Virus record (IMG/VR): IMGVR_UViG_3300030497_000009 | Length of the DNA: 64,000 nt | DNA from: a virus | Strand: one strand, 5' to 3' | Shown: in pieces, positions 1 to 64,000 of the stretch | Layout of the letters: every line of letters begins with the position of its first letter | How positions within the stretch are numbered: position 1 is the first letter of the stretch | Notes under the pieces: generated by a model | Databases searched by the model: none | Told to the model about the DNA's origin: nothing | The model's input: only the letters and a program-made list of their open reading frames with translations | Translations under genes and position numbers: made by a program

Positions 1-2
1 AG

Positions 3-656
3 CGTGTGGCTAATGCGAAAGCTGAGCTGGAAGCTGTTAAAGCTGAAATTGCAGATGCTAAAGCCGAGTTTACTGCCCAGCTTATCGAGCAAAAAGCTGC
101 TGAACAACAACGACGTGAGCGTGAGCAAGAGCAATATGATTACGACTTCGCTAAGAAGAAACGTGACCGTGAAGATGCGCTTGCTTCTGAAATTAAAACG
201 AAGAAAGCTGAGTTCCAAACTAAGATTGACGAAATCAATAAGGACATGGCTGAGCGTAAGGAAGAGCTTACGAAGTATGCTCAAACGATTAACGAGCGTG
301 AGAAAGCCGTTAAAGCGCAAGAAGAGTCTATTGCTAGCCTAGAAGAAAAGCATGCTGAAGCTATCGCAGAAGCGGTTAAAAAGGCTAAGTCAGAAGCTTC
401 AACGAGCTACTACTCTCAAAAAGCTATTATGGATAAAGAAATGGAACACCAAAAAGCTCTATACGAGTCTAAAATTGAGTCTCTTCAAACTTCTAACGAG
501 ACACTTGTTAATGAAGTTGCGCAACTTAAAGAGAAACTTGAAAAAGCGTACCAACAAGTACAAGATATCGCTAGCAAAACTATCGATAACTCTGGTGACA
601 AGAAGGTTATCAACCAACTTGAACGCCTTGTACAGAACCAAAAAGCTTCTAACTAA
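3..656 (+). CDS. Long coiled-coil protein, 5'-truncated by window edge
   Basis: Frame is open from base 3; E/K/A-rich heptads throughout; lies directly upstream of the terD genes. Confidence 0.75.
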   Translation, partial: RVANAKAELEAVKAEIADAKAEFTAQLIEQKAAEQQRREREQEQYDYDFAKKKRDREDALASEIKTKKAEFQTKIDEINKDMAERKEELTKYAQTINEREKAVKAQEESIASLEEKHAEAIAEAVKKAKSEASTSYYSQKAIMDKEMEHQKALYESKIESLQTSNETLVNEVAQLKEKLEKAYQQVQDIASKTIDNSGDKKVINQLERLVQNQKASN

Positions 657-716
657 TTTCATAGGCTCGTGTAGTGCGAGCCTTCTATAAAACTACTATA
701 ATTGGAGGAATTTATA

Positions 717-1286
717 ATGGCTATCAACTTATCTAAAGGTGGAAATATGAATTTAACGAAAGACAATCCTGGATTATCTAAGGTGACTGTTGGTCTTGGT
801 TGGGATAAGAATAAATTCGTTGGCCAAGCTTTTGACTTGGATGCATCGGCTACTTTAATTGGTGCGAACGGTAAACGTGTAAGCGATGAGCACTTTGTAT
901 ACTTTGGTAATCTGTCGTTCAAAGATGGCTCTGTTGCTCATACTGGGGACAACCTTACTGGTGAAGGTGATGGCGACGATGAGAAAATCAAAGTTGACCT
1001 GAAAGCTGTGCCAGCTGACGTAGAGAAGATTGCGATTGCTGTTTCTATCTACCAAGCTAAGGATCGTGGTAACCAAAACTTTGGTTCGGTTGAAAATGCG
1101 TTTATTCGTATCGTTGACGATGCTACTGGTGAAGAGCTAGTACATTACGATTTAGATGAGGACTACTCAACTGAATCTACTGTAATCTTTGGTGAACTTT
1201 ACCGTAACAACGGGGACTGGAAGTTCAAAGCTCTTGGTCAAGGTATCGTTGGAGAAATTAACGAACTAGTAGCATTCTTTGCTTAA
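717..1286 (+). CDS. terD: TerD-family stress protein
   Basis: [59 protein letters not shown] motifs; GGAGG RBS before ATG 717. Confidence 0.95.
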   Translation: MAINLSKGGNMNLTKDNPGLSKVTVGLGWDKNKFVGQAFDLDASATLIGANGKRVSDEHFVYFGNLSFKDGSVAHTGDNLTGEGDGDDEKIKVDLKAVPADVEKIAIAVSIYQAKDRGNQNFGSVENAFIRIVDDATGEELVHYDLDEDYSTESTVIFGELYRNNGDWKFKALGQGIVGEINELVAFFA

Positions 1287-1354
1287 GTAAACATCGGGCT
1301 TGTCTCGTACAAGCCCTTCCTATAAAACTATAAAAATATCTGGAGGTAACTATT

Positions 1355-1939
1355 ATGGTTGTAAACTTATCTAAAGGCGGACGCGTTGATTTAACAAAAG
1401 GAACTAACATCACAAAGGTTAAGGTAGCTCTTGGTTGGGACACGAATAAGTATGATGGCTCTGCTGACTTTGACTTGGACGTTGTAGCTTTCTTAGCTCA
1501 AGGTAATGGTAAAGTAAAAGGTGAAGCAGACTTCGTATTCTATAATAACTTGGTTCACGTATCTGGTGCGGTTGAGCACACTGGTGATAACTTAACCGGC
1601 TCTGGTGATGGTGATGACGAAGTAATCTATGTTGACTTCACAAAAGTGCCTGACCACGTTGAAAAGATTGCTTTCGCTGTAACGATTCACGAAGCTGACT
1701 CACGTCGCCAAAACTTTGGTATGGTATCTAACTCGTTTGTACGTGTGGACGATGTAACGAATAATGCGCAAGGGATTCCACTAGTAAACTTTGACCTTGG
1801 TGAAGACTTCTCGATTGAGACGAGCGTTGTAGTTTGTGAACTTTATAAACATGGTAACGATTGGAAGTTTAACGCGATTGGTGCAGGCTACTCAAACGGG
1901 CTTGTTGGCTTAGTAAGAGACTACGGGTTACAAGCTTAA
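1355..1939 (+). CDS. terD: TerD-family stress protein (paralog)
   Basis: [54 protein letters not shown] motifs. Confidence 0.95.
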
Positions 1940-1974
1940 TAATCAACTAGAAAGCTCTTTAAGGAGGTGATATC

Positions 1975-2085
1975 ATGGGTCTATTTATTGGATTAATCAT
2001 CGGTCTTGTATTAGGTGTTGTTATTGGAGATTACGCTGGTGCTGACATTAAGAAAGCGATTATGAATCACAAAAATAAACGATAA
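1975..2085 (+). CDS. 36-aa single-pass membrane peptide
   Basis: MGLFIGLIIGLVLGVVIGDYAG...; strong AAGGAGGTG RBS; below the ORF-track size cutoff. Confidence 0.7.
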   Translation: MGLFIGLIIGLVLGVVIGDYAGADIKKAIMNHKNKR

Positions 2086-2105
2086 GAGAATGGAGATATG
2101 TTGAC

Positions 2106-2846
2106 ATGGAAGTATATGTTGGAATAATAATCACGCTAGTTATCATGGAGGGGCTGTTGTCTTTTGACAACGCCTTGGTACTAGCTACTATGGCTGGTAA
2201 AATTAAGGATCCGAAGTTGCAAAAGAAAGCCCTAACTTATGGTATGGCTGGCGCGGTTGCGTTCCGTGCGCTGTTTATCTTCCTTGGTGTTGTCTTAATT
2301 AAGTTCTGGTGGCTAAAAGTATTGGGTGGGGCATACCTACTTAAGTTGGCTTATGATCACTTCTTTAAGAATGAAGATGAGGACGAGGATGGCGTACTAG
2401 ATAAATACCAAGATACGTTACTTCATAAGTTCTTACGTAAGTTTGGTGTTCATCTATCATTCTTCTGGTCAGTAATTATCTCCATTGAGCTTATGGACTT
2501 AGCTTTCTCAGTAGACTCGATCCTTGCGGCATTAGCTTTATCTGATAAATTCTGGGTGCTTTTAGTTGGTGGTGTGTTAGGTATTGCGATGATGCGTGGT
2601 GTCGCTGGCGTATTCATTAAGCTAATCGAGAGAGTTCCTGAAATGGAAACGACTGCATACCTGCTAATCGTAATTATCGCGGTGAAGATGTTACTAAGTA
2701 CGGTTCATAATATCGCTGGATTGTTTGGACATACGATGGTTGAGATTGAGATTGGCCACGGGTTATTCTTCGCTATCCTTGGTGCTACGTTCCTTGGTAC
2801 GTTCGTTGTACACTTTATCCGTAAGCCTAAAACTAAACAAGCATAA
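2106..2846 (+). CDS. terC: TerC-family membrane protein (YceF/YkoY-like)
   Basis: MEGLLSFDNALVLA and DLAFSVDSILAA signature motifs; multiple hydrophobic helices. Confidence 0.93.
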   Translation: MEVYVGIIITLVIMEGLLSFDNALVLATMAGKIKDPKLQKKALTYGMAGAVAFRALFIFLGVVLIKFWWLKVLGGAYLLKLAYDHFFKNEDEDEDGVLDKYQDTLLHKFLRKFGVHLSFFWSVIISIELMDLAFSVDSILAALALSDKFWVLLVGGVLGIAMMRGVAGVFIKLIERVPEMETTAYLLIVIIAVKMLLSTVHNIAGLFGHTMVEIEIGHGLFFAILGATFLGTFVVHFIRKPKTKQA

Positions 2847-2848
2847 TA

Positions 2849-2882
2849 AAAAACTCTGGCTGAAAAGTCAGAGTTTTTCTTT
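2849..2882. terminator. Bidirectional intrinsic terminator
   Basis: AAAAACTCTGGC-TGAAAA-GTCAGAGTTTTT. Confidence 0.8.
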
Positions 2883-2889
2883 GTCAACA

Positions 2890-2922
2890 GGCGTAAATTG
2901 TTGTGTAGAAGGCTTTTATTAG
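2890..2922 (+). promoter_or_regulatory. Phage-sigma (middle-like) promoter
   Basis: GGCGTA-N18-TTTTATTAG. Confidence 0.6.
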
Positions 2923-2950
2923 ATGTAATTATTAATAGGGAGGTAACGAA

Positions 2951-3244
2951 ATGGGACACTATGACTTTGTATACGAAACGCAAACGAACAAGGATATTAT
3001 GAAACAATTAGAGTGGTTAGAATCAAGAATGGATGTAGTTCAGCTTGAATTTGCTGACTTGAAGGTTGACGCTAAAAACGTTAGAACGCTTCATGGTAAG
3101 CGTGTGGTTAACGATGCTCTTAAGCAGGTTGAAAGAGATAGAGAAAAACTTAAAAAGAATATCAAGGATACTAAGGTACTCCTGACAAAGCACGATGATG
3201 GCGAGCAGATTACTTGGGCTGACTTACATGGAGGTAGAAGTTAA
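2951..3244 (+). CDS. Hypothetical coiled-coil protein
   Basis: ORF with GGGAGG RBS. Confidence 0.7.
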   Translation: MGHYDFVYETQTNKDIMKQLEWLESRMDVVQLEFADLKVDAKNVRTLHGKRVVNDALKQVERDREKLKKNIKDTKVLLTKHDDGEQITWADLHGGRS

Positions 3245-3618
3245 TGGGTGCTTATGATACTCCAACTCAAAAGTGTCCATACTGTGGCACTGAATGTGAA
3301 TGTGACTGGGTTGACGTAGGTGTTGGGATGGTTCAATGCGGACCGTACCACTGTGAGGTCTGTCACGCTAGTGAAATCGGACCTGAAAAGGGTAAATGGT
3401 ACAAGCTCGAAGAGGTTAACGGTGAATACAAAACTATTTGGCTTGAGGGCGCACCGTTTAACGATAACGAGAAGAAGTATGGTTGGTACGATCCTGAACG
3501 CGGTGGAAAGATTTCTCCATACGCGAACACCGTTGGAGGTAAGTTGGTTGACCACATAACTGCTAAAGAAGCCTATAACATAGGATTGCTAGATGAAAAG
3601 GAGATTGACAATGACTAA
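3244..3618 (+). CDS. Zinc-ribbon phage protein
   Basis: CPYC...CEVC motifs; translationally coupled. Confidence 0.7.
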   Translation: MGAYDTPTQKCPYCGTECECDWVDVGVGMVQCGPYHCEVCHASEIGPEKGKWYKLEEVNGEYKTIWLEGAPFNDNEKKYGWYDPERGGKISPYANTVGGKLVDHITAKEAYNIGLLDEKEIDND

Positions 3619-3802
3619 GGTAATTTTATATGTAACAGAAGATAACTTCTATGCGTACCGTTCAGGCACTGCGTTCCAAGGGTACTCTGACAGCCCTAAG
3701 ATACCAACGTTTGCTGTATTGGTTCCACCAGAAGCGATAAAAGATTACACGAAGAACTCTGGATATTTTATAGCAAAGGTACACCCAAGAGAAAAGTGGT
3801 AA
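3611..3802 (+). CDS. Hypothetical protein
   Basis: GGAG RBS before ATG 3611. Confidence 0.6.
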   Translation: MTKVILYVTEDNFYAYRSGTAFQGYSDSPKIPTFAVLVPPEAIKDYTKNSGYFIAKVHPREKW

Positions 3803-3815
3803 GGGAGAGATAGTT

Positions 3816-3932
3816 ATGTGTAATTGTAAACACCAAAGCCCAGTGGCTGATCATCGAGTAAAGTATGACGGAACGTTACGTGAAGTATACGTTTGCGAGA
3901 ACTGCGGTGAGGATATCGAAGAGGGCTTGTAA
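3816..3932 (+). CDS. 38-aa zinc-finger peptide
   Basis: MCNCKH...VYVCENCG; GGGAG RBS. Confidence 0.6.
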   Translation: MCNCKHQSPVADHRVKYDGTLREVYVCENCGEDIEEGL

Positions 3933-3948
3933 AAGCTCTCTTTTTCTT

Positions 3949-4035
3949 TTGACAAAAGTTGAATAAAACTGTTGAAATGTGTAATAATAAATAGTATGAT
4001 AAGTTTGTAAGATAAACCGAGTCATAAAAGGAGAG
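3949..4035 (+). promoter_or_regulatory. SigmaA-type early promoter with conserved leader (copy A)
   Basis: TTGAAA(3972)-N17-TATGAT(3995); TTGACA 23 bp upstream; leader GTAAGATAAACCGAGTCATAAAAGGAG. Confidence 0.8.
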
Positions 4036-4043
4036 GTTTTAAG

Positions 4044-4265
4044 ATGAAATATAAAAATGTAGCTGGTGTAAACGTAATGGTATTTGGTTCTGTGGAAGAA
4101 GCGCGTGGGTTTGTTAATAAGCGTAGTCAATTGGCTATCTTCTTCGCAGAAGAAACAGAAGTATATGTAAGCGTGGAGCTTGACGCGTTCAAGCTAGAAG
4201 TTGCAGGCTATCCAGAGATTCCAGTAAAACGCGATTATGATTTTGTGGGGGTGAACGAGCTATGA
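4044..4265 (+). CDS. Hypothetical early protein
   Basis: ORF directly after the early promoter leader and RBS. Confidence 0.75.
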   Translation: MKYKNVAGVNVMVFGSVEEARGFVNKRSQLAIFFAEETEVYVSVELDAFKLEVAGYPEIPVKRDYDFVGVNEL

Positions 4266-4360
4266 TGGTTCCGTTTATCGTTGATGGCAGGGTAGTTTGG
4301 GTAAGACAAGAGCAACTAGATAACTACATAAAGAGCCAAAAACAAGAGTCTCAGAAATGA
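4262..4360 (+). CDS. 32-aa hypothetical peptide
   Basis: ATGA overlap with the upstream stop; followed by a hairpin terminator. Confidence 0.5.
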   Translation: MMVPFIVDGRVVWVRQEQLDNYIKSQKQESQK

Positions 4361-4383
4361 GGCTCTTTTTGTTTGTCAACACA

Positions 4384-4416
4384 GGAGTAAAAAGGTGTGA
4401 TGTAACCTTTTATTAG
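4384..4416 (+). promoter_or_regulatory. Phage-sigma (middle-like) promoter
   Basis: GGAGTA-N18-TTTTATTAG. Confidence 0.75.
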
Positions 4417-4436
4417 GTATAAGTTAAGAAAGGAAG

Positions 4437-4928
4437 ATGAAAATGAAAGAAACAAAGTTGCGTGTAATCGCTGGGCGCTCTGGCTCTGGGAAGTCGTTTA
4501 TTCTCGCTGATAAGGTCTATGAAGCTTCTAAGAAGGTTGACGTGCTTGTTATTACTGATAATCCGAAGCACTTCTTTAAGCGAATGGGCTTTGTGTGTGG
4601 TGTAGAAGAGTTAGAAAGCGTAACAGTAATCCATACCAACGATTTCACTAAGATTATGGAGAAGCTTATTGAGCGTGGTAGAAACTTTGATAAGATATTC
4701 GTTGACCAAGAAATGCACTTTATCGATAACGATGAACGACGTATCTTACTTGGTTACGTTATCGGCTCTGGAATGGACGTCACCGTTACGCAAACAACGA
4801 ATATGTATGGTACAACGAGACGAGTGACGATATATGAGCAGGGGTATTGTGAAACGTTGAACATGGTGGAAGAATATTCCCAGAAAGAAGTAGACGCCAA
4901 GATTAGCCTGTGGACGGGAAAAAAGTAA
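4437..4928 (+). CDS. Small P-loop NTPase, thymidine-kinase-like layout (degenerate)
   Basis: Walker A GRSGSGKS near the N-terminus; IFVDQEMHF resembles the TK IDEAQF motif. Confidence 0.5.
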   Translation: MKMKETKLRVIAGRSGSGKSFILADKVYEASKKVDVLVITDNPKHFFKRMGFVCGVEELESVTVIHTNDFTKIMEKLIERGRNFDKIFVDQEMHFIDNDERRILLGYVIGSGMDVTVTQTTNMYGTTRRVTIYEQGYCETLNMVEEYSQKEVDAKISLWTGKK

Positions 4929-5008
4929 GTCGGGTGTATTAGTATTAAAAATCGTTTTAAACGTCTTAGAAACGAAACTGAGAAGTCTCAGACATATAAA
5001 AGGAGGTT

Positions 5009-5380
5009 ATGTTAGTGCAAGAATCGTTAAAGCTTTTACGTAGCGAACGTTTAAAGAGAGTTAAAGAGAACTACGGGAAGAACCTTTATAAGATTGAGAA
5101 ACGCTTTATCAACCCTAAAAACAATGCGGTTGTTCGTATCTTTGAAGAAGAGTTGCTAACTCACCAAGGTAAACCAAGCTATACATACTACGGTATGTAC
5201 GTAACAACTTCTGGTGAGCCTATGTGGTTCTCTTCCGTTGAGTATACGAAAAAGGTAAGAGGGGCGAAAGGGTTCTTTGGTGATGGCCAGCGACGAATTA
5301 ACGTTTGTAACTGTGCTTATAACATCGATGAGTTCCAATATGTCGAGCTAAAGAAGGAGAAAGCCAAATATGAAGCCTGA
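5009..5380 (+). CDS. Hypothetical protein
   Basis: AAGGAGG RBS; ORF. Confidence 0.7.
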   Translation: MLVQESLKLLRSERLKRVKENYGKNLYKIEKRFINPKNNAVVRIFEEELLTHQGKPSYTYYGMYVTTSGEPMWFSSVEYTKKVRGAKGFFGDGQRRINVCNCAYNIDEFQYVELKKEKAKYEA

Positions 5381-5663
5381 GATAGCTGAACGGGTGATGG
5401 AAATTGCTGATTATGTTATCAAAACGAAATGTACAGTACGTCATGCCGCAAAGGTATTCTATACGAGTAAATCTACTGTACAACTTGACTTGGCTGTAAG
5501 GTTGCCTAAGCTCTCTGAAGAGAAAGGTAAGATAGTAAACGATATCATGTTTGACAACTGGTGTACGAAGCATATAAAGGCAGGGAAGGCAACCAGTGCT
5601 AAATGGAGAAAGATAAGGGAGGCAAAGAAAAATGGAATTATTCACGAAAGTAGTAGCCATTAA
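5370..5663 (+). CDS. spoIIID: SpoIIID-like sporulation transcription regulator
   Basis: ERVMEIADYVIKTKCTVRHAAKVFYTSKSTVQLDLAVRLP...KHIKAGKAT aligns by eye with Bacillus SpoIIID (TVRxxAKxFGVSKSTVHKDLTERLP...RHLRGGEAT). Confidence 0.88.
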   Translation: MKPEIAERVMEIADYVIKTKCTVRHAAKVFYTSKSTVQLDLAVRLPKLSEEKGKIVNDIMFDNWCTKHIKAGKATSAKWRKIREAKKNGIIHESSSH

Positions 5664-5910
5664 TCCTGCCCTAGCTGGGCAGGCTGTACGCTTAAAGGGT
5701 GAAGACTTTGATAGTGTTTATCTTGTTCAATCGATTAATAACGCCAAGCAAATGATTACGTTTGTTAATCGTAGTGGTGGAACGCTTAAGCTATCGATTG
5801 GAGATTTACAGTATAAGGTTAAGATGTACATCCTCACTCAAGAAGAGCAGGTGGACACTGACAACCCAGATGAACCGGAAGATGATTTCCTTAAAGGGGT
5901 GGATTTCTAA
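5632..5910 (+). CDS. Hypothetical protein with acidic tail
   Basis: ORF with GGAGG RBS. Confidence 0.7.
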   Translation: MELFTKVVAINPALAGQAVRLKGEDFDSVYLVQSINNAKQMITFVNRSGGTLKLSIGDLQYKVKMYILTQEEQVDTDNPDEPEDDFLKGVDF

Positions 5911-6096
5911 ATGATTCATAAAGTTAATCTTATAAACTGTCACAATACCACAATTAGTAACTCTCGTATTGAAGCTGGTAAAGGTGAAGGTTGTCTTAAC
6001 CTAGTAAACTCTGGTACGATTATGATTCATGGAAGTATTCTGGTAAACAAACCAATAAATGTAGGAAATGGAGTGACTATTCATGGGAAAAATTAA
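5911..6096 (+). CDS. Small beta-strand-rich hypothetical protein
   Basis: Coupled ORF; N/I/G-rich pattern like a beta-helix fragment. Confidence 0.55.
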   Translation: MIHKVNLINCHNTTISNSRIEAGKGEGCLNLVNSGTIMIHGSILVNKPINVGNGVTIHGKN

Positions 6097-6676
6097 TATT
6101 ACTGCTGGTCAAGATAAACGCGTTGAGGTAGCTTTGGAGTTAGCGAAAGGTATGAATAACCTTGCTGAAGTAATTCGAGAGTTAAAAGCTCCAGCCCCAA
6201 GTCAGATTAGTATGAGCAACATTAACATTAATACGAAAGAAGGGGAGTCAGCTATTGATGTAACGGGCGATGAAGACTTTGAAGAGGATCGTAGTGAAGG
6301 CTTAGATTATGAAGATGACTACGAAGACTATGACGATGAAGATGATGATGAAGAAGAAGACTTCTGCGATGATTGCATGGAAGAGCGTAGCTATTGTGAG
6401 TGTGTGGAGCCTAAAGTTAACTTTGAAAACCCACACGTGATAAACGCGATTAGTAATATGTATAATGTACCACCTAGCGAACTAGTACACGGTGTACAGA
6501 ATGCTGGTACGGATGATGAGTTTATCATAGAAGATGCTGGGAAGGGTACTGACTGGAAAGCGTTTATTGATAGTCAAGAGGATCCTGAGCACTTTAAAGT
6601 ATCTCTGTCATCAATAGTAAACCGTTGCGCGATCCGTTCAAGAAGATACCAACATAATCGAGGTAAACGTAAATGA
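6083..6676 (+). CDS. Acidic low-complexity protein with Cys cluster
   Basis: Long D/E tract followed by CDDC...CEC. Confidence 0.65.
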   Translation: MGKINITAGQDKRVEVALELAKGMNNLAEVIRELKAPAPSQISMSNININTKEGESAIDVTGDEDFEEDRSEGLDYEDDYEDYDDEDDDEEEDFCDDCMEERSYCECVEPKVNFENPHVINAISNMYNVPPSELVHGVQNAGTDDEFIIEDAGKGTDWKAFIDSQEDPEHFKVSLSSIVNRCAIRSRRYQHNRGKRK

Positions 6677-7128
6677 GCCAACACTTACACGATGTAACAA
6701 CGCATAAAAGAATCGTAGGAGAGAAGATGACGCAAGTTGTCTCTCTTCTAATGACTCGTGCGATTGTCCACGATAACTCGAAGTTCTCTCCGGAAGAGTT
6801 TGATTTATTTGAGAAAACAACGGCTAAGATGAAAGATATGGAGTATGGTTCTGATGAGTATAAAGCGAGTTTAAAAAGTATCAAACCAGCTATCGACCAT
6901 CACTATGCTGTAAACTCTCACCACCCAGAGCATTACGATAATGGTATTAATGGAATGGATTTGCTTGACGTTGTTGAAATGGTGTGTGACTGGATGGCTG
7001 CTGTCCAGCGAAATAAGAATGGAGATATCTATGAAAGCTTAAAGATTAATAAAGAACGATTTAATATCGATGACCAGCTTTATAGTATCCTAGTAAATAC
7101 AGTACTATCACTGGAGGGGTTAAAATGA
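6673..7128 (+). CDS. HD-like metal-binding protein (DUF5662-like)
   Basis: HK...HDNSK...HHYAVNSHHPEHY...EMVCDW motifs. Confidence 0.75.
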   Translation: MSQHLHDVTTHKRIVGEKMTQVVSLLMTRAIVHDNSKFSPEEFDLFEKTTAKMKDMEYGSDEYKASLKSIKPAIDHHYAVNSHHPEHYDNGINGMDLLDVVEMVCDWMAAVQRNKNGDIYESLKINKERFNIDDQLYSILVNTVLSLEGLK

Positions 7129-8009
7129 GTAATCACGCGTATATCATCGTAATAGGTAAAGAAGATGGCACGGCTGGGTTCGTAGGTATGGAAGATGAAA
7201 GCAGTGTATTAGAATACATTTATAACTCTGACGATGTTAGAACTATCTTCCGTATCGATGAGTATGGCCATACGACTGAAGTTGAGCGCGGTGTGAGATT
7301 AGTAGAGAAAAAGAAACAAAAGCCAAAGTTTACGATTGGTGGAACACCTTGCTATGGTATTCAACCGATTGGTGATCCTGTTATTACGAACAGTAGTTGT
7401 AACCTTGGTGAAGTAGCTGAACCACCTAAGAAGAATCCAATTGCGAAGGTATTTGTATATGCTGATGTAGTAGGTGGTATTAATGAAGAGCATGAGAAAG
7501 CGTATGCGTTCTATGAGGAATTAGTAATAAAAGAGCTAGCAAAAGCAGGGTATGACGTAATGACTCAAACGCGTAAAGCTGTGTATAATGGTTATCTGGT
7601 TAGTGTGCGCGATAAGAAGTTTGTAGCAGAAGACAGAAACGCGACCCCATCTTGGAAGCTAGCACTGGCTGATGCGAGTAAGAGTATTCGAGATATGGAT
7701 GGTATTGAAAAGCATGTGGTGATCCTGCTATCTGGTGGTAAGTATGATGTATCAACAGAAGCAATCGAAGGGCGTATTGCTCACGAGATAGGTGTATTAG
7801 CGAAATATGCTGATGGTATTATGTTATACGAGTATGGTGGTGGCGTGAATGGTGCTGATATGTTTAGAGTAGTACGAGAAACGAAGTATAAGTTGCCTGA
7901 CCAAGAACGATATAAAATCGACCTAGCTTATAATACAACGTTGGACTATGTGTTTAAGCGAGATAACGTTCATTTACCAAAACCAGTACGTGAAGGAGGA
8001 AAACAATAA
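7125..8009 (+). CDS. Two-domain protein with degenerate vWA-like C-terminal domain (paralog 1)
   Basis: VFVYADVVG ... VVILLSGGK ... IMLYEYG; shares this architecture with the next ORF. Confidence 0.55.
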   Translation: MSNHAYIIVIGKEDGTAGFVGMEDESSVLEYIYNSDDVRTIFRIDEYGHTTEVERGVRLVEKKKQKPKFTIGGTPCYGIQPIGDPVITNSSCNLGEVAEPPKKNPIAKVFVYADVVGGINEEHEKAYAFYEELVIKELAKAGYDVMTQTRKAVYNGYLVSVRDKKFVAEDRNATPSWKLALADASKSIRDMDGIEKHVVILLSGGKYDVSTEAIEGRIAHEIGVLAKYADGIMLYEYGGGVNGADMFRVVRETKYKLPDQERYKIDLAYNTTLDYVFKRDNVHLPKPVREGGKQ

Positions 8010-8974
8010 TGAAAAGTGTTTATATAATCGTAGACAAGCGTAATGGTAGCTCTGTATTTGTTAAATGCACTAATGAGGAAGATGTGTTGACGCAGATATC
8101 GTTTCATACGCACGATGTACAACATATTACACAAGTATTTGAAGATGGTACAACGAAACAGCTAACGATTGAGTTTGATGGAAAGCTGAAATTAGTAGAG
8201 AAAAAGAAAAAAGAAGACAACGTAAAGCTAGTAATGGATGGTACAGAGATTAATACATTCCAAGCGTTACCTGTCTACCCCCACCTTCATAAATTCAAAG
8301 AGGTACTAACACCTGAAGAAGCTGATGAAGTTATGAAAGATGATCCTTATGTTACTGAAACAATAACGAGTGATGGCTCAAGGTATGTAGATGGTATTCC
8401 TGTGTTACCTAAGAAGAAACCTAAGATGAACGTTATTGTATTAGCTGACGTAGTAGGTAACTTGAAGACTGCTCATAGAGAAGCATATGATGTAATTGAA
8501 AAGTTATTCTATAAGAAGATAGCTGAGAAGGGCTATGATATTAACCTTGTGAGTAGAAGGGCGTTAAAAGATTCTTGGAGTACTGAAGTTCATAAGCTTG
8601 ATCCGTTCCCTGTACAGAGTGGGCAAGAAAGCAGACCGGCTTGGATTAGTGGAATAGAAGATGCGAGACACCTGCTGTCCAATAAGAAAGATAACCCAAC
8701 GGCTGTACTATTGCTGTCTGGTGGTAAATACTATACTGGTGACACCGGAGCGATTAAAGGTAAACTTAAACAACTAGCGAGTGACGTTGACCATGTTCAG
8801 CTATACGAGTTTGGTAGTGGCTATGGACATACGTTCTATTCTGTAGTAGGTGATGCGGTTGACTCTCCTGAGCTACGACGTAAGATTCAACGTAACTTTG
8901 ATAACGACTTTAACGAGCTGTATTCACGTAATACGCTATACTTTGATGGCTATTTAAAAGACGCGAAAAACTGA
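8009..8974 (+). CDS. Two-domain protein with degenerate vWA-like C-terminal domain (paralog 2)
   Basis: VIVLADVVG ... AVLLLSGGK ... VQLYEFG; N-terminal domain also paralogous (YII...G...V....E..VL..I; KLVEKKK). Confidence 0.55.
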   Translation: MKSVYIIVDKRNGSSVFVKCTNEEDVLTQISFHTHDVQHITQVFEDGTTKQLTIEFDGKLKLVEKKKKEDNVKLVMDGTEINTFQALPVYPHLHKFKEVLTPEEADEVMKDDPYVTETITSDGSRYVDGIPVLPKKKPKMNVIVLADVVGNLKTAHREAYDVIEKLFYKKIAEKGYDINLVSRRALKDSWSTEVHKLDPFPVQSGQESRPAWISGIEDARHLLSNKKDNPTAVLLLSGGKYYTGDTGAIKGKLKQLASDVDHVQLYEFGSGYGHTFYSVVGDAVDSPELRRKIQRNFDNDFNELYSRNTLYFDGYLKDAKN

Positions 8975-8988
8975 TTTTAAAGATGTAT

Positions 8989-9024
8989 GCTGAGGTGTCC
9001 ACTAGACGATGCCTCAGCTTTTTC
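8989..9024 (+). terminator. Intrinsic terminator
   Basis: GCTGAGG...CCTCAGC stem followed by a T-tract. Confidence 0.7.
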
Positions 9025-9211
9025 TTTTAAATACCTTTCCTGTTGATTTGGAGCTTTTAAATGACAAAACGGTATTTTTTGGTGATGGTTTTAAATGTCC
9101 AGTCCAGCCGGCATGTGAGCATCCTTTTCTCTGTCATTTTAAATTAAAACGATAAAAACTTTGAGGTTTTAAAGTGATATTGAATGGTAAGAATGTGCAT
9201 AAAAGGAAGGA

Positions 9212-9949
9212 TTGGTGGATGAAATGGAACCAAAATCAAAGCTCGAATTGATGTGTGAGTGGGTTAAGCGACCTTTTGTTGATAAACAGTTAGATGATGG
9301 AGTGAGTCCGAATAAGGTGGCGGACTGGTGTACGGAGAATGGCTTTAGTATAAGCACTCCGATGATGTACACGTATGCGCGTAGACGTAAAGAAGCGATC
9401 ACGCGTGGAATCCCTATAGAAATGGTCATGAATAAGAATAAGCATCCAGGTATGAAGCTGGAAAGCGATCCGACTCCTAAGGCTAAGAAGAAGAAACGTG
9501 CGAAGAAGAAAAAGCCCCATCCGAACGCTGGAAAGTCTCCGATGACGGAGGAAGCACAGGCACGTATGCAAGAACAGCGTAGGCTGGACAACCTGACTAC
9601 TCCTAAGCTACGAAGCGACTATGAGCTCCTAGACGTTATTATGCAGAAAGGGTTAGAAACGATGGCCAATATGGACGTGGTGGCTCCTAAGGATGCCCTG
9701 AAAGCCCTTGAATTAAAGCATAAGTTTACGGGTGGAGCGCATAATGGTCTTACTATCTATGGAGTGGAAGAGATTAGACTGCGAGAAGCCGCACGTGAGA
9801 GCGCGATGACAGCTATATTACTAGAGTTTATTCCAGAAGACAAGCATGAAGCCGTACTGGAGCGCATGGAGGAAGCCACTAAAGAGTTCTATGAAGGTTT
9901 AGGGCTAGGCGATGAGTATAACCAAATGGAGGAGGCAGAAGAAGCTTAA
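9212..9949 (+). CDS. Conserved Herelleviridae-type hypothetical (N-terminal HTH-like, basic linker)
   Basis: VDKQLDDG...FSIS....Y...RKEAI..GIP and LDVIMQKG...KALELK..TG...G...G..E.RLR..A.E.AM...LL.FIPEDKHE pattern recalled from SPO1/Twort-like phages; not database-checked. Confidence 0.6.
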   Translation: MVDEMEPKSKLELMCEWVKRPFVDKQLDDGVSPNKVADWCTENGFSISTPMMYTYARRRKEAITRGIPIEMVMNKNKHPGMKLESDPTPKAKKKKRAKKKKPHPNAGKSPMTEEAQARMQEQRRLDNLTTPKLRSDYELLDVIMQKGLETMANMDVVAPKDALKALELKHKFTGGAHNGLTIYGVEEIRLREAARESAMTAILLEFIPEDKHEAVLERMEEATKEFYEGLGLGDEYNQMEEAEEA

Positions 9950-10122
9950 TGACTAACGAAGAGCGCGTAAATAAGATGATTGAAGAGCTAACCAACGATT
10001 TACGAGAAGCACTAGAACCATACGTGGGCAAACCCTTTACTGCGGAGGAGCAAGCCAAGGCTATTGAGGATGCTAATAGTACCTGTATTAAGTATATTAC
10101 GATAAACGGTATATCAGAATAA
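9949..10122 (+). CDS. 57-aa hypothetical protein
   Basis: TAATG coupling, GGAGG RBS. Confidence 0.6.
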   Translation: MTNEERVNKMIEELTNDLREALEPYVGKPFTAEEQAKAIEDANSTCIKYITINGISE

Positions 10123-10241
10123 CAACATTTTTCTTCCACCCCGTCGGTGAAGTTGTCTCGAAATTGACACGATTGCTTTAACCATGAGGATCTAATGAAA
10201 ACAGACATATTATACAGTGAATAGTAATGTTGACAGCACAG

Positions 10242-10274
10242 GGAGCAGGTTCCTGTGCTTTTGTCTTTTATTAG
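10242..10274 (+). promoter_or_regulatory. Phage-sigma (middle-like) promoter overlapping an inverted repeat
   Basis: GGAGCA-N18-TTTTATTAG inside GCACAGG...CCTGTGC. Confidence 0.75.
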
Positions 10275-10288
10275 GTATCTAAAGGAGG

Positions 10289-10603
10289 TTGTTAATAATG
10301 ATATATTCTGTAATAGGCTTTACTGATTCGATGATGCTTAATCTATACGTGGGTGACGAGATTCATAGGGCTATTAGGATGATACAAGCCGATCCGAACG
10401 TAATGGTGGAATGCTGGAAAGATGGGGAGCAACGTTATCTCGTAAGAACAGTTCCTGACAAAGAGTTAATCGAGGTTGCTTACTATGCGGATGGTAACGT
10501 ATCGTTGGGTGAGCCACTCGTTATTAGTAAACTAGACCATTATCCGATTAAAGAGTTTGGGTATTCACGAGTTATCCATACGCTGACGTGGGGTGCTAGA
10601 TGA
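10289..10603 (+). CDS. Hypothetical protein
   Basis: ORF after promoter, AAGGAGG RBS. Confidence 0.7.
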   Translation: MLIMIYSVIGFTDSMMLNLYVGDEIHRAIRMIQADPNVMVECWKDGEQRYLVRTVPDKELIEVAYYADGNVSLGEPLVISKLDHYPIKEFGYSRVIHTLTWGAR

Positions 10604-10902
10604 TGACTAACTATAAAACGATTCAGATGGTTACTAAGAAGTTCACGAGTAAGGATATGGCGGTTGAGAATGTACCGGCTAGAGAGGTTGACGTTACTGC
10701 TGACCATGATCCTACCAAGAATAAGTTCGCGATAAAGCTAGGCAATAAGTGGCGTGTTATTTGGCTGTTAGAGGTTTATATGCCGGCTCGTGGTATCAAA
10801 GTATTCGATTATAAAAACGAATGGTCTGACGAGCTAGAAAGGCAGTACAGAGTATGTAGAGGTAGCAATAAACTAAATGGTAGGAGACCAGAAGAATGCT
10901 GA
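10600..10902 (+). CDS. Hypothetical protein
   Basis: Coupled ORF. Confidence 0.65.
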   Translation: MMTNYKTIQMVTKKFTSKDMAVENVPAREVDVTADHDPTKNKFAIKLGNKWRVIWLLEVYMPARGIKVFDYKNEWSDELERQYRVCRGSNKLNGRRPEEC

Positions 10903-11054
10903 AAACGCCTTTGACCTACGAGCAAAAGAAATGGTATTTAATCGGCTATATTACAGCCCAGTCAGAATCGTTGTCTGAGAGCTTAAAGATTACGAAAGAG
11001 CAAGCCAGAGAGCTACTACTTGAGGAACTAAAGTCAATGAGGGGTGCTAAGTGA
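10896..11054 (+). CDS. 52-aa hypothetical protein
   Basis: MLKTPLTYEQKKWYLIG...; AGGAG RBS. Confidence 0.55.
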   Translation: MLKTPLTYEQKKWYLIGYITAQSESLSESLKITKEQARELLLEELKSMRGAK

Positions 11055-11060
11055 ACACAG

Positions 11061-11093
11061 GGAGAAGATTCCTGTGTTTTCGTCTTTTATTAG
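11061..11093 (+). promoter_or_regulatory. Phage-sigma (middle-like) promoter overlapping an inverted repeat
   Basis: GGAGAA-N18-TTTTATTAG inside AACACAGG...CCTGTGTT. Confidence 0.75.
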
Positions 11094-11113
11094 AGAGAAA
11101 GGAGTGAACAATA

Positions 11114-11146
11114 ATGGCGATTAATATTCCGTTTCTGACAAAATAA
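11114..11146 (+). CDS. 10-aa leader peptide (uORF) upstream of the Rep-like gene
   Basis: AAAGGAG RBS then MAINIPFLTK-stop; translation is unproven. Confidence 0.35.
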   Translation: MAINIPFLTK

Positions 11147-11215
11147 AGACCTCACTGTTGGATATTATAGGTTGAGCCTAGGAAACTCAACTTCACAACA
11201 GGAGGTCTTGAGAAG

Positions 11216-12112
11216 ATGTATAAAAATAATATAAACAAAGACAGCAAGAATCTTTATGAGAACGAAAAGAAGGGTGGAAGGTTTGTGTTTGTAAACATGT
11301 CAGATGAATCGTATAACAGTTTGCTTAAGCTAGAAATAAAGACAGCCGGTGTGCTCTTCAAGCTTATCTGTAATATGGACTGGGATGGGTTTGTAAAGAC
11401 TAAGAAGAGTGGCGACTCAGCGTTCCTGTTACCGCGTAAAGCGTTAGAAGGTACTATTTTGACCGGTATAAGTAAGAAGCCCCTGAGAGAAGCTATAAAC
11501 GCGTTGAGTGCCTGTGGATTTCTCGAAGAGTTAACCGTAAACGATGTTAAAGGCAAGGAAGGATTACGCCTGAAGACTTCAACGAAGAATAAAGATAAGT
11601 TTCTACGCGTTACGAACAAGGTTGCGTTCAAAGGTAAGCTAAAAGATAATGGTGTCAAGCAGGGAGAGCAATACCGTGTGTACACCGATGCGTTCTATGA
11701 TATGTTAGCCAACCTAGATGATGAACCATCGCTGGAAGCATGTGGTATTCTGCTTAAGATGGGCTTACTATTAAATAGACGTTACAACGTTGTCACTAGG
11801 GATACGCAGAATCTCAACCCGTTGGACATTAAGCCTTTAGGGATTATGGAGTTTACAGAAACGATTGGAGTGTCAGATAAAGTATTCAGAAAGCATATGA
11901 CCAACCTAGTTAGAACGGCTAAAGATGCATTTATCATAACTGGTACACTCGGTTACTATGGTTTAGAGGGTAGAGCATCGAACCAGCGAATTATCTCTGT
12001 CGATCCTATCATCCTTTGTAAAGGTACGGAAGCCAAGACAGGGTTTGAGTTCGTTGCGGACTTGAAGGAAGAGCTTAAGAAAGGTGAACAACTATTCGAG
12101 CTACCTTATTAA
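11216..12112 (+). CDS. Tandem winged-helix DNA-binding protein, plasmid/phage replication-initiator-like
   Basis: Two similar halves (AGVLFKLI...GISKKPLREAINAL..CG..VAFKG and CGILLKM..LLN..YNVV..D..N.N...IKPL...IGVS...F.K.M..L...VDP...KG), as in Firmicute Rep-like proteins. Confidence 0.5.
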   Translation: MYKNNINKDSKNLYENEKKGGRFVFVNMSDESYNSLLKLEIKTAGVLFKLICNMDWDGFVKTKKSGDSAFLLPRKALEGTILTGISKKPLREAINALSACGFLEELTVNDVKGKEGLRLKTSTKNKDKFLRVTNKVAFKGKLKDNGVKQGEQYRVYTDAFYDMLANLDDEPSLEACGILLKMGLLLNRRYNVVTRDTQNLNPLDIKPLGIMEFTETIGVSDKVFRKHMTNLVRTAKDAFIITGTLGYYGLEGRASNQRIISVDPIILCKGTEAKTGFEFVADLKEELKKGEQLFELPY

Positions 12113-12370
12113 GCCTATTGCTAGCCCAATTCTCCAATTTGAACCCGAACTGCCCAATGTATTCTCCATTTTGACAACAATTAAAATGCGTGAGTATCTG
12201 AGCATACAGAAGGGGTAAAGGAGCAAAAGCTTCCACATTTACTTCATTTATCTCAACAAGTAAAACGATGTTGTACATGCCGAAGGTATGAAAGAGCTGG
12301 TATGCTGGTGTGGTTTATGATTACTCGCTTACGCTCGTAATCAGTCCAACAGGACGTAATGTACAAATAA
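12113..12370. other. Non-coding origin-like region
   Basis: Imperfect direct repeats GCCCAAT(GTA)TCTCCA(A/T)TTTGA at 12124 and 12152; hairpins GATTAC/GTAATC and GTCC/GGAC followed by TGTACAA. Confidence 0.4.
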
Positions 12371-12392
12371 AAAAGATATGGTGAACAACGCA

Positions 12393-12425
12393 GGAGCAGA
12401 TTCCTGCGTTTTCATCTTTTATTAG
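12393..12425 (+). promoter_or_regulatory. Phage-sigma (middle-like) promoter overlapping an inverted repeat
   Basis: GGAGCA-N18-TTTTATTAG inside AACGCAGG...CCTGCGTT. Confidence 0.75.
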
Positions 12426-12449
12426 GTAAATAAGCTAGGAGGTATTGAC

Positions 12450-12788
12450 ATGGGAAAAGAGATTACGTATGTTTTATTATTGTGTACTCGTAATACGATT
12501 ACGCAGGAAGGTATGCTTTCTAACGGGCTGGTAACGTCTGACCCACAAGCTATTATTGGTGCGATGATAGACCACGCGAAGAACGAGAGTACAAGAAAGT
12601 TTAGTGAACCACGTTGGTGGATGACGGAGGTTTGGGTTGACGGTAAGAAAACCTATGAGATTCACCACTTATCCCGTTGTGTTACACTGGCTGACGCTCA
12701 GAAGCCTATCTGCTTTGAAGAATACGACTATGACCTTGGTTGCTTCGATAGAGTTATAGACCGCGTAAGAGAGTTGGTGGGCGAATGA
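12450..12788 (+). CDS. Hypothetical protein
   Basis: AGGAGG RBS. Confidence 0.7.
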   Translation: MGKEITYVLLLCTRNTITQEGMLSNGLVTSDPQAIIGAMIDHAKNESTRKFSEPRWWMTEVWVDGKKTYEIHHLSRCVTLADAQKPICFEEYDYDLGCFDRVIDRVRELVGE

Positions 12789-12910
12789 TAGACCTTATAA
12801 CGAGTAACACGTTTACACTAGCTGTTGGAATCTTTCTGGTGGTGTTTGGGTCAATCGAAACTATCCGCACCATCAAAGAAATTCGTCGTGAACGAAAGGG
12901 GAAGAAATAA
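12785..12910 (+). CDS. 41-aa membrane peptide
   Basis: One hydrophobic helix plus basic tail; coupled on both sides. Confidence 0.6.
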   Translation: MIDLITSNTFTLAVGIFLVVFGSIETIRTIKEIRRERKGKK

Positions 12911-13200
12911 TGGCTACTTACGTCGTAATGAAAGAGAATACGAGCGACCACTCGTCCGACTATACGCTGTACGCTGGTACAAAGGCTGGTAAGGCGATGA
13001 ATAAGGTTGAGAACGAAGAGAAAGACTCAACCTATACAGAAGTGTGGGTGCGTGGAGAACATCTTTATACGGTGACTGGTAACAGTCGATTTGAAGAATG
13101 GTGGGTGTATCGATTCAGCGATGAGAACAATTATCGTTACCACTGGAAAGACTACACGCTTCAAGATTTATTATTTAAGTTGGCGGTGGGTACGTTATGA
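12910..13200 (+). CDS. Hypothetical protein
   Basis: Coupled ORF. Confidence 0.7.
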   Translation: MATYVVMKENTSDHSSDYTLYAGTKAGKAMNKVENEEKDSTYTEVWVRGEHLYTVTGNSRFEEWWVYRFSDENNYRYHWKDYTLQDLLFKLAVGTL

Positions 13201-13358
13201 AGTGGATATTCTACTCTGTCCTGACTATCTCTGTTTCTTGGTTTATTAGTCTGTTAGTTCTACGCAGTATGATAAAGCGCATGGAAGAAGCAGAAGCGAA
13301 CTATTGTAAGAACTGCTCAACGTTTATATTAAAGTCTCAGAAAGGTGGAAAAGAATAA
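13197..13358 (+). CDS. 53-aa membrane peptide with CxxC
   Basis: Hydrophobic N-terminus, YCKNC; coupled. Confidence 0.6.
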   Translation: MKWIFYSVLTISVSWFISLLVLRSMIKRMEEAEANYCKNCSTFILKSQKGGKE

Positions 13359-13543
13359 TGCCTGTGTTTTATATAATTGGTATGTTAATCGTTGGTATTA
13401 CTATCTATTCAGTAATTGAAGCTGTGTTGCATCACCGAGAAGCTATGGCTAAGATTCAACGTACCGACTTTGTTTGTAAGGTGTGTCAAAAGACCACGCG
13501 CGCTGTGGTTGATAACAAAGAGCTAAACGGTGATAGACTATGA
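13358..13543 (+). CDS. Membrane peptide with CxxC
   Basis: Hydrophobic N-terminus, VCKVC. Confidence 0.65.
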   Translation: MPVFYIIGMLIVGITIYSVIEAVLHHREAMAKIQRTDFVCKVCQKTTRAVVDNKELNGDRL

Positions 13544-13800
13544 GATATTCCGTTGCTAAAGGTATCATAAAAGAGCTTCACGCCCACGGGTGGGAGCTCC
13601 TGCCCCGTATAGGTTCTTATGAGAAAGAATGGAAGTTTGGTGAATATCGATTACGCTATGCTATCTCGTTTATTCAGGTGTGTAGTCAACCAAGGGAACT
13701 AAAGGCGTACCTGAAGTTCCTTGACCAGATGAAGTATAGAGAGTTAGTACACTCTGTAGTATCAGAGCCGAAAGGGGACGTAAGTAATGAGAATAGTTGA
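13540..13800 (+). CDS. Hypothetical protein
   Basis: Coupled ORF. Confidence 0.65.
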   Translation: MRYSVAKGIIKELHAHGWELLPRIGSYEKEWKFGEYRLRYAISFIQVCSQPRELKAYLKFLDQMKYRELVHSVVSEPKGDVSNENS

Positions 13801-14185
13801 TGTCCAAATAATAACGATAAGCGCGGATGAGTTCGGTGTTCGTGTTCATCTTGATAACCTTGAAGAAGTGGATTTGAATATTGCTAAGAAAGCTATACCG
13901 ATGGCTGGCTATATAAGTGCTGAAAGATGGCTACGTGGGGATACTGGTAGAGCTTGGTTGCGTGGGTTGGTAATCGGTAAGAAGGTGGACGAGCTAATGA
14001 AGAATAAGCCCACTCAACTAAAGGTAACACCTCCTGGGCATGCCATCATGCTAACACCGGCTGACTGGAAGGACATAGCTGACGACTTACACACAGCGAG
14101 AGCTATTTTCTCTCAAGACCTTACACCGGCTTCAGAGAAGTTTATTAGATACGTAGAAACTATGGAGGGAACGCAGAGTGAATAA
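13787..14185 (+). CDS. Hypothetical protein
   Basis: ORF with AAGGGG RBS. Confidence 0.65.
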   Translation: MRIVDVQIITISADEFGVRVHLDNLEEVDLNIAKKAIPMAGYISAERWLRGDTGRAWLRGLVIGKKVDELMKNKPTQLKVTPPGHAIMLTPADWKDIADDLHTARAIFSQDLTPASEKFIRYVETMEGTQSE

Positions 14186-14555
14186 GAAAACTAGAGTATA
14201 CAACACGGACTACCACGGGAGCCAGTATCGATTCGAAGAGAAACGTGGGAGCATCGGTATTTACGTTAATGGAGATTACTGGGGAAGCCCTCAGGGAGAG
14301 CGTTTCATACGTGCTCTCCTAGATGATATCGAAGAGTTAGGCGCGGAAGTAATCGCGTTACGCGAACAGGCAGGGCTGTCTACATCTTCTCATTTATATA
14401 GAGGGATCGAGAGTTTAATTGGTAAGCTAGAAGCCGAGAAGGAGCCTGTCTGTAAGGGTTGTCAAAATAAGATAGGCACGTTATTCGGACACCCAAGTGG
14501 TTATTGCTATACTTGCTATCGTAAGATTAAAGACGCAGGAGGGAACCCAGATTGA
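14178..14555 (+). CDS. Hypothetical protein with C-terminal zinc finger
   Basis: CKGC...CYTC. Confidence 0.65.
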   Translation: MNKKTRVYNTDYHGSQYRFEEKRGSIGIYVNGDYWGSPQGERFIRALLDDIEELGAEVIALREQAGLSTSSHLYRGIESLIGKLEAEKEPVCKGCQNKIGTLFGHPSGYCYTCYRKIKDAGGNPD

Positions 14556-14746
14556 GTTATAAAGCCCGTTATATGTGCGAGGAGACACACGATGAATACG
14601 TAGCCGGTCAAATGTACACCATAGAAGAAGGTGGCATGGAAGACGACTTTGGAATAGATTGTCGTACTTGGAAAGTAGAGGGTAAAGACGTGGATATCTC
14701 GAAGTTCCACTGTGTCCACATAAACATAAAACAAGAAATAGATTAA
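14552..14746 (+). CDS. Small hypothetical protein
   Basis: TTG start with GGAGGG RBS. Confidence 0.6.
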   Translation: MSYKARYMCEETHDEYVAGQMYTIEEGGMEDDFGIDCRTWKVEGKDVDISKFHCVHINIKQEID

Positions 14747-14757
14747 GTTTAACTTAG

Positions 14758-14781
14758 GGCTTACATACGTGTAAGCCTTTT
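14758..14781 (+). terminator. Intrinsic terminator
   Basis: GGCTTACA-TACG-TGTAAGCC-TTTT. Confidence 0.8.
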
Positions 14782-14872
14782 GTCTTGTTCTAAAAAGGTG
14801 TTAACCTTATGTTAAACTAGTGGGCGTCCTAGCCCCTTGTGAGTTCCCGATTACTAATTTGTTGTACAGGAA

Positions 14873-14906
14873 AGAGTAAACTTTTGAGTGTTAGCCTTTT
14901 ATTAAG
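14873..14906 (+). promoter_or_regulatory. Phage-sigma (middle-like) promoter
   Basis: AGAGTA-N18-TTTTATTAAG. Confidence 0.65.
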
Positions 14907-14941
14907 TGTAAGTTAAATCGAGAGAAAAAGGAGAGATTCGA

Positions 14942-16591
14942 ATGAGTTTTACTTTTGGAAATAATCAGAATATGAATGCGTATACGGTGGAAGATAGTGA
15001 CCGCGATGGTTACAGAGAGTTCTTACAATCTGTTAAAGTTAACTTTAGTCATAAACTAAATGGTGGTTACAAGCTCTTTACGACAGCTGCTATTGAGCTG
15101 TTCGATACGTTCTTAGTTTACCTACCTGCTGAGGCACGACTTCATTATACTTGTAATGCTTGCCGTCACTTCGTTAATCGCTTTGGTGGATTGGTAACTA
15201 TCGATGAGAAAGGGCTACCACACTCTGCGATGTGGAATGAAGAGCTAGTTCCTGACTTCTTCAAACCGGCTGTACGCCAGATGCGTATTAACGTAGAAAT
15301 GTCTTCTGTATCCGGTGTGTTTATCGCTGGTGAAACAACGCTAGGGTATCCGATGGCTGGTGGTTGGTCTCACCTAGCTGTAGAGGTTCCATACTCTGAG
15401 TTATACCGTGACCGTTACGGGTTGAAAACGGCTGGCCAGATGGCTGCTGAGAAGCGAGAAGATTTTATCATGCTACAAAACGCGCTAGCTAAATATGGAC
15501 AAAGCACTATCGAGACAGCTTATGAGCTTCTAAAGTCGGATAGCCTTTACCGTGGTGAGAAAACGGTTGGTATGTGTAAATGGTTACTAAACGTTAAGCG
15601 TGATGTAAACTCTACGAACATCGCTAGACGTAAAGAGAACAAGATGTGGAAGGCTGTATCAACGGCTCCAACTGGCTTTACGCACGTTAGCTCTTCTATG
15701 ATTGGTACGCTATTAGATGATATTAACGAAGGTATGGACTTCGCTACTGTGAAACGTCGCTTCGATGATAAGATGGATCCTATGAAATACCAACGCCCAC
15801 AAGCTCCACCTAAAGCTGGTAATATCGCTCGTGGTGAAGAAATCATTAAAGCGATGGGTGCTGAACGTTCACTAGAACGACGATTCGCACGCCTAGATGA
15901 AATCAAAACTATCTGGAAATCACGTACTAAACAAGCTCCTGTAGCTGGTGGTGTATTTGGTCACTTAACGGCTCGTCACGACTCTAGCAAAGCAAATAAG
16001 ACTAACATGAGTGAAGTGGGCATGAAAAAGGTGACATGGGAGAAGTTTAAAGCTACGATCCTACCGTTTGCTGAAAACATCGAGTATAAGGTACAAGGTG
16101 GTTCAGACAACTATTCTGGTATCCTGACTGCTGTACACGACGATGCTCCACCAATCATCCAGTGGGACTCCGAGGAAGCGCGTAATCCGTTTAGTCACTA
16201 CGTATATAACGGTGGTTCACCTGCTAGCCGTTGGGGATTAACGATGGGATGGACAAAAGTAAACGCGGTAACGTACCAACCATCAGCTTGGCAGGAAGGT
16301 TTCGAACACCAAGGCAACGCGGTCTACTTCATCTTAGACGGTGCGAAGGATATCAACTTTGCTAGCCGATATACGGGTGGAAGCAACTGCTTATTCCCTG
16401 AAATCTTGAAGAGCGAACTTCGTGAAATACGTTCTACTATCGAAGCTTTCTCAGCTAGCAAAACGATAGAAGGGTATGAAGATGCGAGCGCGTGCGGTAT
16501 CCGTCTACAGAAAGGGCATGACTGGAATGCTGTATTACGTGTAACAACGGCTACGAATGTACAGCTTTATAAAATCGACAGATGGGATTGA
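14942..16591 (+). CDS. 549-aa conserved phage protein of unknown function with HYxCxxC motif
   Basis: Long ORF with strong RBS; HYTCNACRHF; no catalytic family recognised. Confidence 0.8.
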   Translation: MSFTFGNNQNMNAYTVEDSDRDGYREFLQSVKVNFSHKLNGGYKLFTTAAIELFDTFLVYLPAEARLHYTCNACRHFVNRFGGLVTIDEKGLPHSAMWNEELVPDFFKPAVRQMRINVEMSSVSGVFIAGETTLGYPMAGGWSHLAVEVPYSELYRDRYGLKTAGQMAAEKREDFIMLQNALAKYGQSTIETAYELLKSDSLYRGEKTVGMCKWLLNVKRDVNSTNIARRKENKMWKAVSTAPTGFTHVSSSMIGTLLDDINEGMDFATVKRRFDDKMDPMKYQRPQAPPKAGNIARGEEIIKAMGAERSLERRFARLDEIKTIWKSRTKQAPVAGGVFGHLTARHDSSKANKTNMSEVGMKKVTWEKFKATILPFAENIEYKVQGGSDNYSGILTAVHDDAPPIIQWDSEEARNPFSHYVYNGGSPASRWGLTMGWTKVNAVTYQPSAWQEGFEHQGNAVYFILDGAKDINFASRYTGGSNCLFPEILKSELREIRSTIEAFSASKTIEGYEDASACGIRLQKGHDWNAVLRVTTATNVQLYKIDRWD

Positions 16592-16597
16592 TTGACT

Positions 16598-16628
16598 GGG
16601 GTGGGCTTAGTGCTCACTCCTTTTTCTT
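16598..16628 (+). terminator. Intrinsic terminator
   Basis: GGGGTGGGC-TTAGT-GCTCACTCC plus T-tract. Confidence 0.75.
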
Positions 16629-16653
16629 TGCCTAAAATGTTATGTACAACAAA

Positions 16654-16686
16654 GGAGTAGAAAGCTGACGTGAGGGCTTTTATTAG
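16654..16686 (+). promoter_or_regulatory. Phage-sigma (middle-like) promoter
   Basis: GGAGTA-N18-TTTTATTAG. Confidence 0.75.
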
Positions 16687-16715
16687 ACGTAGATTAGATA
16701 AGGGAGGAAATTAAA

Positions 16716-17027
16716 TTGAACGAAACTAACAAAGCGTTATTAGCAAAAGAAAATAAGAAGAAATTACGCGTGGCTCACCTGCCCCAAGTACCTTGTAAGC
16801 CTTTCCACGTGGAAGTAGAAACGATTGAGGAAGCTAAGAAAATATTTGATGTGCTAGCGAACTACGACCTGTTCCAGTTCCATAATCGTATTAAGCCTGA
16901 TTACTGTAACGCTACCTTTCTCCAAACGTACAACGAAGAAGAGGGTGAATGGTTGGACTGGGATGATGACGAGTATGGCATGAGTGAGCCGGATGAATAC
17001 TTAGCGTTCTTAGAGGAGGACGAGTAA
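16716..17027 (+). CDS. P22 gp17-like (anti-exclusion / superinfection exclusion family) protein
   Basis: LRVAHLPQVPCKPFHVEV...LANYDLFQFHNRIKPDYCNA matches the recalled gp17 pattern LRVWHIPQVPMKPF...LADYDAFQYDNNIKPDYCNA. Confidence 0.7.
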   Translation: MNETNKALLAKENKKKLRVAHLPQVPCKPFHVEVETIEEAKKIFDVLANYDLFQFHNRIKPDYCNATFLQTYNEEEGEWLDWDDDEYGMSEPDEYLAFLEEDE

Positions 17028-17380
17028 TGAGTCATAGTTCAGGTACTGTAACGTTTGAAGATGGTGCTGTATGGTGGTGCGAATACAACGGAACTAGTGA
17101 TATTATGATACCAACTATCTACCCTACGCACGATGAAATGTCTGCTAACTGGAGAAACCACGAGTGGAACCAGTGCTCATGCGAGTCTGGAATGGAGCCG
17201 GTGAAGATTCATGCTGATTATGGTAGTGGAATGAACTGGACTGGTGAAGCATGCCGGAAGTGTAAAGCGATTAACCACGAGCACCTAGATAGCTTCTGGT
17301 TAGAAAATAAGGAATACGAAGAACGTAAACAAGCTGAGCTAGAAGCTTTCTACAAATTTCTTAGTGGGGAGGATAAATAA
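17027..17380 (+). CDS. Hypothetical Cys/His-containing phage protein
   Basis: MSHS.G.V.FEDG...CEYNGT.D; CSC and CRKC. Confidence 0.7.
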   Translation: MSHSSGTVTFEDGAVWWCEYNGTSDIMIPTIYPTHDEMSANWRNHEWNQCSCESGMEPVKIHADYGSGMNWTGEACRKCKAINHEHLDSFWLENKEYEERKQAELEAFYKFLSGEDK

Positions 17381-17520
17381 TGACTGAGTGGAAGCTCTCA
17401 GAGAAGGATATTATCAAGATTCTGAATACTCCAGCTAGTGGAATGCAACCTACGGAACAACGTTTAAAAGAGCTTGAGAAAGCTCGTAAAATACTAGATA
17501 ACTGGAAGGAGAATAAATAA
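17380..17520 (+). CDS. 46-aa hypothetical protein
   Basis: TAATG coupling, GGAGG RBS. Confidence 0.6.
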   Translation: MTEWKLSEKDIIKILNTPASGMQPTEQRLKELEKARKILDNWKENK

Positions 17521-17705
17521 TGGTTTATCTAAAGTATATCTTGATTGGTTGTATTACGGCTTTCTTTTTTGGGTTACTGGGTGCGCTGTTCAACCCTGTT
17601 ACGGAGGTTAGCGAGTCCGTTGTGCTATTCTTCTCGTTGACTCTTGCTCTAATGATAACTGATTTAATTCTATATGGTATTAAGAAAGGTGGTAAAAAGA
17701 AATGA
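17520..17705 (+). CDS. Two-helix membrane protein
   Basis: Two hydrophobic segments. Confidence 0.7.
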   Translation: MVYLKYILIGCITAFFFGLLGALFNPVTEVSESVVLFFSLTLALMITDLILYGIKKGGKKK

Positions 17706-17878
17706 AACTAAAAGCTACTATCGAAGAAGTATATGATGAAAAGAGTGAGCAGGAGGTTAACCTGAACATCACCGAGTCTGCTGATTATAGAGACGCTGTT
17801 AATCTGTGGTTCAACGGTCAATCTATCCACGTAAACAAAGGTGAACTGCTGAAAGCGTTGAAGGTGTTTATGACATAA
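17702..17878 (+). CDS. 58-aa hypothetical protein
   Basis: ATGA coupling. Confidence 0.6.
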   Translation: MKLKATIEEVYDEKSEQEVNLNITESADYRDAVNLWFNGQSIHVNKGELLKALKVFMT

Positions 17879-17893
17879 AAGGGGGAAAATAGA

Positions 17894-18088
17894 ATGGCTC
17901 AAAATGAAATCTTGTTTAGTATCGTAGAAAACTCACGGGATGGAGTAACATTCTCCGTTCCTGGCAACCAAGTTAAACGTATTCGCCAAAACAAGGAAGA
18001 GGTTCTTCGAACGCTAAGAGTACTTCAGGATAGACTGACTAGTGAGCATTACCCGTTCACTGACCATTCTAAAGAGAAGAAGTCATGA
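17894..18088 (+). CDS. Hypothetical protein
   Basis: GGGGG RBS. Confidence 0.65.
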   Translation: MAQNEILFSIVENSRDGVTFSVPGNQVKRIRQNKEEVLRTLRVLQDRLTSEHYPFTDHSKEKKS

Positions 18089-18198
18089 ACAGCTTAAGGA
18101 GCACTTTTGAGTATATTTGCCTTATATTAGGTAGCGTTATGATTGGCTGGGGCATAGTTGCCCTAGCTTCTTATTTGCTAAAACTGGGAGGTTGGTAA
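18085..18198 (+). CDS. 37-aa membrane peptide
   Basis: Hydrophobic helix; ends GGW-stop. Confidence 0.55.
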   Translation: MNSLRSTFEYICLILGSVMIGWGIVALASYLLKLGGW

Positions 18199-18199
18199 T

Positions 18200-18373
18200 A
18201 TGGAAAGTTCAAGAGTTAAACTTTTTAGAAAGCTTATTTCGCAAACAGAAGAGCTACAGAAATCAGTTAATTACTTCTTAGAAACAGTAACACCCATAAC
18301 CGTTGAAACGTCAACGAATAAAGACTATGTTGTCATTACAGTTTGGTATAAAGCTGAAGTTGGAGGTTGGTAA
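18200..18373 (+). CDS. 57-aa hypothetical protein
   Basis: GGAGG RBS; ends GGW-stop. Confidence 0.6.
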   Translation: MESSRVKLFRKLISQTEELQKSVNYFLETVTPITVETSTNKDYVVITVWYKAEVGGW

Positions 18374-18374
18374 T

Positions 18375-18629
18375 ATGTTCAATTATTACGAGAAGCATAA
18401 GAAAGGCGTTATGACTACATCGTATCGTTTTGGAGCTGTAACCAAGGGTGGAATGGTAGATAAAAGCGAGGACATCATGGAGTTCCCTGCCGGCATGCCC
18501 ATTACGATCCTAGGTGAGCTGGACGTACCTTCAGCTGCTAACGGTAAAATGTATATTGTGGCATCAGAGCCAGACCGTGACGTTTGTTCGATTCATGCAT
18601 CCCATATTGAGATATTCGAGGAGGACTGA
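18375..18629 (+). CDS. Hypothetical protein
   Basis: Start reassigned to ATG 18375 behind GGAGG. Confidence 0.65.
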   Translation: MFNYYEKHKKGVMTTSYRFGAVTKGGMVDKSEDIMEFPAGMPITILGELDVPSAANGKMYIVASEPDRDVCSIHASHIEIFEED

Positions 18630-18632
18630 CCC

Positions 18633-18791
18633 ATGCTAAAAAGTATTTGGAAACAATCTTGGAAAGAGTTCAAAGCTGACGTAAAGGAAGAAGTAGCTCT
18701 TGACATAAAAGCTTTTCTGTTTGCTTTCCCAGTGTTAGTGGTAGGCTTCGCAACTGCTGTCATCTTTTGGTTAATCGAAAGGGGTTTATAA
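18633..18791 (+). CDS. 52-aa membrane peptide
   Basis: GAGGAGG RBS; C-terminal hydrophobic helix. Confidence 0.6.
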   Translation: MLKSIWKQSWKEFKADVKEEVALDIKAFLFAFPVLVVGFATAVIFWLIERGL

Positions 18792-18792
18792 T

Positions 18793-19089
18793 ATGCGTGA
18801 CGCGTGTGCGGAATACAGAGCAGAACAGATTATCTATCATGTTCAAACAAAGCTAGGGGTTGAGTTACCAGAAGACCTCAAGCATGATATTCGTAGCAAC
18901 GTAGACGCAGTTGAACTCCAACGTAAGAAAGAGAACGATAGACACATCCAAGAGAATTACGCGCGTAGGTGGAATGAGCTCCGGCTCATGATTGAACAAC
19001 AGCAACCCTCGTATGCTAGTCAGCTACTATGGATAATGGGCTTGCTTAGTGGTGGCACTTATGTTCGAAACATTAAATTAAAAGGTTGA
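18793..19089 (+). CDS. Hypothetical protein
   Basis: ORF with AGGGG RBS. Confidence 0.65.
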   Translation: MRDACAEYRAEQIIYHVQTKLGVELPEDLKHDIRSNVDAVELQRKKENDRHIQENYARRWNELRLMIEQQQPSYASQLLWIMGLLSGGTYVRNIKLKG

Positions 19090-19095
19090 CATCGG

Positions 19096-19129
19096 GGAGC
19101 AGGTAACTGCTTCCTTTCCTTTTATTAAG
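19096..19129 (+). promoter_or_regulatory. Phage-sigma (middle-like) promoter overlapping an inverted repeat
   Basis: GGAGCA-N18-TTTTATTAAG; GGAGCAG-GTAA-CTGCTTCC hairpin. Confidence 0.7.
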
Positions 19130-19145
19130 TATAAGATTTGAAAGG

Positions 19146-19415
19146 GTGAAAGCGATGTGGAAACTGTCTGTTGACGGTGTGGAAATTGGTACAGCGAAGA
19201 GTGTAAAAGCTACTCGATTTAACGAGCAGGGTAGAATGCCCATGCCTTCTCGATTTGGTAAAACGTCATTATCTGCTGAATTAACGATGTTAAACGCTAG
19301 AATGGCGTTCACAATGACACCTGTAATGGAACATAACTTTAAGTCGGTGATGCTACCGATACAAACTATGAACTACGCATCTAAGAAACGTAGTGAACTG
19401 CCTTGGCGTAAATAG
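19146..19415 (+). CDS. Hypothetical protein
   Basis: ORF after promoter. Confidence 0.55.
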   Translation: MKAMWKLSVDGVEIGTAKSVKATRFNEQGRMPMPSRFGKTSLSAELTMLNARMAFTMTPVMEHNFKSVMLPIQTMNYASKKRSELPWRK

Positions 19416-19433
19416 ACTAAGGAGGAGCTTTCC

Positions 19434-21086
19434 ATGGAAGAAGAGTTAAAGCCGATAACCGATTTTGATGGAAAAGTTTACACCATAGAAGAAGCACTAC
19501 AGAGACATAATGGATTCCTGTGGACTGTCGCTAAAAAATACCAAGCTTCTGGTAAAGAGTATGGGCTTGGAACGGACGACCTAAACAGCATCGCTAAAAT
19601 GGGTTTGGTAAAAGCCTTTAAGAAGTTCGATTCAGGTGCTGGTGTTAAGTTCATAACTTACATGAGTCGGTGTGCTGAGAATGAAGTCCTGATGGCTTTA
19701 CGTAATGGGGCTACAGCTACTGGTAAGTGGGGGCTAGCTCGTCATAGAGCAAAGGTGTTCTACGAGAAGTTTCCTGAACAACAACCAACGATTGAGAAAA
19801 TAATCGAAGCTACAGGCTGTGACTACAATGGTGCTGTTAAGGTTATTGACTACATGGTACGTAGGCACGGACAGTCACTAGATGCTGAGATGTCTGTCCA
19901 CAACGGTGAAGATAACATAACCTTTGGTGACATGGTTGGAAAGAACGCTGACTACACGAGAATCCATATAAGTGAATACTTTGAAGTCCTAGACACCCGT
20001 GAAAGGCAAATAGTCGATTTAATGATGGAAGATGTTCAGCAACATGAGATTGGTAAACGTCTTGGCGTCAGTCAGTCGTACGTTAGCCGGTTGATTGGTA
20101 GAATAAAATTTAAAATGGAGAAAGTCCAGAGAGGGGAAAGAGTAATGAAAAGACAGAACAACGATACTCAATATAAAAAAGCTATCATTGAGGAAGCTAG
20201 AAATCTATTGCGTTCAGGGTTAACTATTTCTCAGGTTGTGAAGGCTACTGGAATGCCCCAAGCTTCCGTTTATTACTATAATGGTCAGGTAGAACTAGAA
20301 AAGAAAAAGGCGAACGCTACAGCGAAACCTCAGGCTCCTAAGAAGGATCTACCGAAACCGAAAGCTGTAACGCCTGACGAGGTAGCGCAAGCGAAGCCAG
20401 TGAAAGAAACTGAAACCCTTCGTGAGAAGCATGTGATTCACGCTGGTAAGCTTAAAGATAATCCGATTGCTAACCTGCCTGCCATTATTGAGGATCTACG
20501 AAAACAGCTTACTACTGCCCAGAATGAAGCGAAGTCTCACAAAGCTGAATTAGATAACGCACAGAAAATCGTGTTGTCTTATAAAGAGAAGGAAGAAAGT
20601 CGCAAGAAGCTTATCGAGAAACAAGGAGACCACATCGTTGAACTTAAGACCAACGTTAATACTCTAATCGCACAGGAGTTAGACTCCATGAAGAAATTAA
20701 ATGAGCTAGAAGAACGTCATAAAAAGGCTTTAAAACGTGAAGATGCCAAAGTCAAAGAAGCTGCTGACTTACAAGTACGTTGGGAGAAAGCTCAAGCACT
20801 TATCGAGAAACAGTTTGCTGAACTTGAAACAGCTAACGAAGCTGTGTTGGTTGCTGACCAACGAGTTGAAGAAGCTCACGCCAAGATTGCTAAGCTGGAA
20901 GCGAAGCTTGAGGATTATAACAAACCTTGTGATCTGGTTGAAGAGAAAGAACCTGACTTACGTGTTAAGTACTTTAAAACTGACTGGGAGAGAACAGCTC
21001 GTGAGAACGGGAGAATAATTACTGAACTCCATCACAAAGTGGAAGAACTAAAAGCGATTGCTAAAAAGGCGGTTAACTTACTATGA
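19434..21086 (+). CDS. Sigma-70-family sigma factor fused to an extra HTH and a long coiled coil
   Basis: Region 2 (DDLNSIAKMGLVKAFKKFD...KFITYMSRCAENEV), region 4 (RERQIV...QQHEIGKRLGVSQSYVSRL), second HTH (LTISQVVKATGMPQASVYYY), then about 250 aa of heptads. Confidence 0.85.
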   Translation: MEEELKPITDFDGKVYTIEEALQRHNGFLWTVAKKYQASGKEYGLGTDDLNSIAKMGLVKAFKKFDSGAGVKFITYMSRCAENEVLMALRNGATATGKWGLARHRAKVFYEKFPEQQPTIEKIIEATGCDYNGAVKVIDYMVRRHGQSLDAEMSVHNGEDNITFGDMVGKNADYTRIHISEYFEVLDTRERQIVDLMMEDVQQHEIGKRLGVSQSYVSRLIGRIKFKMEKVQRGERVMKRQNNDTQYKKAIIEEARNLLRSGLTISQVVKATGMPQASVYYYNGQVELEKKKANATAKPQAPKKDLPKPKAVTPDEVAQAKPVKETETLREKHVIHAGKLKDNPIANLPAIIEDLRKQLTTAQNEAKSHKAELDNAQKIVLSYKEKEESRKKLIEKQGDHIVELKTNVNTLIAQELDSMKKLNELEERHKKALKREDAKVKEAADLQVRWEKAQALIEKQFAELETANEAVLVADQRVEEAHAKIAKLEAKLEDYNKPCDLVEEKEPDLRVKYFKTDWERTARENGRIITELHHKVEELKAIAKKAVNLL

Positions 21087-21376
21087 GTTTACAGGGTACA
21101 CAGGTTGGAGTATTGAAGGATGAGGAGGGTAACGGCATACAGGTCACCTTAACGACGTATGGTGACCCCTCCTACCAAAGAATAATAAATCACGTTATAC
21201 AGCCTGAGATTGCCTTTGCTGGCTTCTCAGAGGTATACGATAAGAACCAAGGGAATAACGTTGCTGGAATCATCTTATACGATGCTAGAGGTTGGCCAAC
21301 AGGTGAAACGTATAAACGAAGTGATTTTACTTGGTCTGAAAACTTAACGTATGGTCAGGGAATAGAATTTCTGTAA
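21083..21376 (+). CDS. Hypothetical protein
   Basis: Coupled ORF. Confidence 0.6.
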   Translation: MSLQGTQVGVLKDEEGNGIQVTLTTYGDPSYQRIINHVIQPEIAFAGFSEVYDKNQGNNVAGIILYDARGWPTGETYKRSDFTWSENLTYGQGIEFL

Positions 21377-21419
21377 CTAGCTTATATTACGGTTAAAGAC
21401 AACGAATGGAGTGTTGGGC

Positions 21420-21599
21420 ATGGAAGATAAGTACCGTGAAATTGAAGTTGTAATCGATACAGAAGAAATCGCTGAGTATTTCTACGTAAGATTAGTTGAA
21501 CACGGGTTGGCTGTTAAAGAAGATGACTTGGCTATCCTTGCTGACATTACGTTTGATTACTTTATAGATAAAGGTGTCGTTGAAGAAGCCGACGAATGA
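21420..21599 (+). CDS. yozD: YozD-like small acidic protein
   Basis: EIEVVIDTEEIAEYFY..L..HG....EDDL...ADITFDY matches the Bacillus YozD pattern. Confidence 0.7.
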   Translation: MEDKYREIEVVIDTEEIAEYFYVRLVEHGLAVKEDDLAILADITFDYFIDKGVVEEADE

Positions 21600-21693
21600 A
21601 CTATTTAAATGAGACCGCAAAGCGTTCATACTAGATATACAAAGACATACTGTGATAAACGGTATGTCTTTTATTTTGAAAGGAGAGGATAAC

Positions 21694-22293
21694 ATGGCAG
21701 ACACATATGCTAACTGGGCTGAATTATCAGCAAATGAAACTGAAGGTGTTGACTATCTACTCGACTATAAGGATGAAAACACGGACTTCATCGTTCTTGC
21801 TATTCATGGTGGTGGTATCGAGGGTGGAACTTCTGAGGTACTTCGAGAGGTAGCAAAAGGACATTCATACTTCTTATTCGAAGCGATTAAAAGCAGTGGT
21901 AACCAAGACTTACACTTAACATCTACGCACTTCGATGAGCCACACGCGTTACAACTTACTGGTGACTCAGTGTTTTCTTTGTCTCTTCACGGATATTCTG
22001 GTGATGAGCTAAACACTAAGATTGGTGGAGGCAACAGAGAGCTAGTTCAAAAAGCTTATGACGAACTAACAGCTGCTGGTTTTAACGCTGAGATTCTACC
22101 ACTAGACGGTGGGCTGGCAGGTACTGACCCAGATAATATCTGTAACCGAACGTCTGAGCAAGGTGTTCAGTTGGAAATGAGTACTGGACAACGTAAAGCG
22201 CTGTTTGGAACATTTACGATGGCTGATCGTAAAAACACTCAGAATGCAACGTTCTACAAGTACGCGCAAGCCTTAACAAAGATTATGGGATAA
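21694..22293 (+). CDS. pghP: Poly-gamma-glutamate hydrolase (PghP family)
   Basis: DTYANWAEL, AIHGGGIEGGTSE, LHLTSTHFDEP, SLHG, NICNR, GVQLEMS motifs. Confidence 0.9.
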   Translation: MADTYANWAELSANETEGVDYLLDYKDENTDFIVLAIHGGGIEGGTSEVLREVAKGHSYFLFEAIKSSGNQDLHLTSTHFDEPHALQLTGDSVFSLSLHGYSGDELNTKIGGGNRELVQKAYDELTAAGFNAEILPLDGGLAGTDPDNICNRTSEQGVQLEMSTGQRKALFGTFTMADRKNTQNATFYKYAQALTKIMG

Positions 22294-22296
22294 ACA

Positions 22297-22328
22297 AAAG
22301 CACCCTTCCTAATGGTTGGGTGCTTTCT
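22297..22328. terminator. Bidirectional terminator between convergent blocks
   Basis: AAAGCACCC...GGGTGCTTT; the same CACCC/GGGTG stem recurs near 22947, 23636, 24401, 28905 and 37755. Confidence 0.8.
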
Positions 22329-22333
22329 TGTGT

Positions 22334-22864
22334 TTAGTTGAATTCTTTTTCTACGAGAACCAACGTGTATTTTTCAGGGTTGCTGTCATAGTCCTCTCTT
22401 GATATCCAGCAGGTTTCTCCACCGATAGAAACAGGAACCCTGCCTTCCTTGTCAACAGTACCTTTGATTTCAATTAGTTCTTCTTCTTTGAACTCTTCAT
22501 CAGGGTGGTATACTTCTTTCCAGTGATTACTGTTAAATGTGGCGTCGTCATCTTCCAGAATAAACTCAAAGTCGTTATTCGGCTTAGGATCAGGCTTTTC
22601 AGAAAGGGTAACGTATAAGTCCATTAGCTCCATCATTAGTTCCTCATCACCCGTTATTCGCTTCTGAACAGCTTCAATAAACCCTTTCGTAACGTGGTTA
22701 CGAGCTTTAAGCTTCTTAATGTCCAATTCAGCGACCTGCTCAGCCACCTCACGGTTGCCTTCTAGGTTACTTCCGGTTAAGTTAACCTCCGCCTTTTTAA
22801 TCGCTATCTCCTTAATGAGCTCCTCGATAAAACCATACGCTTTTCCTCTTAGATAGTTAGACAT
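22334..22864 (-). CDS. Hypothetical protein
   Basis: AAGGGGAG RBS on the minus strand. Confidence 0.75.
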   Translation of the reverse strand: MSNYLRGKAYGFIEELIKEIAIKKAEVNLTGSNLEGNREVAEQVAELDIKKLKARNHVTKGFIEAVQKRITGDEELMMELMDLYVTLSEKPDPKPNNDFEFILEDDDATFNSNHWKEVYHPDEEFKEEELIEIKGTVDKEGRVPVSIGGETCWISREDYDSNPEKYTLVLVEKEFN

Positions 22865-22891
22865 TTAACTCTCCCCTTTTCGATTAGATGC

Positions 22892-23194
22892 TTACAACAT
22901 ACTATATTCAGTGGTTAGGAAAAGATTCCCAAAATAACAAATAAAAACACCCTTTTTCAAGGGTGACCAGTTAATCATCTTAAGTACCTTATTAGCCTTT
23001 TCTTGGAACTTATCTGCTATAAACTCGTTCTTGCTAGAAATCGTGACCTCTATTTCACTAGCACTTTCAGGGAACATCGTAATGTCATCGTTCACGTAAC
23101 TTCTGAATTTAGCCATTCCAACTACTGGGTTGGAAGTCCAAGTTCGGACTTCCCCAGTATGGTTATTAGTGAGGCAAAACGTTAGCTCTGTCAT
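22892..23194 (-). CDS. Hypothetical protein
   Basis: Coupled to the upstream ORF; its 3' end runs through a hairpin, so the true stop may differ. Confidence 0.55.
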   Translation of the reverse strand: MTELTFCLTNNHTGEVRTWTSNPVVGMAKFRSYVNDDITMFPESASEIEVTISSKNEFIADKFQEKANKVLKMINWSPLKKGVFICYFGNLFLTTEYSML

Positions 23195-23535
23195 CGGTCT
23201 TCACCATTTCGAAGTACAAAGTCACCAAGGTCTTCAACGTAGTCTCCCCACCCCATATGGGGTAGCTTCTCTGGTAAATCAAGATTCATTTCGTCAACAA
23301 TAATTTCTTTTAGCCCTTCGAAGTCCAGCGTATCAATATATTCCTCATCGTAAACCTTAACGCTAGTGTAAGGCTCGTTATTTAGGAATTTGATAACTTC
23401 TTCGATAGGTAGTTTAAAGAAATTAAACTGACCTTCGTCACCTCTAGCTTCCAGAGTATAGTGGGCGTGGTTTCTAAGAACCGTCTCCCCAACTACTAAC
23501 ACCGCACCTTCAAGATTAATTCTGTAAACTGCCAT
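23191..23535 (-). CDS. Hypothetical early protein
   Basis: Follows early promoter copy D. Confidence 0.75.
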   Translation of the reverse strand: MAVYRINLEGAVLVVGETVLRNHAHYTLEARGDEGQFNFFKLPIEEVIKFLNNEPYTSVKVYDEEYIDTLDFEGLKEIIVDEMNLDLPEKLPHMGWGDYVEDLGDFVLRNGEDR

Positions 23536-23544
23536 TTAAAATCT

Positions 23545-23630
23545 CCCCTTTTCTGACTCGATTTATCTTACAAACCAATCATATAACTATTATACTCACA
23601 TTTCAACAGTTTATTCCTCAAATTTACAAA
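23545..23630 (-). promoter_or_regulatory. SigmaA-type early promoter with conserved leader (copy D)
   Basis: Minus strand TTGAAA(23606-23601)-N17-TATGAT(23583-23578); leader GTAAGATAAATCGAGTCAGAAAAGGGGAG. Confidence 0.8.
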
Positions 23631-23661
23631 ATAAAAACACCCTCCGGAGAGGGTGCCTTTC

Positions 23662-24030
23662 TTAGTCGGCTTTTGGCTTTAACGTAAAGGGCTTTTCGAG
23701 ATACGCACCGCCACAGTTTCCTTTTAGATACGTTAGGATAACAGCTTCAGTATTGTGTTTAACAGGTTTTGTGTTTTCGTAGATAACAAATCTTGCGTCG
23801 ATATCGTCACAAATTTCTTGAGGTGTCATACCCTCCACAGCTTCGTCGTTTACTAACTTCTCCAAGCGCTTCATAATCGTAACAATCTGGCTAGCGATGT
23901 CAACGTTTTGGTCACAAACGATAACTTTATTACTCACGATGTCAACAACGATTAGATAGTATTTATCTTTGTCAAGCCCAAACTCGTTAATATAGTATTC
24001 CTCTGACTTAGAATAAGTTTTGTTTGCCAT
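23662..24030 (-). CDS. Hypothetical protein
   Basis: GGAGG RBS. Confidence 0.7.
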   Translation of the reverse strand: MANKTYSKSEEYYINEFGLDKDKYYLIVVDIVSNKVIVCDQNVDIASQIVTIMKRLEKLVNDEAVEGMTPQEICDDIDARFVIYENTKPVKHNTEAVILTYLKGNCGGAYLEKPFTLKPKAD

Positions 24031-24031
24031 A

Positions 24032-24298
24032 TTATCGTACCTCCATTACGTGGTCTAAGAATAGTGATTCGTTTAGCGCGTACTTAGCGTAAGTATCCTC
24101 ATCGTGCGGTTTCGTATACTTATAAACAATCCAGCGTTCTTCCTTAGCACTAGGATCGTCCTGCGCGATATACTCCGGATCAGCGTACTCTTCCACCACG
24201 TCTTCGTAGCTTGAGATTCTCACAATTTGAACCTCTCCACTAGAGATATCACAGAAACCGTCGCTTGGCTCGATATAAAATTTTTGCCCTCTTTCCAC
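24032..24298 (-). CDS. Hypothetical early protein
   Basis: Follows early promoter copy E. Confidence 0.75.
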   Translation of the reverse strand: MERGQKFYIEPSDGFCDISSGEVQIVRISSYEDVVEEYADPEYIAQDDPSAKEERWIVYKYTKPHDEDTYAKYALNESLFLDHVMEVR

Positions 24299-24304
24299 TT
24301 AAAC

Positions 24305-24392
24305 CCTCTCCTTTTATGACTCAGATTAACTTACAAACTAATCATATAACTATTATATCCACAATTCAACAGTTTATTCCTAAAATTGTCAA
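24305..24392 (-). promoter_or_regulatory. SigmaA-type early promoter with conserved leader (copy E)
   Basis: TTGACA, then 23 bp later TTGAAT-N17-TATGAT; 33 nt of leader identical to copy B. Confidence 0.8.
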
Positions 24393-24418
24393 AAAGAAAA
24401 GCACCCACTTTACGGGTG

Positions 24419-25771
24419 CTACATATCACGGGATTTCACGCCCACCGTGCCAAGGCGTTTTACCTTATTCCAGTTATGTTTGTCTTTACTTAAGAAGTAG
24501 TTGACCGAACCATAAGCGAAAATAATAGGATCCATCAGGCGGAACGTGAACGTTTCAAATAGTGAGAAGAAGAAAAGCTTCACATAACTCATCTTATAGA
24601 ACGAATACCCGTAACGACTAGCGATTTGGTACGCAATCAATCTTGAACCCACTTGGAATACGAAGCTGAGAGCCACCAACGTTAAGAAATACGCGTCGTA
24701 GGTCTTAAAGATAACGATTAGAGGGAACGCACACAGCGTAATAATCCCCGTAACACCTTGCATTAACGAGTCCCAAAGTAGAACCAAGACAAACTTAAAC
24801 GTAAATCCACCCGTAAAGAAAGCTTTCTTATACTTGACCATGCAATCGATGAAACCTTTTTGCCATCTAGTCTTTTGCTTGAAAGAGTCTCTAAAGTTTT
24901 CTGGAACTTCCGTATAACAAACGGCTTCTGGAATAAAGATAAGCTTTCCTTTTCTGAACTTCTGCTTAATGTACTGCTGTAGGTTAAGTGTGATTTCCAT
25001 ATCTTCTCCGAGCGTCTTTTTGTATCCACCAATATCGTAAAGCACGTTACGTCTGAAGGCACCAAAGGCACCTGATACGATTGCTAGAACGTTTATGGAA
25101 GCTTGGGTACTCTTACGTAAATAAAACGAATTGAGGTAATCTGAAAGCTGATAAAGCACAAGCCCCTTGCCTTTAAACTTTTTCTTGCCTGCTTCGTCGA
25201 ATATCTGACCCACGTGAACCATACCGCCAGCACCAATGACTTCTTCATCCTGAAAGCTTTGGTTAATATAGTGAAGCGCGTTTTCCTCTAGTACGCTATC
25301 CGCGTCCAACGTAATAACAACATCCCCACTAGCGTAGTCAATAGCGGCATTTAGGGAGTCGGCTTTACCACCGTTCACTTTATCAATGAGGATCATGTTA
25401 GGGTACTTACGAGATTTGTAGACTGTGATTGTTGGGGCATAAATTAGCTTTCCACTAGGATTCTCTGGGATAGGAACAGCATCTAGGAGCTTTTCAAGTA
25501 GAGGTAACGTTTGGTCACTAGAACCATCGTTTACAAACACAGCTTCGTAGTTATCATAATTTAGAGCCAACATACTTTCCAAACAGTTTTCCACAACGGC
25601 TTCTTCGTTATAAGCCGGTATCAGGATCGAGATTTTAGACTGCTTTAGCGTGGTGTCAAGAGGGGAAACCCCTCTCTTTTTGAACAACGGGTACGCGATA
25701 TAAAAGAGTTGGAACGCCAAAAACGATAGAAACAGAAACAAACCAATATACATATTAACAGACATATTCAT
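24419..25771 (-). CDS. Processive family-2 glycosyltransferase (IcaA/PgaC/NodC-like polysaccharide synthase)
   Basis: IPAYNEE, VNDGSSD, NGGKADSLN, LDADS, SGAFGAFRR, GEDME, QKTRW (QxxRW); one N-terminal and several C-terminal TM helices. Confidence 0.92.
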   Translation of the reverse strand: MNMSVNMYIGLFLFLSFLAFQLFYIAYPLFKKRGVSPLDTTLKQSKISILIPAYNEEAVVENCLESMLALNYDNYEAVFVNDGSSDQTLPLLEKLLDAVPIPENPSGKLIYAPTITVYKSRKYPNMILIDKVNGGKADSLNAAIDYASGDVVITLDADSVLEENALHYINQSFQDEEVIGAGGMVHVGQIFDEAGKKKFKGKGLVLYQLSDYLNSFYLRKSTQASINVLAIVSGAFGAFRRNVLYDIGGYKKTLGEDMEITLNLQQYIKQKFRKGKLIFIPEAVCYTEVPENFRDSFKQKTRWQKGFIDCMVKYKKAFFTGGFTFKFVLVLLWDSLMQGVTGIITLCAFPLIVIFKTYDAYFLTLVALSFVFQVGSRLIAYQIASRYGYSFYKMSYVKLFFFSLFETFTFRLMDPIIFAYGSVNYFLSKDKHNWNKVKRLGTVGVKSRDM

Positions 25772-26532
25772 TATTTATACACCCTCACATAGTCAATTTT
25801 GAAATCCACAGGAAACTTTTGGTTCTTAGCTGGAGCGCCAGCCCATGTTCCGCCAACCGCGGTATTAATATAGAGATACATCGGAACATTAGGCGACTTC
25901 TTGGACACGAAGGTAACTTTTCCGTCGAGCGTAAAGGTTACTTTATCCTTTCGCCACTCCACACCGTATACGTGGAAGTCATCTGTCAAGTTCGCTTTCG
26001 AGGTAACACCAGTGAAGTCTCGCTTGTGTTTACCGCGCTCTTGGTAGTGAATGACGTTCCACAGTTCGTTCGGCTTTTCAGCTAGCAATTCGGCAAAGTC
26101 AATTTCAGGATACGGCTCTCCATTCTCTGGTAGCATCCAAATAGCTGGTAGCAACCCCTTTCCTTTAGGGAACTTCGCTCTTACTTCGATTTTACCATAC
26201 TTTATCGGGGCTTTTCCTTGGGTGGTAATCGCACTGGAAGTATACGTAAAGCCCTTATAGTTTTCTTTCTTCGTTTCTAGTGACAAAATACCTTTGTTCA
26301 CAGTAACATTTTTCGGGACGTAGCGGTGTAGCCTTCCGTGGTCTTTCCAACCTTCATCTAGCAGATTCCATCTTTTCTTATTGAGATTGTCAAAGTTGTC
26401 TTCCCAAACGAGGTTACTATCTTTCTTCTCGATAACGTGTTCAACTTTTGGAGCCGGTGTAGGATCTTCGACTTTCGTAGCACACGCGGTTAACATAGCG
26501 ACAGATGACATAACTAACAGAACTTTTTTCAA
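25771..26532 (-). CDS. GH16 glycoside hydrolase lipoprotein
   Basis: Lipobox LTAC; YGKIEVRAK.P.GKGL.PAIW; catalytic EIDFAE (ExDxxE); FHVYGVEW; IDYVRVY; TAATG overlap with the GT2 gene. Confidence 0.92.
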   Translation of the reverse strand: MKKVLLVMSSVAMLTACATKVEDPTPAPKVEHVIEKKDSNLVWEDNFDNLNKKRWNLLDEGWKDHGRLHRYVPKNVTVNKGILSLETKKENYKGFTYTSSAITTQGKAPIKYGKIEVRAKFPKGKGLLPAIWMLPENGEPYPEIDFAELLAEKPNELWNVIHYQERGKHKRDFTGVTSKANLTDDFHVYGVEWRKDKVTFTLDGKVTFVSKKSPNVPMYLYINTAVGGTWAGAPAKNQKFPVDFKIDYVRVYK

Positions 26533-26574
26533 AACATATCCACTCCTTTATATTCAAGGGTTGCCCCTTCTATT

Positions 26575-26631
26575 AACTGACTATACTACTATTCTATTCA
26601 CAGTTCAACACTTTATTCCGAAATTTGTCAA
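26575..26631 (-). promoter_or_regulatory. SigmaA-type early promoter (copy F) driving GH16-GT2
   Basis: TTGACA, then 23 bp later TTGAAC-N17-TATAGT. Confidence 0.75.
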
Positions 26632-26764
26632 AAAGTGACAACCAGCGTCGTTAAGCTGTGAGAACGTCTTTTCTCTATATACTATTCAAAGAGAATCGAC
26701 GTGTTACAAATAGCTGGAAAGTTAGTTCTTTAGCCCTAGTGAACAACCTGTACAACAAAAGTTC

Positions 26765-27070
26765 GAGTGACAAGAACTTTTTTACCCCGTAATGAAAGAC
26801 TTGTAAATACTTGAATATATGTATATATTATAATAAACATACAGTGTACATGAATGACGTGTTCAATTCAGAAAACATAAAGTTTTCTGAAGCGATGTAC
26901 AACATCGCTGTACAACCATAAAATAAGAAAAAGAACTTCTACAATTCTTCTTAGCGGTTTACTGTACTCTGAGCTTGTCTGTAATAGGGTTATTTAACGT
27001 TTAAATACGATTCTGGTTTAAATACCTTCTATAGAAGTAAAGGGTGTTTAAAACGAAATCTGAAGGCTCT
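26765..27070. repeat. Structured non-coding element, copy 1 (origin-like)
   Basis: 32-nt block identical to 53962-53993, AT-rich tract, twin hairpins, and a 19-nt block identical to 54220-54238. Confidence 0.8.
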
Positions 27071-27090
27071 GAGAAATTATTGTACAAAAC

Positions 27091-27125
27091 GGAGAACTTT
27101 CTGGCTGGTTATCCTTTTATTTAGG
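27091..27125 (+). promoter_or_regulatory. Phage-sigma (middle-like) promoter
   Basis: GGAGAA-N18-TTTTATTTAG. Confidence 0.6.
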
Positions 27126-27190
27126 TGTATTAACTAAACGAGCGAGCTTGTGTAGGCGAAAAGACCTAACAAGCCGAAAGGAGAATAATT

Positions 27191-27607
27191 ATGTCAATCG
27201 ACGGTCGCATTAAAGTAAGAGAAAATAACTTGGTACGTTTGAACGCGGAAAGGGATTCGTTATTCACTCATAAAACAACTAACCAGTACGTTTACGATAT
27301 GATTGTAAATAGAGTTTCGGAGCTTGACAAAGAAATCGCGGTTGTTAAAGAAGAGATTAACCAATTAAAAAGAGAAACCCCGACTCCGGAGGGCTACAAA
27401 GTCAAAGCGGTTAAGGTTTTGGAAGACCTAGCCGGTTGTGACAAACTCGAAAAAGGCTTTGTTTTTGAAGCAGAAGAAGTAAACCCTAATAAGATTCGTG
27501 TATACACAGGGTATTACATCCCCTTACAAGGCGGAAGAACAGAGCCGGTGACTCATCTTATCAACCGTGACAACCCTAAAGTGGAGCTGTTATTTGGCCA
27601 TGAGTAA
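27191..27607 (+). CDS. Hypothetical protein (coiled coil plus SH3-like C-terminus)
   Basis: AAAGGAG RBS. Confidence 0.7.
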   Translation: MSIDGRIKVRENNLVRLNAERDSLFTHKTTNQYVYDMIVNRVSELDKEIAVVKEEINQLKRETPTPEGYKVKAVKVLEDLAGCDKLEKGFVFEAEEVNPNKIRVYTGYYIPLQGGRTEPVTHLINRDNPKVELLFGHE

Positions 27608-27857
27608 CGCACCCTGCTTTACACACGTTGTCAGCGCAGTCACGATGGTATCGAAAGACTGTATTGACCCACTTATCTTTGCTGGTAGAAAGTATCCTGT
27701 TATCGCGTACATGGGTGATGGTGAATACTTGATAGAAACTGAGCCGAGTGAATACTATCATTATAACGGCTTTTGTTGTGGTATCACGATTAGTATCCTA
27801 AAACCTAAGATTGAACAGGCAATTAAGTTTCTCGACTTGTCGGAGACGAAAACGTGA
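27600..27857 (+). CDS. Hypothetical protein
   Basis: Start reassigned to ATG 27600 (overlap with upstream stop). Confidence 0.6.
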   Translation: MSNAPCFTHVVSAVTMVSKDCIDPLIFAGRKYPVIAYMGDGEYLIETEPSEYYHYNGFCCGITISILKPKIEQAIKFLDLSETKT

Positions 27858-28012
27858 GCGTTTTCTTTGCTTGTTGCTCAGGATTTACGCAGGGCTTTCT
27901 CTCTATGCTATACGGGAAAACCCTAGAAGAAATGGCTGACGGATTTGTGGCAGGCTTTTCCGTTGGCGTTTCAGAATTTTGTTATTACTTAGAATACAGG
28001 GAGGAAATGTAA
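27854..28012 (+). CDS. 52-aa hypothetical protein
   Basis: GTGA coupling, GGAG RBS. Confidence 0.5.
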   Translation: MSVFFACCSGFTQGFLSMLYGKTLEEMADGFVAGFSVGVSEFCYYLEYREEM

Positions 28013-28279
28013 ATGGAAGAAAAGCAAGTAATTGGAATGGAAGCGGCATGCTGGAAGTGTGAAAAAGTTTGGAATATCTCAACTTTACCGGCTGGCGCAA
28101 CGAGCGTAAAATGTGACTGCGGAGGATTCGTTGTAACTCCAAGTGGAAAAGCGATGATGAGACCAATTTATGACGTGTTCGATTCAAGAGCACCACTATT
28201 AGAAGTTGGTGACAACGAAACACCAGAAGTTACACCAAACAGAATAATTCTTCCGGGAGACGAGGGATTCAAAGCATGA
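28013..28279 (+). CDS. Zinc-ribbon protein
   Basis: CWKC...CDCG. Confidence 0.7.
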   Translation: MEEKQVIGMEAACWKCEKVWNISTLPAGATSVKCDCGGFVVTPSGKAMMRPIYDVFDSRAPLLEVGDNETPEVTPNRIILPGDEGFKA

Positions 28280-28452
28280 CAACCTTCTTTCTATTTCTTG
28301 TGTGGTTAGCTTCGCTTATCATGATGTTCGTTAACTTCCACTGGATTTGGTTAGTCATCTTTATTATTATTACCATCTATTTCCTTATCAAAATCGGTGG
28401 TGGCGGTGATTTCCTAGATGGTATCGGTGACGGTATTAGCTTCTTTGACTAA
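28276..28452 (+). CDS. 58-aa membrane protein
   Basis: Two hydrophobic helices, Gly/Asp tail. Confidence 0.6.
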   Translation: MTTFFLFLVWLASLIMMFVNFHWIWLVIFIIITIYFLIKIGGGGDFLDGIGDGISFFD

Positions 28453-28528
28453 AATGGTTGTACTCGTATTATGAGATTATTGTAGGCGGTCTAAAAGCCG
28501 TCTATTCCAACACAGAGAGGTGTTTGCC

Positions 28529-28900
28529 ATGCGCATCCGAGATAATTTATACCACTACAAATTCCAAGTACAGAAAGTCATCGATGGAGACACCATTGTA
28601 GGCAAACTAGACAAAGGGCGAAATAACTTTGACGAGGAAGTACATATCCGCATGCTGGGTATTCAGGCTCCTGAGATTTCAAAAGCGAAGACAGCTGAAG
28701 AACGTGTGCGAGGGTACGAAGCAAAGAACTTTCTTACTGACCTTATTCTAGGTAAAAGCGTAATTGTCAAGACTGTTAAAGCTGACGACGATGACAACTT
28801 TGGACGTATGCTGGCCATCGTGTATCTCCCAGAAAAAGACGACTTAGACGTGAACCAATATATGATTGATTCTGGTCACGCTGTTGTATATGAAGCTTAA
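28529..28900 (+). CDS. Thermonuclease (SNase) family nuclease, no signal peptide
   Basis: KVIDGDTI, IRMLGIQAPE, DNFGRMLA, VNQYMIDSGHA. Confidence 0.9.
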   Translation: MRIRDNLYHYKFQVQKVIDGDTIVGKLDKGRNNFDEEVHIRMLGIQAPEISKAKTAEERVRGYEAKNFLTDLILGKSVIVKTVKADDDDNFGRMLAIVYLPEKDDLDVNQYMIDSGHAVVYEA

Positions 28901-28904
28901 TGAG

Positions 28905-28927
28905 AGCACCCTTTGGGGTGCTTTTTG
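28905..28927 (+). terminator. Intrinsic terminator
   Basis: AGCACCC-TTTG-GGGTGCT plus T-tract. Confidence 0.8.
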
Positions 28928-28935
28928 TACACAAA

Positions 28936-28968
28936 GGAGTAAAAAGATGACGTGTAGACTTTTATTAG
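28936..28968 (+). promoter_or_regulatory. Phage-sigma (middle-like) promoter
   Basis: GGAGTA-N18-TTTTATTAG. Confidence 0.75.
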
Positions 28969-29001
28969 TCGTAGTTAGTTAAAACGGGAAAGGGTGATTG
29001 G

Positions 29002-29253
29002 ATGCTAAGCTTTTTCAAAAAGAAATACCGTTATGGAATGTTGTATCAGGTGGACGCGGTAAAAGGCAGAAAAGGCACGATGCTTTACGTATTTAACCGA
29101 GGGTACAACGAGCTAGAACGAAAGTTTGTAATTGACGTTGAGACGTTTGATTCTGAACTAGTTAACGTACTAAACATCTTGGGCAATCAAGGCTGGGAAG
29201 TAATCCAAGTATCTGATGAAGTAATCTATTTTAGAAAGGTTGTTAGAAAATGA
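29002..29253 (+). CDS. Hypothetical protein (DUF4177-like C-terminus)
   Basis: LNILGNQGWEVIQV...YFRK. Confidence 0.55.
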   Translation: MLSFFKKKYRYGMLYQVDAVKGRKGTMLYVFNRGYNELERKFVIDVETFDSELVNVLNILGNQGWEVIQVSDEVIYFRKVVRK

Positions 29254-29642
29254 AGCCTTATATCTGGAAAGATGGGATGACTGAAAAAGAAATGCGCGAC
29301 GGTGCTTATTGGGAAAGAAACATGCTTGCTCTTTACTTTGCTAAACAGGTTAATAAAACGTGGGAAGCTTTTGTAGAGCTTCAAAAAGCTGAAGGAAAAA
29401 CTAATCCCCAGCTAGATAAACCAGTTCCGTGTGGTTGGTATAAACATGAAGGAGAGGGCTTCGAAGGATGGTCACGAGTAATATCTCTCTTTGAAGGCAG
29501 ATTCACCTTCCACGTTCCAGATGACTTTGACATGGGTGATATCCCTAGAATTGAACCTAACTGGGATGGACACTCTACAGAAGAGAAATGGAACGCGATG
29601 ATGAAAGCTTGTGGAATTAAAGTTGACATGGAGGGAAAATAA
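29250..29642 (+). CDS. WDGH-motif phage protein
   Basis: Y.ERN.L...A...GW...TFH...WDGHSTEEK. Confidence 0.7.
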   Translation: MKPYIWKDGMTEKEMRDGAYWERNMLALYFAKQVNKTWEAFVELQKAEGKTNPQLDKPVPCGWYKHEGEGFEGWSRVISLFEGRFTFHVPDDFDMGDIPRIEPNWDGHSTEEKWNAMMKACGIKVDMEGK

Positions 29643-29929
29643 TGAATATCGTAGCAGTAATAAGCGCGCATGAGGAACAGAGTACAAAGATGGTAGCTAC
29701 ACGCAAGAAGAAAGGTCACTATTTAGTCCAGTTTATAGACGATGAAACCATTGACCAAATAATCGAAACTGACGACCTTTCTGTTACCGAGCTTAAAAAG
29801 ATTATAACTGACCACCTAAAAATGGGTTACAAAGTAGTTTCAATCTCAAATACGATGACTGGACGAGGAAGAAAGCCCGTTGGTTTGTCTCTTGATTCGA
29901 CAATAACAGTGACTAGGGAGGTAGAATAA
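29642..29929 (+). CDS. Hypothetical protein
   Basis: TAATG coupling. Confidence 0.65.
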   Translation: MNIVAVISAHEEQSTKMVATRKKKGHYLVQFIDDETIDQIIETDDLSVTELKKIITDHLKMGYKVVSISNTMTGRGRKPVGLSLDSTITVTREVE

Positions 29930-30111
29930 TGGATAGAATCAAAAGTGCTAAAATCGTTGGTGAAACGGCTACAGCGTATAAACTTTTATTAACATGGTAC
30001 TCTGGTAGACCAGAAAACGCGGTGATTTCTAAGAACTCTGTTGCGGATTACGATGATGTGGAAGAATACTTAAACTCACCAGAAGGTATTAACTTCTTGA
30101 TGGGACTATAA
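29929..30111 (+). CDS. Hypothetical protein
   Basis: GGGAGG RBS. Confidence 0.65.
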   Translation: MDRIKSAKIVGETATAYKLLLTWYSGRPENAVISKNSVADYDDVEEYLNSPEGINFLMGL

Positions 30112-30115
30112 AAGA

Positions 30116-30142
30116 AAGAGCCAACTTGTTTGGCTCTTTTAT
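30116..30142 (+). terminator. Intrinsic terminator
   Basis: AAGAGCCAA-CTTGT-TTGGCTCTT plus T-tract. Confidence 0.75.
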
Positions 30143-30154
30143 TTTGTCAATTTG

Positions 30155-30188
30155 GGAGTATATTGTTTCCCACTGTTGTTATATTAGG
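30155..30188 (+). promoter_or_regulatory. Phage-sigma (middle-like) promoter
   Basis: GGAGTA-N18-TTATATTAG; TGGGA/TCCCA inverted repeat. Confidence 0.6.
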
Positions 30189-30215
30189 TATAGTTGCTTT
30201 AGGAGAGTGAATGAT

Positions 30216-30287
30216 ATGTTGGAATTATTAGGGGTATTAATAGCTTTTGGAGTAGCAGTATATATGATAGAGACAGCAAATGACTGA
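30216..30287 (+). CDS. 23-aa hydrophobic peptide
   Basis: AGGAG RBS after the promoter. Confidence 0.4.
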   Translation: MLELLGVLIAFGVAVYMIETAND

Positions 30288-30378
30288 AAACGGTACTAAG
30301 GAATTACGTCTAAACCTCAGTTGCTCACGTATTATTGAGTAGGGGCAATTAAAATCTAAGAAGACAGGAGAGGATTTT

Positions 30379-30903
30379 ATGAAGGAAAAGGTACTCTTTA
30401 CAAACGGTAAAATCGAAGTACGGGAGAGGGATGGCTGGTTCGTATATGCACATACCTCGTTTAATGGGGGCATAGGCGTGGCTGTACTAGCGTACAAGAC
30501 GATTAAAGGAAAACGTTGGTATTTAGGAAGGCACGAGGTAACGCCCTCTCACAGCGACAAACCGATGCTCTGCGCGCTCACGGGTGGGTACGAGAAAAAG
30601 ATGACACTCGTGGAATGTGCTCTTAAAGAGCTATACGAGGAAGGTGGGTTCCGCGCTCCCCTGACAGCAGCAAGTAATTTGGGGATTGTACGTCCGAGTA
30701 AAGCTTCCGATACGATTATGCACCTTTACGCTGTAGACCTAGACAGCACCGGTGTTGAAGAGCTTAAAAGTGTGAGCGAAGGTAAAGTTGGTAGGTACGG
30801 TAGTTACGTGAAGTGGGTAACGGAAGAAGACCTTATTTATGCAGACGATCCGTTAAACCACGCGATGATTCTCAGGTTAAAGTACGCCCATCGAAATAGT
30901 TGA
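30379..30903 (+). CDS. Nudix hydrolase
   Basis: Nudix box GGYEK...ECALKELYEEGG. Confidence 0.85.
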   Translation: MKEKVLFTNGKIEVRERDGWFVYAHTSFNGGIGVAVLAYKTIKGKRWYLGRHEVTPSHSDKPMLCALTGGYEKKMTLVECALKELYEEGGFRAPLTAASNLGIVRPSKASDTIMHLYAVDLDSTGVEELKSVSEGKVGRYGSYVKWVTEEDLIYADDPLNHAMILRLKYAHRNS

Positions 30904-30911
30904 TGTACAGG

Positions 30912-30945
30912 GGAGACAACTTTTGCGGTTGTCTCCTTTTATTAG
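30912..30945 (+). promoter_or_regulatory. Phage-sigma (middle-like) promoter overlapping an inverted repeat
   Basis: GGAGAC-N19-TTTTATTAG; GGAGACAAC...GTTGTCTCC hairpin. Confidence 0.65.
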
Positions 30946-30970
30946 GTATAAAACTATTAGGAGTGATTAC

Positions 30971-31372
30971 ATGGGTAGGACAAGAAAGCTAATATCAAGA
31001 ATCGTTAAAGCTACGTTTCGAGCGTCGATGAAAGAAAGGCTTGGAGTTTTACTATACGCGTCTTCAGAGGGTGAACAGTACCAAACGAGAATCATAAGCA
31101 ATGAAGATAAGTTTAGGATGGTTGAAGAGTTTCATAAGTACGGAACTATTACAGTTCGCGATATAGACAGTCCGGGAGCACTACACGTTATGGTTGTAGA
31201 GCCTACGGAGATTATGTTCTTTGACTTTGACTCTCGTTATATTAAGCTGTTAGGCTCTCTTGAATACGACTCTTCTGAAGAGGTTCCTGACGTGATGCCT
31301 GATATCGACTTTTTGAGACGTAGTGACCAACGACGAAAAGAAGAGAACGACAGCTGGAGGTTCTACCAATGA
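30971..31372 (+). CDS. Hypothetical protein
   Basis: Start reassigned to ATG 30971 behind AGGAG. Confidence 0.7.
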   Translation: MGRTRKLISRIVKATFRASMKERLGVLLYASSEGEQYQTRIISNEDKFRMVEEFHKYGTITVRDIDSPGALHVMVVEPTEIMFFDFDSRYIKLLGSLEYDSSEEVPDVMPDIDFLRRSDQRRKEENDSWRFYQ

Positions 31373-31470
31373 GACTAAAACGCAGACGCAGACACCGTCA
31401 GTCGAAGGCAGAAAAGATAGCAGATATTATCTTGGACATCATCGAAATTGTAGTTAGCTTTAAAAAGTAG
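31369..31470 (+). CDS. 33-aa Arg-rich peptide
   Basis: MRLKRRRRHRQ...; GGAGG RBS. Confidence 0.5.
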   Translation: MRLKRRRRHRQSKAEKIADIILDIIEIVVSFKK

Positions 31471-31541
31471 TTTGAAAAGTTGTGAAAAAGAGTAATCATT
31501 TAGTAACGACCAGAATAGTATAGATTAAAATTTAAAAGGAG

Positions 31542-31745
31542 ATGGATAAAATGGGACGGGTTGGAATCTTTTTATTTACAGTCGCTTGCCTCCTAGGGTT
31601 TACGGGTATGTTACAATTTATCGTAGGAATACCAGCAGTTAATACCTTGCTGGCGATTATCGCGGTGAGCGTGGTTGTTCACTTATTCGCTTTCTATTCA
31701 GCCGTTGAGCAGTTCGGAGGTAAAGTAAGTGATTCAGAGAATTAA
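31542..31745 (+). CDS. Two-helix membrane protein
   Basis: AAAGGAG RBS, two hydrophobic segments. Confidence 0.7.
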   Translation: MDKMGRVGIFLFTVACLLGFTGMLQFIVGIPAVNTLLAIIAVSVVVHLFAFYSAVEQFGGKVSDSEN

Positions 31746-31828
31746 GAAGCAAGGTGACTCTTGGAAGGTGGTTCAAGAATTAACAATTAAAGAGGGTAAG
31801 CTGGTAGAAAAGCAGAAGGGTTGACTTT

Positions 31829-31878
31829 CTGCTTTTTCAACACAACAAAATCGTGGTCTGCGGGAATAGATATTACTT
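31829..31878 (+). promoter_or_regulatory. Late-like promoter module (copy 1)
   Basis: 30 nt identical to 34610-34639, then AGATATTACTT at the same offset. Confidence 0.65.
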
Positions 31879-31908
31879 CTTGTAACTAAATATGAAGGAG
31901 TGATACTT

Positions 31909-33525
31909 ATGTCTTTACGTCCAGATAAAGGTAGATTGGGTGATGACGTTTCTGCTGAGATAGATTTCACCCTTATGCACGTTCAGGATCTAATCTTGAA
32001 AAAGACAGAATGGGATGCTAAAATCGGAGGTTTATCTAGTACCGTTGGCGTCAGCGTTGAGTCATTTGGTGCTAAAGGAGATGGCACAGATGAAACATCT
32101 AAACTACTAAATGCATTTACTTACGCCCTAGAGAATGACATCCCTGTAAATTTAGGCGTTAAAAAAGAGTACAACGTTACAAGTCAGATGAAATTAGAGT
32201 TAACAACAGGTAAAAAACTATCTATCAGAGGTAACGGTTCCACAATCAAATTTTCTGGAAGTGGTGTGACTGGAATACAGTCCGTTTTAGAAGTAACTGA
32301 TAATAGTACCATAAACTTAACGGGCACGTCAATAGAAGTTGATGATCTAACTTTTGACGGAGTAGGCATTCCTGAACAATGGGAAGTAACCACATACGCT
32401 AATTTAAAACAGCTGTGGGGCTTAACGCTTCGAGCTGACACTATCCGTTTGAACAGAGTGGGCTTTAAAAATCTTTATGGGTACGGAATTAAAGTCAGAG
32501 GTTTCCAAAACGTATTCATCGATGGAGTTCAAGCTGATAAGGTTGGCGGTTGCTGGTATACAAACGACACCTACGATGCATTTGGAGATTCGATTTATAT
32601 CGGTGGTGGTAAGCAACCTAACAACACAACGAAAATTGATAATGTATACGCGGTTGGTTATCCGTCAGACAGACCAAGAAAATCAAGAATTGGAATCGCT
32701 TTTGAGAAAAGTGTAGAGATTGTTGATATTAAAAACATCTACGTTGAGGGTTATAACCGTGCTGTTCATATTGAAAACTGCCCTAATGTAATCTTCAATG
32801 GAATTAGTCTAAAAACAAGACGCTCTGACGTACACGTTTATATTCATACAGGATATAAAACAATCATGGTTGACTCATGGGATGCTGAGTGTACATCAGG
32901 TGGAGCCTACGGTGGACGTTCTGGACTGATTGCATTTGATACAATCGTTAATACTCCAAGAACGTGTAACATAAAAAATGGAAAAGTTAAAATTATGAAC
33001 GATGTCTCCACAAACTTTGCTTCTGAAAAGGTTGTATTTGAAAACACAGATATCGTAAATAGTGGTGGAAGACAGACGATTTCAGGTGGGGACACAACGT
33101 TAAGAGGTGGAAAAGTAGAAGGAAAAGCCTTACGTATTTACGCTGGACTACTTGAAACGCACGGTTGTACTACAGAAGGTAAAGACACAAGTCCTGTCAT
33201 AGAGGTTGAGTTTGGTAGTTCAAAAGGACGGTTACTTTGGAACGGAGGTATCATGAAAGACAGTCGCATTCACCTAATTAACGTCCCCTATGCTATGTTT
33301 AGTAACTTCACAGCGATTGAAACGATGAACTACCAATACAGTTCAACGTGTGTGTTCATTTCCGATTCGGCTTCAAAAGCGTTTATCAAAAATGGAACGT
33401 TGAAGACTACGACAAACGATGCGACTAAGTTTGTATTTGCTGACTCTCGCACTGTTTATCAAGGTGACAGCTATAAGATCCTGATTGATAACTCATCTGC
33501 AAAGGTTGCGTCTACAATTGTTTAA
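31909..33525 (+). CDS. Right-handed beta-helix (pectate-lyase-like) tailspike/depolymerase candidate
   Basis: VSVESFGAKGDGTDET motif followed by repetitive V/I-N/G beta-helix turns (FGDSIYIG, IAFEK). Confidence 0.8.
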   Translation: MSLRPDKGRLGDDVSAEIDFTLMHVQDLILKKTEWDAKIGGLSSTVGVSVESFGAKGDGTDETSKLLNAFTYALENDIPVNLGVKKEYNVTSQMKLELTTGKKLSIRGNGSTIKFSGSGVTGIQSVLEVTDNSTINLTGTSIEVDDLTFDGVGIPEQWEVTTYANLKQLWGLTLRADTIRLNRVGFKNLYGYGIKVRGFQNVFIDGVQADKVGGCWYTNDTYDAFGDSIYIGGGKQPNNTTKIDNVYAVGYPSDRPRKSRIGIAFEKSVEIVDIKNIYVEGYNRAVHIENCPNVIFNGISLKTRRSDVHVYIHTGYKTIMVDSWDAECTSGGAYGGRSGLIAFDTIVNTPRTCNIKNGKVKIMNDVSTNFASEKVVFENTDIVNSGGRQTISGGDTTLRGGKVEGKALRIYAGLLETHGCTTEGKDTSPVIEVEFGSSKGRLLWNGGIMKDSRIHLINVPYAMFSNFTAIETMNYQYSSTCVFISDSASKAFIKNGTLKTTTNDATKFVFADSRTVYQGDSYKILIDNSSAKVASTIV

Positions 33526-33540
33526 TTTTTAAACTTTTTG

Positions 33541-33570
33541 TTGAATTGTGAAGTTCACTAGGGGTATACT
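33541..33570 (+). promoter_or_regulatory. SigmaA-type early promoter (copy G)
   Basis: TTGAAT-N18-TATACT; leader ends AAAAAGGAGAGG. Confidence 0.65.
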
Positions 33571-33625
33571 AAATGTGTAAGCTGAATATAATAAACTGAG
33601 AAACGAAAAAGGAGAGGTTTAATTT

Positions 33626-34588
33626 ATGAAACATTTAGTTGGTATCCCTAACGAGCTTCACTTTGCTTTTGAAAACGCGGTTGAGAATGGTAGCTTTAAA
33701 GAGTACGATGACATCCCGTTAAGTTTCGCTGTAAAAGAAGCTAAGGAGATTCTAGCAACGTTTGGAGAGAATGGTCACGTTAACCACGCTTTAATTAATT
33801 CGGGCGTTAAGGACGAATATGAGCCGGCTCAGAATGAGGTTAACGCGCTAATGTCTTATATCGAACGTTGGGAGCCAGAATTAGTGAACGAGGAAAATGT
33901 TGAAAAAGAAGGTATGGGTGAAAGCTCTCCTGTATATACTAAGGGTAAGAAGGAAAAGAAAACTACTTTAAAACCCAAAGGAGAGAATAAAATGACGACT
34001 TTTAAATGGAATAATCGCAAGAAGGCTACTGAAACGGCTGTTGAGTACAAAGTGGAAAAGAACATGAAACCTGAAGAAGCTGTAAAGGCTGTGTTAAAAG
34101 AATTTGAAGGTGTCTATCACGTAAACGGTGACCAGATTTCTGAAACGCGTTTAGCTAACTTTATCAAGCGTGTAGCCGACGAAAAGAAGTATAAGAAGTC
34201 TGCGAAAGCCGAAACGCCAAAGCTTGACTTAACGCATAAGAAAATCGAAGTGCTAGTTGGTAAAGGTGAACTTACTGAACTCCAAGCCCGTGTACTTGAT
34301 GCTGTTTACGTTCTATTAGAAGGCAACCACCCTTCGTTCTCTGACGCGACCCTAGATGATGTGGCTGATTATACGAGCCTGAAGCCGAACCAAATTAAAG
34401 GTGCTCTTGGCCATCTTATGAAGAAGGATTACGTTGAAACGAAAGAAACGACGTTTGCCAAGGATAAAACGGCTACCACTATCTGGATTAACGAAGACAA
34501 ACTTGAGCTGTACAACGATGACGTTCTTGAGTTTAAGCGCGGTATGGAAGCTGAGGAAGAAGCAGAAGCGGAAGCAGTAACCGAGTAA
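33626..34588 (+). CDS. Early protein with C-terminal winged HTH
   Basis: LTELQARVLD...ATLDDVADYTSLKPNQIKGALGHL.KKDYV. Confidence 0.7.
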   Translation: MKHLVGIPNELHFAFENAVENGSFKEYDDIPLSFAVKEAKEILATFGENGHVNHALINSGVKDEYEPAQNEVNALMSYIERWEPELVNEENVEKEGMGESSPVYTKGKKEKKTTLKPKGENKMTTFKWNNRKKATETAVEYKVEKNMKPEEAVKAVLKEFEGVYHVNGDQISETRLANFIKRVADEKKYKKSAKAETPKLDLTHKKIEVLVGKGELTELQARVLDAVYVLLEGNHPSFSDATLDDVADYTSLKPNQIKGALGHLMKKDYVETKETTFAKDKTATTIWINEDKLELYNDDVLEFKRGMEAEEEAEAEAVTE

Positions 34589-34609
34589 GCAACGGGCAGG
34601 GTTTATACC

Positions 34610-34659
34610 CTGCTTTTTCAACACAACAAAATCGTGGTCAAGAGAGCAAGATATTACTT
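34610..34659 (+). promoter_or_regulatory. Late-like promoter module (copy 2)
   Basis: 30 nt identical to 31829-31858, then AGATATTACTT. Confidence 0.65.
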
Positions 34660-34686
34660 TTAGTAAGCTACGAGAGGAGTGATATC

Positions 34687-36171
34687 ATGGCTCTAAGACC
34701 TAGAGAAGGATATATGGACTTTGATCCAGCAACTAAACAAGCGCTTGCTGGTGAAAAAGCCTTGCTTGTTCAGACAGACACCGAAAACACCAATAAGATA
34801 TCGACACTTCAACGAAAGCTAAAAAATAAAGAAGTTGATGTTGTTGAGGATTATGGCGTGGTATTGGGTACGCTAGGAAACACAGCTGCCAAAATTCAAC
34901 AAGCCATAGATGAATGCGCACCATTGGGCATCTGGGTGCTGTTACCAAAGGGTGATTATCACCTTGAAAAATCAATTATCGCAAAAGCCGGTCTTAAGAT
35001 GTTGGTTCACAAAGATGCTAACCTCCTACGTTATCATAATGATTGTATGGTGCTCAACGGGTTATCAACCGACCTAGTTGGCCAGAGCAACATCTGGATT
35101 GAAGGTGGAAACTGGAATTGTCGTGGTAACTTAATTAATGATGATGGTTCAGCCTTTGCGATGGGTTACGCTAGCAATATCACATTAAAAAACCTAAAGA
35201 TTTACAATGTAAACTTCTCGCATGGAATGGAAATCTGCGCGATAGACGGTGCTGACATCGAGTTCTGTGAAGGATACGGCTTTATTGATGCAGGAGGCAC
35301 ACGCACAACGGCTGAGTTTATTCAAATTGAACGAGGCACAAAGACTGGATTCCCATACTTTGGTTCTGGAGATAACTCTCAGTCCAAGAACATACGAGTT
35401 AAACGTTGTAAAGTTGGAGCATCTGACGTAGCCCCGTCCTTCAATGTAGGGCTGGGATCTCATGACACCCCAACGGTTACGGCTCTGGTTGGATTGCACG
35501 TTGCTGACTGCGACTTCACAAGCGCGGTTGAAGTAGGCATGACAATTAAAGGTTACACAAACGTTGTTATTGAACGTGTAAAGGCTAAAGCCAAGAAAGG
35601 CATGGAGATTTACCATGATAACGCAACTGTTACAAATGTAGTCGTTCGTGACTGCGATATCACTGGAACAGCTGGTTATGGCATTGGAATGGATGGTGTT
35701 CAGAAGGTTGTTATTGAAGCAACTAAGGTAGACGGTAGCACAAATGGTATCTATGGAACACGAGTTAAAGATGCTGATATTTGTTCAAAAACAGATATCT
35801 CAGGGCAAACAAGTGATGCAGTAGCAATCATCACGACATCGTTCAACATAAACGTTAACCGAGTTATTATCAGAAAAGCTGGAAGACACGGATTTAACTT
35901 TTATGATAATTCACAACACTATCGAGTGCGCGACTGTGAAATTTTAGATGTAGCAACAAACGTATTCAACCTAGCTGGGGCAACTACGAAGCTTATTTTT
36001 ATTACTGGAAACTTAATCACGGACACAACCCTTACAAACGTTGTTAATGCTACAGCTGGAGTGGATAAACTTTTCTTTAAAGACAACGTCTATTCTAGTA
36101 CAATTGCCACTCCGATTAGCTCAGCTGCAACCAATAGCAACGTACTAGCTTCTGACAACCAAACATTCTAA
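34687..36171 (+). CDS. Right-handed beta-helix tailspike/depolymerase candidate
   Basis: VDVVEDYG...AAKIQQAID...LLPKGDY...NIWIEGGNW; HGMEI, EFIQI, GLGSH; many parallel-beta repeats. Confidence 0.82.
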   Translation: MALRPREGYMDFDPATKQALAGEKALLVQTDTENTNKISTLQRKLKNKEVDVVEDYGVVLGTLGNTAAKIQQAIDECAPLGIWVLLPKGDYHLEKSIIAKAGLKMLVHKDANLLRYHNDCMVLNGLSTDLVGQSNIWIEGGNWNCRGNLINDDGSAFAMGYASNITLKNLKIYNVNFSHGMEICAIDGADIEFCEGYGFIDAGGTRTTAEFIQIERGTKTGFPYFGSGDNSQSKNIRVKRCKVGASDVAPSFNVGLGSHDTPTVTALVGLHVADCDFTSAVEVGMTIKGYTNVVIERVKAKAKKGMEIYHDNATVTNVVVRDCDITGTAGYGIGMDGVQKVVIEATKVDGSTNGIYGTRVKDADICSKTDISGQTSDAVAIITTSFNINVNRVIIRKAGRHGFNFYDNSQHYRVRDCEILDVATNVFNLAGATTKLIFITGNLITDTTLTNVVNATAGVDKLFFKDNVYSSTIATPISSAATNSNVLASDNQTF

Positions 36172-36183
36172 GGAGTGATACCA

Positions 36184-37749
36184 ATGACTTTACGCTTAAA
36201 CCCAGATGATTTCTCATTTGACGTTGCGAGTCAACAAGAGTTAAATGAGAATAGCAAAAACGTTGGTGAAGACATCAACATGTTTTGGACTCCTCCAACG
36301 CAACCTGCCATGCCTTGGGGTTCAAATGGTGTTCCAGCTGACAGAAACCCTGAAGGGTTCATTAACGGTCTATACGAGCCGTTGAGAACAGCCAACCCAG
36401 ATTACATTACACGTTCAGTCATCGGTAAAGACCAAAGTGGAACGCATAATATCTATGAATATGTGTTAGCTCCGAAGAACTACACAAAGACAGTTATTGT
36501 CTCAGCCGGCACGCATGGTAACGAGTATACTGCTTCATTCGCGTTAGCTCGTATCATTAACCATTTAGTTAATGACTGGGAAGACAGCCCTGTGTTAACA
36601 GCTGTTAGACGTAGCGTGCGCCTGATTGTACTACCAATTAATAACCCGTGGTCTTTCGCCAACAACAAACGCCAGAACGTAAACGGTGTAGATATCAACC
36701 GTAACATGGATTATTTATGGTCTTATATCACAGGATCGTCTTATCAAGCTGGTGCGACGTATTATAAAGGTACAGCACCGTTTTCAGAGAAGGAGTCACA
36801 ATACTTGCGAGATACCTTTGTGAAGTACAGTGACGCGCTGTCGTACATCGACTTTCACACAATCAATACTATCAAGGCAGACCACATTGTGTTCACTCCA
36901 CGTTATCGTTCACAGTACCGCAGTATTTTCAACGATACAATTAGTCAGCTTTTTAAAACTGGTAATCGTATTGTTAACGGAACGACAGCCATGCCTACAG
37001 TTGCGTGTCACGCTGCTGTAACGCACAACATGACTACAGCAAACCCTGAGTGGTACAACGGAAACTATGAAGCTGACACGCGTGGTAGCATAGAAATGAC
37101 GGAAGCCGTTAAGTGGTTTGGTAATGTTGTAATGAAAGCTTGTGCGTTACAATATAAAACGACTCAAATCGACGAATCAGCTCCGTTTGCTAGACTTCTT
37201 ACTTATGATAAAGCAACGACACCTACGCCTATTACAGTGACTTCTGCTGTGTACGCAAACGTTGATCATGGTGTCCATGACATGACAATCAACCGTCATG
37301 GTATCTTAGAGGTGAGTGGGCGTGTAAAGATTACTGTTTCAGCAACCGCAACTGTTGGTTTAAATCCAGTAGTTTACCAAGTTAACCATCCAGAGTTAGG
37401 ATGGACTGATGTTAAAGACAAAACTTGGAATGAAGTCGTTCAGTCTTATGCTGCTGGAACATACTATGTACCGATTAACGCACTGTTCCATGTATTTCCA
37501 GCTAACTACAACGAAGCTGGTACAAGTCGACCTGAGCAAGTTAAGCTTCGCTTACGAATGAAAACATCGACTGGCACAATCACGATAGAGGGTTGGAGAA
37601 TCTATATTAAATACATTCCAACCGAACTGGGTGAAGCAGTAAAAGTTATCGATTATACGGGATTGGAAGCACAGCCTGAGGGCACCGATTACAAACAGGT
37701 GTTCCCTGACCCAACGAAGTTTCTTACTGATAGTTCAACCGACGAGTAA
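36184..37749 (+). CDS. M14 zinc carboxypeptidase-domain protein with C-terminal beta-rich domain
   Basis: GTHGNE (HxxE), NNPW, NGVDINRN, PFSEKES, YIDFH. Confidence 0.85.
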   Translation: MTLRLNPDDFSFDVASQQELNENSKNVGEDINMFWTPPTQPAMPWGSNGVPADRNPEGFINGLYEPLRTANPDYITRSVIGKDQSGTHNIYEYVLAPKNYTKTVIVSAGTHGNEYTASFALARIINHLVNDWEDSPVLTAVRRSVRLIVLPINNPWSFANNKRQNVNGVDINRNMDYLWSYITGSSYQAGATYYKGTAPFSEKESQYLRDTFVKYSDALSYIDFHTINTIKADHIVFTPRYRSQYRSIFNDTISQLFKTGNRIVNGTTAMPTVACHAAVTHNMTTANPEWYNGNYEADTRGSIEMTEAVKWFGNVVMKACALQYKTTQIDESAPFARLLTYDKATTPTPITVTSAVYANVDHGVHDMTINRHGILEVSGRVKITVSATATVGLNPVVYQVNHPELGWTDVKDKTWNEVVQSYAAGTYYVPINALFHVFPANYNEAGTSRPEQVKLRLRMKTSTGTITIEGWRIYIKYIPTELGEAVKVIDYTGLEAQPEGTDYKQVFPDPTKFLTDSSTDE

Positions 37750-37753
37750 GCAT

Positions 37754-37778
37754 GGCACCCCACGGGGTGCTTTTTATT
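37754..37778 (+). terminator. Intrinsic terminator
   Basis: GGCACCCC-AC-GGGGTGCT plus T-tract. Confidence 0.75.
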
Positions 37779-37829
37779 TTGACAAATCTGAACATTTATG
37801 TTGAACTGTGTTACATAATCAGTTATATT
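37779..37829 (+). promoter_or_regulatory. SigmaA-type early promoter (copy H)
   Basis: TTGACA(37779), TTGAAC(37801)-N17-TATATT. Confidence 0.65.
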
Positions 37830-37873
37830 TGAATTGTGAGATGAATATAGTATATCGAAAGGGGAGAGAAATT

Positions 37874-38383
37874 ATGAAAAAGCTTTTGGTTGCTGGGGGT
37901 ATTATCGGTATGTTGACAGCTTCGGTTATCGGCTGTGGTAAGGAGGAGGTTCCTGATACGTCGCAAACGGTTATGACAGGGGAAGAGTCACCTGAGGAGT
38001 TATTTAATGACTATCACGAGCCTGCTATCAGAATGTTTTTCGACGTATTTGAAGAATACGACCAGTTATTTGGGGATGCTGCCAACAACCCTGCGCTGTT
38101 GCAGGACGAGAGCTGGTATGCGTCGGTAGGTAGAAAAACTGGAGAGCTAGAATCAGTTGTAGAGCACCTAGAAGAGTATGACGGTCCTGTTCCTGATGAG
38201 TACCAAGATGCGTATGCTGAGCTTCAGGAAGGTACAAAGTACCTACGAGAAATGGTTGACAAAACGTCTTGGGCTGTAGCTCCACTAGCAGAAGGCAAGA
38301 GCGTTCGTTACGACCAACTAGTTGAAATTAGTGATAACTGCTATAACTATATGTTGACTGCAAAAGAAAAGTTGGATTATTAA
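37874..38383 (+). CDS. Lipoprotein with helical domain
   Basis: Signal MKKLLVAGGIIGMLTASVIGC; start reassigned to ATG 37874. Confidence 0.8.
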   Translation: MKKLLVAGGIIGMLTASVIGCGKEEVPDTSQTVMTGEESPEELFNDYHEPAIRMFFDVFEEYDQLFGDAANNPALLQDESWYASVGRKTGELESVVEHLEEYDGPVPDEYQDAYAELQEGTKYLREMVDKTSWAVAPLAEGKSVRYDQLVEISDNCYNYMLTAKEKLDY

Positions 38384-38399
38384 GAAGGTTGTACAGTCG

Positions 38400-38433
38400 G
38401 GAGTAGTTTCTGACGCTCTCGCTTTCTATTAAT
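38400..38433 (+). promoter_or_regulatory. Phage-sigma (middle-like) promoter
   Basis: GGAGTA-N18-TTCTATTAA. Confidence 0.55.
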
Positions 38434-38462
38434 AGAAAGTTAAATCTGAGGAGGAAATTTAT

Positions 38463-39314
38463 ATGGATTATGTAGTAGCTATGTTGGGTATGACTGGAAT
38501 GACAGCGATGGTTGTGTTTGCGGTGATGTGTTTGGTAACAGCGATTCAGAAAAAGAAAACTTGGAAGCGCTGGGCAAAGTGGTTTGGTATTAGCACGGGT
38601 GTTGTAATCGTAATGATGTTAATTCCGACTGGTGACAAAGAAGTTGCTAGCAACGATATCGATACAGAAAAGATTGCTAAAGTAGAAGATAAGAAAGAAA
38701 AGATTGAAACGGCTAAAGAAGAGAAGCCAAAAGTTGATAAAGAAGCTGAAGCGAAAAAGGCTGAAGAAGCTAAATTGAAAGCCGAGCAAGAGAAAGCTGA
38801 CCAAGTTAAGAAAGAAGCAGAAGAAAAAGCACTAGCCGAGAAGAAAGCCAAGGAAGATGCTGAAAAGAAGAAAGAGCAAGAGCAAGCGAAGAAGCTTAAA
38901 GAGTTAGCAGAAGCAAAGCAAGCCTATGTTGATTATTACACTCCGTTACTTTCTGATTTTGCTCAAGTTATGTACGATTTCTCTATTCACTTTACGGACG
39001 CTGGTGAAAACCCTTCAGTAATGTACACCGATGACTTCTATAAGGATACGGGCGTACTATTAGGGCGTACACAGCCGTTAATTGACAAGATGAAGAACTA
39101 TCCTGGTGAAATACCGGCTGAGCTTCAACCAAGTCACGATAAATTGATGGCTTCTATGGATGAATACCAAAAGATGGTGGACACTCTGCCTACAGCGATT
39201 GTTTCGCTAGTTGATAAACAGGATATGACTGGTATTAATAGCGTGATGCAGTACATGGGTGACGGTCAGAAGTATATGGAAGAGGGATCGGCTCTTTTGA
39301 AAGAGCTAAACTAA
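38463..39314 (+). CDS. Membrane protein: two TM helices, K/E/A-rich stalk, helical domain paralogous to 37874-38383
   Basis: Shared pattern DAxxNPxxxxDxxxY...G...Y.G..P.ExQ..xxxL. Confidence 0.75.
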   Translation: MDYVVAMLGMTGMTAMVVFAVMCLVTAIQKKKTWKRWAKWFGISTGVVIVMMLIPTGDKEVASNDIDTEKIAKVEDKKEKIETAKEEKPKVDKEAEAKKAEEAKLKAEQEKADQVKKEAEEKALAEKKAKEDAEKKKEQEQAKKLKELAEAKQAYVDYYTPLLSDFAQVMYDFSIHFTDAGENPSVMYTDDFYKDTGVLLGRTQPLIDKMKNYPGEIPAELQPSHDKLMASMDEYQKMVDTLPTAIVSLVDKQDMTGINSVMQYMGDGQKYMEEGSALLKELN

Positions 39315-39326
39315 ATACTTGTATGG

Positions 39327-39357
39327 AAACAGAGCCTTTGTAACGGCTCTGTTTTTA
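39327..39357 (+). terminator. Intrinsic terminator
   Basis: AAACAGAGCC...GGCTCTGTTT plus T-tract. Confidence 0.75.
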
Positions 39358-39462
39358 TTTTCGGAAAATTTGTAAATATTTTGTAATTTGTGTAATCCGT
39401 ACAAACCGGAACGACGTATAGTATAACGTAAGATAAAAACTTAAGAAAATGGAGTGATTAAC

Positions 39463-39807
39463 ATGATGAAAAGAACAGCGTTTGGACAAGTAGAAGGTAA
39501 AAGCTATAAGAAGTTTACTGGAGAAACTATCAAAGTGCTTGCTGGAACTCTTACTGGTTGTGAATCGTTTTGGGTTACAGGAGTAGACTTTGTTGCCTAC
39601 GTTGAAACTCGTGAAGGCTCTCCGTTTATGGAAGTTTTTAGACCAACTAAAGGTTTACGTAAGGCAGTTAAAAAAGAGGGTGGCGCGGTGAAAACGTCGA
39701 TGACTACAGCCGAGCTAATGAAGATTTTAGACAGAATCCTAATTCTAAACCCAGTTGTCAACCTTACGTTAGCTACAGTTGGTGGTAAGGAGGTTATCGC
39801 TAAGTGA
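39463..39807 (+). CDS. Hypothetical protein
   Basis: GGAG RBS. Confidence 0.65.
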   Translation: MMKRTAFGQVEGKSYKKFTGETIKVLAGTLTGCESFWVTGVDFVAYVETREGSPFMEVFRPTKGLRKAVKKEGGAVKTSMTTAELMKILDRILILNPVVNLTLATVGGKEVIAK

Positions 39808-39992
39808 GTAAAGTAGCGTTTTTAATAGATGAACTTGAATTTTACAACAGAGTTTCGAAGTTTCTTGAAAATATACAGATTGACAATGGTGCTGAGTCAG
39901 TGGAGGATGCTTATGCGTTTGCTCTTGAAGAGTCTGAAAAGCTAAAAACAACCCTTCGTGAAGAGGGTGTCGAGATAAGTGAAAGCAAATAA
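39804..39992 (+). CDS. Hypothetical protein
   Basis: GTGA coupling, AAGGAGG RBS. Confidence 0.65.
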   Translation: MSKVAFLIDELEFYNRVSKFLENIQIDNGAESVEDAYAFALEESEKLKTTLREEGVEISESK

Positions 39993-40014
39993 TCTAGAAA
40001 CTTGTTGAACACCA

Positions 40015-40048
40015 AGGGTAAATTCTTGGTGTTTCTTCTTTTATTAGG
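40015..40048 (+). promoter_or_regulatory. Phage-sigma (middle-like) promoter overlapping an inverted repeat
   Basis: AGGGTA-N18-TTTTATTAG inside AACACCAAG...CTTGGTGTT. Confidence 0.7.
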
Positions 40049-40087
40049 TGTAAGTTACTTAAGCTACCTAATAGGAGGAAAAGAAAA

Positions 40088-40750
40088 ATGAATACTTTAG
40101 TCCAAAATAACAAAATGTCTTTAACGAAAATCGTGATGAAACACCAAAAGCGTTTACACGGTGTAGAACTTGGTTCAGCTTTATTCGACGCTGTGAAGAA
40201 CGATCCTACGCTACGACGTTACGCGGATGAGTACAACATCAAATTCGTGCGTGACATGACTCTTGATAATGAGTTTTATACGATGGTGTTTGAAGACCAA
40301 CCGGCTCGCGTATCAGACTTTAACTATGAAATTAAACACGGTGGTGCTGAAGTAGCCTTTAAACCAAAGGCAGATGAGTTCAAAAAGCTAGCTACCAAAG
40401 CTGTTAGAATCGTTGAAACGCCATCCACGAAGCCACGCCAAGAGCTTCGAAAGTATATTGGATTACGTGGTACTGTACTGCTAGACTTAGCGAACCAAAA
40501 CCAATACGTTGTAGAGTTCCCAGAGTATGGTGTAGTTGCTATCCCAGCGGTTAACGTTAAAGAAGTAGAAATGGACTTAGTAACAAGTATCTCGCTTAAA
40601 GAAGCTTATAGCAACGGTGGAGAATACAATTCTATCATGCTAGCTACCGATGCGAAGCCACACGAAATTGAAGAGTATCTAAGACAACAAAATGGTAAGA
40701 TTGACGCTATCGTTGTAACGAAAAAATACTTTCTAGCAGAGCTAGACTGA
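40088..40750 (+). CDS. Hypothetical protein
   Basis: AGGAGG RBS; phage-typical codon usage. Confidence 0.75.
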   Translation: MNTLVQNNKMSLTKIVMKHQKRLHGVELGSALFDAVKNDPTLRRYADEYNIKFVRDMTLDNEFYTMVFEDQPARVSDFNYEIKHGGAEVAFKPKADEFKKLATKAVRIVETPSTKPRQELRKYIGLRGTVLLDLANQNQYVVEFPEYGVVAIPAVNVKEVEMDLVTSISLKEAYSNGGEYNSIMLATDAKPHEIEEYLRQQNGKIDAIVVTKKYFLAELD

Positions 40751-40763
40751 GGAGGAAAATACG

Positions 40764-41297
40764 ATGTCAGTAAAAATTCCAGTAAGTGCAAAGAAAGACT
40801 TTATCCGATTGATGTTAAAAGAGGGAAATTTCAAGCGCGAAGTGAACTGGATTTTTAATTACATCTTAAGCCATGACAAACTAATCGAAAACGCAATATT
40901 TATTAATGAATCAATCCAAGAAACAGACCGAGGAATATATGCTGCTGACTTAAGAGTTGAAACTGAGAGCTTCCGTTATTACAAAGGTAGCGTAAGCACT
41001 ACCGATGCTGAGAAAGCGTTCCATGATATTCGTTTAAATCGAGAAGATAAACTGTATGTACAGGTTAAGCTTACGAGCATTATGCAAGCGAAGTTTTATG
41101 AGGTATTAGAAGATAATCCCCACCATAAAGTTTCGACGCGTGATAAGCGTAAGATGGAGCTTACAGTAAACGATTTAGAGAGACAAAACCAAAAACGACT
41201 TATCGACCACTATGTGAATAAAGCGCTTGACGAACGAAATGAAGAAGCGTTCATGGAATGGACTGCTAAATATGCTGACCTACCAAAAGCTGAGTGA
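40764..41297 (+). CDS. ypiB: YpiB/ReoY-like protein with C-terminal IDEAL motif
   Basis: KKDFIR...KRE..WIFNYILSHD.L...RG...FRYYKG.V.TTDAEKAFHDIRLN...LEDNP...VNKALDERNEEAF. Confidence 0.88.
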   Translation: MSVKIPVSAKKDFIRLMLKEGNFKREVNWIFNYILSHDKLIENAIFINESIQETDRGIYAADLRVETESFRYYKGSVSTTDAEKAFHDIRLNREDKLYVQVKLTSIMQAKFYEVLEDNPHHKVSTRDKRKMELTVNDLERQNQKRLIDHYVNKALDERNEEAFMEWTAKYADLPKAE

Positions 41298-41312
41298 AAA
41301 CTCAGCTTTTTT
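41285..41312 (+). terminator. Intrinsic terminator
   Basis: AAAAGCTGAG-TGAAAA-CTCAGCTTTT. Confidence 0.75.
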
Positions 41313-41370
41313 AGCACAAATAAATCATCTGGTGGTGAATTACTATATTTTAGGTATAATTACTTAGGAG

Positions 41371-41610
41371 ATGTTGCCGTTGACAAAACGATATCAAGGG
41401 AGAGCAAAACTAGTCAAGCCAGGACGCTCAGCCGATTACCACCTGTGCGCACACTGTGGAACTCCATTAACTCACATTAGCCCGACGGATGGAGAGCTTT
41501 GGAGAACGAAAATGGTGAAGCTAGCTAAAATAAACGAATTAGAATTTTACTTTTGCGAGCACAGTCAACCGTGTCAGCAGAGAAGGAGGAAAAGACGAAA
41601 TGAATTATAA
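41371..41610 (+). CDS. Zinc-binding hypothetical protein
   Basis: CAHC...CEHSQPC. Confidence 0.6.
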   Translation: MLPLTKRYQGRAKLVKPGRSADYHLCAHCGTPLTHISPTDGELWRTKMVKLAKINELEFYFCEHSQPCQQRRRKRRNEL

Positions 41611-41761
41611 CTGTTGCATCTGTGGGAGAATTATACCTAAACACTCAACCGATTATCTCTGTGACCGATGCGAGGATAAGTATAGCGTATACGAAGATGA
41701 TGAACCAACTGTAAAGCCAATTAAGAAACGATCCGGAAAACGTTATAAGGGGGATGAATGA
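41600..41761 (+). CDS. 53-aa zinc-finger protein
   Basis: CCICG...LCDRC; AGGAGG RBS. Confidence 0.6.
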   Translation: MNYNCCICGRIIPKHSTDYLCDRCEDKYSVYEDDEPTVKPIKKRSGKRYKGDE

Positions 41762-42122
41762 AATGTATCCAAACGGCTACGTGAGTGGTAGTATTAAACG
41801 CCTACGTAAGCGACTTCAAGAAAACCCTGATAAAGCGAAAGCCTTTAAAGAGGAAGTGAAGAACACAGTTGCTTTTGGTCTTGAAGACTTTGATAAGCGT
41901 TTACGACGTGGTGAAGTTAAAATTGATAACGTCAGCGATTACGAAAAAATGGTTAAGCTTGGCTTGCTACTATATGGGGAAGCTACTGAGAAAATTGAGC
42001 ATACGACTGATATTGAGGAAGTCTCTACGGAGCAATACGAAGCAGTCAAAGACACACCAGAATTTGAAGAAGTAATGCGCAAGTTAGCTCTAAGCATGAA
42101 CGCACAAAATGAAGAGGGTTAA
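41754..42122 (+). CDS. Putative terminase small subunit
   Basis: Helical protein upstream of terL; RRGEVKIDNVSDYEKMVKL pattern recalled from the gene in this position in SPO1/Twort-like phages. Confidence 0.45.
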   Translation: MNEMYPNGYVSGSIKRLRKRLQENPDKAKAFKEEVKNTVAFGLEDFDKRLRRGEVKIDNVSDYEKMVKLGLLLYGEATEKIEHTTDIEEVSTEQYEAVKDTPEFEEVMRKLALSMNAQNEEG

Positions 42123-42138
42123 CTGACGAGATTTTAAT

Positions 42139-42450
42139 ATGGAGGTGATTCTCATGGGAATGGATTATAATCCACAGAATGGTGATGTTAAAACATCAGG
42201 TCCGACGCTTTACCCGTATGAATACGAAAATCATAAAGTAACAATTACAGCGGTGAACTACAAAACTGAGGATAACTTAACTCCTCAAGGTGCTGGTGCA
42301 CGTGTATTCTGCTTTATCGATTTATCAAACGGTGTTCGCGTAACTGGACTTCACGAGCAATACGATAAGAAGGATTTAGAAGCGTTTAAGCAACTAGCTT
42401 ACAAGCAAGCGATTGAACGCGCTGAATCTTTCGGATATCAGCTTTACTAA
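42139..42450 (+). CDS. Hypothetical protein
   Basis: ORF; GGAGG RBS suggests the start may be 42154. Confidence 0.65.
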   Translation: MEVILMGMDYNPQNGDVKTSGPTLYPYEYENHKVTITAVNYKTEDNLTPQGAGARVFCFIDLSNGVRVTGLHEQYDKKDLEAFKQLAYKQAIERAESFGYQLY

Positions 42451-42474
42451 GCCACGTGTTTCACGTGGTTTTTT
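42449..42474 (+). terminator. Intrinsic terminator
   Basis: AGCCACGTG-TTT-CACGTGGTT plus T-tract. Confidence 0.7.
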
Positions 42475-42538
42475 GCTGCACAATTTTATTTGGTACATAA
42501 AACGATATTGTTAATAAACCGACTATAGGAGTGTTCCC

Positions 42539-42826
42539 ATGAAAAGATACTTCAAGATTACGTGTAAAGCTTGTAACGTGGACATGTGGGAAGTTACGGG
42601 CGCAGTCAAACATAAAATTGGTACAGAAAATATTCTTATCTCAAACGCACCATTCTTCTTTTGTGAGACTTGTGGTGATGTAGCATATAGAAAAGGGTTG
42701 GGCATTACTGACATACTCGTTAAGGCGTACAGAGACGGTTACAACACAGTTATCTTCGAGGAAGAAGACTTAGCCTATCTTAACAACCCAAAGAGTGGTA
42801 GAAGCGAAACTGAAGGGGATGAATGA
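42539..42826 (+). CDS. YgiT-type zinc-finger protein
   Basis: CKAC...I.N.P...CETCG. Confidence 0.7.
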   Translation: MKRYFKITCKACNVDMWEVTGAVKHKIGTENILISNAPFFFCETCGDVAYRKGLGITDILVKAYRDGYNTVIFEEEDLAYLNNPKSGRSETEGDE

Positions 42827-44466
42827 CCATGAACGAACAGGCGCTTTTAGAGCGAATGAAGAAAGAGATACCTGAGCTTTATGCGCTCCAGTATCACACT
42901 ATACGTGGAAAGCCGTTGACGTTTCACATTAAAAATAAAAATGAAAAGAAAGCTCGTGGACATCGTCCTTGGCAGACAGCCATCATTAACGATGCACACC
43001 CAGATAAAATCGTGCGTAAGTCACGTCAGTTGGGTTTATCAGAAATGGGACTTATCGAGAACATTCAGTTTGCGGACGTGAAGAATAACGTTAAAACGAT
43101 GTTAACGTTCCCACGTAACCGTCAGCTGGTTGACTTTGTAAAAACCCGTATGAACCCTGTATTCGATAATAACCCTTACTTTAAATCAATACTTGACCCT
43201 GCGATGAACTCTATTGAGGTTAAAAAGATTCGTGATAGCTTCTTAATGTTCCGTTCAGCATGGGGTGGAGCGTTGGGGGAGGGTGCGGATATTGACTTTC
43301 TAGCCTTCGATGAATATGACCGTATGTCTGATGGCGTAGAATTAGCCTTCCAAGAGTCTATGAAATCTTCTGCTTACGGATGGTTGCGTCGTTGGTCTAC
43401 ACCTACGATCCCCGGACGAGGGGTTGACTTACAGTTTGGTAAATCCGATCAACGTTTCTACATGCATAAATGTGAAGCTTGTAACGAGTGGCAGGTTATT
43501 AATGCTGAGGATAACATCTTCCAATACAAGAAAGATGGTATTGACTTGATGACTGACGAGATTCAGGATGGCACGTTCGGATTCGTTTGCTCTCACTGTT
43601 CTAAGCCTTTAGACCGTTGGTACAACGGGGAATGGGTTGCGAAGTATCCTGACCGAAAAGCTATCCGTGGTTATCACATTTCACAGCTTAATGCGGTGTG
43701 GATTTCTGCCGATGACGTTAAACGACGTGAATTAAAATACACCTCTAAACAGCTATTCTATAACTACGTTATTGGAGAGCCGTATGCCAGTGAAGGTTTG
43801 GTAATTACAGAGGACGATATCTTAGGCAGTAAGCGATTCGAAACGCGCGTACACAGCCGACAGAGCTACAAGAAAACCGTTGTAGGAATTGACTGGGGTA
43901 TTCGAAACTGGTGTCTAGTGCTAGGTATTAAAGAGGATGGCCAAGTTGATTTGCTAAACCTCTTTATGTTCCCTGATAACCCACAGAAACCTCTGGAGCC
44001 GGTTGGAATGATTGCGGCAAGTATTAAGCCTTACGATCCTGATTTAATTATTGCGGATGCTGGGTTTGGTGCTGACCGGAATACGTATCTAATGCAATTA
44101 TTTCCTGGTGTTACTTGGGCTTGTCAGTACAATACGTATAAGGGTAAGTCAAAACCACAAGATTCATGGAACGAACAAGGTAGAATGATAAACGTTGATA
44201 AAACAGTTAAAGTTCAACGTATGCTTCATACTGTAAAAGGGCGCGGTGTGGGGATGTGGCGTATGGACGATGACCTCATGATTTTCACCAAGCATCTTAA
44301 AAACGTTCGTGTGATGGACGAAGAGGACGATGGGATTGTTTATCAGGTAGCTACTCGAATTGGTGACGACCACTGGAGTTCTTGTTTGGTCTACGCACTA
44401 ATTGGCGTTGAAAAATTAAAAGGTATCTACCTTCCAAAGCAGGATTTCAATTTCGATTTCATGTAG
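42823..44466 (+). CDS. terL: Terminase large subunit (SPO1/Twort-like)
   Basis: YHTIRGKPLTF, HRPWQ, KSRQLGLSE, FDEYDR, RRWSTPTIPG, CGKP-like CSKPLDRWYNGEW, GIDWG, GDDH. Confidence 0.95.
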   Translation: MTMNEQALLERMKKEIPELYALQYHTIRGKPLTFHIKNKNEKKARGHRPWQTAIINDAHPDKIVRKSRQLGLSEMGLIENIQFADVKNNVKTMLTFPRNRQLVDFVKTRMNPVFDNNPYFKSILDPAMNSIEVKKIRDSFLMFRSAWGGALGEGADIDFLAFDEYDRMSDGVELAFQESMKSSAYGWLRRWSTPTIPGRGVDLQFGKSDQRFYMHKCEACNEWQVINAEDNIFQYKKDGIDLMTDEIQDGTFGFVCSHCSKPLDRWYNGEWVAKYPDRKAIRGYHISQLNAVWISADDVKRRELKYTSKQLFYNYVIGEPYASEGLVITEDDILGSKRFETRVHSRQSYKKTVVGIDWGIRNWCLVLGIKEDGQVDLLNLFMFPDNPQKPLEPVGMIAASIKPYDPDLIIADAGFGADRNTYLMQLFPGVTWACQYNTYKGKSKPQDSWNEQGRMINVDKTVKVQRMLHTVKGRGVGMWRMDDDLMIFTKHLKNVRVMDEEDDGIVYQVATRIGDDHWSSCLVYALIGVEKLKGIYLPKQDFNFDFM

Positions 44467-44498
44467 GAGCAACTTTTGTATTTTCTTCCTTTTATTAG
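44466..44498 (+). promoter_or_regulatory. Phage-sigma (middle-like) promoter
   Basis: GGAGCA-N18-TTTTATTAG overlapping the terL stop. Confidence 0.7.
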
Positions 44499-44513
44499 TT
44501 AGGAGGGGATTTT

Positions 44514-45221
44514 ATGAAAGAGCACATATTTGAAGAGAACTATAAACGGTTGCCTCACGCTAAACCTGACCCAATAAGATTTGTGATAACTGAAAAAGGT
44601 TGTTGGAATGTTATTGGAAGGTCAGAGCGAAAAGGCGAAAATAGTTATACGCGTGTTGAACGCAATAATATCGCGACTAAAACACACCGTTATGTTTATC
44701 AGCAAGTCAAGGGCGCGATACCAGAAGGTCACGTTGTGAGACACCTTTGTCACAACAAACGTTGTATAAACCCAGACCACCTTACGACTGGAACCCAACA
44801 AGAGAACATCGATGACAACATTGATGCTGGACTAATTCTTAAAGGTGACAAACATGGACTTACAGACCTTCCAAAGCCGGTTTATTTCAAGATACGTGAG
44901 ATGTTATCACGTGAAATGACTTATACTTCGATTGGTGAGCTCCTTGATGTCTGTAGACACATAGTGAGAAAGATAGACCAAGGCACTCACTGGAGTGTTG
45001 AGAAATACGAGCCTTTAAGGTATAAACCTCATGAGCCACCAAAAGCGTATAACGAAAGTATACGCAAAGTCACACAGGAGGTATACGATATCATAATGGA
45101 ACTATCTTCAGAAAACTTTAGTGTTAAATCTATACAGGAAGCCACGGGGTTATCTTCAAGTACCATAAGACTAATAAGAAAAGGCAAACACTGGGCTAAC
45201 GACATTTTTGGAGGTAAGTAA
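44514..45221 (+). CDS. HNH homing endonuclease with tandem C-terminal HTH repeats
   Basis: GCW, THRYVY, VRHLCHNKRCINPDHL..GTQQEN; two HTH repeats each ending in (G)xHW. Confidence 0.9.
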   Translation: MKEHIFEENYKRLPHAKPDPIRFVITEKGCWNVIGRSERKGENSYTRVERNNIATKTHRYVYQQVKGAIPEGHVVRHLCHNKRCINPDHLTTGTQQENIDDNIDAGLILKGDKHGLTDLPKPVYFKIREMLSREMTYTSIGELLDVCRHIVRKIDQGTHWSVEKYEPLRYKPHEPPKAYNESIRKVTQEVYDIIMELSSENFSVKSIQEATGLSSSTIRLIRKGKHWANDIFGGK

Positions 45222-45222
45222 A

Positions 45223-45360
45223 ATGGACGATTTTATTAACGAATGGACAGCCGACGTAAGCAAAACGAGTAATACAACTCTCCCTCAAAGCCCACTTAAG
45301 TTGACAGTGAAGGAACCTGAACCACCCATAAAGCTAGTGATTAAAGACAGCGCAAAATAG
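45223..45360 (+). CDS. 45-aa hypothetical protein
   Basis: GGAGG RBS. Confidence 0.5.
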   Translation: MDDFINEWTADVSKTSNTTLPQSPLKLTVKEPEPPIKLVIKDSAK

Positions 45361-45372
45361 CGCTGTCTTTTT
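45343..45372 (+). terminator. Intrinsic terminator
   Basis: AAAGACAGCGC...GCGCTGTCTTT. Confidence 0.75.
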
Positions 45373-45419
45373 CAATATATTAGTTGTAGATGAATAGACT
45401 ATATAACGAGGTGACTATT

Positions 45420-46421
45420 GTGTTTGATTTAAAGAAAAGTATCTTTGACGACTTATCAGAAGATTGGAATAATTTGTTTAAAGCAGTTGGTGTCGAGTCT
45501 CTTGAAGAGCTATCAAAGGGTGAGAAGAAAGAAAAGAAACCGGAACCAGCTAAAAAGAAAAAACAGGAAAAGCCAGAAAAGAAACCTGAGAAGAAGCCGG
45601 TGGCAAAGAAAAAAGCCAGCCCAAAACCAAAAAGCAAGAAGAAGGGCGAACCTAAGACAGTCATAATTGCTCCTCATGATGACGAGAAGTTAAACGAGCT
45701 TCATGAGCACCTAGACGGTTGGAATGACACGGAAGCTTCAGTGGCATTCAAAGAAGCTTCACAAGACCATTACCTGATAGCACTAATGAACGGAGATACA
45801 GTGTCAGGTGTGGGATCGTTCAAACGAAGTGGAAAGACACTTCAGATGGAACACTTTGCATCCAACAAAGAAGTGAAAGGTGGAGGTAAATGTATCGTTC
45901 AAAAGCTTTTAGAGCAAGCTTCAAAGATGGATTTTGGTGTCGTTGTTAAACCTCCTAAGGGCGCTGGTAAGTGTCTCAAAAAGATGGGGTTTACAGATTC
46001 CGAATTAAACGGTACACTATCTTTAGACTCTGAAGAGGTTAAAAAGGTAGTTAGTGGTCAGCGTGACGGAGATACAGACAAAGTTACAGACTCTAAAGAA
46101 CCGAAAGAGAAACCAAAAACAGTGTCTAAAGATGAGTCAAAAGCGAACGAACACAAAAAGGCTACGAAAGCCATCAAGAAGGTTCGTAAACAACTTGGCT
46201 CAGCGCACCACCATGCGTTGTTGGAGCACCACGGTGTCTCTTGGGAAAAATCCAAACATGACGGTGTGAACCATATGCGTGCTAGCATGGCTGCTGCTGA
46301 CCACATTAAAGGTGGTGGTAAGCTAGACGTAAAAAGCTATGTAAAACATATAGGCTCAGCAGATAAAGAGAAAAAGCAAGACAGGGAGAAGAGTGATGAA
46401 AAAATTAGGGAGGATAATTGA
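45420..46421 (+). CDS. GNAT acetyltransferase-domain protein with Lys-rich linkers and the shared cargo module
   Basis: LIALMNGDTVSGVGSF...LQMEHFAS...KGGGKCIVQKLLEQA...A..LKKMGF; module GVSWEKSKHDGVNHMRA; GTG start behind GAGGTG. Confidence 0.7.
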   Translation: MFDLKKSIFDDLSEDWNNLFKAVGVESLEELSKGEKKEKKPEPAKKKKQEKPEKKPEKKPVAKKKASPKPKSKKKGEPKTVIIAPHDDEKLNELHEHLDGWNDTEASVAFKEASQDHYLIALMNGDTVSGVGSFKRSGKTLQMEHFASNKEVKGGGKCIVQKLLEQASKMDFGVVVKPPKGAGKCLKKMGFTDSELNGTLSLDSEEVKKVVSGQRDGDTDKVTDSKEPKEKPKTVSKDESKANEHKKATKAIKKVRKQLGSAHHHALLEHHGVSWEKSKHDGVNHMRASMAAADHIKGGGKLDVKSYVKHIGSADKEKKQDREKSDEKIREDN

Positions 46422-46564
46422 ATAGAATGGGTAAATTGCGAATAAACAAAAAAATTTCAAAATATTTCCGAAAATAGCGTTTAACTTTCAGAAAACGGGT
46501 ATATAAAGGTTAGATATGGATATAATATACTATAAACTGATATGTTGAGAGGAGATAGTCAAAA

Positions 46565-46771
46565 ATGACTAGAGAAGCTGTTTTGGAAAGAGAAGAACAA
46601 TTTGTGAGGGAACCATTTGTATTTGAGAGTGAAACAAGAGAACTAGTGAAACGTACTGCGGATAGGCTAAATAACCTACAATCTGATAAAACTTATGATG
46701 TTGATTACTTGACTAGAAATAATAAAACTATATACTACGTATTTGAAATAACAGACTTGGATGAAATATAA
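46565..46771 (+). CDS. Hypothetical protein (AT-rich)
   Basis: GAGGAG RBS. Confidence 0.65.
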   Translation: MTREAVLEREEQFVREPFVFESETRELVKRTADRLNNLQSDKTYDVDYLTRNNKTIYYVFEITDLDEI

Positions 46772-46787
46772 TAATTTATAATAAAGG

Positions 46788-46817
46788 AAGCCCTGACTCT
46801 ATGACGTCGGGGCTTTT
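46788..46817 (+). terminator. Intrinsic terminator
   Basis: AAGCCCTGAC...GTCGGGGCTT plus T-tract. Confidence 0.65.
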
Positions 46818-46827
46818 GTTGTACATA

Positions 46828-46860
46828 GGAGTATTTTTTGACACCCCAGCGTTTTATTAG
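46828..46860 (+). promoter_or_regulatory. Phage-sigma (middle-like) promoter
   Basis: GGAGTA-N18-TTTTATTAG. Confidence 0.75.
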
Positions 46861-46890
46861 GTAACTTATTAAACGAGGGGGATTAACCAG

Positions 46891-47961
46891 ATGACAGTTA
46901 AAAAGTTTGAAAATAATCCGCACCTAGAGGGAACCAGAGACGAATATTTGGAAAGTCATATAAAGATGGTATATAAAGTAGCGCAGAGCTTTTACGCGCG
47001 AGGTGAGGAATTTGGGTTAGACACCGACGATGTTGACCAAATTGGGATGATTGGGTATATTAAAGCTTACGATAACTATGACCCAACCAACGCGAAACTT
47101 AAGGGCAGAGTAACAAAGTTTACAACTTATGCTTATCCAAAGATAAAGGGCGAAATACTACGATACTTTGCGAACGTGGGGCAGGGTGGGATGAAAGTTT
47201 CGAGAACAGTAATTGACTTAGCGTTGAAGCTACGTTATTCAGAAAGAACATATAGTACAGCTAGCGATGTTATGGAAGATTACGATGTTTCCGAGTGGAT
47301 GGCATGCGACGCTCTTGAAATAGTTCATCACGGTAAATACACAATTTCGGCTGAGTCACCGATTACAACCGGATTGTCTGGTGATGAAGAACTACGCATA
47401 ATGGACGTAATGGAAGGGGATCTTAATGTTCACTCAATCGTTTTAAATGAATTTTTAAGTACGTTGACTTACAATCAGCGACGAATTGTTGAGTTGCGGT
47501 TTATCCACTTTTACACACAGGCAGAAGTTGGAGAAATTCTGGGTATCACACAAGCCCACGTTTCGAGGGTTGAGAAAGCGGTACGAGAAATTACTGCAAC
47601 TTGGCTTGAGTTCGGGTACACGGCAACTTATCTAAAACCAGAAACATATCTTTTTGATAAGATGCAACGAGAACGAATTGAAAAGCGTGAAGCTGAGAAG
47701 CAAGCGAAACTTGCGAAACCAAAGCCTGTTAGAAAGGGAAGACCCATCCGTGGCGACATCGAGCTGGCCAGAGAGCTTATGATGAACTCAGATTTGTCAC
47801 CGAGAGAAATTCACCTACAAACAAGAGTGTCATACCATATCGTGTTAAAGCTTGACAAAGAGCTACGCACTAAGGCTAAACGCAAGAAGGTTAAAACGCG
47901 TGTTGCGAAAGAACGTTATGAAAAGCTACATTCTGAGGTGGCAGCGTCACGTGAAGCCTAA
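46891..47961 (+). CDS. Sigma-70-family sigma factor (SigF/SigG-like) with C-terminal basic HTH extension
   Basis: DDVDQIGMIGYIKAYDNYD...KFTTYAYPKIKGEILRY; TQAEVGEILGITQAHVSRVE; extra HTH LSPREIHLQTRVSYHIV. Confidence 0.87.
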   Translation: MTVKKFENNPHLEGTRDEYLESHIKMVYKVAQSFYARGEEFGLDTDDVDQIGMIGYIKAYDNYDPTNAKLKGRVTKFTTYAYPKIKGEILRYFANVGQGGMKVSRTVIDLALKLRYSERTYSTASDVMEDYDVSEWMACDALEIVHHGKYTISAESPITTGLSGDEELRIMDVMEGDLNVHSIVLNEFLSTLTYNQRRIVELRFIHFYTQAEVGEILGITQAHVSRVEKAVREITATWLEFGYTATYLKPETYLFDKMQRERIEKREAEKQAKLAKPKPVRKGRPIRGDIELARELMMNSDLSPREIHLQTRVSYHIVLKLDKELRTKAKRKKVKTRVAKERYEKLHSEVAASREA

Positions 47962-48011
47962 ACATTAGTAATGGAGTAAATAACTAGAAATACGCGTTGT
48001 AATGTGCATGA

Positions 48012-48036
48012 GGGCTGGAAGTCTGCCAGCCTTTTT
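48012..48036 (+). terminator. Intrinsic terminator
   Basis: GGCTGG...CCAGCC plus T-tract. Confidence 0.7.
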
Positions 48037-48105
48037 CAACATTCTAAATGTCCTCCTTGATTCAGCTATATTTTTTAGTGACTGACTAACGAAGGAGGAA
48101 TTAAC

Positions 48106-48417
48106 ATGACAGACAACCAACGCGATGCACTAGTTGACCAACGACTAAAAGTATTAGAAGAAGACGTGAAAGAACTACAAGAGGACGTGAAAGAGCTTGA
48201 TAAACGTGTATCCAACCACGATGTTTCCATCGCTAAAATAGAGCTTATCGTTGAAGGGCTGAAATCACAATGGTCAAGTTTAGAAATTTCCATTAGACAA
48301 ATGCTTGACGGGCAAAATACGAACAATAACAATGCATGGGCTGATATCGTTCGTGAAACGTTAAAAACAACTGTTCTTATCGTTGGAGCTATTTTGGGCG
48401 CTAAAATTTTCTTGTAA
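48106..48417 (+). CDS. XhlA/BhlA-like holin-type protein
   Basis: N-terminal coiled coil and a single C-terminal hydrophobic helix. Confidence 0.55.
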   Translation: MTDNQRDALVDQRLKVLEEDVKELQEDVKELDKRVSNHDVSIAKIELIVEGLKSQWSSLEISIRQMLDGQNTNNNNAWADIVRETLKTTVLIVGAILGAKIFL

Positions 48418-48488
48418 AAAATCAGTATCCTAAAGCGTGTTTCTGTATAGACTATACTGTAACCTAACTTATAAAGGAGTGAAAGGTA

Positions 48489-48953
48489 ATGGGTATTAGT
48501 CTATTCATGGAAGGAACAGGTGTGATATTTCTAAACGGGATTGGGTACAAGAACAGTAATGGTCAGGTAAAATATGATGTAAAAGCTGGCTCGAAGGGTA
48601 TAATTAAGAAAGCGAAGCTGGCGGATGGGAAAACTGTTTATGACGTGGAGTTATCTTATGGAAAGACACTAACGAGTGGGTCAGTCGTAACAGACGTTCC
48701 TGGTGAAATGCTAGGTAAACTACAAAGTGACATACTAAAGCCGGTTGAAGAGTTCCCCAAGAAGCCTAAAAAGGATCGACCTTGGAGAAAGTTCAGTACA
48801 GAACAGCTTGAGAAGTTCGCTGAAGCGCATAATATAGAGTGGAAGCGCAACGAAAGCCCTAAAGTAAACCGTATGTTTTTGGTAAAGGCACTCGATGATT
48901 CTGGTGTTGAAGCTCCGAAGAATGAGGAAGAATTAAATAGTAACATCGGATGA
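48489..48953 (+). CDS. Hypothetical protein carrying a divergent copy of the shared module
   Basis: LEKFAEAHNIEWKRNESPKVNRMFLVKAL. Confidence 0.65.
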   Translation: MGISLFMEGTGVIFLNGIGYKNSNGQVKYDVKAGSKGIIKKAKLADGKTVYDVELSYGKTLTSGSVVTDVPGEMLGKLQSDILKPVEEFPKKPKKDRPWRKFSTEQLEKFAEAHNIEWKRNESPKVNRMFLVKALDDSGVEAPKNEEELNSNIG

Positions 48954-48954
48954 T

Positions 48955-48980
48955 GGGGAGCCGTGAGCTCCTCTTTTTTA
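48955..48980 (+). terminator. Intrinsic terminator
   Basis: GGGGAGC-CGTGA-GCTCCTC plus T-tract. Confidence 0.7.
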
Positions 48981-48985
48981 TTTAT

Positions 48986-49070
48986 TTGACAAAATGAGGA
49001 ATAAACTGTTGAATTGTGTATAAACTAGTAGTATGATAAGTTTGTAAGTTAATCTGAGTCATAAAAGGAG
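48986..49070 (+). promoter_or_regulatory. SigmaA-type early promoter with conserved leader (copy B)
   Basis: TTGACA(48986), TTGAAT(49009)-N17-TATGAT(49032). Confidence 0.8.
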
Positions 49071-49073
49071 AAG

Positions 49074-49937
49074 ATGGAAATGGAAAAACGTAAAGAGGAA
49101 CTTTTAACGAAAATTCAAAATTTATTAAACACAACTACTGATAAAGGTGCTAGTGAAGCAGAAGCCCAAAGCGCAATTTTGTTGGCGCAAAAGTTAATGG
49201 CGAAACACGGTTTGGAAACGTCTGACGTTGAAGCTAGTGGTGAACCAGTATCGAAAGAGGTTGCAGAAGCTGCTGGCCAAGATAAAGGTGGGGTGCTACA
49301 ATGGTGGGAGAAGAACCTTGCGAAAATTATTGCTGACAACTTCCGATGCTACACTTTTACGCGTGGGTATGGTAGACGTTACTTTATTGTATTTATGGGG
49401 TTGAAGGAAGATACGGAAATCGCGAAGAACATCTTTAAATTCGCTTCTGCTCAGATTGAACACCATGCTCGCCAATATCGTCGCTCTCGCAAGAAAGAGC
49501 TTGAGAAGCAACTCCCGAAAGATTTCAAGAAGTTCACGCTTGACCAACTAAAAGACTTCGCGATTGACATCGATGTTCCTTGGAGAAGAGTTGACTCCGC
49601 GCTTGATTACGATACAGACGCGATGAAGCGAAAATACTTAACGAGCTACATTAAAGAAAAGCTTGGACTCAACATAGATGGTGTGGCGTTACGAAACGAC
49701 TACGTGAGTGGATTCCTTAAAGGGCTAGGCGATAAGCTACGTGAACAACAAAAAGCCAACGAAGCAGAGTGGGGATTGGTACTTGTTAAAGATACAGACG
49801 TTGTTGCCAAGTACGAATCGATGAACTTTACGAAGGGTAAAGCTTCCAAAGTTTCGAGTAGTGGTGACGCAGAAGCGTATAGTGCCGGTGTGAAGCAGGG
49901 TAAAGCCTTTAGTAGCGCGTCTGGCGAGTTAGAATAA
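49074..49937 (+). CDS. DUF2786-domain protein
   Basis: KIQNLL......EAEAQSA...AQKLMAKHGL; LAKIIADNFRC; ..F.G..ED; Y..G...G C-terminus. Confidence 0.8.
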   Translation: MEMEKRKEELLTKIQNLLNTTTDKGASEAEAQSAILLAQKLMAKHGLETSDVEASGEPVSKEVAEAAGQDKGGVLQWWEKNLAKIIADNFRCYTFTRGYGRRYFIVFMGLKEDTEIAKNIFKFASAQIEHHARQYRRSRKKELEKQLPKDFKKFTLDQLKDFAIDIDVPWRRVDSALDYDTDAMKRKYLTSYIKEKLGLNIDGVALRNDYVSGFLKGLGDKLREQQKANEAEWGLVLVKDTDVVAKYESMNFTKGKASKVSSSGDAEAYSAGVKQGKAFSSASGELE

Positions 49938-50043
49938 ATGAACTAAGACCTTGGGCTTATGCCTGAGGTTTCTTTATGTTTAGAAAATTCTAAAAGATTC
50001 TCCTGTGGGGTTGATATTACCTTAAAAAAGGAGAGTGGTTAGA

Positions 50044-50235
50044 ATGGCACAGAAGTTAACGTTTGAACAGAAGATAAAAGCAGAGCAGATCATGATGTAC
50101 ACATACATGGATTACCATTTAGCAATATTGCACGAAGCTATTGAAAAAGGTGACGCAGAAGCGCAAACCTTACAGCTTGGACAACTAGAGAAGACAAGAG
50201 AACGGTTAATTGAACTTGGTTATTTCACAGCTTGA
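50044..50235 (+). CDS. Small helical Bacillus-type hypothetical protein
   Basis: DYHLAILHEAI.KGD......LE..RERL; preceded by a GATATT box. Confidence 0.6.
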   Translation: MAQKLTFEQKIKAEQIMMYTYMDYHLAILHEAIEKGDAEAQTLQLGQLEKTRERLIELGYFTA

Positions 50236-50325
50236 CAAAATGTAGGAAAAACTGTTGAAATGTAGAGAATAAACAATTATACTTGAACTATGTTAAATTA
50301 ACCGAGTCGAAAAAGGAGAGGTTAT
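50232..50325 (+). promoter_or_regulatory. SigmaA-type early promoter with conserved leader (copy C)
   Basis: TTGACA(50232), TTGAAA(50255)-N17-TATACT(50278); leader CCGAGTCGAAAAAGGAGAGG. Confidence 0.8.
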
Positions 50326-50329
50326 CTTT

Positions 50330-50866
50330 ATGGAAAAAGTTAAGGAGTACAGAATCAACGTTAGGCAGTTCCTCACTAAACCTAATCCAAAATACCCGAA
50401 TAAAGCCCCTGTGCCGATGCGCACGATGTTTGGCCAAATTACCAAAGAAACTGAAAAAGCGATTTACGTTGTTATGAAGGGCAAACCTGAACCAACTGAT
50501 ACTTGTATGCGTTGTGGGAGAGGACTTGACCACCCAGTATCCGTTTTATACGGCATAGGTCCTGAATGTGGAATGCATTATCACATTAGCCCGTTTAGCA
50601 CTAAAGAAGAACTGGATGCCCAGATGGACATTCTGAAAGCTAACTTGGCTGACGTTGTTTATGAAGGCTGGTTGCCTAAAGGTTATATTACTTACGAAGA
50701 AACTGGAGAGACGGTTGAGAAGGCTGAAACGGAGCTTGAAGCTTCTAATAAAGACTTAGCTAAGAAAGCTGAGAAAAAGCCTGAGCCAGCCGTTTTAGAG
50801 CCTGTGAAGGCGGATAAAGAGCTAGCGAAGAAGTTGGCTTCCGAATTTAATAAGATGTTCAAATAG
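50330..50866 (+). CDS. DUF6011-like zinc-finger protein
   Basis: CMRCGRGLDHPVSVLYGIGPECG. Confidence 0.75.
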   Translation: MEKVKEYRINVRQFLTKPNPKYPNKAPVPMRTMFGQITKETEKAIYVVMKGKPEPTDTCMRCGRGLDHPVSVLYGIGPECGMHYHISPFSTKEELDAQMDILKANLADVVYEGWLPKGYITYEETGETVEKAETELEASNKDLAKKAEKKPEPAVLEPVKADKELAKKLASEFNKMFK

Positions 50867-50898
50867 GAGTAAATTGTTGTATCGTATCTTTTTGTTAT
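50866..50898 (+). promoter_or_regulatory. Phage-sigma (middle-like) promoter
   Basis: GGAGTA-N18-TTTTGTTAT. Confidence 0.55.
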
Positions 50899-50926
50899 TC
50901 GAAACCTAATTTGAGGAGTGTTGGAT

Positions 50927-51169
50927 ATGTCAAGAGTAAACGATGTGAAGCAAGAACGTTTTAACAAAGTTATGGATAAAGTAATCGCGGTTGGTTTGGT
51001 TGCTGGTGTTTGTTTTGCTGCTCCGATTTTCTTTAAGGGTGCTGGTGTATTTTACCACCAGCAGTACGAAAAACCCGTCCTTGAATCCAAGATTTACGAA
51101 AAGGATACGTATACGAGAGAAACGATGCAACAAGGTACTTTTGAAATTGTTTATAAAAATAAGGAATAA
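50927..51169 (+). CDS. Single-pass membrane protein
   Basis: One hydrophobic segment; GGAG RBS. Confidence 0.65.
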   Translation: MSRVNDVKQERFNKVMDKVIAVGLVAGVCFAAPIFFKGAGVFYHQQYEKPVLESKIYEKDTYTRETMQQGTFEIVYKNKE

Positions 51170-51223
51170 GAGACGAGCTGTTTGCGTAAACTAGTAGTAA
51201 CTTAAAACAAAGGAGTGTTTGTT

Positions 51224-53617
51224 ATGGCGGTGGCGACTACGGGTTTATATCCGATTCACCATATTGTGGAAAAAGATGGAAAGCGTTCTGTGGAATCAAA
51301 ATATGTAAGTTTAGAAGAAGCGAAAGGTGCAGGTTACTTCTACGAAACGGAAAAGAAAGGTAAAGATGCACTTCAAAAATTACTACGTACTATACGTAAA
51401 GAGCTTGGCTCTCCTGAGTATCGAGAAATGATAAAATCGAATGGTTTAAGCTGGGAGGAGAAACCCCACGAGGGTGCTAATACGATGTTGGCAACGATGA
51501 CAGCTTATAACCACTTAATGGAGGGTAAATCGTTGTTCATTGGAGATAAGAGCGAGTATGAAGCTCGTAACGTGAAAAGTAATAAAGGGCGAAAAGCGGA
51601 AGCGACGGCAAAGCCCTCTAAGCCAAAGAAAAAACTGAATAAAACGCTGTTTGAAGTGTTTGGCATCTTGAACCTTAACTACTCTGAAGAGAATGACCAC
51701 ATTGTTATTGGTGATGGTCATACGAAAGCAGAAGGTAAATGGGGCAAGCTTGAGACTGAAGTGGGATCTATCCGTTTAGTTGACATCGAGGAAGTTACAT
51801 ACCGCAGAAAATCCCAAGGTCATTTCTTCGTAGTAGATAGCTGTTTCCGAGATAAGAATATGATTAAGGACGAGCTTGGTGGAAACTTTAAGAGTGAAAC
51901 GAAGCAGTGGAGAATTCCTTTTATCTACTTTATCGAGCTACTAAAGAAATATAAGCATATTACGATTGACCGTAAAATCGCGTTAACGGTTGTTGAAGCG
52001 TTTGAGCAAATCGAGTTGGAAGATATTGACACTGAGTTTACGTTTAATCCTGATGATGTTCCTACGGGTACGACGGAAGATGACATTGATATCTCAAACT
52101 TTGTTTTACCAGAAGGAATCCACGGAGTAGAGCTTTATCCCCACCAGAAAAAAGGCGTTATGTTTATGCTAGAAAATAAACGCGCGATCCTTGGGTTGGC
52201 TGTTGGTCTTGGTAAAACGTTGTCAACGATTGTTGCAGTCCAGCAACTATTTAACGAAAAGAAAATTGAGAAAGCGTTGGTTGTTTGCCCATCGTCCGTA
52301 AAGTATAACTGGAAGAAGGAAATTGAGAAGTTCTCTGGTATGACTGCATTGGTTCTTTCGTCTAGTATGGTGCGTGGACGTAAAGCCGAGAAAACTTGGG
52401 AATCCGCGAAAGAAGCGCAAATCCTAATCGCGAACTATGATATGCTTCGAAATGACGAAACTCGTGAAGAGCTTTTCGACTTAGCTCCTAACTGTATCAT
52501 CGCTGACGAAGCGCATAAACTTAAGAATGTGAAAGCGAAACAAACGAAAGCGTTCCGTAAGACTTGGAGAATGGCTGAGTATAAGTTTTTCCTAACGGCT
52601 ACACCTTTCCCTAACGGAAAGCCACAAGAAACGTATACGATCCTGAGTAACCTGAGAATGGACAAGCTAGGTAGCTGGTCAAACTTCTCTGGAGCGTTCG
52701 TTGAAAGCACTGGTCAGTATTCTTCGAATCTTGTCAACACCGAGTATCTAAAAGAAAGAATGTCTGACATCGTATTTATCCGAACTCACCATAGTAAAGA
52801 CGTAACTGCCGCATTACCACACGATAGACATTTTACTTTTGGAATCGAAATGACGAAAGAGCAGAAGAGATTATACAAAGTTGTTGCAGAGGAAATCGAG
52901 GGCGAAATTGAACGCCTAGAAAAAATGGGTGTGAAAGCTGGCTCTCCTGCTGTCATCGCGAAACTTAAGAAACTTGAGAGTGTTGCACTCGATCCCGATA
53001 TCCTGCAAGAGGATACTTCGAAAATCGATATGAACAAACTTTCTCCGAAGGAAGAATGGGTTGTGGATATGATTGAACAACACTTCCTAGGTGACGATGC
53101 TGACGGGTTTGTAGTCTTCTCGAATATGAAGTTGCCAATTGCGAAGATGGCACAGGGCTTAAAGAATCGCGGTTTTGCTGATTCTGAAATCGCTTATATT
53201 ATGGGTGGTGTGAATCCTGAAAAGCGTACCGAAGTTTCAAACCGTTTAGAGCGCGGTGAAGTGAAAGTTGTATTCTGTACGAGTGCTGCTGAAGAGGGTG
53301 TTAACTTACAAAAAGGGGCTTCTAACCTTATCCACTTTGACACTGACTGGACTCCTAAATCGATTACCCAACGCGAAGGGCGCGTGCTTCGTCAAGGTAG
53401 TACGAGTGAAGTGTGTAACTTCTTTTCTCCTATCGTAACGAATACGGTGGAAGACTTAAAAAGAGCGAAAGTTGGAATTAAAGTCGAGGTTATTGAAGAG
53501 CTACTTGGAAATGGAACGACTGGTTCTGTGAAAAATAACATTACGGCTGACCAAAATATCGCTAGTGGAAGCTTAACATTCGATGATATCCGTGGTATGA
53601 TAAGTGCTGACGTCTGA
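51224..53617 (+). CDS. SNF2-family (SMARCAL1/HepA-like) helicase with N-terminal shared cargo module
   Basis: YPHQKKG, GLGKT, VVCPSSV..NW, IADEAH, LTATP, EGVNLQ, WTP...QREGRVLRQG; N-terminal module NGLSWEEKPHEGANTMLA. Confidence 0.92.
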   Translation: MAVATTGLYPIHHIVEKDGKRSVESKYVSLEEAKGAGYFYETEKKGKDALQKLLRTIRKELGSPEYREMIKSNGLSWEEKPHEGANTMLATMTAYNHLMEGKSLFIGDKSEYEARNVKSNKGRKAEATAKPSKPKKKLNKTLFEVFGILNLNYSEENDHIVIGDGHTKAEGKWGKLETEVGSIRLVDIEEVTYRRKSQGHFFVVDSCFRDKNMIKDELGGNFKSETKQWRIPFIYFIELLKKYKHITIDRKIALTVVEAFEQIELEDIDTEFTFNPDDVPTGTTEDDIDISNFVLPEGIHGVELYPHQKKGVMFMLENKRAILGLAVGLGKTLSTIVAVQQLFNEKKIEKALVVCPSSVKYNWKKEIEKFSGMTALVLSSSMVRGRKAEKTWESAKEAQILIANYDMLRNDETREELFDLAPNCIIADEAHKLKNVKAKQTKAFRKTWRMAEYKFFLTATPFPNGKPQETYTILSNLRMDKLGSWSNFSGAFVESTGQYSSNLVNTEYLKERMSDIVFIRTHHSKDVTAALPHDRHFTFGIEMTKEQKRLYKVVAEEIEGEIERLEKMGVKAGSPAVIAKLKKLESVALDPDILQEDTSKIDMNKLSPKEEWVVDMIEQHFLGDDADGFVVFSNMKLPIAKMAQGLKNRGFADSEIAYIMGGVNPEKRTEVSNRLERGEVKVVFCTSAAEEGVNLQKGASNLIHFDTDWTPKSITQREGRVLRQGSTSEVCNFFSPIVTNTVEDLKRAKVGIKVEVIEELLGNGTTGSVKNNITADQNIASGSLTFDDIRGMISADV

Positions 53618-53640
53618 GTTTCGATTCTCAGGCGTTTTTC
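53610..53640 (+). terminator. Intrinsic terminator
   Basis: CGTCTGAG...CTCAGGCG plus T-tract. Confidence 0.7.
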
Positions 53641-53706
53641 TTTGTCTTAATATAAAGTTACCCCTTTCTAGATTAAATTAGTTGTAGAGCCAGCCAAGAG
53701 CTGAGA

Positions 53707-53928
53707 ATGGTCAGAAAGAGGGTAATCCTTTTGGAAGCAGAAAAAGTAAAGCTTTATATGACAAGCGGAACGATTTTATACCGTCCTGGGAATGAACAAG
53801 TAACACGATCCCAAATCAACTCTTCTAACGCAAGAGGAGCTGCTGTTGCTTCAGCTTATTTAGACGAAGCTTGTACACAGCATGTTCAGGTAGCTCTAGC
53901 CAATATTGAGTATTTCCACGATATTTAA
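53707..53928 (+). CDS. Hypothetical protein
   Basis: ORF between two terminators. Confidence 0.6.
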   Translation: MVRKRVILLEAEKVKLYMTSGTILYRPGNEQVTRSQINSSNARGAAVASAYLDEACTQHVQVALANIEYFHDI

Positions 53929-53955
53929 GCCCTGTCGTTGACAGGGTATTTTTTA
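53929..53955 (+). terminator. Intrinsic terminator
   Basis: CCCTGTC-GTT-GACAGGG plus T-tract. Confidence 0.7.
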
Positions 53956-53961
53956 TGTACA

Positions 53962-54275
53962 GAGTGACAAGAACTTTTTTACCCCGTAATGAAGTACATG
54001 TAAATATATAATATATTAATAATACTTGTATATGTATGTATAATACAATATGTTACATACATGTTCAATTCAATTACTTCGTAATTGAAGGCTACGCCTG
54101 TACAACTATTTTCTTGTTCAGATAGGAAATTCTTTATTAGTCGAATACGAGAGCGAAAGGTTAAGCTATACTGACCAGTGAGAAATACGAGAATAGATTT
54201 ATTCACTCGTTTAATCTCTTTCTGGTTTAAATACCTTCGAAAGTATAAAAACGTGCTTAAAACGAATCTGAGAGC
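53962..54275. repeat. Structured non-coding element, copy 2 (origin-like)
   Basis: Same ordered blocks as 26765-27070. Confidence 0.8.
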
Positions 54276-54365
54276 GTAAAAGAAATAATTACCTTAAAAC
54301 TCGTATAAAGGTATCTCCTTGTTATTCTGAGATTATTGGTATACTAACTAGGAGGTTGATGTTCA

Positions 54366-55298
54366 ATGGCAAGTTTAGAAGGCTTGAATCCTAAAGTTCG
54401 TCAGATGACTGAGGAGCTTATTAAGCGTTGCGCAGAAAAAGGTATTAAAATCATCATCACTCAAGGTTTGAGAACTATCGCTGAGCAGAACGCCCTGTAT
54501 GCTCAAGGAAGAACAAAACCAGGAAAAATCGTTACAAACGCAAAGGGTGGTACATCTTACCACAACTACGGATTGGCTGTAGACTTCTGTTTGTTACTTT
54601 CTAACGGTTCAGCTAGCTGGAGCATGACTGAGGATACAAACAACGACGGTGTGAAAGACTGGGGACAAGTTGCTTCAATCGCTAAGTCTTTAGGCTTCGA
54701 ATGGGGCGGTGACTGGAAATCTTTTAAAGACTATCCTCACTTCCAGTACACTTATGGGTTGTCTATTTCTCAGCTTAAAGCTGGTAAACGTCCACCTACA
54801 AGCGTTGTTGACACAGGCAAGGTTGTTACTGAGGTAACGAAGTCTCCTACTTCTTTACGTAAGGGTGACAAAGGGTTTGCAGTTTCTGAGTTACAGAAGA
54901 AGCTTATCCTTGTTGGTGAGAAATTACCACGCTTTGGTGCTGACGGTGGTTTCGGTGACGAAACAGTTACAGCGGTTAAAGCATTCCAAGCTCGTGCTAA
55001 ACTAGTGGTTGATGGAATCGTTGGTGAAGCAACTCAGACAGCTCTTCAAAAAGCTATCGATGAGCTTCAAAAGCAAAACGCTCCAGAGAAGCCAAACCTG
55101 ATCGTGCCTTATCCTGGCAAGGTTGTTAAGGTTGGTTCAACTGGAATCGACGTTGCGCGTGTACAACGAGCTGTCGGTGTAACACCTGATGAGAAGTTTG
55201 GTGCTTCCACTGAAAAAGCGGTTAAGGAATACCAAGCTAAACACAAGCTTGACGCTGACGGTATTGTTGGAGAGAAAACTTGGAACATGATGTTCTAA
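54366..55298 (+). CDS. Endolysin: M15 L-Ala-D-Glu peptidase with peptidoglycan-binding repeats
   Basis: GLRTIAEQNALYAQGRT, SYHNYGLAVDF, WGGDW..FKDYPHFQ; DGGFG.ET..AVKAFQ and DGIVGEKTW repeats. Confidence 0.95.
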   Translation: MASLEGLNPKVRQMTEELIKRCAEKGIKIIITQGLRTIAEQNALYAQGRTKPGKIVTNAKGGTSYHNYGLAVDFCLLLSNGSASWSMTEDTNNDGVKDWGQVASIAKSLGFEWGGDWKSFKDYPHFQYTYGLSISQLKAGKRPPTSVVDTGKVVTEVTKSPTSLRKGDKGFAVSELQKKLILVGEKLPRFGADGGFGDETVTAVKAFQARAKLVVDGIVGEATQTALQKAIDELQKQNAPEKPNLIVPYPGKVVKVGSTGIDVARVQRAVGVTPDEKFGASTEKAVKEYQAKHKLDADGIVGEKTWNMMF

Positions 55299-55311
55299 GG
55301 AGGTGATAACT

Positions 55312-55545
55312 ATGAAATTGACAGCAGGTACTATCACACGTACTATTCTATTAGTTGTGGCGTTGGTTAACCAATTCTTAACGGCTAAAGGATATTCACC
55401 TATCGATGGTCAACAAACAGCTGACTTTGCTGCGTTTGTATTTACAGGCGTGACAGCTGCATTAGCTTGGTGGAAGGATAACGCGTTTACTCAAAAAGCG
55501 CGTGCCCGTAAAGCACTAGCGAAAGCAGAAAAGAAAGCTAAATGA
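55312..55545 (+). CDS. SPP1-type holin
   Basis: AGTITRTILLVVALVNQFL...G.SP ... AWWKDNAFT. Confidence 0.9.
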   Translation: MKLTAGTITRTILLVVALVNQFLTAKGYSPIDGQQTADFAAFVFTGVTAALAWWKDNAFTQKARARKALAKAEKKAK

Positions 55546-55548
55546 GAC

Positions 55549-55578
55549 AAGGGAGGGCGAAAGCTCTCCTTTTTATTT
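55549..55578 (+). terminator. Intrinsic terminator
   Basis: GGGAGGGC-GAAA-GCTCTCCT plus T-tract. Confidence 0.8.
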
Positions 55579-55647
55579 TGGGAAAATAGGAATCATTTTA
55601 CCCTTCTTGAATAGAATATGTTGTAATCTACTTTAGGAGGGATTCTT

Positions 55648-56139
55648 ATGAGTAACGGTAAAGCTTGTAGAATTGCGAAAGAGTTAGCGGAAGAGAACGG
55701 TGGAAAGCCGAGTGACTACATGAGTGAAGCGTGGGAAATCGTAAGAGCAAGTGATGACAGACCTAGAAAGCGCCAGCAGAGCAGAGCACGAAGTGTTGTT
55801 GAATCCAGTAGCCGAAAACGTCACCCATCGAAACGCAAGAAAAGCCACATGCCTTCGACAGAAGAAATAATTGACAAGGGGCTAGCGAGTATGGGAGTGT
55901 GGGGGCAGGTTATAAAGGTTGCCGGAGGTTTATCTCTTAAAACGGTTAAATACGCCAACAAGAAGAAAAAGAGCGTTGTAAAGAAAACTGGCAGTAACAT
56001 GAACTTCACGAAAGCTCCGAAAGACAGTCCTGGTGATGTTTTTGGTGGTCTTCTAAAGATGACATCGAAAAGCCCTGATAAAATCGAAGTCCCCGAATCC
56101 CTCAAAAAGTACGTCAAAGATACCTTCCGTTTTAAATAA
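55648..56139 (+). CDS. Basic hypothetical protein
   Basis: K/R/S-rich; AGGAGGG RBS. Confidence 0.7.
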   Translation: MSNGKACRIAKELAEENGGKPSDYMSEAWEIVRASDDRPRKRQQSRARSVVESSSRKRHPSKRKKSHMPSTEEIIDKGLASMGVWGQVIKVAGGLSLKTVKYANKKKKSVVKKTGSNMNFTKAPKDSPGDVFGGLLKMTSKSPDKIEVPESLKKYVKDTFRFK

Positions 56140-56153
56140 ATCCTGTACAGTCA

Positions 56154-56186
56154 AGAGTAAAAAATGATATGGACTCCTTTTGTTAG
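56154..56186 (+). promoter_or_regulatory. Phage-sigma (middle-like) promoter
   Basis: AGAGTA-N18-TTTTGTTAG. Confidence 0.6.
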
Positions 56187-56217
56187 TTGATTAATGCTAA
56201 CGAGAGGGGTTTTTATT

Positions 56218-57054
56218 ATGCCAGAAGGCGTGGAAGTGAAGATTGTTAAAGAAGGATTAGAGAAGTCATTAGTAGGTGACACGATTATGCAAGTCATCTT
56301 TGATGATAGAGGAGAAAAGATTGCGAGACCACTTTCTGAAGAGGAGCTTGGTGAAGCGGTTGTAGGGAAAGAAATTACGAGCTTTGACCGTATTGGGAAG
56401 TATATCATTTTTAATTTTGACGATGGAACAATAATGACATCCCACCTAGCGATGACTGGACGATGGTTAATCGATGTACCGGCTACGCATGGGCTGACTC
56501 ACACAAGGGTAATGTTCGTGATGAAGTCAGGTAAAATCGTGCGATATTCCGATGTGCGATTATTTGGAAGAATACGAATTGAGGAAAACCTCGAAAAAGA
56601 TTATTACAACAAAGGGATAGATGTGCTGGAAGCGACAGAAGATGAGCTTTACGAGAAGTTGTTGCTGGTTCGTAAACGACGTGGAGAGAATCCCATCAAG
56701 AAGCTACTCTTGAACCAACGATTGTTCTGTGGTCTTGGTAACGTGTATTCTATCGAAGTTCTGTTTGACATGAAAATCAACCCGTTTAAAAAGATTAACC
56801 AGCTGTCTGATGAGACACTAAAGTTGATGGCGTTTACGATTAAGAGCATTGTTCAAGCCGGTTACGAAGCAGGTGGCTTATCGCTTAAAGACTATGTTCA
56901 CGTTGATGGCTCTAAAGGTAGCGCGCAAGACCTCCTACAGATTTATCAAAAGAAAGAATGTCCATCTTGTGGTGGTGAGGTATCAAAAGTAACGCGTATC
57001 GACAAGCGACCTACACACTACTGTAAACAATGTCAAAATATAGAAAACAAGTAA
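56218..57054 (+). CDS. mutM: Formamidopyrimidine-DNA glycosylase (Fpg/Nei family)
   Basis: N-terminal MPEGVEV, RIGKY, SHLAMTG, D.RLFG, H2TH IKKLLLNQ...GLGNVYS.E, zinc finger CPSC...R.THYCKQCQ. Confidence 0.95.
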   Translation: MPEGVEVKIVKEGLEKSLVGDTIMQVIFDDRGEKIARPLSEEELGEAVVGKEITSFDRIGKYIIFNFDDGTIMTSHLAMTGRWLIDVPATHGLTHTRVMFVMKSGKIVRYSDVRLFGRIRIEENLEKDYYNKGIDVLEATEDELYEKLLLVRKRRGENPIKKLLLNQRLFCGLGNVYSIEVLFDMKINPFKKINQLSDETLKLMAFTIKSIVQAGYEAGGLSLKDYVHVDGSKGSAQDLLQIYQKKECPSCGGEVSKVTRIDKRPTHYCKQCQNIENK

Positions 57055-57083
57055 GCTCTTTATATTTATAGTAGGGTGACACT

Positions 57084-57158
57084 ATGAAGACAAAATATTT
57101 GATAACCACGATGGTGATTATTGTCATCTTACTTTTCATACTTAACTTAACGGGGTGA
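57084..57158 (+). CDS. 24-aa hydrophobic peptide
   Basis: AGGGTG RBS; one TM helix. Confidence 0.4.
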   Translation: MKTKYLITTMVIIVILLFILNLTG

Positions 57159-57162
57159 AAAC

Positions 57163-57282
57163 ATGGTTGAAGTTTGTGATAGTTGCAAAAAGCAAAAGCC
57201 TAAATGCGACTGCGTTAAAAAGGCTGAAGCTTCCCATAACGACCTTAAAAAGCACATAACCAATTTTGATTTACGCAAATAG
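57163..57282 (+). CDS. 39-aa Cys-rich peptide
   Basis: CDSC...CDC; GGGGTG RBS. Confidence 0.5.
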   Translation: MVEVCDSCKKQKPKCDCVKKAEASHNDLKKHITNFDLRK

Positions 57283-57293
57283 GAGGAATAAAC

Positions 57294-57524
57294 ATGGCTG
57301 AACAAAAAGGTAAGTATACGTTCCTTAGATGGAACAGCGAATATGGTTCTGAAGCAAATTTTGTTGTAAGAGAAAATGCAACTGGAAAGCAGTCGTATTT
57401 CTCTCCAGACAACCCAAAGGACGTTGCGTTCGTTGATGAAGATTTAACAAAAGATCCGTTAGTAAAGTCGTGGGATACATTCGGGAATGAAACGATTGAC
57501 GACCTTAACGACGTTGTTTTTTAA
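57294..57524 (+). CDS. Hypothetical protein
   Basis: AGGAGG RBS. Confidence 0.7.
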   Translation: MAEQKGKYTFLRWNSEYGSEANFVVRENATGKQSYFSPDNPKDVAFVDEDLTKDPLVKSWDTFGNETIDDLNDVVF

Positions 57525-57614
57525 GCTTTCTTAACTTAAACAGATATTACTTGTAAAAGGTACGGTTACTTGCTGTACCTTTTCAAACACACTAATCGAA
57601 TGGGGTTGTCCAGT

Positions 57615-58259
57615 ATGCCATTAGACAAGCACAACTTATTTTACGACCTTCGTAAAGATGCTACAGAAGAACAACTATTCCTAGCAGATTCTATCATTGA
57701 CTATAACGTGGTTTTCTCAAATTCAGAAGCTGGAACAGGTAAAACAACATGGGCGACAGCGGCACTTTATTACTTATATGAGACAAAGAAAATTGACAAG
57801 ATTTATTATATCGTGTCACCCGTTGAAGAAGACAAAATGGGATTCCGTCCGGGAACGCAAGGGGAGAAGGAAGCTGATTATGCTCACCCTCTACATGACG
57901 CGTTAGCTAAAATTGGACTACAACCTGATAAAGCGCTGGACGCTAAGTATGGTTGCTTTGAAATGGCTACTCACGTTTTCTTACGTGGACGTAACCTAGA
58001 GCGCGTTGGAATCATTTTGGATGAAGCGCAAAACTATACAGTTTCTGAACTTAAGAAAACGATTACTCGTGTCCATGATAACTGTCATCTAGTCGTAATG
58101 GGACATACTGGACAAATCGACCTTAAAAATAAAGCAAAATCAGGTTTCGCAAAAGCGATTGAGCACTTTGGTAAATTAGAAAACCGCGTGCGTATCTGCC
58201 CGTTAACGAAGAACTTCCGTGGTTGGATTTCACAGCATGCTGATAAGCTAGATGACTGA
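57615..58259 (+). CDS. phoH: PhoH-family ATPase
   Basis: AGTGKT, GFRPG...EK, FLRGRNL, LDEAQN, ITRV, GHTGQIDL. Confidence 0.93.
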   Translation: MPLDKHNLFYDLRKDATEEQLFLADSIIDYNVVFSNSEAGTGKTTWATAALYYLYETKKIDKIYYIVSPVEEDKMGFRPGTQGEKEADYAHPLHDALAKIGLQPDKALDAKYGCFEMATHVFLRGRNLERVGIILDEAQNYTVSELKKTITRVHDNCHLVVMGHTGQIDLKNKAKSGFAKAIEHFGKLENRVRICPLTKNFRGWISQHADKLDD

Positions 58260-58269
58260 GGAGGATAAT

Positions 58270-58614
58270 ATGTCTGAACTTTGGAACTTCGCGAAGAACG
58301 TTGCGCAAGCAGAGGGAAGAAGACAGGACTGGGTCTACATCGTAGACCTTTTCAAGTCTTCAGGTGGAACAGATATGATGATGGAAATCTACGGTGAACG
58401 TGGGCGCTTCGAGGTGTTAGGTGAAACAACGAATGGTAACGTACTTATAGGTGATAAGCATGGAACTATCTCTGTTATTCAGAAGAGTGACATGAAATTG
58501 TTTCGTAAAAAGTTTCATAAAATCGAAGTCGATGAAAATAACATCGTTCGTAAGTCTCTTCACGTGGAAGGCAAGACTGAAGAAGTGTTACTTTATATAA
58601 ACGCGGTGAGGTGA
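58270..58614 (+). CDS. Hypothetical protein
   Basis: Start reassigned to ATG 58270 behind GAGGAGG. Confidence 0.7.
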   Translation: MSELWNFAKNVAQAEGRRQDWVYIVDLFKSSGGTDMMMEIYGERGRFEVLGETTNGNVLIGDKHGTISVIQKSDMKLFRKKFHKIEVDENNIVRKSLHVEGKTEEVLLYINAVR

Positions 58615-58618
58615 AAAG

Positions 58619-58840
58619 ATGAAGAAAATAAAGCTTTCGCACAATATGGATGATGTTCAATTAGAAGAAGCATTGGAGAAAGCCCTGAAAGGCATAAATA
58701 AGCGCGTTGAAACGTCTGATGCGGCTTTACCTTCTAAACTGTCAGAAGAGCTAAGAGAGGAAGCTTTCAGCGTTTTCACGAGGGTTTCTAACAACATGCT
58801 ACGCGAGATTAGTGAAGTTATTAATCGAAAGGGTGAATAA
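58619..58840 (+). CDS. Hypothetical protein of the head module
   Basis: GAGGTG RBS; adjacent to the MuF-like gene. Confidence 0.65.
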   Translation: MKKIKLSHNMDDVQLEEALEKALKGINKRVETSDAALPSKLSEELREEAFSVFTRVSNNMLREISEVINRKGE

Positions 58841-58842
58841 GA

Positions 58843-59700
58843 GTGATTCTGGATGAAAAACAACTAAAGGAAATCGCAAAAATCATAGACTCTCACGTGG
58901 GGGTCTTACTTTATGCAATGAATGGTGGAGCACAGCCTAGTAAGGAGCTTTTGAAGAAATTAGGCATCCCTGAGAACGCTCCCTCGTTTGTAAAAAACTC
59001 TTTCATCTTAGGTAAGATAGCACAGATGATGGGTGATGAAGAAACGAAAGACTTAACGTATGAAGAGTTGAAAAGAAAAGCGCGTGAGTACTCTTTATCG
59101 AAGTTGGAGCGGAATTCGATTAGGTACGCTGAGCACCATGCCGCACAATACGTAACCGCGCTTGGTCACAAGATGTCTAAGACCGTAAACACAAACGTTG
59201 CAAGAGCTAGTAAAGCTGCTGACTTAAAAATTGTACAACGAAACATGATTAAAGACGCAGTAAAACAAGCTATCTTGAATACGGAAACACGTGGTAAGCT
59301 AGCTAGTGAACTGTATCATGAGCTAGAGGACTGGAATCGCGATTGGAAACGTGTAGCTAATACTGAACTTTGGAACGCAAGATTGTCAGGGGAAGTAACC
59401 TCGATCCTACAGGGTGATACGATTCACCAAAATACTGACGGTGGGGAAACGATGGTATTTAGAAGACCAGCACCCGATGCTTGTAAACATTGTCAACGCC
59501 TTTACTTAGAAGATGATGGTGTCACACCTAAGATATTCAAGTTGAGTGAGCTTATCGCTAATGGAGACAACTATGGACGTAAGACAGCTGACTGGAAACC
59601 AACGACAGCTACGACACACCCCAACTGTACATGCCCAATAGCTGTTGTGCCTGACGGGTTTGGTTTTGATAGTCACGGAAATTTAGAATTTATGGAATAG
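58843..59700 (+). CDS. MuF / SPP1 gp7-like head morphogenesis protein
   Basis: RDWKRVANTE, DACKHC, HPNCTC. Confidence 0.85.
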   Translation: MILDEKQLKEIAKIIDSHVGVLLYAMNGGAQPSKELLKKLGIPENAPSFVKNSFILGKIAQMMGDEETKDLTYEELKRKAREYSLSKLERNSIRYAEHHAAQYVTALGHKMSKTVNTNVARASKAADLKIVQRNMIKDAVKQAILNTETRGKLASELYHELEDWNRDWKRVANTELWNARLSGEVTSILQGDTIHQNTDGGETMVFRRPAPDACKHCQRLYLEDDGVTPKIFKLSELIANGDNYGRKTADWKPTTATTHPNCTCPIAVVPDGFGFDSHGNLEFME

Positions 59701-59711
59701 GAGAGAGCTAA

Positions 59712-59978
59712 ATGCCAAAAATAACACATGTTAATATCATGAACGACAACGACCAAGTTTACTGTCACAAAGTTAAAAAGGTAGTTGAGTTCAACGAATT
59801 ACACCAAAAGTTTCATTGTGAAGACTGCCCGATGTTCGCTGGAACGGCTCAGGGTCAAGGGGTTGACTGCGTATGGGATGACCCACGTAAAGTATCAGAT
59901 CCCCACATGGTAACGAACCCAAAAGTTGAAAAAGACTACGTTGCAACAGCTGAAGCAGTTGCCCGTCGTAAGAAGTAA
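59712..59978 (+). CDS. Cys-rich hypothetical protein
   Basis: YCH...HCEDCPMFAGTAQGQGVDC.WDD. Confidence 0.7.
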   Translation: MPKITHVNIMNDNDQVYCHKVKKVVEFNELHQKFHCEDCPMFAGTAQGQGVDCVWDDPRKVSDPHMVTNPKVEKDYVATAEAVARRKK

Positions 59979-59991
59979 GGGGGAATAGGAG

Positions 59992-62604
59992 ATGGCACCA
60001 AGAAATGGATTAGTACCCGTTCAGCGTACCGTAACACGTCATGGGGTAACGTTTCAAACTACAGTTTGGATTAAACCTAAACATTCTAACAGCGTTCAGC
60101 ATGGTAGTCACGTACAAGTACCAACTTGGAACTTTAGTTCTTCAGCTGACCTAAAGAATGAAGTTGACCGAATTAATAAAGTAAAAGACCGTTCAGAGCG
60201 TCGTATCCTGAAAGAAAACCTTCTTGACCATATCGAAAACCACATGGGCGTTAAGTGGCAAAAGGTAGCGGATAATGAAGACCGTGCGTTTGCGAGAAAC
60301 ACGATGAAAGCCCTTTCAGCTGCGAAGAAACATCTTGATAGCCAACCTGCTACTCCAGCGCAACCTGCCCCTTCTCAGCCGGCTCAACAGGCACCGGCTG
60401 GTAATGGTAAGATGGGTATTACGAAGCAACCAGGAAAAGATTACGTAATGGACAGAGATACATCGAAGAAGATGGCTCGTGACTTCCGTGACCAACACGG
60501 TATGGACGAAGTTGTTAAGATGCTAAAAGACAACGGGATTACGTGGAACGAAGTTCCTGATGCAGGTCCGAATAACATGCGTGCGTTACGTGCGTTAGCG
60601 AGCTTTATGCGTAAGGGTGGACAACTTGGAGCAACAGCGCAAGCTACACCTCAACAGAATCCAGCACAGCCGGCTCCGGTTTTAAATAACCCAAACCAAC
60701 CAATGCAAAAGAAATCGAAGTATGAAAAGGACTCGATTCAGCACGATTACGAACAAGCGAAACCTCATCATAAGCTTATTGGCTTGGCTACTGGGGTTAT
60801 GCCTTTAGATGATGAAACGGCTACGTATCTTAAAGGACTTATTGACACTGGCCAAATGGGTTTATTGGGTGAAGATGGCGGTGGAGCTGATTACAAACTT
60901 CCGAAAGCCCTTAATAACGAACTTGATCCTGTCATCAGTTCCATTAACAGAGGTGAAAATCATCTTGGTGACCAAGCTTCGTTCTTGTACGCGAAACAGA
61001 TGTTTGAGGGCACTCAATATGAAGCAAACTTCAAGGAATATGAAAAGAGCAGGGATAGCTTCAAGACTAAATACCGTGAAAAAGCCGATGAAATGATGAG
61101 TGAAGGTGTAAAGGGCATCGAAGCTTCCAAAAAACTTTTAGAAGCACTAAACGAAGTGGACAAAGACTGGCTTGACCTGTCAGGTGAAGATTTCCTTGAG
61201 GAACTCCATATTAAGATAGGCAACCTTAAAGGCAAAAGTGACACTGAGATTGATGAAGCTTGGGATAAGTATGGGATGGATGACCTTTTTGCGCAAGGGC
61301 GTACATTCATGGATAGCAACCATTCGATTATAGAAGTCTTAGTAAGAGCTGGGATAACAAACGCAAACGCGTTTAGTACTGTAGAGAGCATGCTAACTGG
61401 TCCTGGCCAAACCAACATGGCTTCTATTAGACAGGCGTTGGTTAGTGGTTCATTAACAAAACGACAAATCTTTGCACGTATGGAGAACGACATGGGTATG
61501 ACAATAAGCTTGAGAGGTTCTTCACAACCAATGACTAACAACCTTGCGAAACGTTGGAATACTGGAGCCACCGGTTTGCTACAACAAGCTGTTCATGAGC
61601 ACGTACACGGTCCTGTTACCAGTTTTTCAGGAAGTTCACAACCTATCCCATTTAAACAAGACGAGTTCTTAAAGATGTGTGATGAAGCACTTGCTGATTT
61701 AGCTCCAATGAAAACTCCGGAAGGTCAGCATGTAGAGTACAACATTCAAGTAGCTCGTGGACTTCGATACGCTTATGATTTTGGAAATATCAAAAGAGTT
61801 CCGCACACACCTGTGCCTATGGATGACTTTCTAAGTGGACGTAGTAATGAGAACATTATCAAAACGCACATTGGGGCTGAGCGTCAAAAGTCCGAGAAGT
61901 CTAAGCAGAATTACATTAACAAAGTTAAAGAGAAACAAAATAAAAACTTTGGCAAGATACTTCGTGATGGCGTTGACCCAACAAAAGTTGATTTCCCAGA
62001 TGCTGCTGACGTTAAAGAGGTTGTTAAAACAACCCTTATGAAAGTTGATGCTGCTGAAACGGCTAAAGTTGCGGCAAATGTAGCCCGTTCTCATGATAAC
62101 GCCAACCACGGCTCTTTCAGAACGAAGGTTCATGGGGTTTACCGTGTTAAACGTATTTCCTCCGAAGAAAAATATCAGAAGGTCAGCAAAGATATTGGTA
62201 ATGAAGGGTTTTATTATCATGGAACGTCTTTTGATACAGCACAAAAGATTCTAGGTATGACCGGTGGATTCAAAGTCTTCACAGCTGCTGACGGTAACAA
62301 AATTAAAGCTGGAAGTATGCTAGGCTACGGTATTTATCTTGCTAAACAGTCTTCTAAATCAATGCAGTATGTAGGCTCTGGTTTCCGTTCTGGAAGTCGT
62401 GGTGTACTATTCGTTTGTAAAGCGGCACTTGGTAATGTGGTTCAAACGCGTTCCCGTGGCTGTGCAGCCAACCAACCGATTATGAACCGTGCGTCTACAG
62501 ACACAGTCTTTATGGATAAGCCTGACGTTATCAACCCAGAGTGGGCTGTTAAACGAGCTGAGCAAGCTGTACCAAGACTTTGGATTGACGCAGAACGTGT
62601 CTGA
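59992..62604 (+). CDS. 870-aa multidomain protein with C-terminal PARP-like (H-Y-E) ADP-ribosyltransferase domain
   Basis: SHDNANHGSFRTKVHGVYRVKR..EEKY...GNEGFYYHGT ... GSMLGYGIYLA..SSKS.QY ... GVLFVCKAALG ... NPEW; two N-terminal copies of the shared module. Confidence 0.85.
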   Translation: MAPRNGLVPVQRTVTRHGVTFQTTVWIKPKHSNSVQHGSHVQVPTWNFSSSADLKNEVDRINKVKDRSERRILKENLLDHIENHMGVKWQKVADNEDRAFARNTMKALSAAKKHLDSQPATPAQPAPSQPAQQAPAGNGKMGITKQPGKDYVMDRDTSKKMARDFRDQHGMDEVVKMLKDNGITWNEVPDAGPNNMRALRALASFMRKGGQLGATAQATPQQNPAQPAPVLNNPNQPMQKKSKYEKDSIQHDYEQAKPHHKLIGLATGVMPLDDETATYLKGLIDTGQMGLLGEDGGGADYKLPKALNNELDPVISSINRGENHLGDQASFLYAKQMFEGTQYEANFKEYEKSRDSFKTKYREKADEMMSEGVKGIEASKKLLEALNEVDKDWLDLSGEDFLEELHIKIGNLKGKSDTEIDEAWDKYGMDDLFAQGRTFMDSNHSIIEVLVRAGITNANAFSTVESMLTGPGQTNMASIRQALVSGSLTKRQIFARMENDMGMTISLRGSSQPMTNNLAKRWNTGATGLLQQAVHEHVHGPVTSFSGSSQPIPFKQDEFLKMCDEALADLAPMKTPEGQHVEYNIQVARGLRYAYDFGNIKRVPHTPVPMDDFLSGRSNENIIKTHIGAERQKSEKSKQNYINKVKEKQNKNFGKILRDGVDPTKVDFPDAADVKEVVKTTLMKVDAAETAKVAANVARSHDNANHGSFRTKVHGVYRVKRISSEEKYQKVSKDIGNEGFYYHGTSFDTAQKILGMTGGFKVFTAADGNKIKAGSMLGYGIYLAKQSSKSMQYVGSGFRSGSRGVLFVCKAALGNVVQTRSRGCAANQPIMNRASTDTVFMDKPDVINPEWAVKRAEQAVPRLWIDAERV

Positions 62605-62626
62605 GGAATCTAAAGGAGGATAAATT

Positions 62627-64000
62627 ATGGGATTCATGGATAGAATTGTGGGCGCTTATAGAGCGCTCACTAAATCTCAAGAAGTTGGTCACATTTTAGG
62701 TGAACCATACGAAGGACAAGTTGATATCCAGAAAAGTGAACCAGCAAGAGAAATGAAAGCTCTCATGGAAGATCCTTTAGGTATGATTCAAGCCATGGGT
62801 TATAAAGATAGACAGTTTTCTTTGTCCTATGACATCTTACGTCGAATGGGCACGAAGGACGCTGTCATTTCTTCTATCATTACGACACGTGTAAATCAGG
62901 TGTCTTCTTTTACTGCTCCAGCCCGTTTTAGTAAAGACGGTCTTGGCTATGAAATTCGTTTACGAGATACGAATGAGACTCCATCGAAGAAAGACCAAGA
63001 GACGATGGTTGCTATTGAAGAGTTTCTTGAGAACACAGGTTTTGACAACGACAATGAGCGTGATGACTTTGACACATTCATTCGTAAGGTAGTGCGTGAC
63101 CGACTCATCTATGATCAAGTTTGTTTCGAGATTGTACCTGACCGAGTGGGAAGACCAGCTGAGTTCTACGCAGTTGATGCTTCAACTATTCGACTAGCTT
63201 CTGAGAAGTTACAGGAAGACAACCCACAACATATTGGGCTTAAAAAGAATGAAATGGTAAAATACGTTCAAGTCATTGACGGACGTTTACGCGCGTTCTT
63301 CACAGCAGACGAAATGGCGTTTGGTACAGCCAACCCAAGAACAGACATGTACATTAGTGGTTACGGATTCTCAGAGTTAGAAATGCTTATTCATCAAGTA
63401 ACGTCTCACTTATGGGCAGAAGAGTATAACAGCCGTTTCTTCTCTCAAGGTGGTACAACGAAAGGTATCTTGAACTTTAAGGGTACGGCTAACGCACCTA
63501 TTAGCCCACAGCAACTTGATTCATTTAAACGTCAGTGGTTGTCACAAGTATCTGGTATGACTGGCGCTTGGAAAACGCCTGTTGTTTCGGTTGACGGACT
63601 AGAGTACATTAACGTTTCCCAGTCCAACCGTGAAATGGAATTTGAGAAGTGGATGAACTATCTTATTAACGTAGCTTGTGCGGTTTACCAAATCGATCCT
63701 GCTGAGATTAACTTCCCTAACCGTGGTGGCGCTGGAAACTCTGGTGGTGGTGGTTTAGGAAATGGCGGTATTGAAGACCGTGTTGAGCACTCAAAGGATA
63801 AAGGCTTACGCCCGTTGCTACGTTTTATCGAAGCACTCATCAATAAAAACATTGTTTCAAAGTTTGACCAACGTTATGTTTTCTCATTCAGTGGTCTTGA
63901 TACAAAGTCTGAGAAAGAGGTTGTGGAGTTAGATGAGAAGCGCGTTAAGGTCTACAAGACTGTTAACGAAATCCGTAAGGAGCAGGGACTTCCAAAACTA
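62627..64000 (+). CDS. Portal protein (SPO1/Twort-like), 3'-truncated by window edge
   Basis: AAAGGAGG RBS; IITTRVNQV, GLGYEIRLRD, RDDFDTFIRKVVRDRLIYDQV.FE, VDASTI, GYGFSELE, RFFSQGGTTKGIL, EFEKWMNYLIN...IDPAEINFPNRGG, SKDKGLRPLLRFIE. Confidence 0.95.
   Translation, partial: MGFMDRIVGAYRALTKSQEVGHILGEPYEGQVDIQKSEPAREMKALMEDPLGMIQAMGYKDRQFSLSYDILRRMGTKDAVISSIITTRVNQVSSFTAPARFSKDGLGYEIRLRDTNETPSKKDQETMVAIEEFLENTGFDNDNERDDFDTFIRKVVRDRLIYDQVCFEIVPDRVGRPAEFYAVDASTIRLASEKLQEDNPQHIGLKKNEMVKYVQVIDGRLRAFFTADEMAFGTANPRTDMYISGYGFSELEMLIHQVTSHLWAEEYNSRFFSQGGTTKGILNFKGTANAPISPQQLDSFKRQWLSQVSGMTGAWKTPVVSVDGLEYINVSQSNREMEFEKWMNYLINVACAVYQIDPAEINFPNRGGAGNSGGGGLGNGGIEDRVEHSKDKGLRPLLRFIEALINKNIVSKFDQRYVFSFSGLDTKSEKEVVELDEKRVKVYKTVNEIRKEQGLPKL

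Follow-up and report, generated by a model that had tools for sequence, protein, structure and literature searches.

ReoY is needed for the turnover of MurA by the ClpCP protease, and its mechanism is still an open question in the field. A gene for a protein of this family lies in a 64,000-nucleotide stretch of viral DNA (the window), which raises the question of what a phage would do with a copy of its own: hasten the loss of MurA, block it, or put the protein to another use.

A ReoY/YpiB-family protein in a phage genome

The gene and the parts of its product are the following:

40764..41297, plus strand: phage ReoY/YpiB-family gene, 177 amino acids plus stop, an intact open reading frame with an ATG start (Pfam, NCBIfam, PHROG and PDB matches, AF2)
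40791..41099, plus strand: ReoY_N (UPF0302) domain, residues 10–112 (Pfam PF08864)
40998..41039, plus strand: family signature TTDAEKAFHDIRLN, residues 79–92, containing H87 (alignment to the cellular consensus)
41154..41273, plus strand: C-terminal helical hairpin, residues 131–170, with IDEAL (139–170) inside it, the predicted ClpC-docking surface (Pfam PF08858, AF2, complex prediction)

Both domains of the family are recognized in the phage protein, ReoY_N (PF08864) with 81.6 bits against a cut-off of 27 and IDEAL (PF08858, residues 139–170) with 26.4 bits against a cut-off of 22, and the same Pfam scan found no MecA domain at an E-value of 0.01 or better. The NCBIfam model NF002965, 'ReoY family proteolytic degradation factor', covers the protein end to end (E 5.7e-42) with 143.4 bits, which falls short of the equivalog cut-off of 182; the control proteins scored 313 bits (a cellular ReoY, P0004), 237 bits (the Listeria protein P0014) and 232 bits (gp577 of phage G). 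By its domains, the phage protein is a member of the ReoY/YpiB family and, by the NCBI criterion, not an equivalog. Its sequence also matches PDB entry 3do9, the crystal structure of Bacillus anthracis BA_1542 (E 2.5e-27), and PHROG 15120, a group of phage proteins without assigned function (E 6.3e-22, residues 4–168 on profile positions 3–160 of 161). An AF2 model built from 46 homologues has a mean pLDDT of 86.7 and places helices at residues 125–156 and 160–171 in the C-terminal part. In a Foldseek search with this model, the significant PDB matches were of only two kinds, chain B of 9a7e (E 9e-16, TM 0.69), an entry which bears the title 'Integrative model of CLPC-YPIB by crosslinking MS and deep learning', and again 3do9 (E 1e-14, TM 0.64). 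These domain, profile, PDB and fold matches to the ReoY family are far beyond chance, and the first-pass annotation, which had described a full-length YpiB-like protein with TTDAEKAFHDIRLN and an IDEAL-type C-terminus, is borne out by Pfam, NF002965, 3do9 and AF2/Foldseek alike.

The two-domain architecture, length, fold, signature and H87 are common to the phage protein, Listeria monocytogenes ReoY (Lmo1921) and B. subtilis YpiB. What sets the phage protein apart from these is its low identity (42% or less), its sub-equivalog score, a VNKALD motif, a deletion in the linker, its encoding by a phage, its pairing with an ORFan and its location outside the ypiA-ypiB-ypiF gene order. This order, in which ypiB is flanked by the TPR gene ypiA and the DUF2487 gene ypiF, is present at the cellular locus L019 and absent at the window and its relatives.

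The setting of the gene is that of a phage contig of 156,357 bp. The gene for the large terminase (42823..44466; phrog_675, 618 bits) begins 1.5 kb downstream of the ReoY gene, an ORF at 41754..42122 is small-terminase-like, and the portal and other phage families are present elsewhere in the window. At the DNA level no close relative was found among deposited phages, with only 63 bp of the terminase gene matching SP8 and Adastra. The DNA comes from a plant metagenome, and partial matches in rhizosphere, root and soil sequencing runs name no habitat. The nearest cellular ReoY proteins, at 37–41% identity, are all from Bacillaceae (Neobacillus, Mesobacillus, Metabacillus and Bacillus), and the host is therefore probably a soil member of this family; the phage itself is probably a large one of Bacillus type, associated with soil or plants. 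Homologues of ReoM (IreB) and of SPO1 Gp53 were absent from the window and the other phage loci in tblastn searches, and IreB and MurA are not among the 25 of 36 Pfam families listed for the window.

Besides the ReoY gene, the window holds a number of host-like accessory genes, among them two for TerD and one for TerC, two for sigma factors and those for SpoIIID, PhoH and a poly-gamma-glutamate hydrolase; a NUDIX protein and a staphylococcal-nuclease-like protein can be added to its host-like regulator and stress genes. A GT2 glycosyltransferase, a PARP-type enzyme and Fpg are also encoded. ClpCP has a part in Bacillus developmental decisions, and a link between the ReoY gene with its partner and the sporulation-type genes is conceivable. 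The set of envelope-directed enzymes is unusually rich: at 34687–37749 a beta-helix protein (494 amino acids) precedes an M14 zinc carboxypeptidase-like protein (524 amino acids), and the poly-gamma-glutamate hydrolase, an M15 peptidase and a peptidoglycan-binding (PG-binding) domain complete it. At 37808–39314 two adjacent envelope proteins, a lipoprotein-like ORF of 191 amino acids and a membrane protein of 283 amino acids with a Lys/Glu-rich coiled segment, are paralogous and share a C-terminal domain of about 100 residues (24% identity, E 3e-12).

Recurrence in phages, divergence and selection

The first-pass annotation knew of no described phage ReoY. This still stands as far as the literature is concerned, since our search found no description of one, but the gene itself is recurrent: it is carried unannotated by at least five sequenced phages and is represented by PHROG 15120. 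Homologues were found by tblastn in Bacillus phages G (gp577), Nachito and YungSlug and in the Lysinibacillus phages LysYB1/2, where all are annotated as hypothetical and sit among small accessory genes. In IMG/VR contigs a ReoY gene adjoins an antirepressor and an AAA protein (L008) or lies near Mom (L009), in two prophages of isolates (L012 and L013) it is found between a DnaC-like loader and a dUTPase, and in L014 it lies near a Dam methylase and a ligase. The proteins of phage G, Nachito, YungSlug, LysYB1/2 and PHROG 15120 have the same architecture as the window's protein, but belong to separate lineages of the tree and have no counterpart of the 220-residue partner protein described below. 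Among the other full-length phage or phage-context copies tested, all nine have kept both domains. Parsimony on a tree of the family with 163 members asks for eight changes among the 13 copies labelled as phage, and branches with good support force at least four, which makes at least four separate origins in phages; reoY has therefore been captured repeatedly by phages of Bacilli. Some of these copies have stayed much nearer to the cellular proteins, as exemplified by gp577 of phage G with 54% identity, and equivalog-level scores of 221–232 bits occur among them.

A further seven tblastn matches, six in records named 'Listeria phage LM 4-x' and one in 'Enterococcus phage Efs', are unannotated contigs flagged UNVERIFIED_ORG and were not counted as phage. 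In the one examined, L004 (OR846791.1), a YpiA-like TPR gene lies directly upstream of reoY as in bacterial chromosomes, and because of this context and the missing annotation all seven were set aside. Sister records of L004 are OR848193, OR848187, OR846798, OR847717, OR848750 and OR846630, with 'Enterococcus phage Efs 1-1-1' among the group; such unverified records can inflate counts of 'phage' homologues. A separate observation concerns a 4-kb metagenome contig, L102, in which two ReoY-like genes of 176 and 184 codons, both with UPF0302 and IDEAL domains, stand in tandem (positions 901–2056) beside a YodL-like and an HNH-repeat gene and lack the ypiA/ypiF surroundings. The contig probably belongs to a further phage in which ReoY has been duplicated.

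The window's copy has moved far from its cellular relatives, to none of which it is more than 42% identical. Its clade, with a support of 100%, comprises the IMG/VR contig L005 (90% identity) and the metagenome contigs L015–L018 (86%) and stands on a stem branch of 1.12 substitutions per site; outside the clade, the nearest cluster in a set of 1.84 billion representatives reaches just 38% identity. Measured against two relatives, dN/dS is 0.11–0.16 at a dS of 0.43–0.65. The gene is strongly diverged yet under purifying selection.

The changes are unevenly spread over the protein. In TTDAEKAFHDIRLN, 13 of the 14 residues match the cellular consensus, and H87 is kept and aligned; an H87Y exchange in Listeria ReoY was isolated as a loss-of-function suppressor (PMC7286690), and H87 is missing from some other phage copies. 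Nearly all positions that are invariant among 95 cellular ReoY proteins have been retained, including K10, F13, R25, E26, W29, F46, F70, K74, the block E83–N92, N118, P119, L155, D156 and F163. Non-conservative substitutions are found both in the N-domain (W16L, Y21G, C27V, H45I, P55D and P69S) and on the C-terminal helices (A131M, S138L, F142N, D152N, L166W and L170Y), and four residues are deleted from the linker relative to cellular members. The motif that gives IDEAL its name reads VNKALD in place of IDxALD, with L155, D156 and F163 kept. On the helices predicted to face ClpC, seven of 11 well-conserved positions are altered (A131M, L135V, S138L, F142N, I151V, D152N and L170Y).

Many host-like genes are found in large phages of this kind, and the ReoY gene might be one more of these, acquired by chance and without a role in infection. 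We consider this highly improbable, given the low dN/dS over the dS range stated above, the conservation of the leader, ribosome-binding site (RBS) and terminator described in the next section, and the repeated acquisition and retention of the gene in unrelated phages.

A two-gene cassette with an ORFan

The ReoY gene is the second gene of a cassette with these further elements:

40007..40046, plus strand: intrinsic-terminator-like hairpin with an 11-bp stem and a following U-rich tract, which closes the upstream unit and forms the 5' border of the cassette (scan and fold)
40047..40087, plus strand: 5' leader with a 7-bp inverted repeat (ATTAGGT/ACCTAAT) and an RBS, AGGAGG, at 40073..40078 (sequence and relatives)
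40088..40750, plus strand: ORFan of 220 amino acids, the upstream partner of phage ReoY (no Pfam or PHROG family, no confident fold)
40749..40755, plus strand: RBS of the ReoY gene, GAGGAGG, 8 nt before the ATG and overlapping the ORFan stop codon (sequence)
41285..41312, plus strand: intrinsic terminator with an 11-bp stem, a GAAA loop and a U run, overlapping the ReoY stop codon (fold)

The hairpin at the 5' border spans 40007..40034 ahead of its U tract, has a folding energy of -13.7 kcal/mol (z -4.1, with none of 200 shuffles as good) and is identical in two relatives, and the terminator behind ReoY, with its hairpin at 41285..41310 ahead of the U run, reaches -15.1 kcal/mol (z -4.9) and is conserved in relatives. 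In three phage relatives the 80-nt cassette leader is the same to the letter (100% identity), with a dS of 0.3–0.9 in the coding DNA of these relatives. The hairpin formed by its inverted repeat is weak (z -1.8), and no sigma-70-like promoter was found in the leader, such sites being no commoner than in shuffled sequence. The two genes are separated by 13 nt, which suggests that they are co-transcribed and possibly also coupled in translation. The genes of the paralogous envelope proteins mentioned above lie a short way upstream of the cassette. On its downstream side, two small overlapping ORFs of 79 and 53 amino acids with paired-cysteine, zinc-ribbon-like motifs (41371–41761) separate the ReoY terminator from the small-terminase-like gene, with a TATAAT box before the first.

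The 220-residue protein has no Pfam or PHROG match, no tblastn match in 50,697 phage records and no usable match in the protein atlas, and its AF2 model (pLDDT 49) is too poor for a fold search. Among 5.8 billion proteins only four relatives were found, and a dN/dS of 0.13–0.22 indicates purifying selection. SPO1 Gp53, which is of about the same size, was considered as a relative and showed no relationship to it (hhalign probability 0.4%). Wherever the DNA downstream of the ORFan is visible, namely in the window lineage, in L101 and in L103, a ReoY-like gene follows directly, so that the pairing recurs in three lineages at 35–39% identity; between L101 and the window the ORFan is 35% and ReoY 38% identical. 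The ReoY of L101 reaches the equivalog level (221 bits), and the pairing is therefore older than the divergence of the window's copy. The partner is absent from all other phage ReoY loci and from the cellular reoY loci examined. Adjacency conserved over such a distance suggests that the ORFan and phage ReoY work together, and this partner gene, which the first-pass annotation had passed over, may be the real cargo-side component. In L103, a contig of 1.6 kb, the ReoY_N domain after the ORFan homologue runs in frame into a beta-ketoacyl-synthase fragment at the contig end (742–1560); this is most likely an assembly chimera and not a fusion protein.

Predicted docking on ClpC and candidate functions

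A link to ClpC, proposed in the first-pass annotation from the known role of the family, is backed by a controlled complex prediction. Full-length B. subtilis ClpC, folded without an alignment and used as a stand-in from another species for the ClpC of the host, was combined with phage ReoY (46-row alignment) in three runs, together with three controls. The ipSAE of phage ReoY with ClpC was 0.64 in each run against 0.00 for the best control, a mark that in the calibration of the tool was attained by 58 of the 80 solved complexes and by two of the 110 mismatched pairs. At least 57% of the contacts are common to the runs, and the partner has a pLDDT of at least 77. In the predicted interface, residues 131–170 of the phage protein face the ClpC N-domain (5–143) and the tip of its M-domain (431–443, including 436), with further contacts at phage residues 48–49 and 108–117 and the rest of ReoY_N outside the interface. 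The family-invariant IDEAL residues L155, D156 and F163 contact ClpC 436–443 in the model. The C-terminal IDEAL hairpin of phage ReoY is thus predicted to dock on the N-domain and M-domain tip of ClpC. Given the ClpC-YpiB model 9a7e, this result may reflect family likeness and not binding by the phage copy itself.

The predicted footprint coincides with the binding sites of MecA, whose fold and family are unrelated to phage ReoY. MecA binds ClpC via the N-domain and the M-domain and cannot do so without F436, a residue that also keeps ClpC together in its inactive resting state (PMC5699869). Listeria ReoY binds ClpC, ClpP and ReoM in two-hybrid assays, and ReoM binds MurA (PMC7286690). A phage protein acting at this site has been described in SPO1, a large Bacillus myovirus, in which the adaptor-like protein Gp53 binds ClpC at the MecA/McsB site, in competition with the adaptors of the host, and modulates ClpCP (Mulvenna et al. 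2019, PMC6873191). We propose Gp53 as a functional model for phage ReoY, by analogy. The comparison showed no relationship in sequence (hhalign probability 0.3%), and the two differ in that Gp53 is without a cellular homologue, whereas phage ReoY is a captured host cofactor.

Hence, we hypothesize that the phage-adapted ReoY is a xenogeneic adaptor or co-adaptor for host ClpCP, which would reset the substrate choice of the protease in favour of the phage; we give this reading about an even chance. The C-terminal IDEAL hairpin would dock on the host ClpC at the adaptor site around F436, that is, at the MecA site where the inactive resting state is held together, and the N-terminal ReoY_N domain with the signature and H87, inferred to be the cargo or ReoM side, would be left free to present cargo. 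Cargo could be delivered via the host ReoM, in which case it would be MurA, joined in B. subtilis by GlmS and IlvB, or via the co-transcribed 220-residue protein. ClpCP would in this way be drawn off host adaptors, and the phage would probably plug into and redirect the host protein-degradation machine. That host adaptors are outcompeted, which cargo is carried and what follows for MurA are inferred parts of this scheme. The recurrence of the gene in at least four independent phage lineages, among them temperate phages with an antirepressor, a DnaC-like loader or a dUTPase as its neighbour, supports the adaptor reading, and as both domains are kept in the full-length phage copies, a protein that bridges ClpC and cargo fits better than a one-domain decoy. 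Weighing against the adaptor reading are the score below the equivalog cut-off, the seven altered positions on the ClpC-facing helices and the overexpression result from Listeria given below.

The first-pass interpretation is supported in part, in the homology and the link to ClpC, and for MurA it stays conjectural in effect and direction. For the two outcomes considered in the first-pass annotation, faster loss of MurA and a dominant-negative block, the flow of precursors matters. GlmS makes the precursor of UDP-GlcNAc, and MurA consumes UDP-GlcNAc. The first-pass argument that a faster loss of MurA would free UDP-GlcNAc and so feed the GT2 is ambiguous and cuts both ways, because ReoY is in B. 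subtilis also needed for the turnover of GlmS and IlvB (PMC7286690), and an agonist would lower both MurA and GlmS. In Listeria, overexpression of the native reoY remained without phenotype (PMC7286690), and this speaks against an effect of an additional copy by dosage alone. The abundance of YpiB drops in rich medium in B. subtilis (bioRxiv 10.1101/2020.08.28.272336), so YpiB could be limiting in fast-growing hosts.

The alternative of a dominant-negative decoy, which would occupy ClpC or titrate ReoM without productive delivery and thereby block ReoY- and adaptor-dependent proteolysis, is in our view unlikely. It would stabilise MurA and GlmS, keep up the supply of wall precursors and UDP-GlcNAc during infection and shield phage proteins from ClpCP. 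Docking at the shared adaptor site, as predicted, would suit such a protein, as would the non-conservative changes in the helices that face ClpC and on the surface of the N-domain (W16L, Y21G, C27V, H45I and P55D) and the loss of H87 in some other phage copies; a simple agonist gains little where extra native ReoY is without phenotype, and a putative sugar-polymer synthase encoded by this phage would benefit if precursors were kept in supply. However, one domain would suffice for a decoy, yet all full-length phage copies examined keep both, and in the window lineage H87 and the signature of the N-domain have been preserved, with the gene under purifying selection. Moreover, SPO1 gains slightly from the presence of ClpC and not from its loss (PMC6873191).

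A function independent of ClpC, for which the ReoY fold and the 220-residue partner would have been reused, for instance in replication or packaging or as a regulator of another host target, is quite improbable in our estimate. The strong divergence with its stem branch of 1.12 substitutions per site, the score below the equivalog threshold, the occurrence of the partner gene in phage-like contexts only and its absence from cellular reoY loci, and the location just upstream of the packaging genes are all in keeping with it. Yet the invariant IDEAL residues have been kept, the predicted ClpC interface is confident and separated from the controls, and other phage copies, including the ORFan-paired one of L101, score as true equivalogs (221–232 bits).

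Within the preferred reading, that of an adaptor or co-adaptor for ClpCP, a more specific and rather doubtful version is that the ORFan and phage ReoY together form a self-contained, two-part xenogeneic adaptor. The ORFan would replace the host ReoM as the substrate selector, escape the PASTA-kinase phospho-gate and hand a host target to ClpCP, which might be MurA or an entirely different protein, for example a regulator of defence or of development. If true, this would be the first phage system to have captured one half of a host adaptor pair and invented the other half.

The gene is best described as that of a host ClpC cofactor which the phage has captured and which has since diverged, housed in a two-gene cassette specific to phages; it belongs to a recurrent and unstudied group of phage ReoY genes. 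The phage copies represent natural separation-of-function variants, in which the H87 motif and the IDEAL core are kept and other surfaces are rewritten, and the comparison of the two points directly to the surfaces of ReoY that are worth mutating. Should the phage protein indeed dock where MecA does, then ReoY is itself likely to be a genuine adaptor of ClpC, and phages would have reached the ClpC hub at least twice, with Gp53 by invention and with ReoY by capture. Both ClpC and ClpP serve as targets of antibiotics, and in Gram-positive bacteria the tolerance to beta-lactams and fosfomycin is set by the ReoM/ReoY/MurA axis. A phage protein that tunes this axis would be of practical interest.
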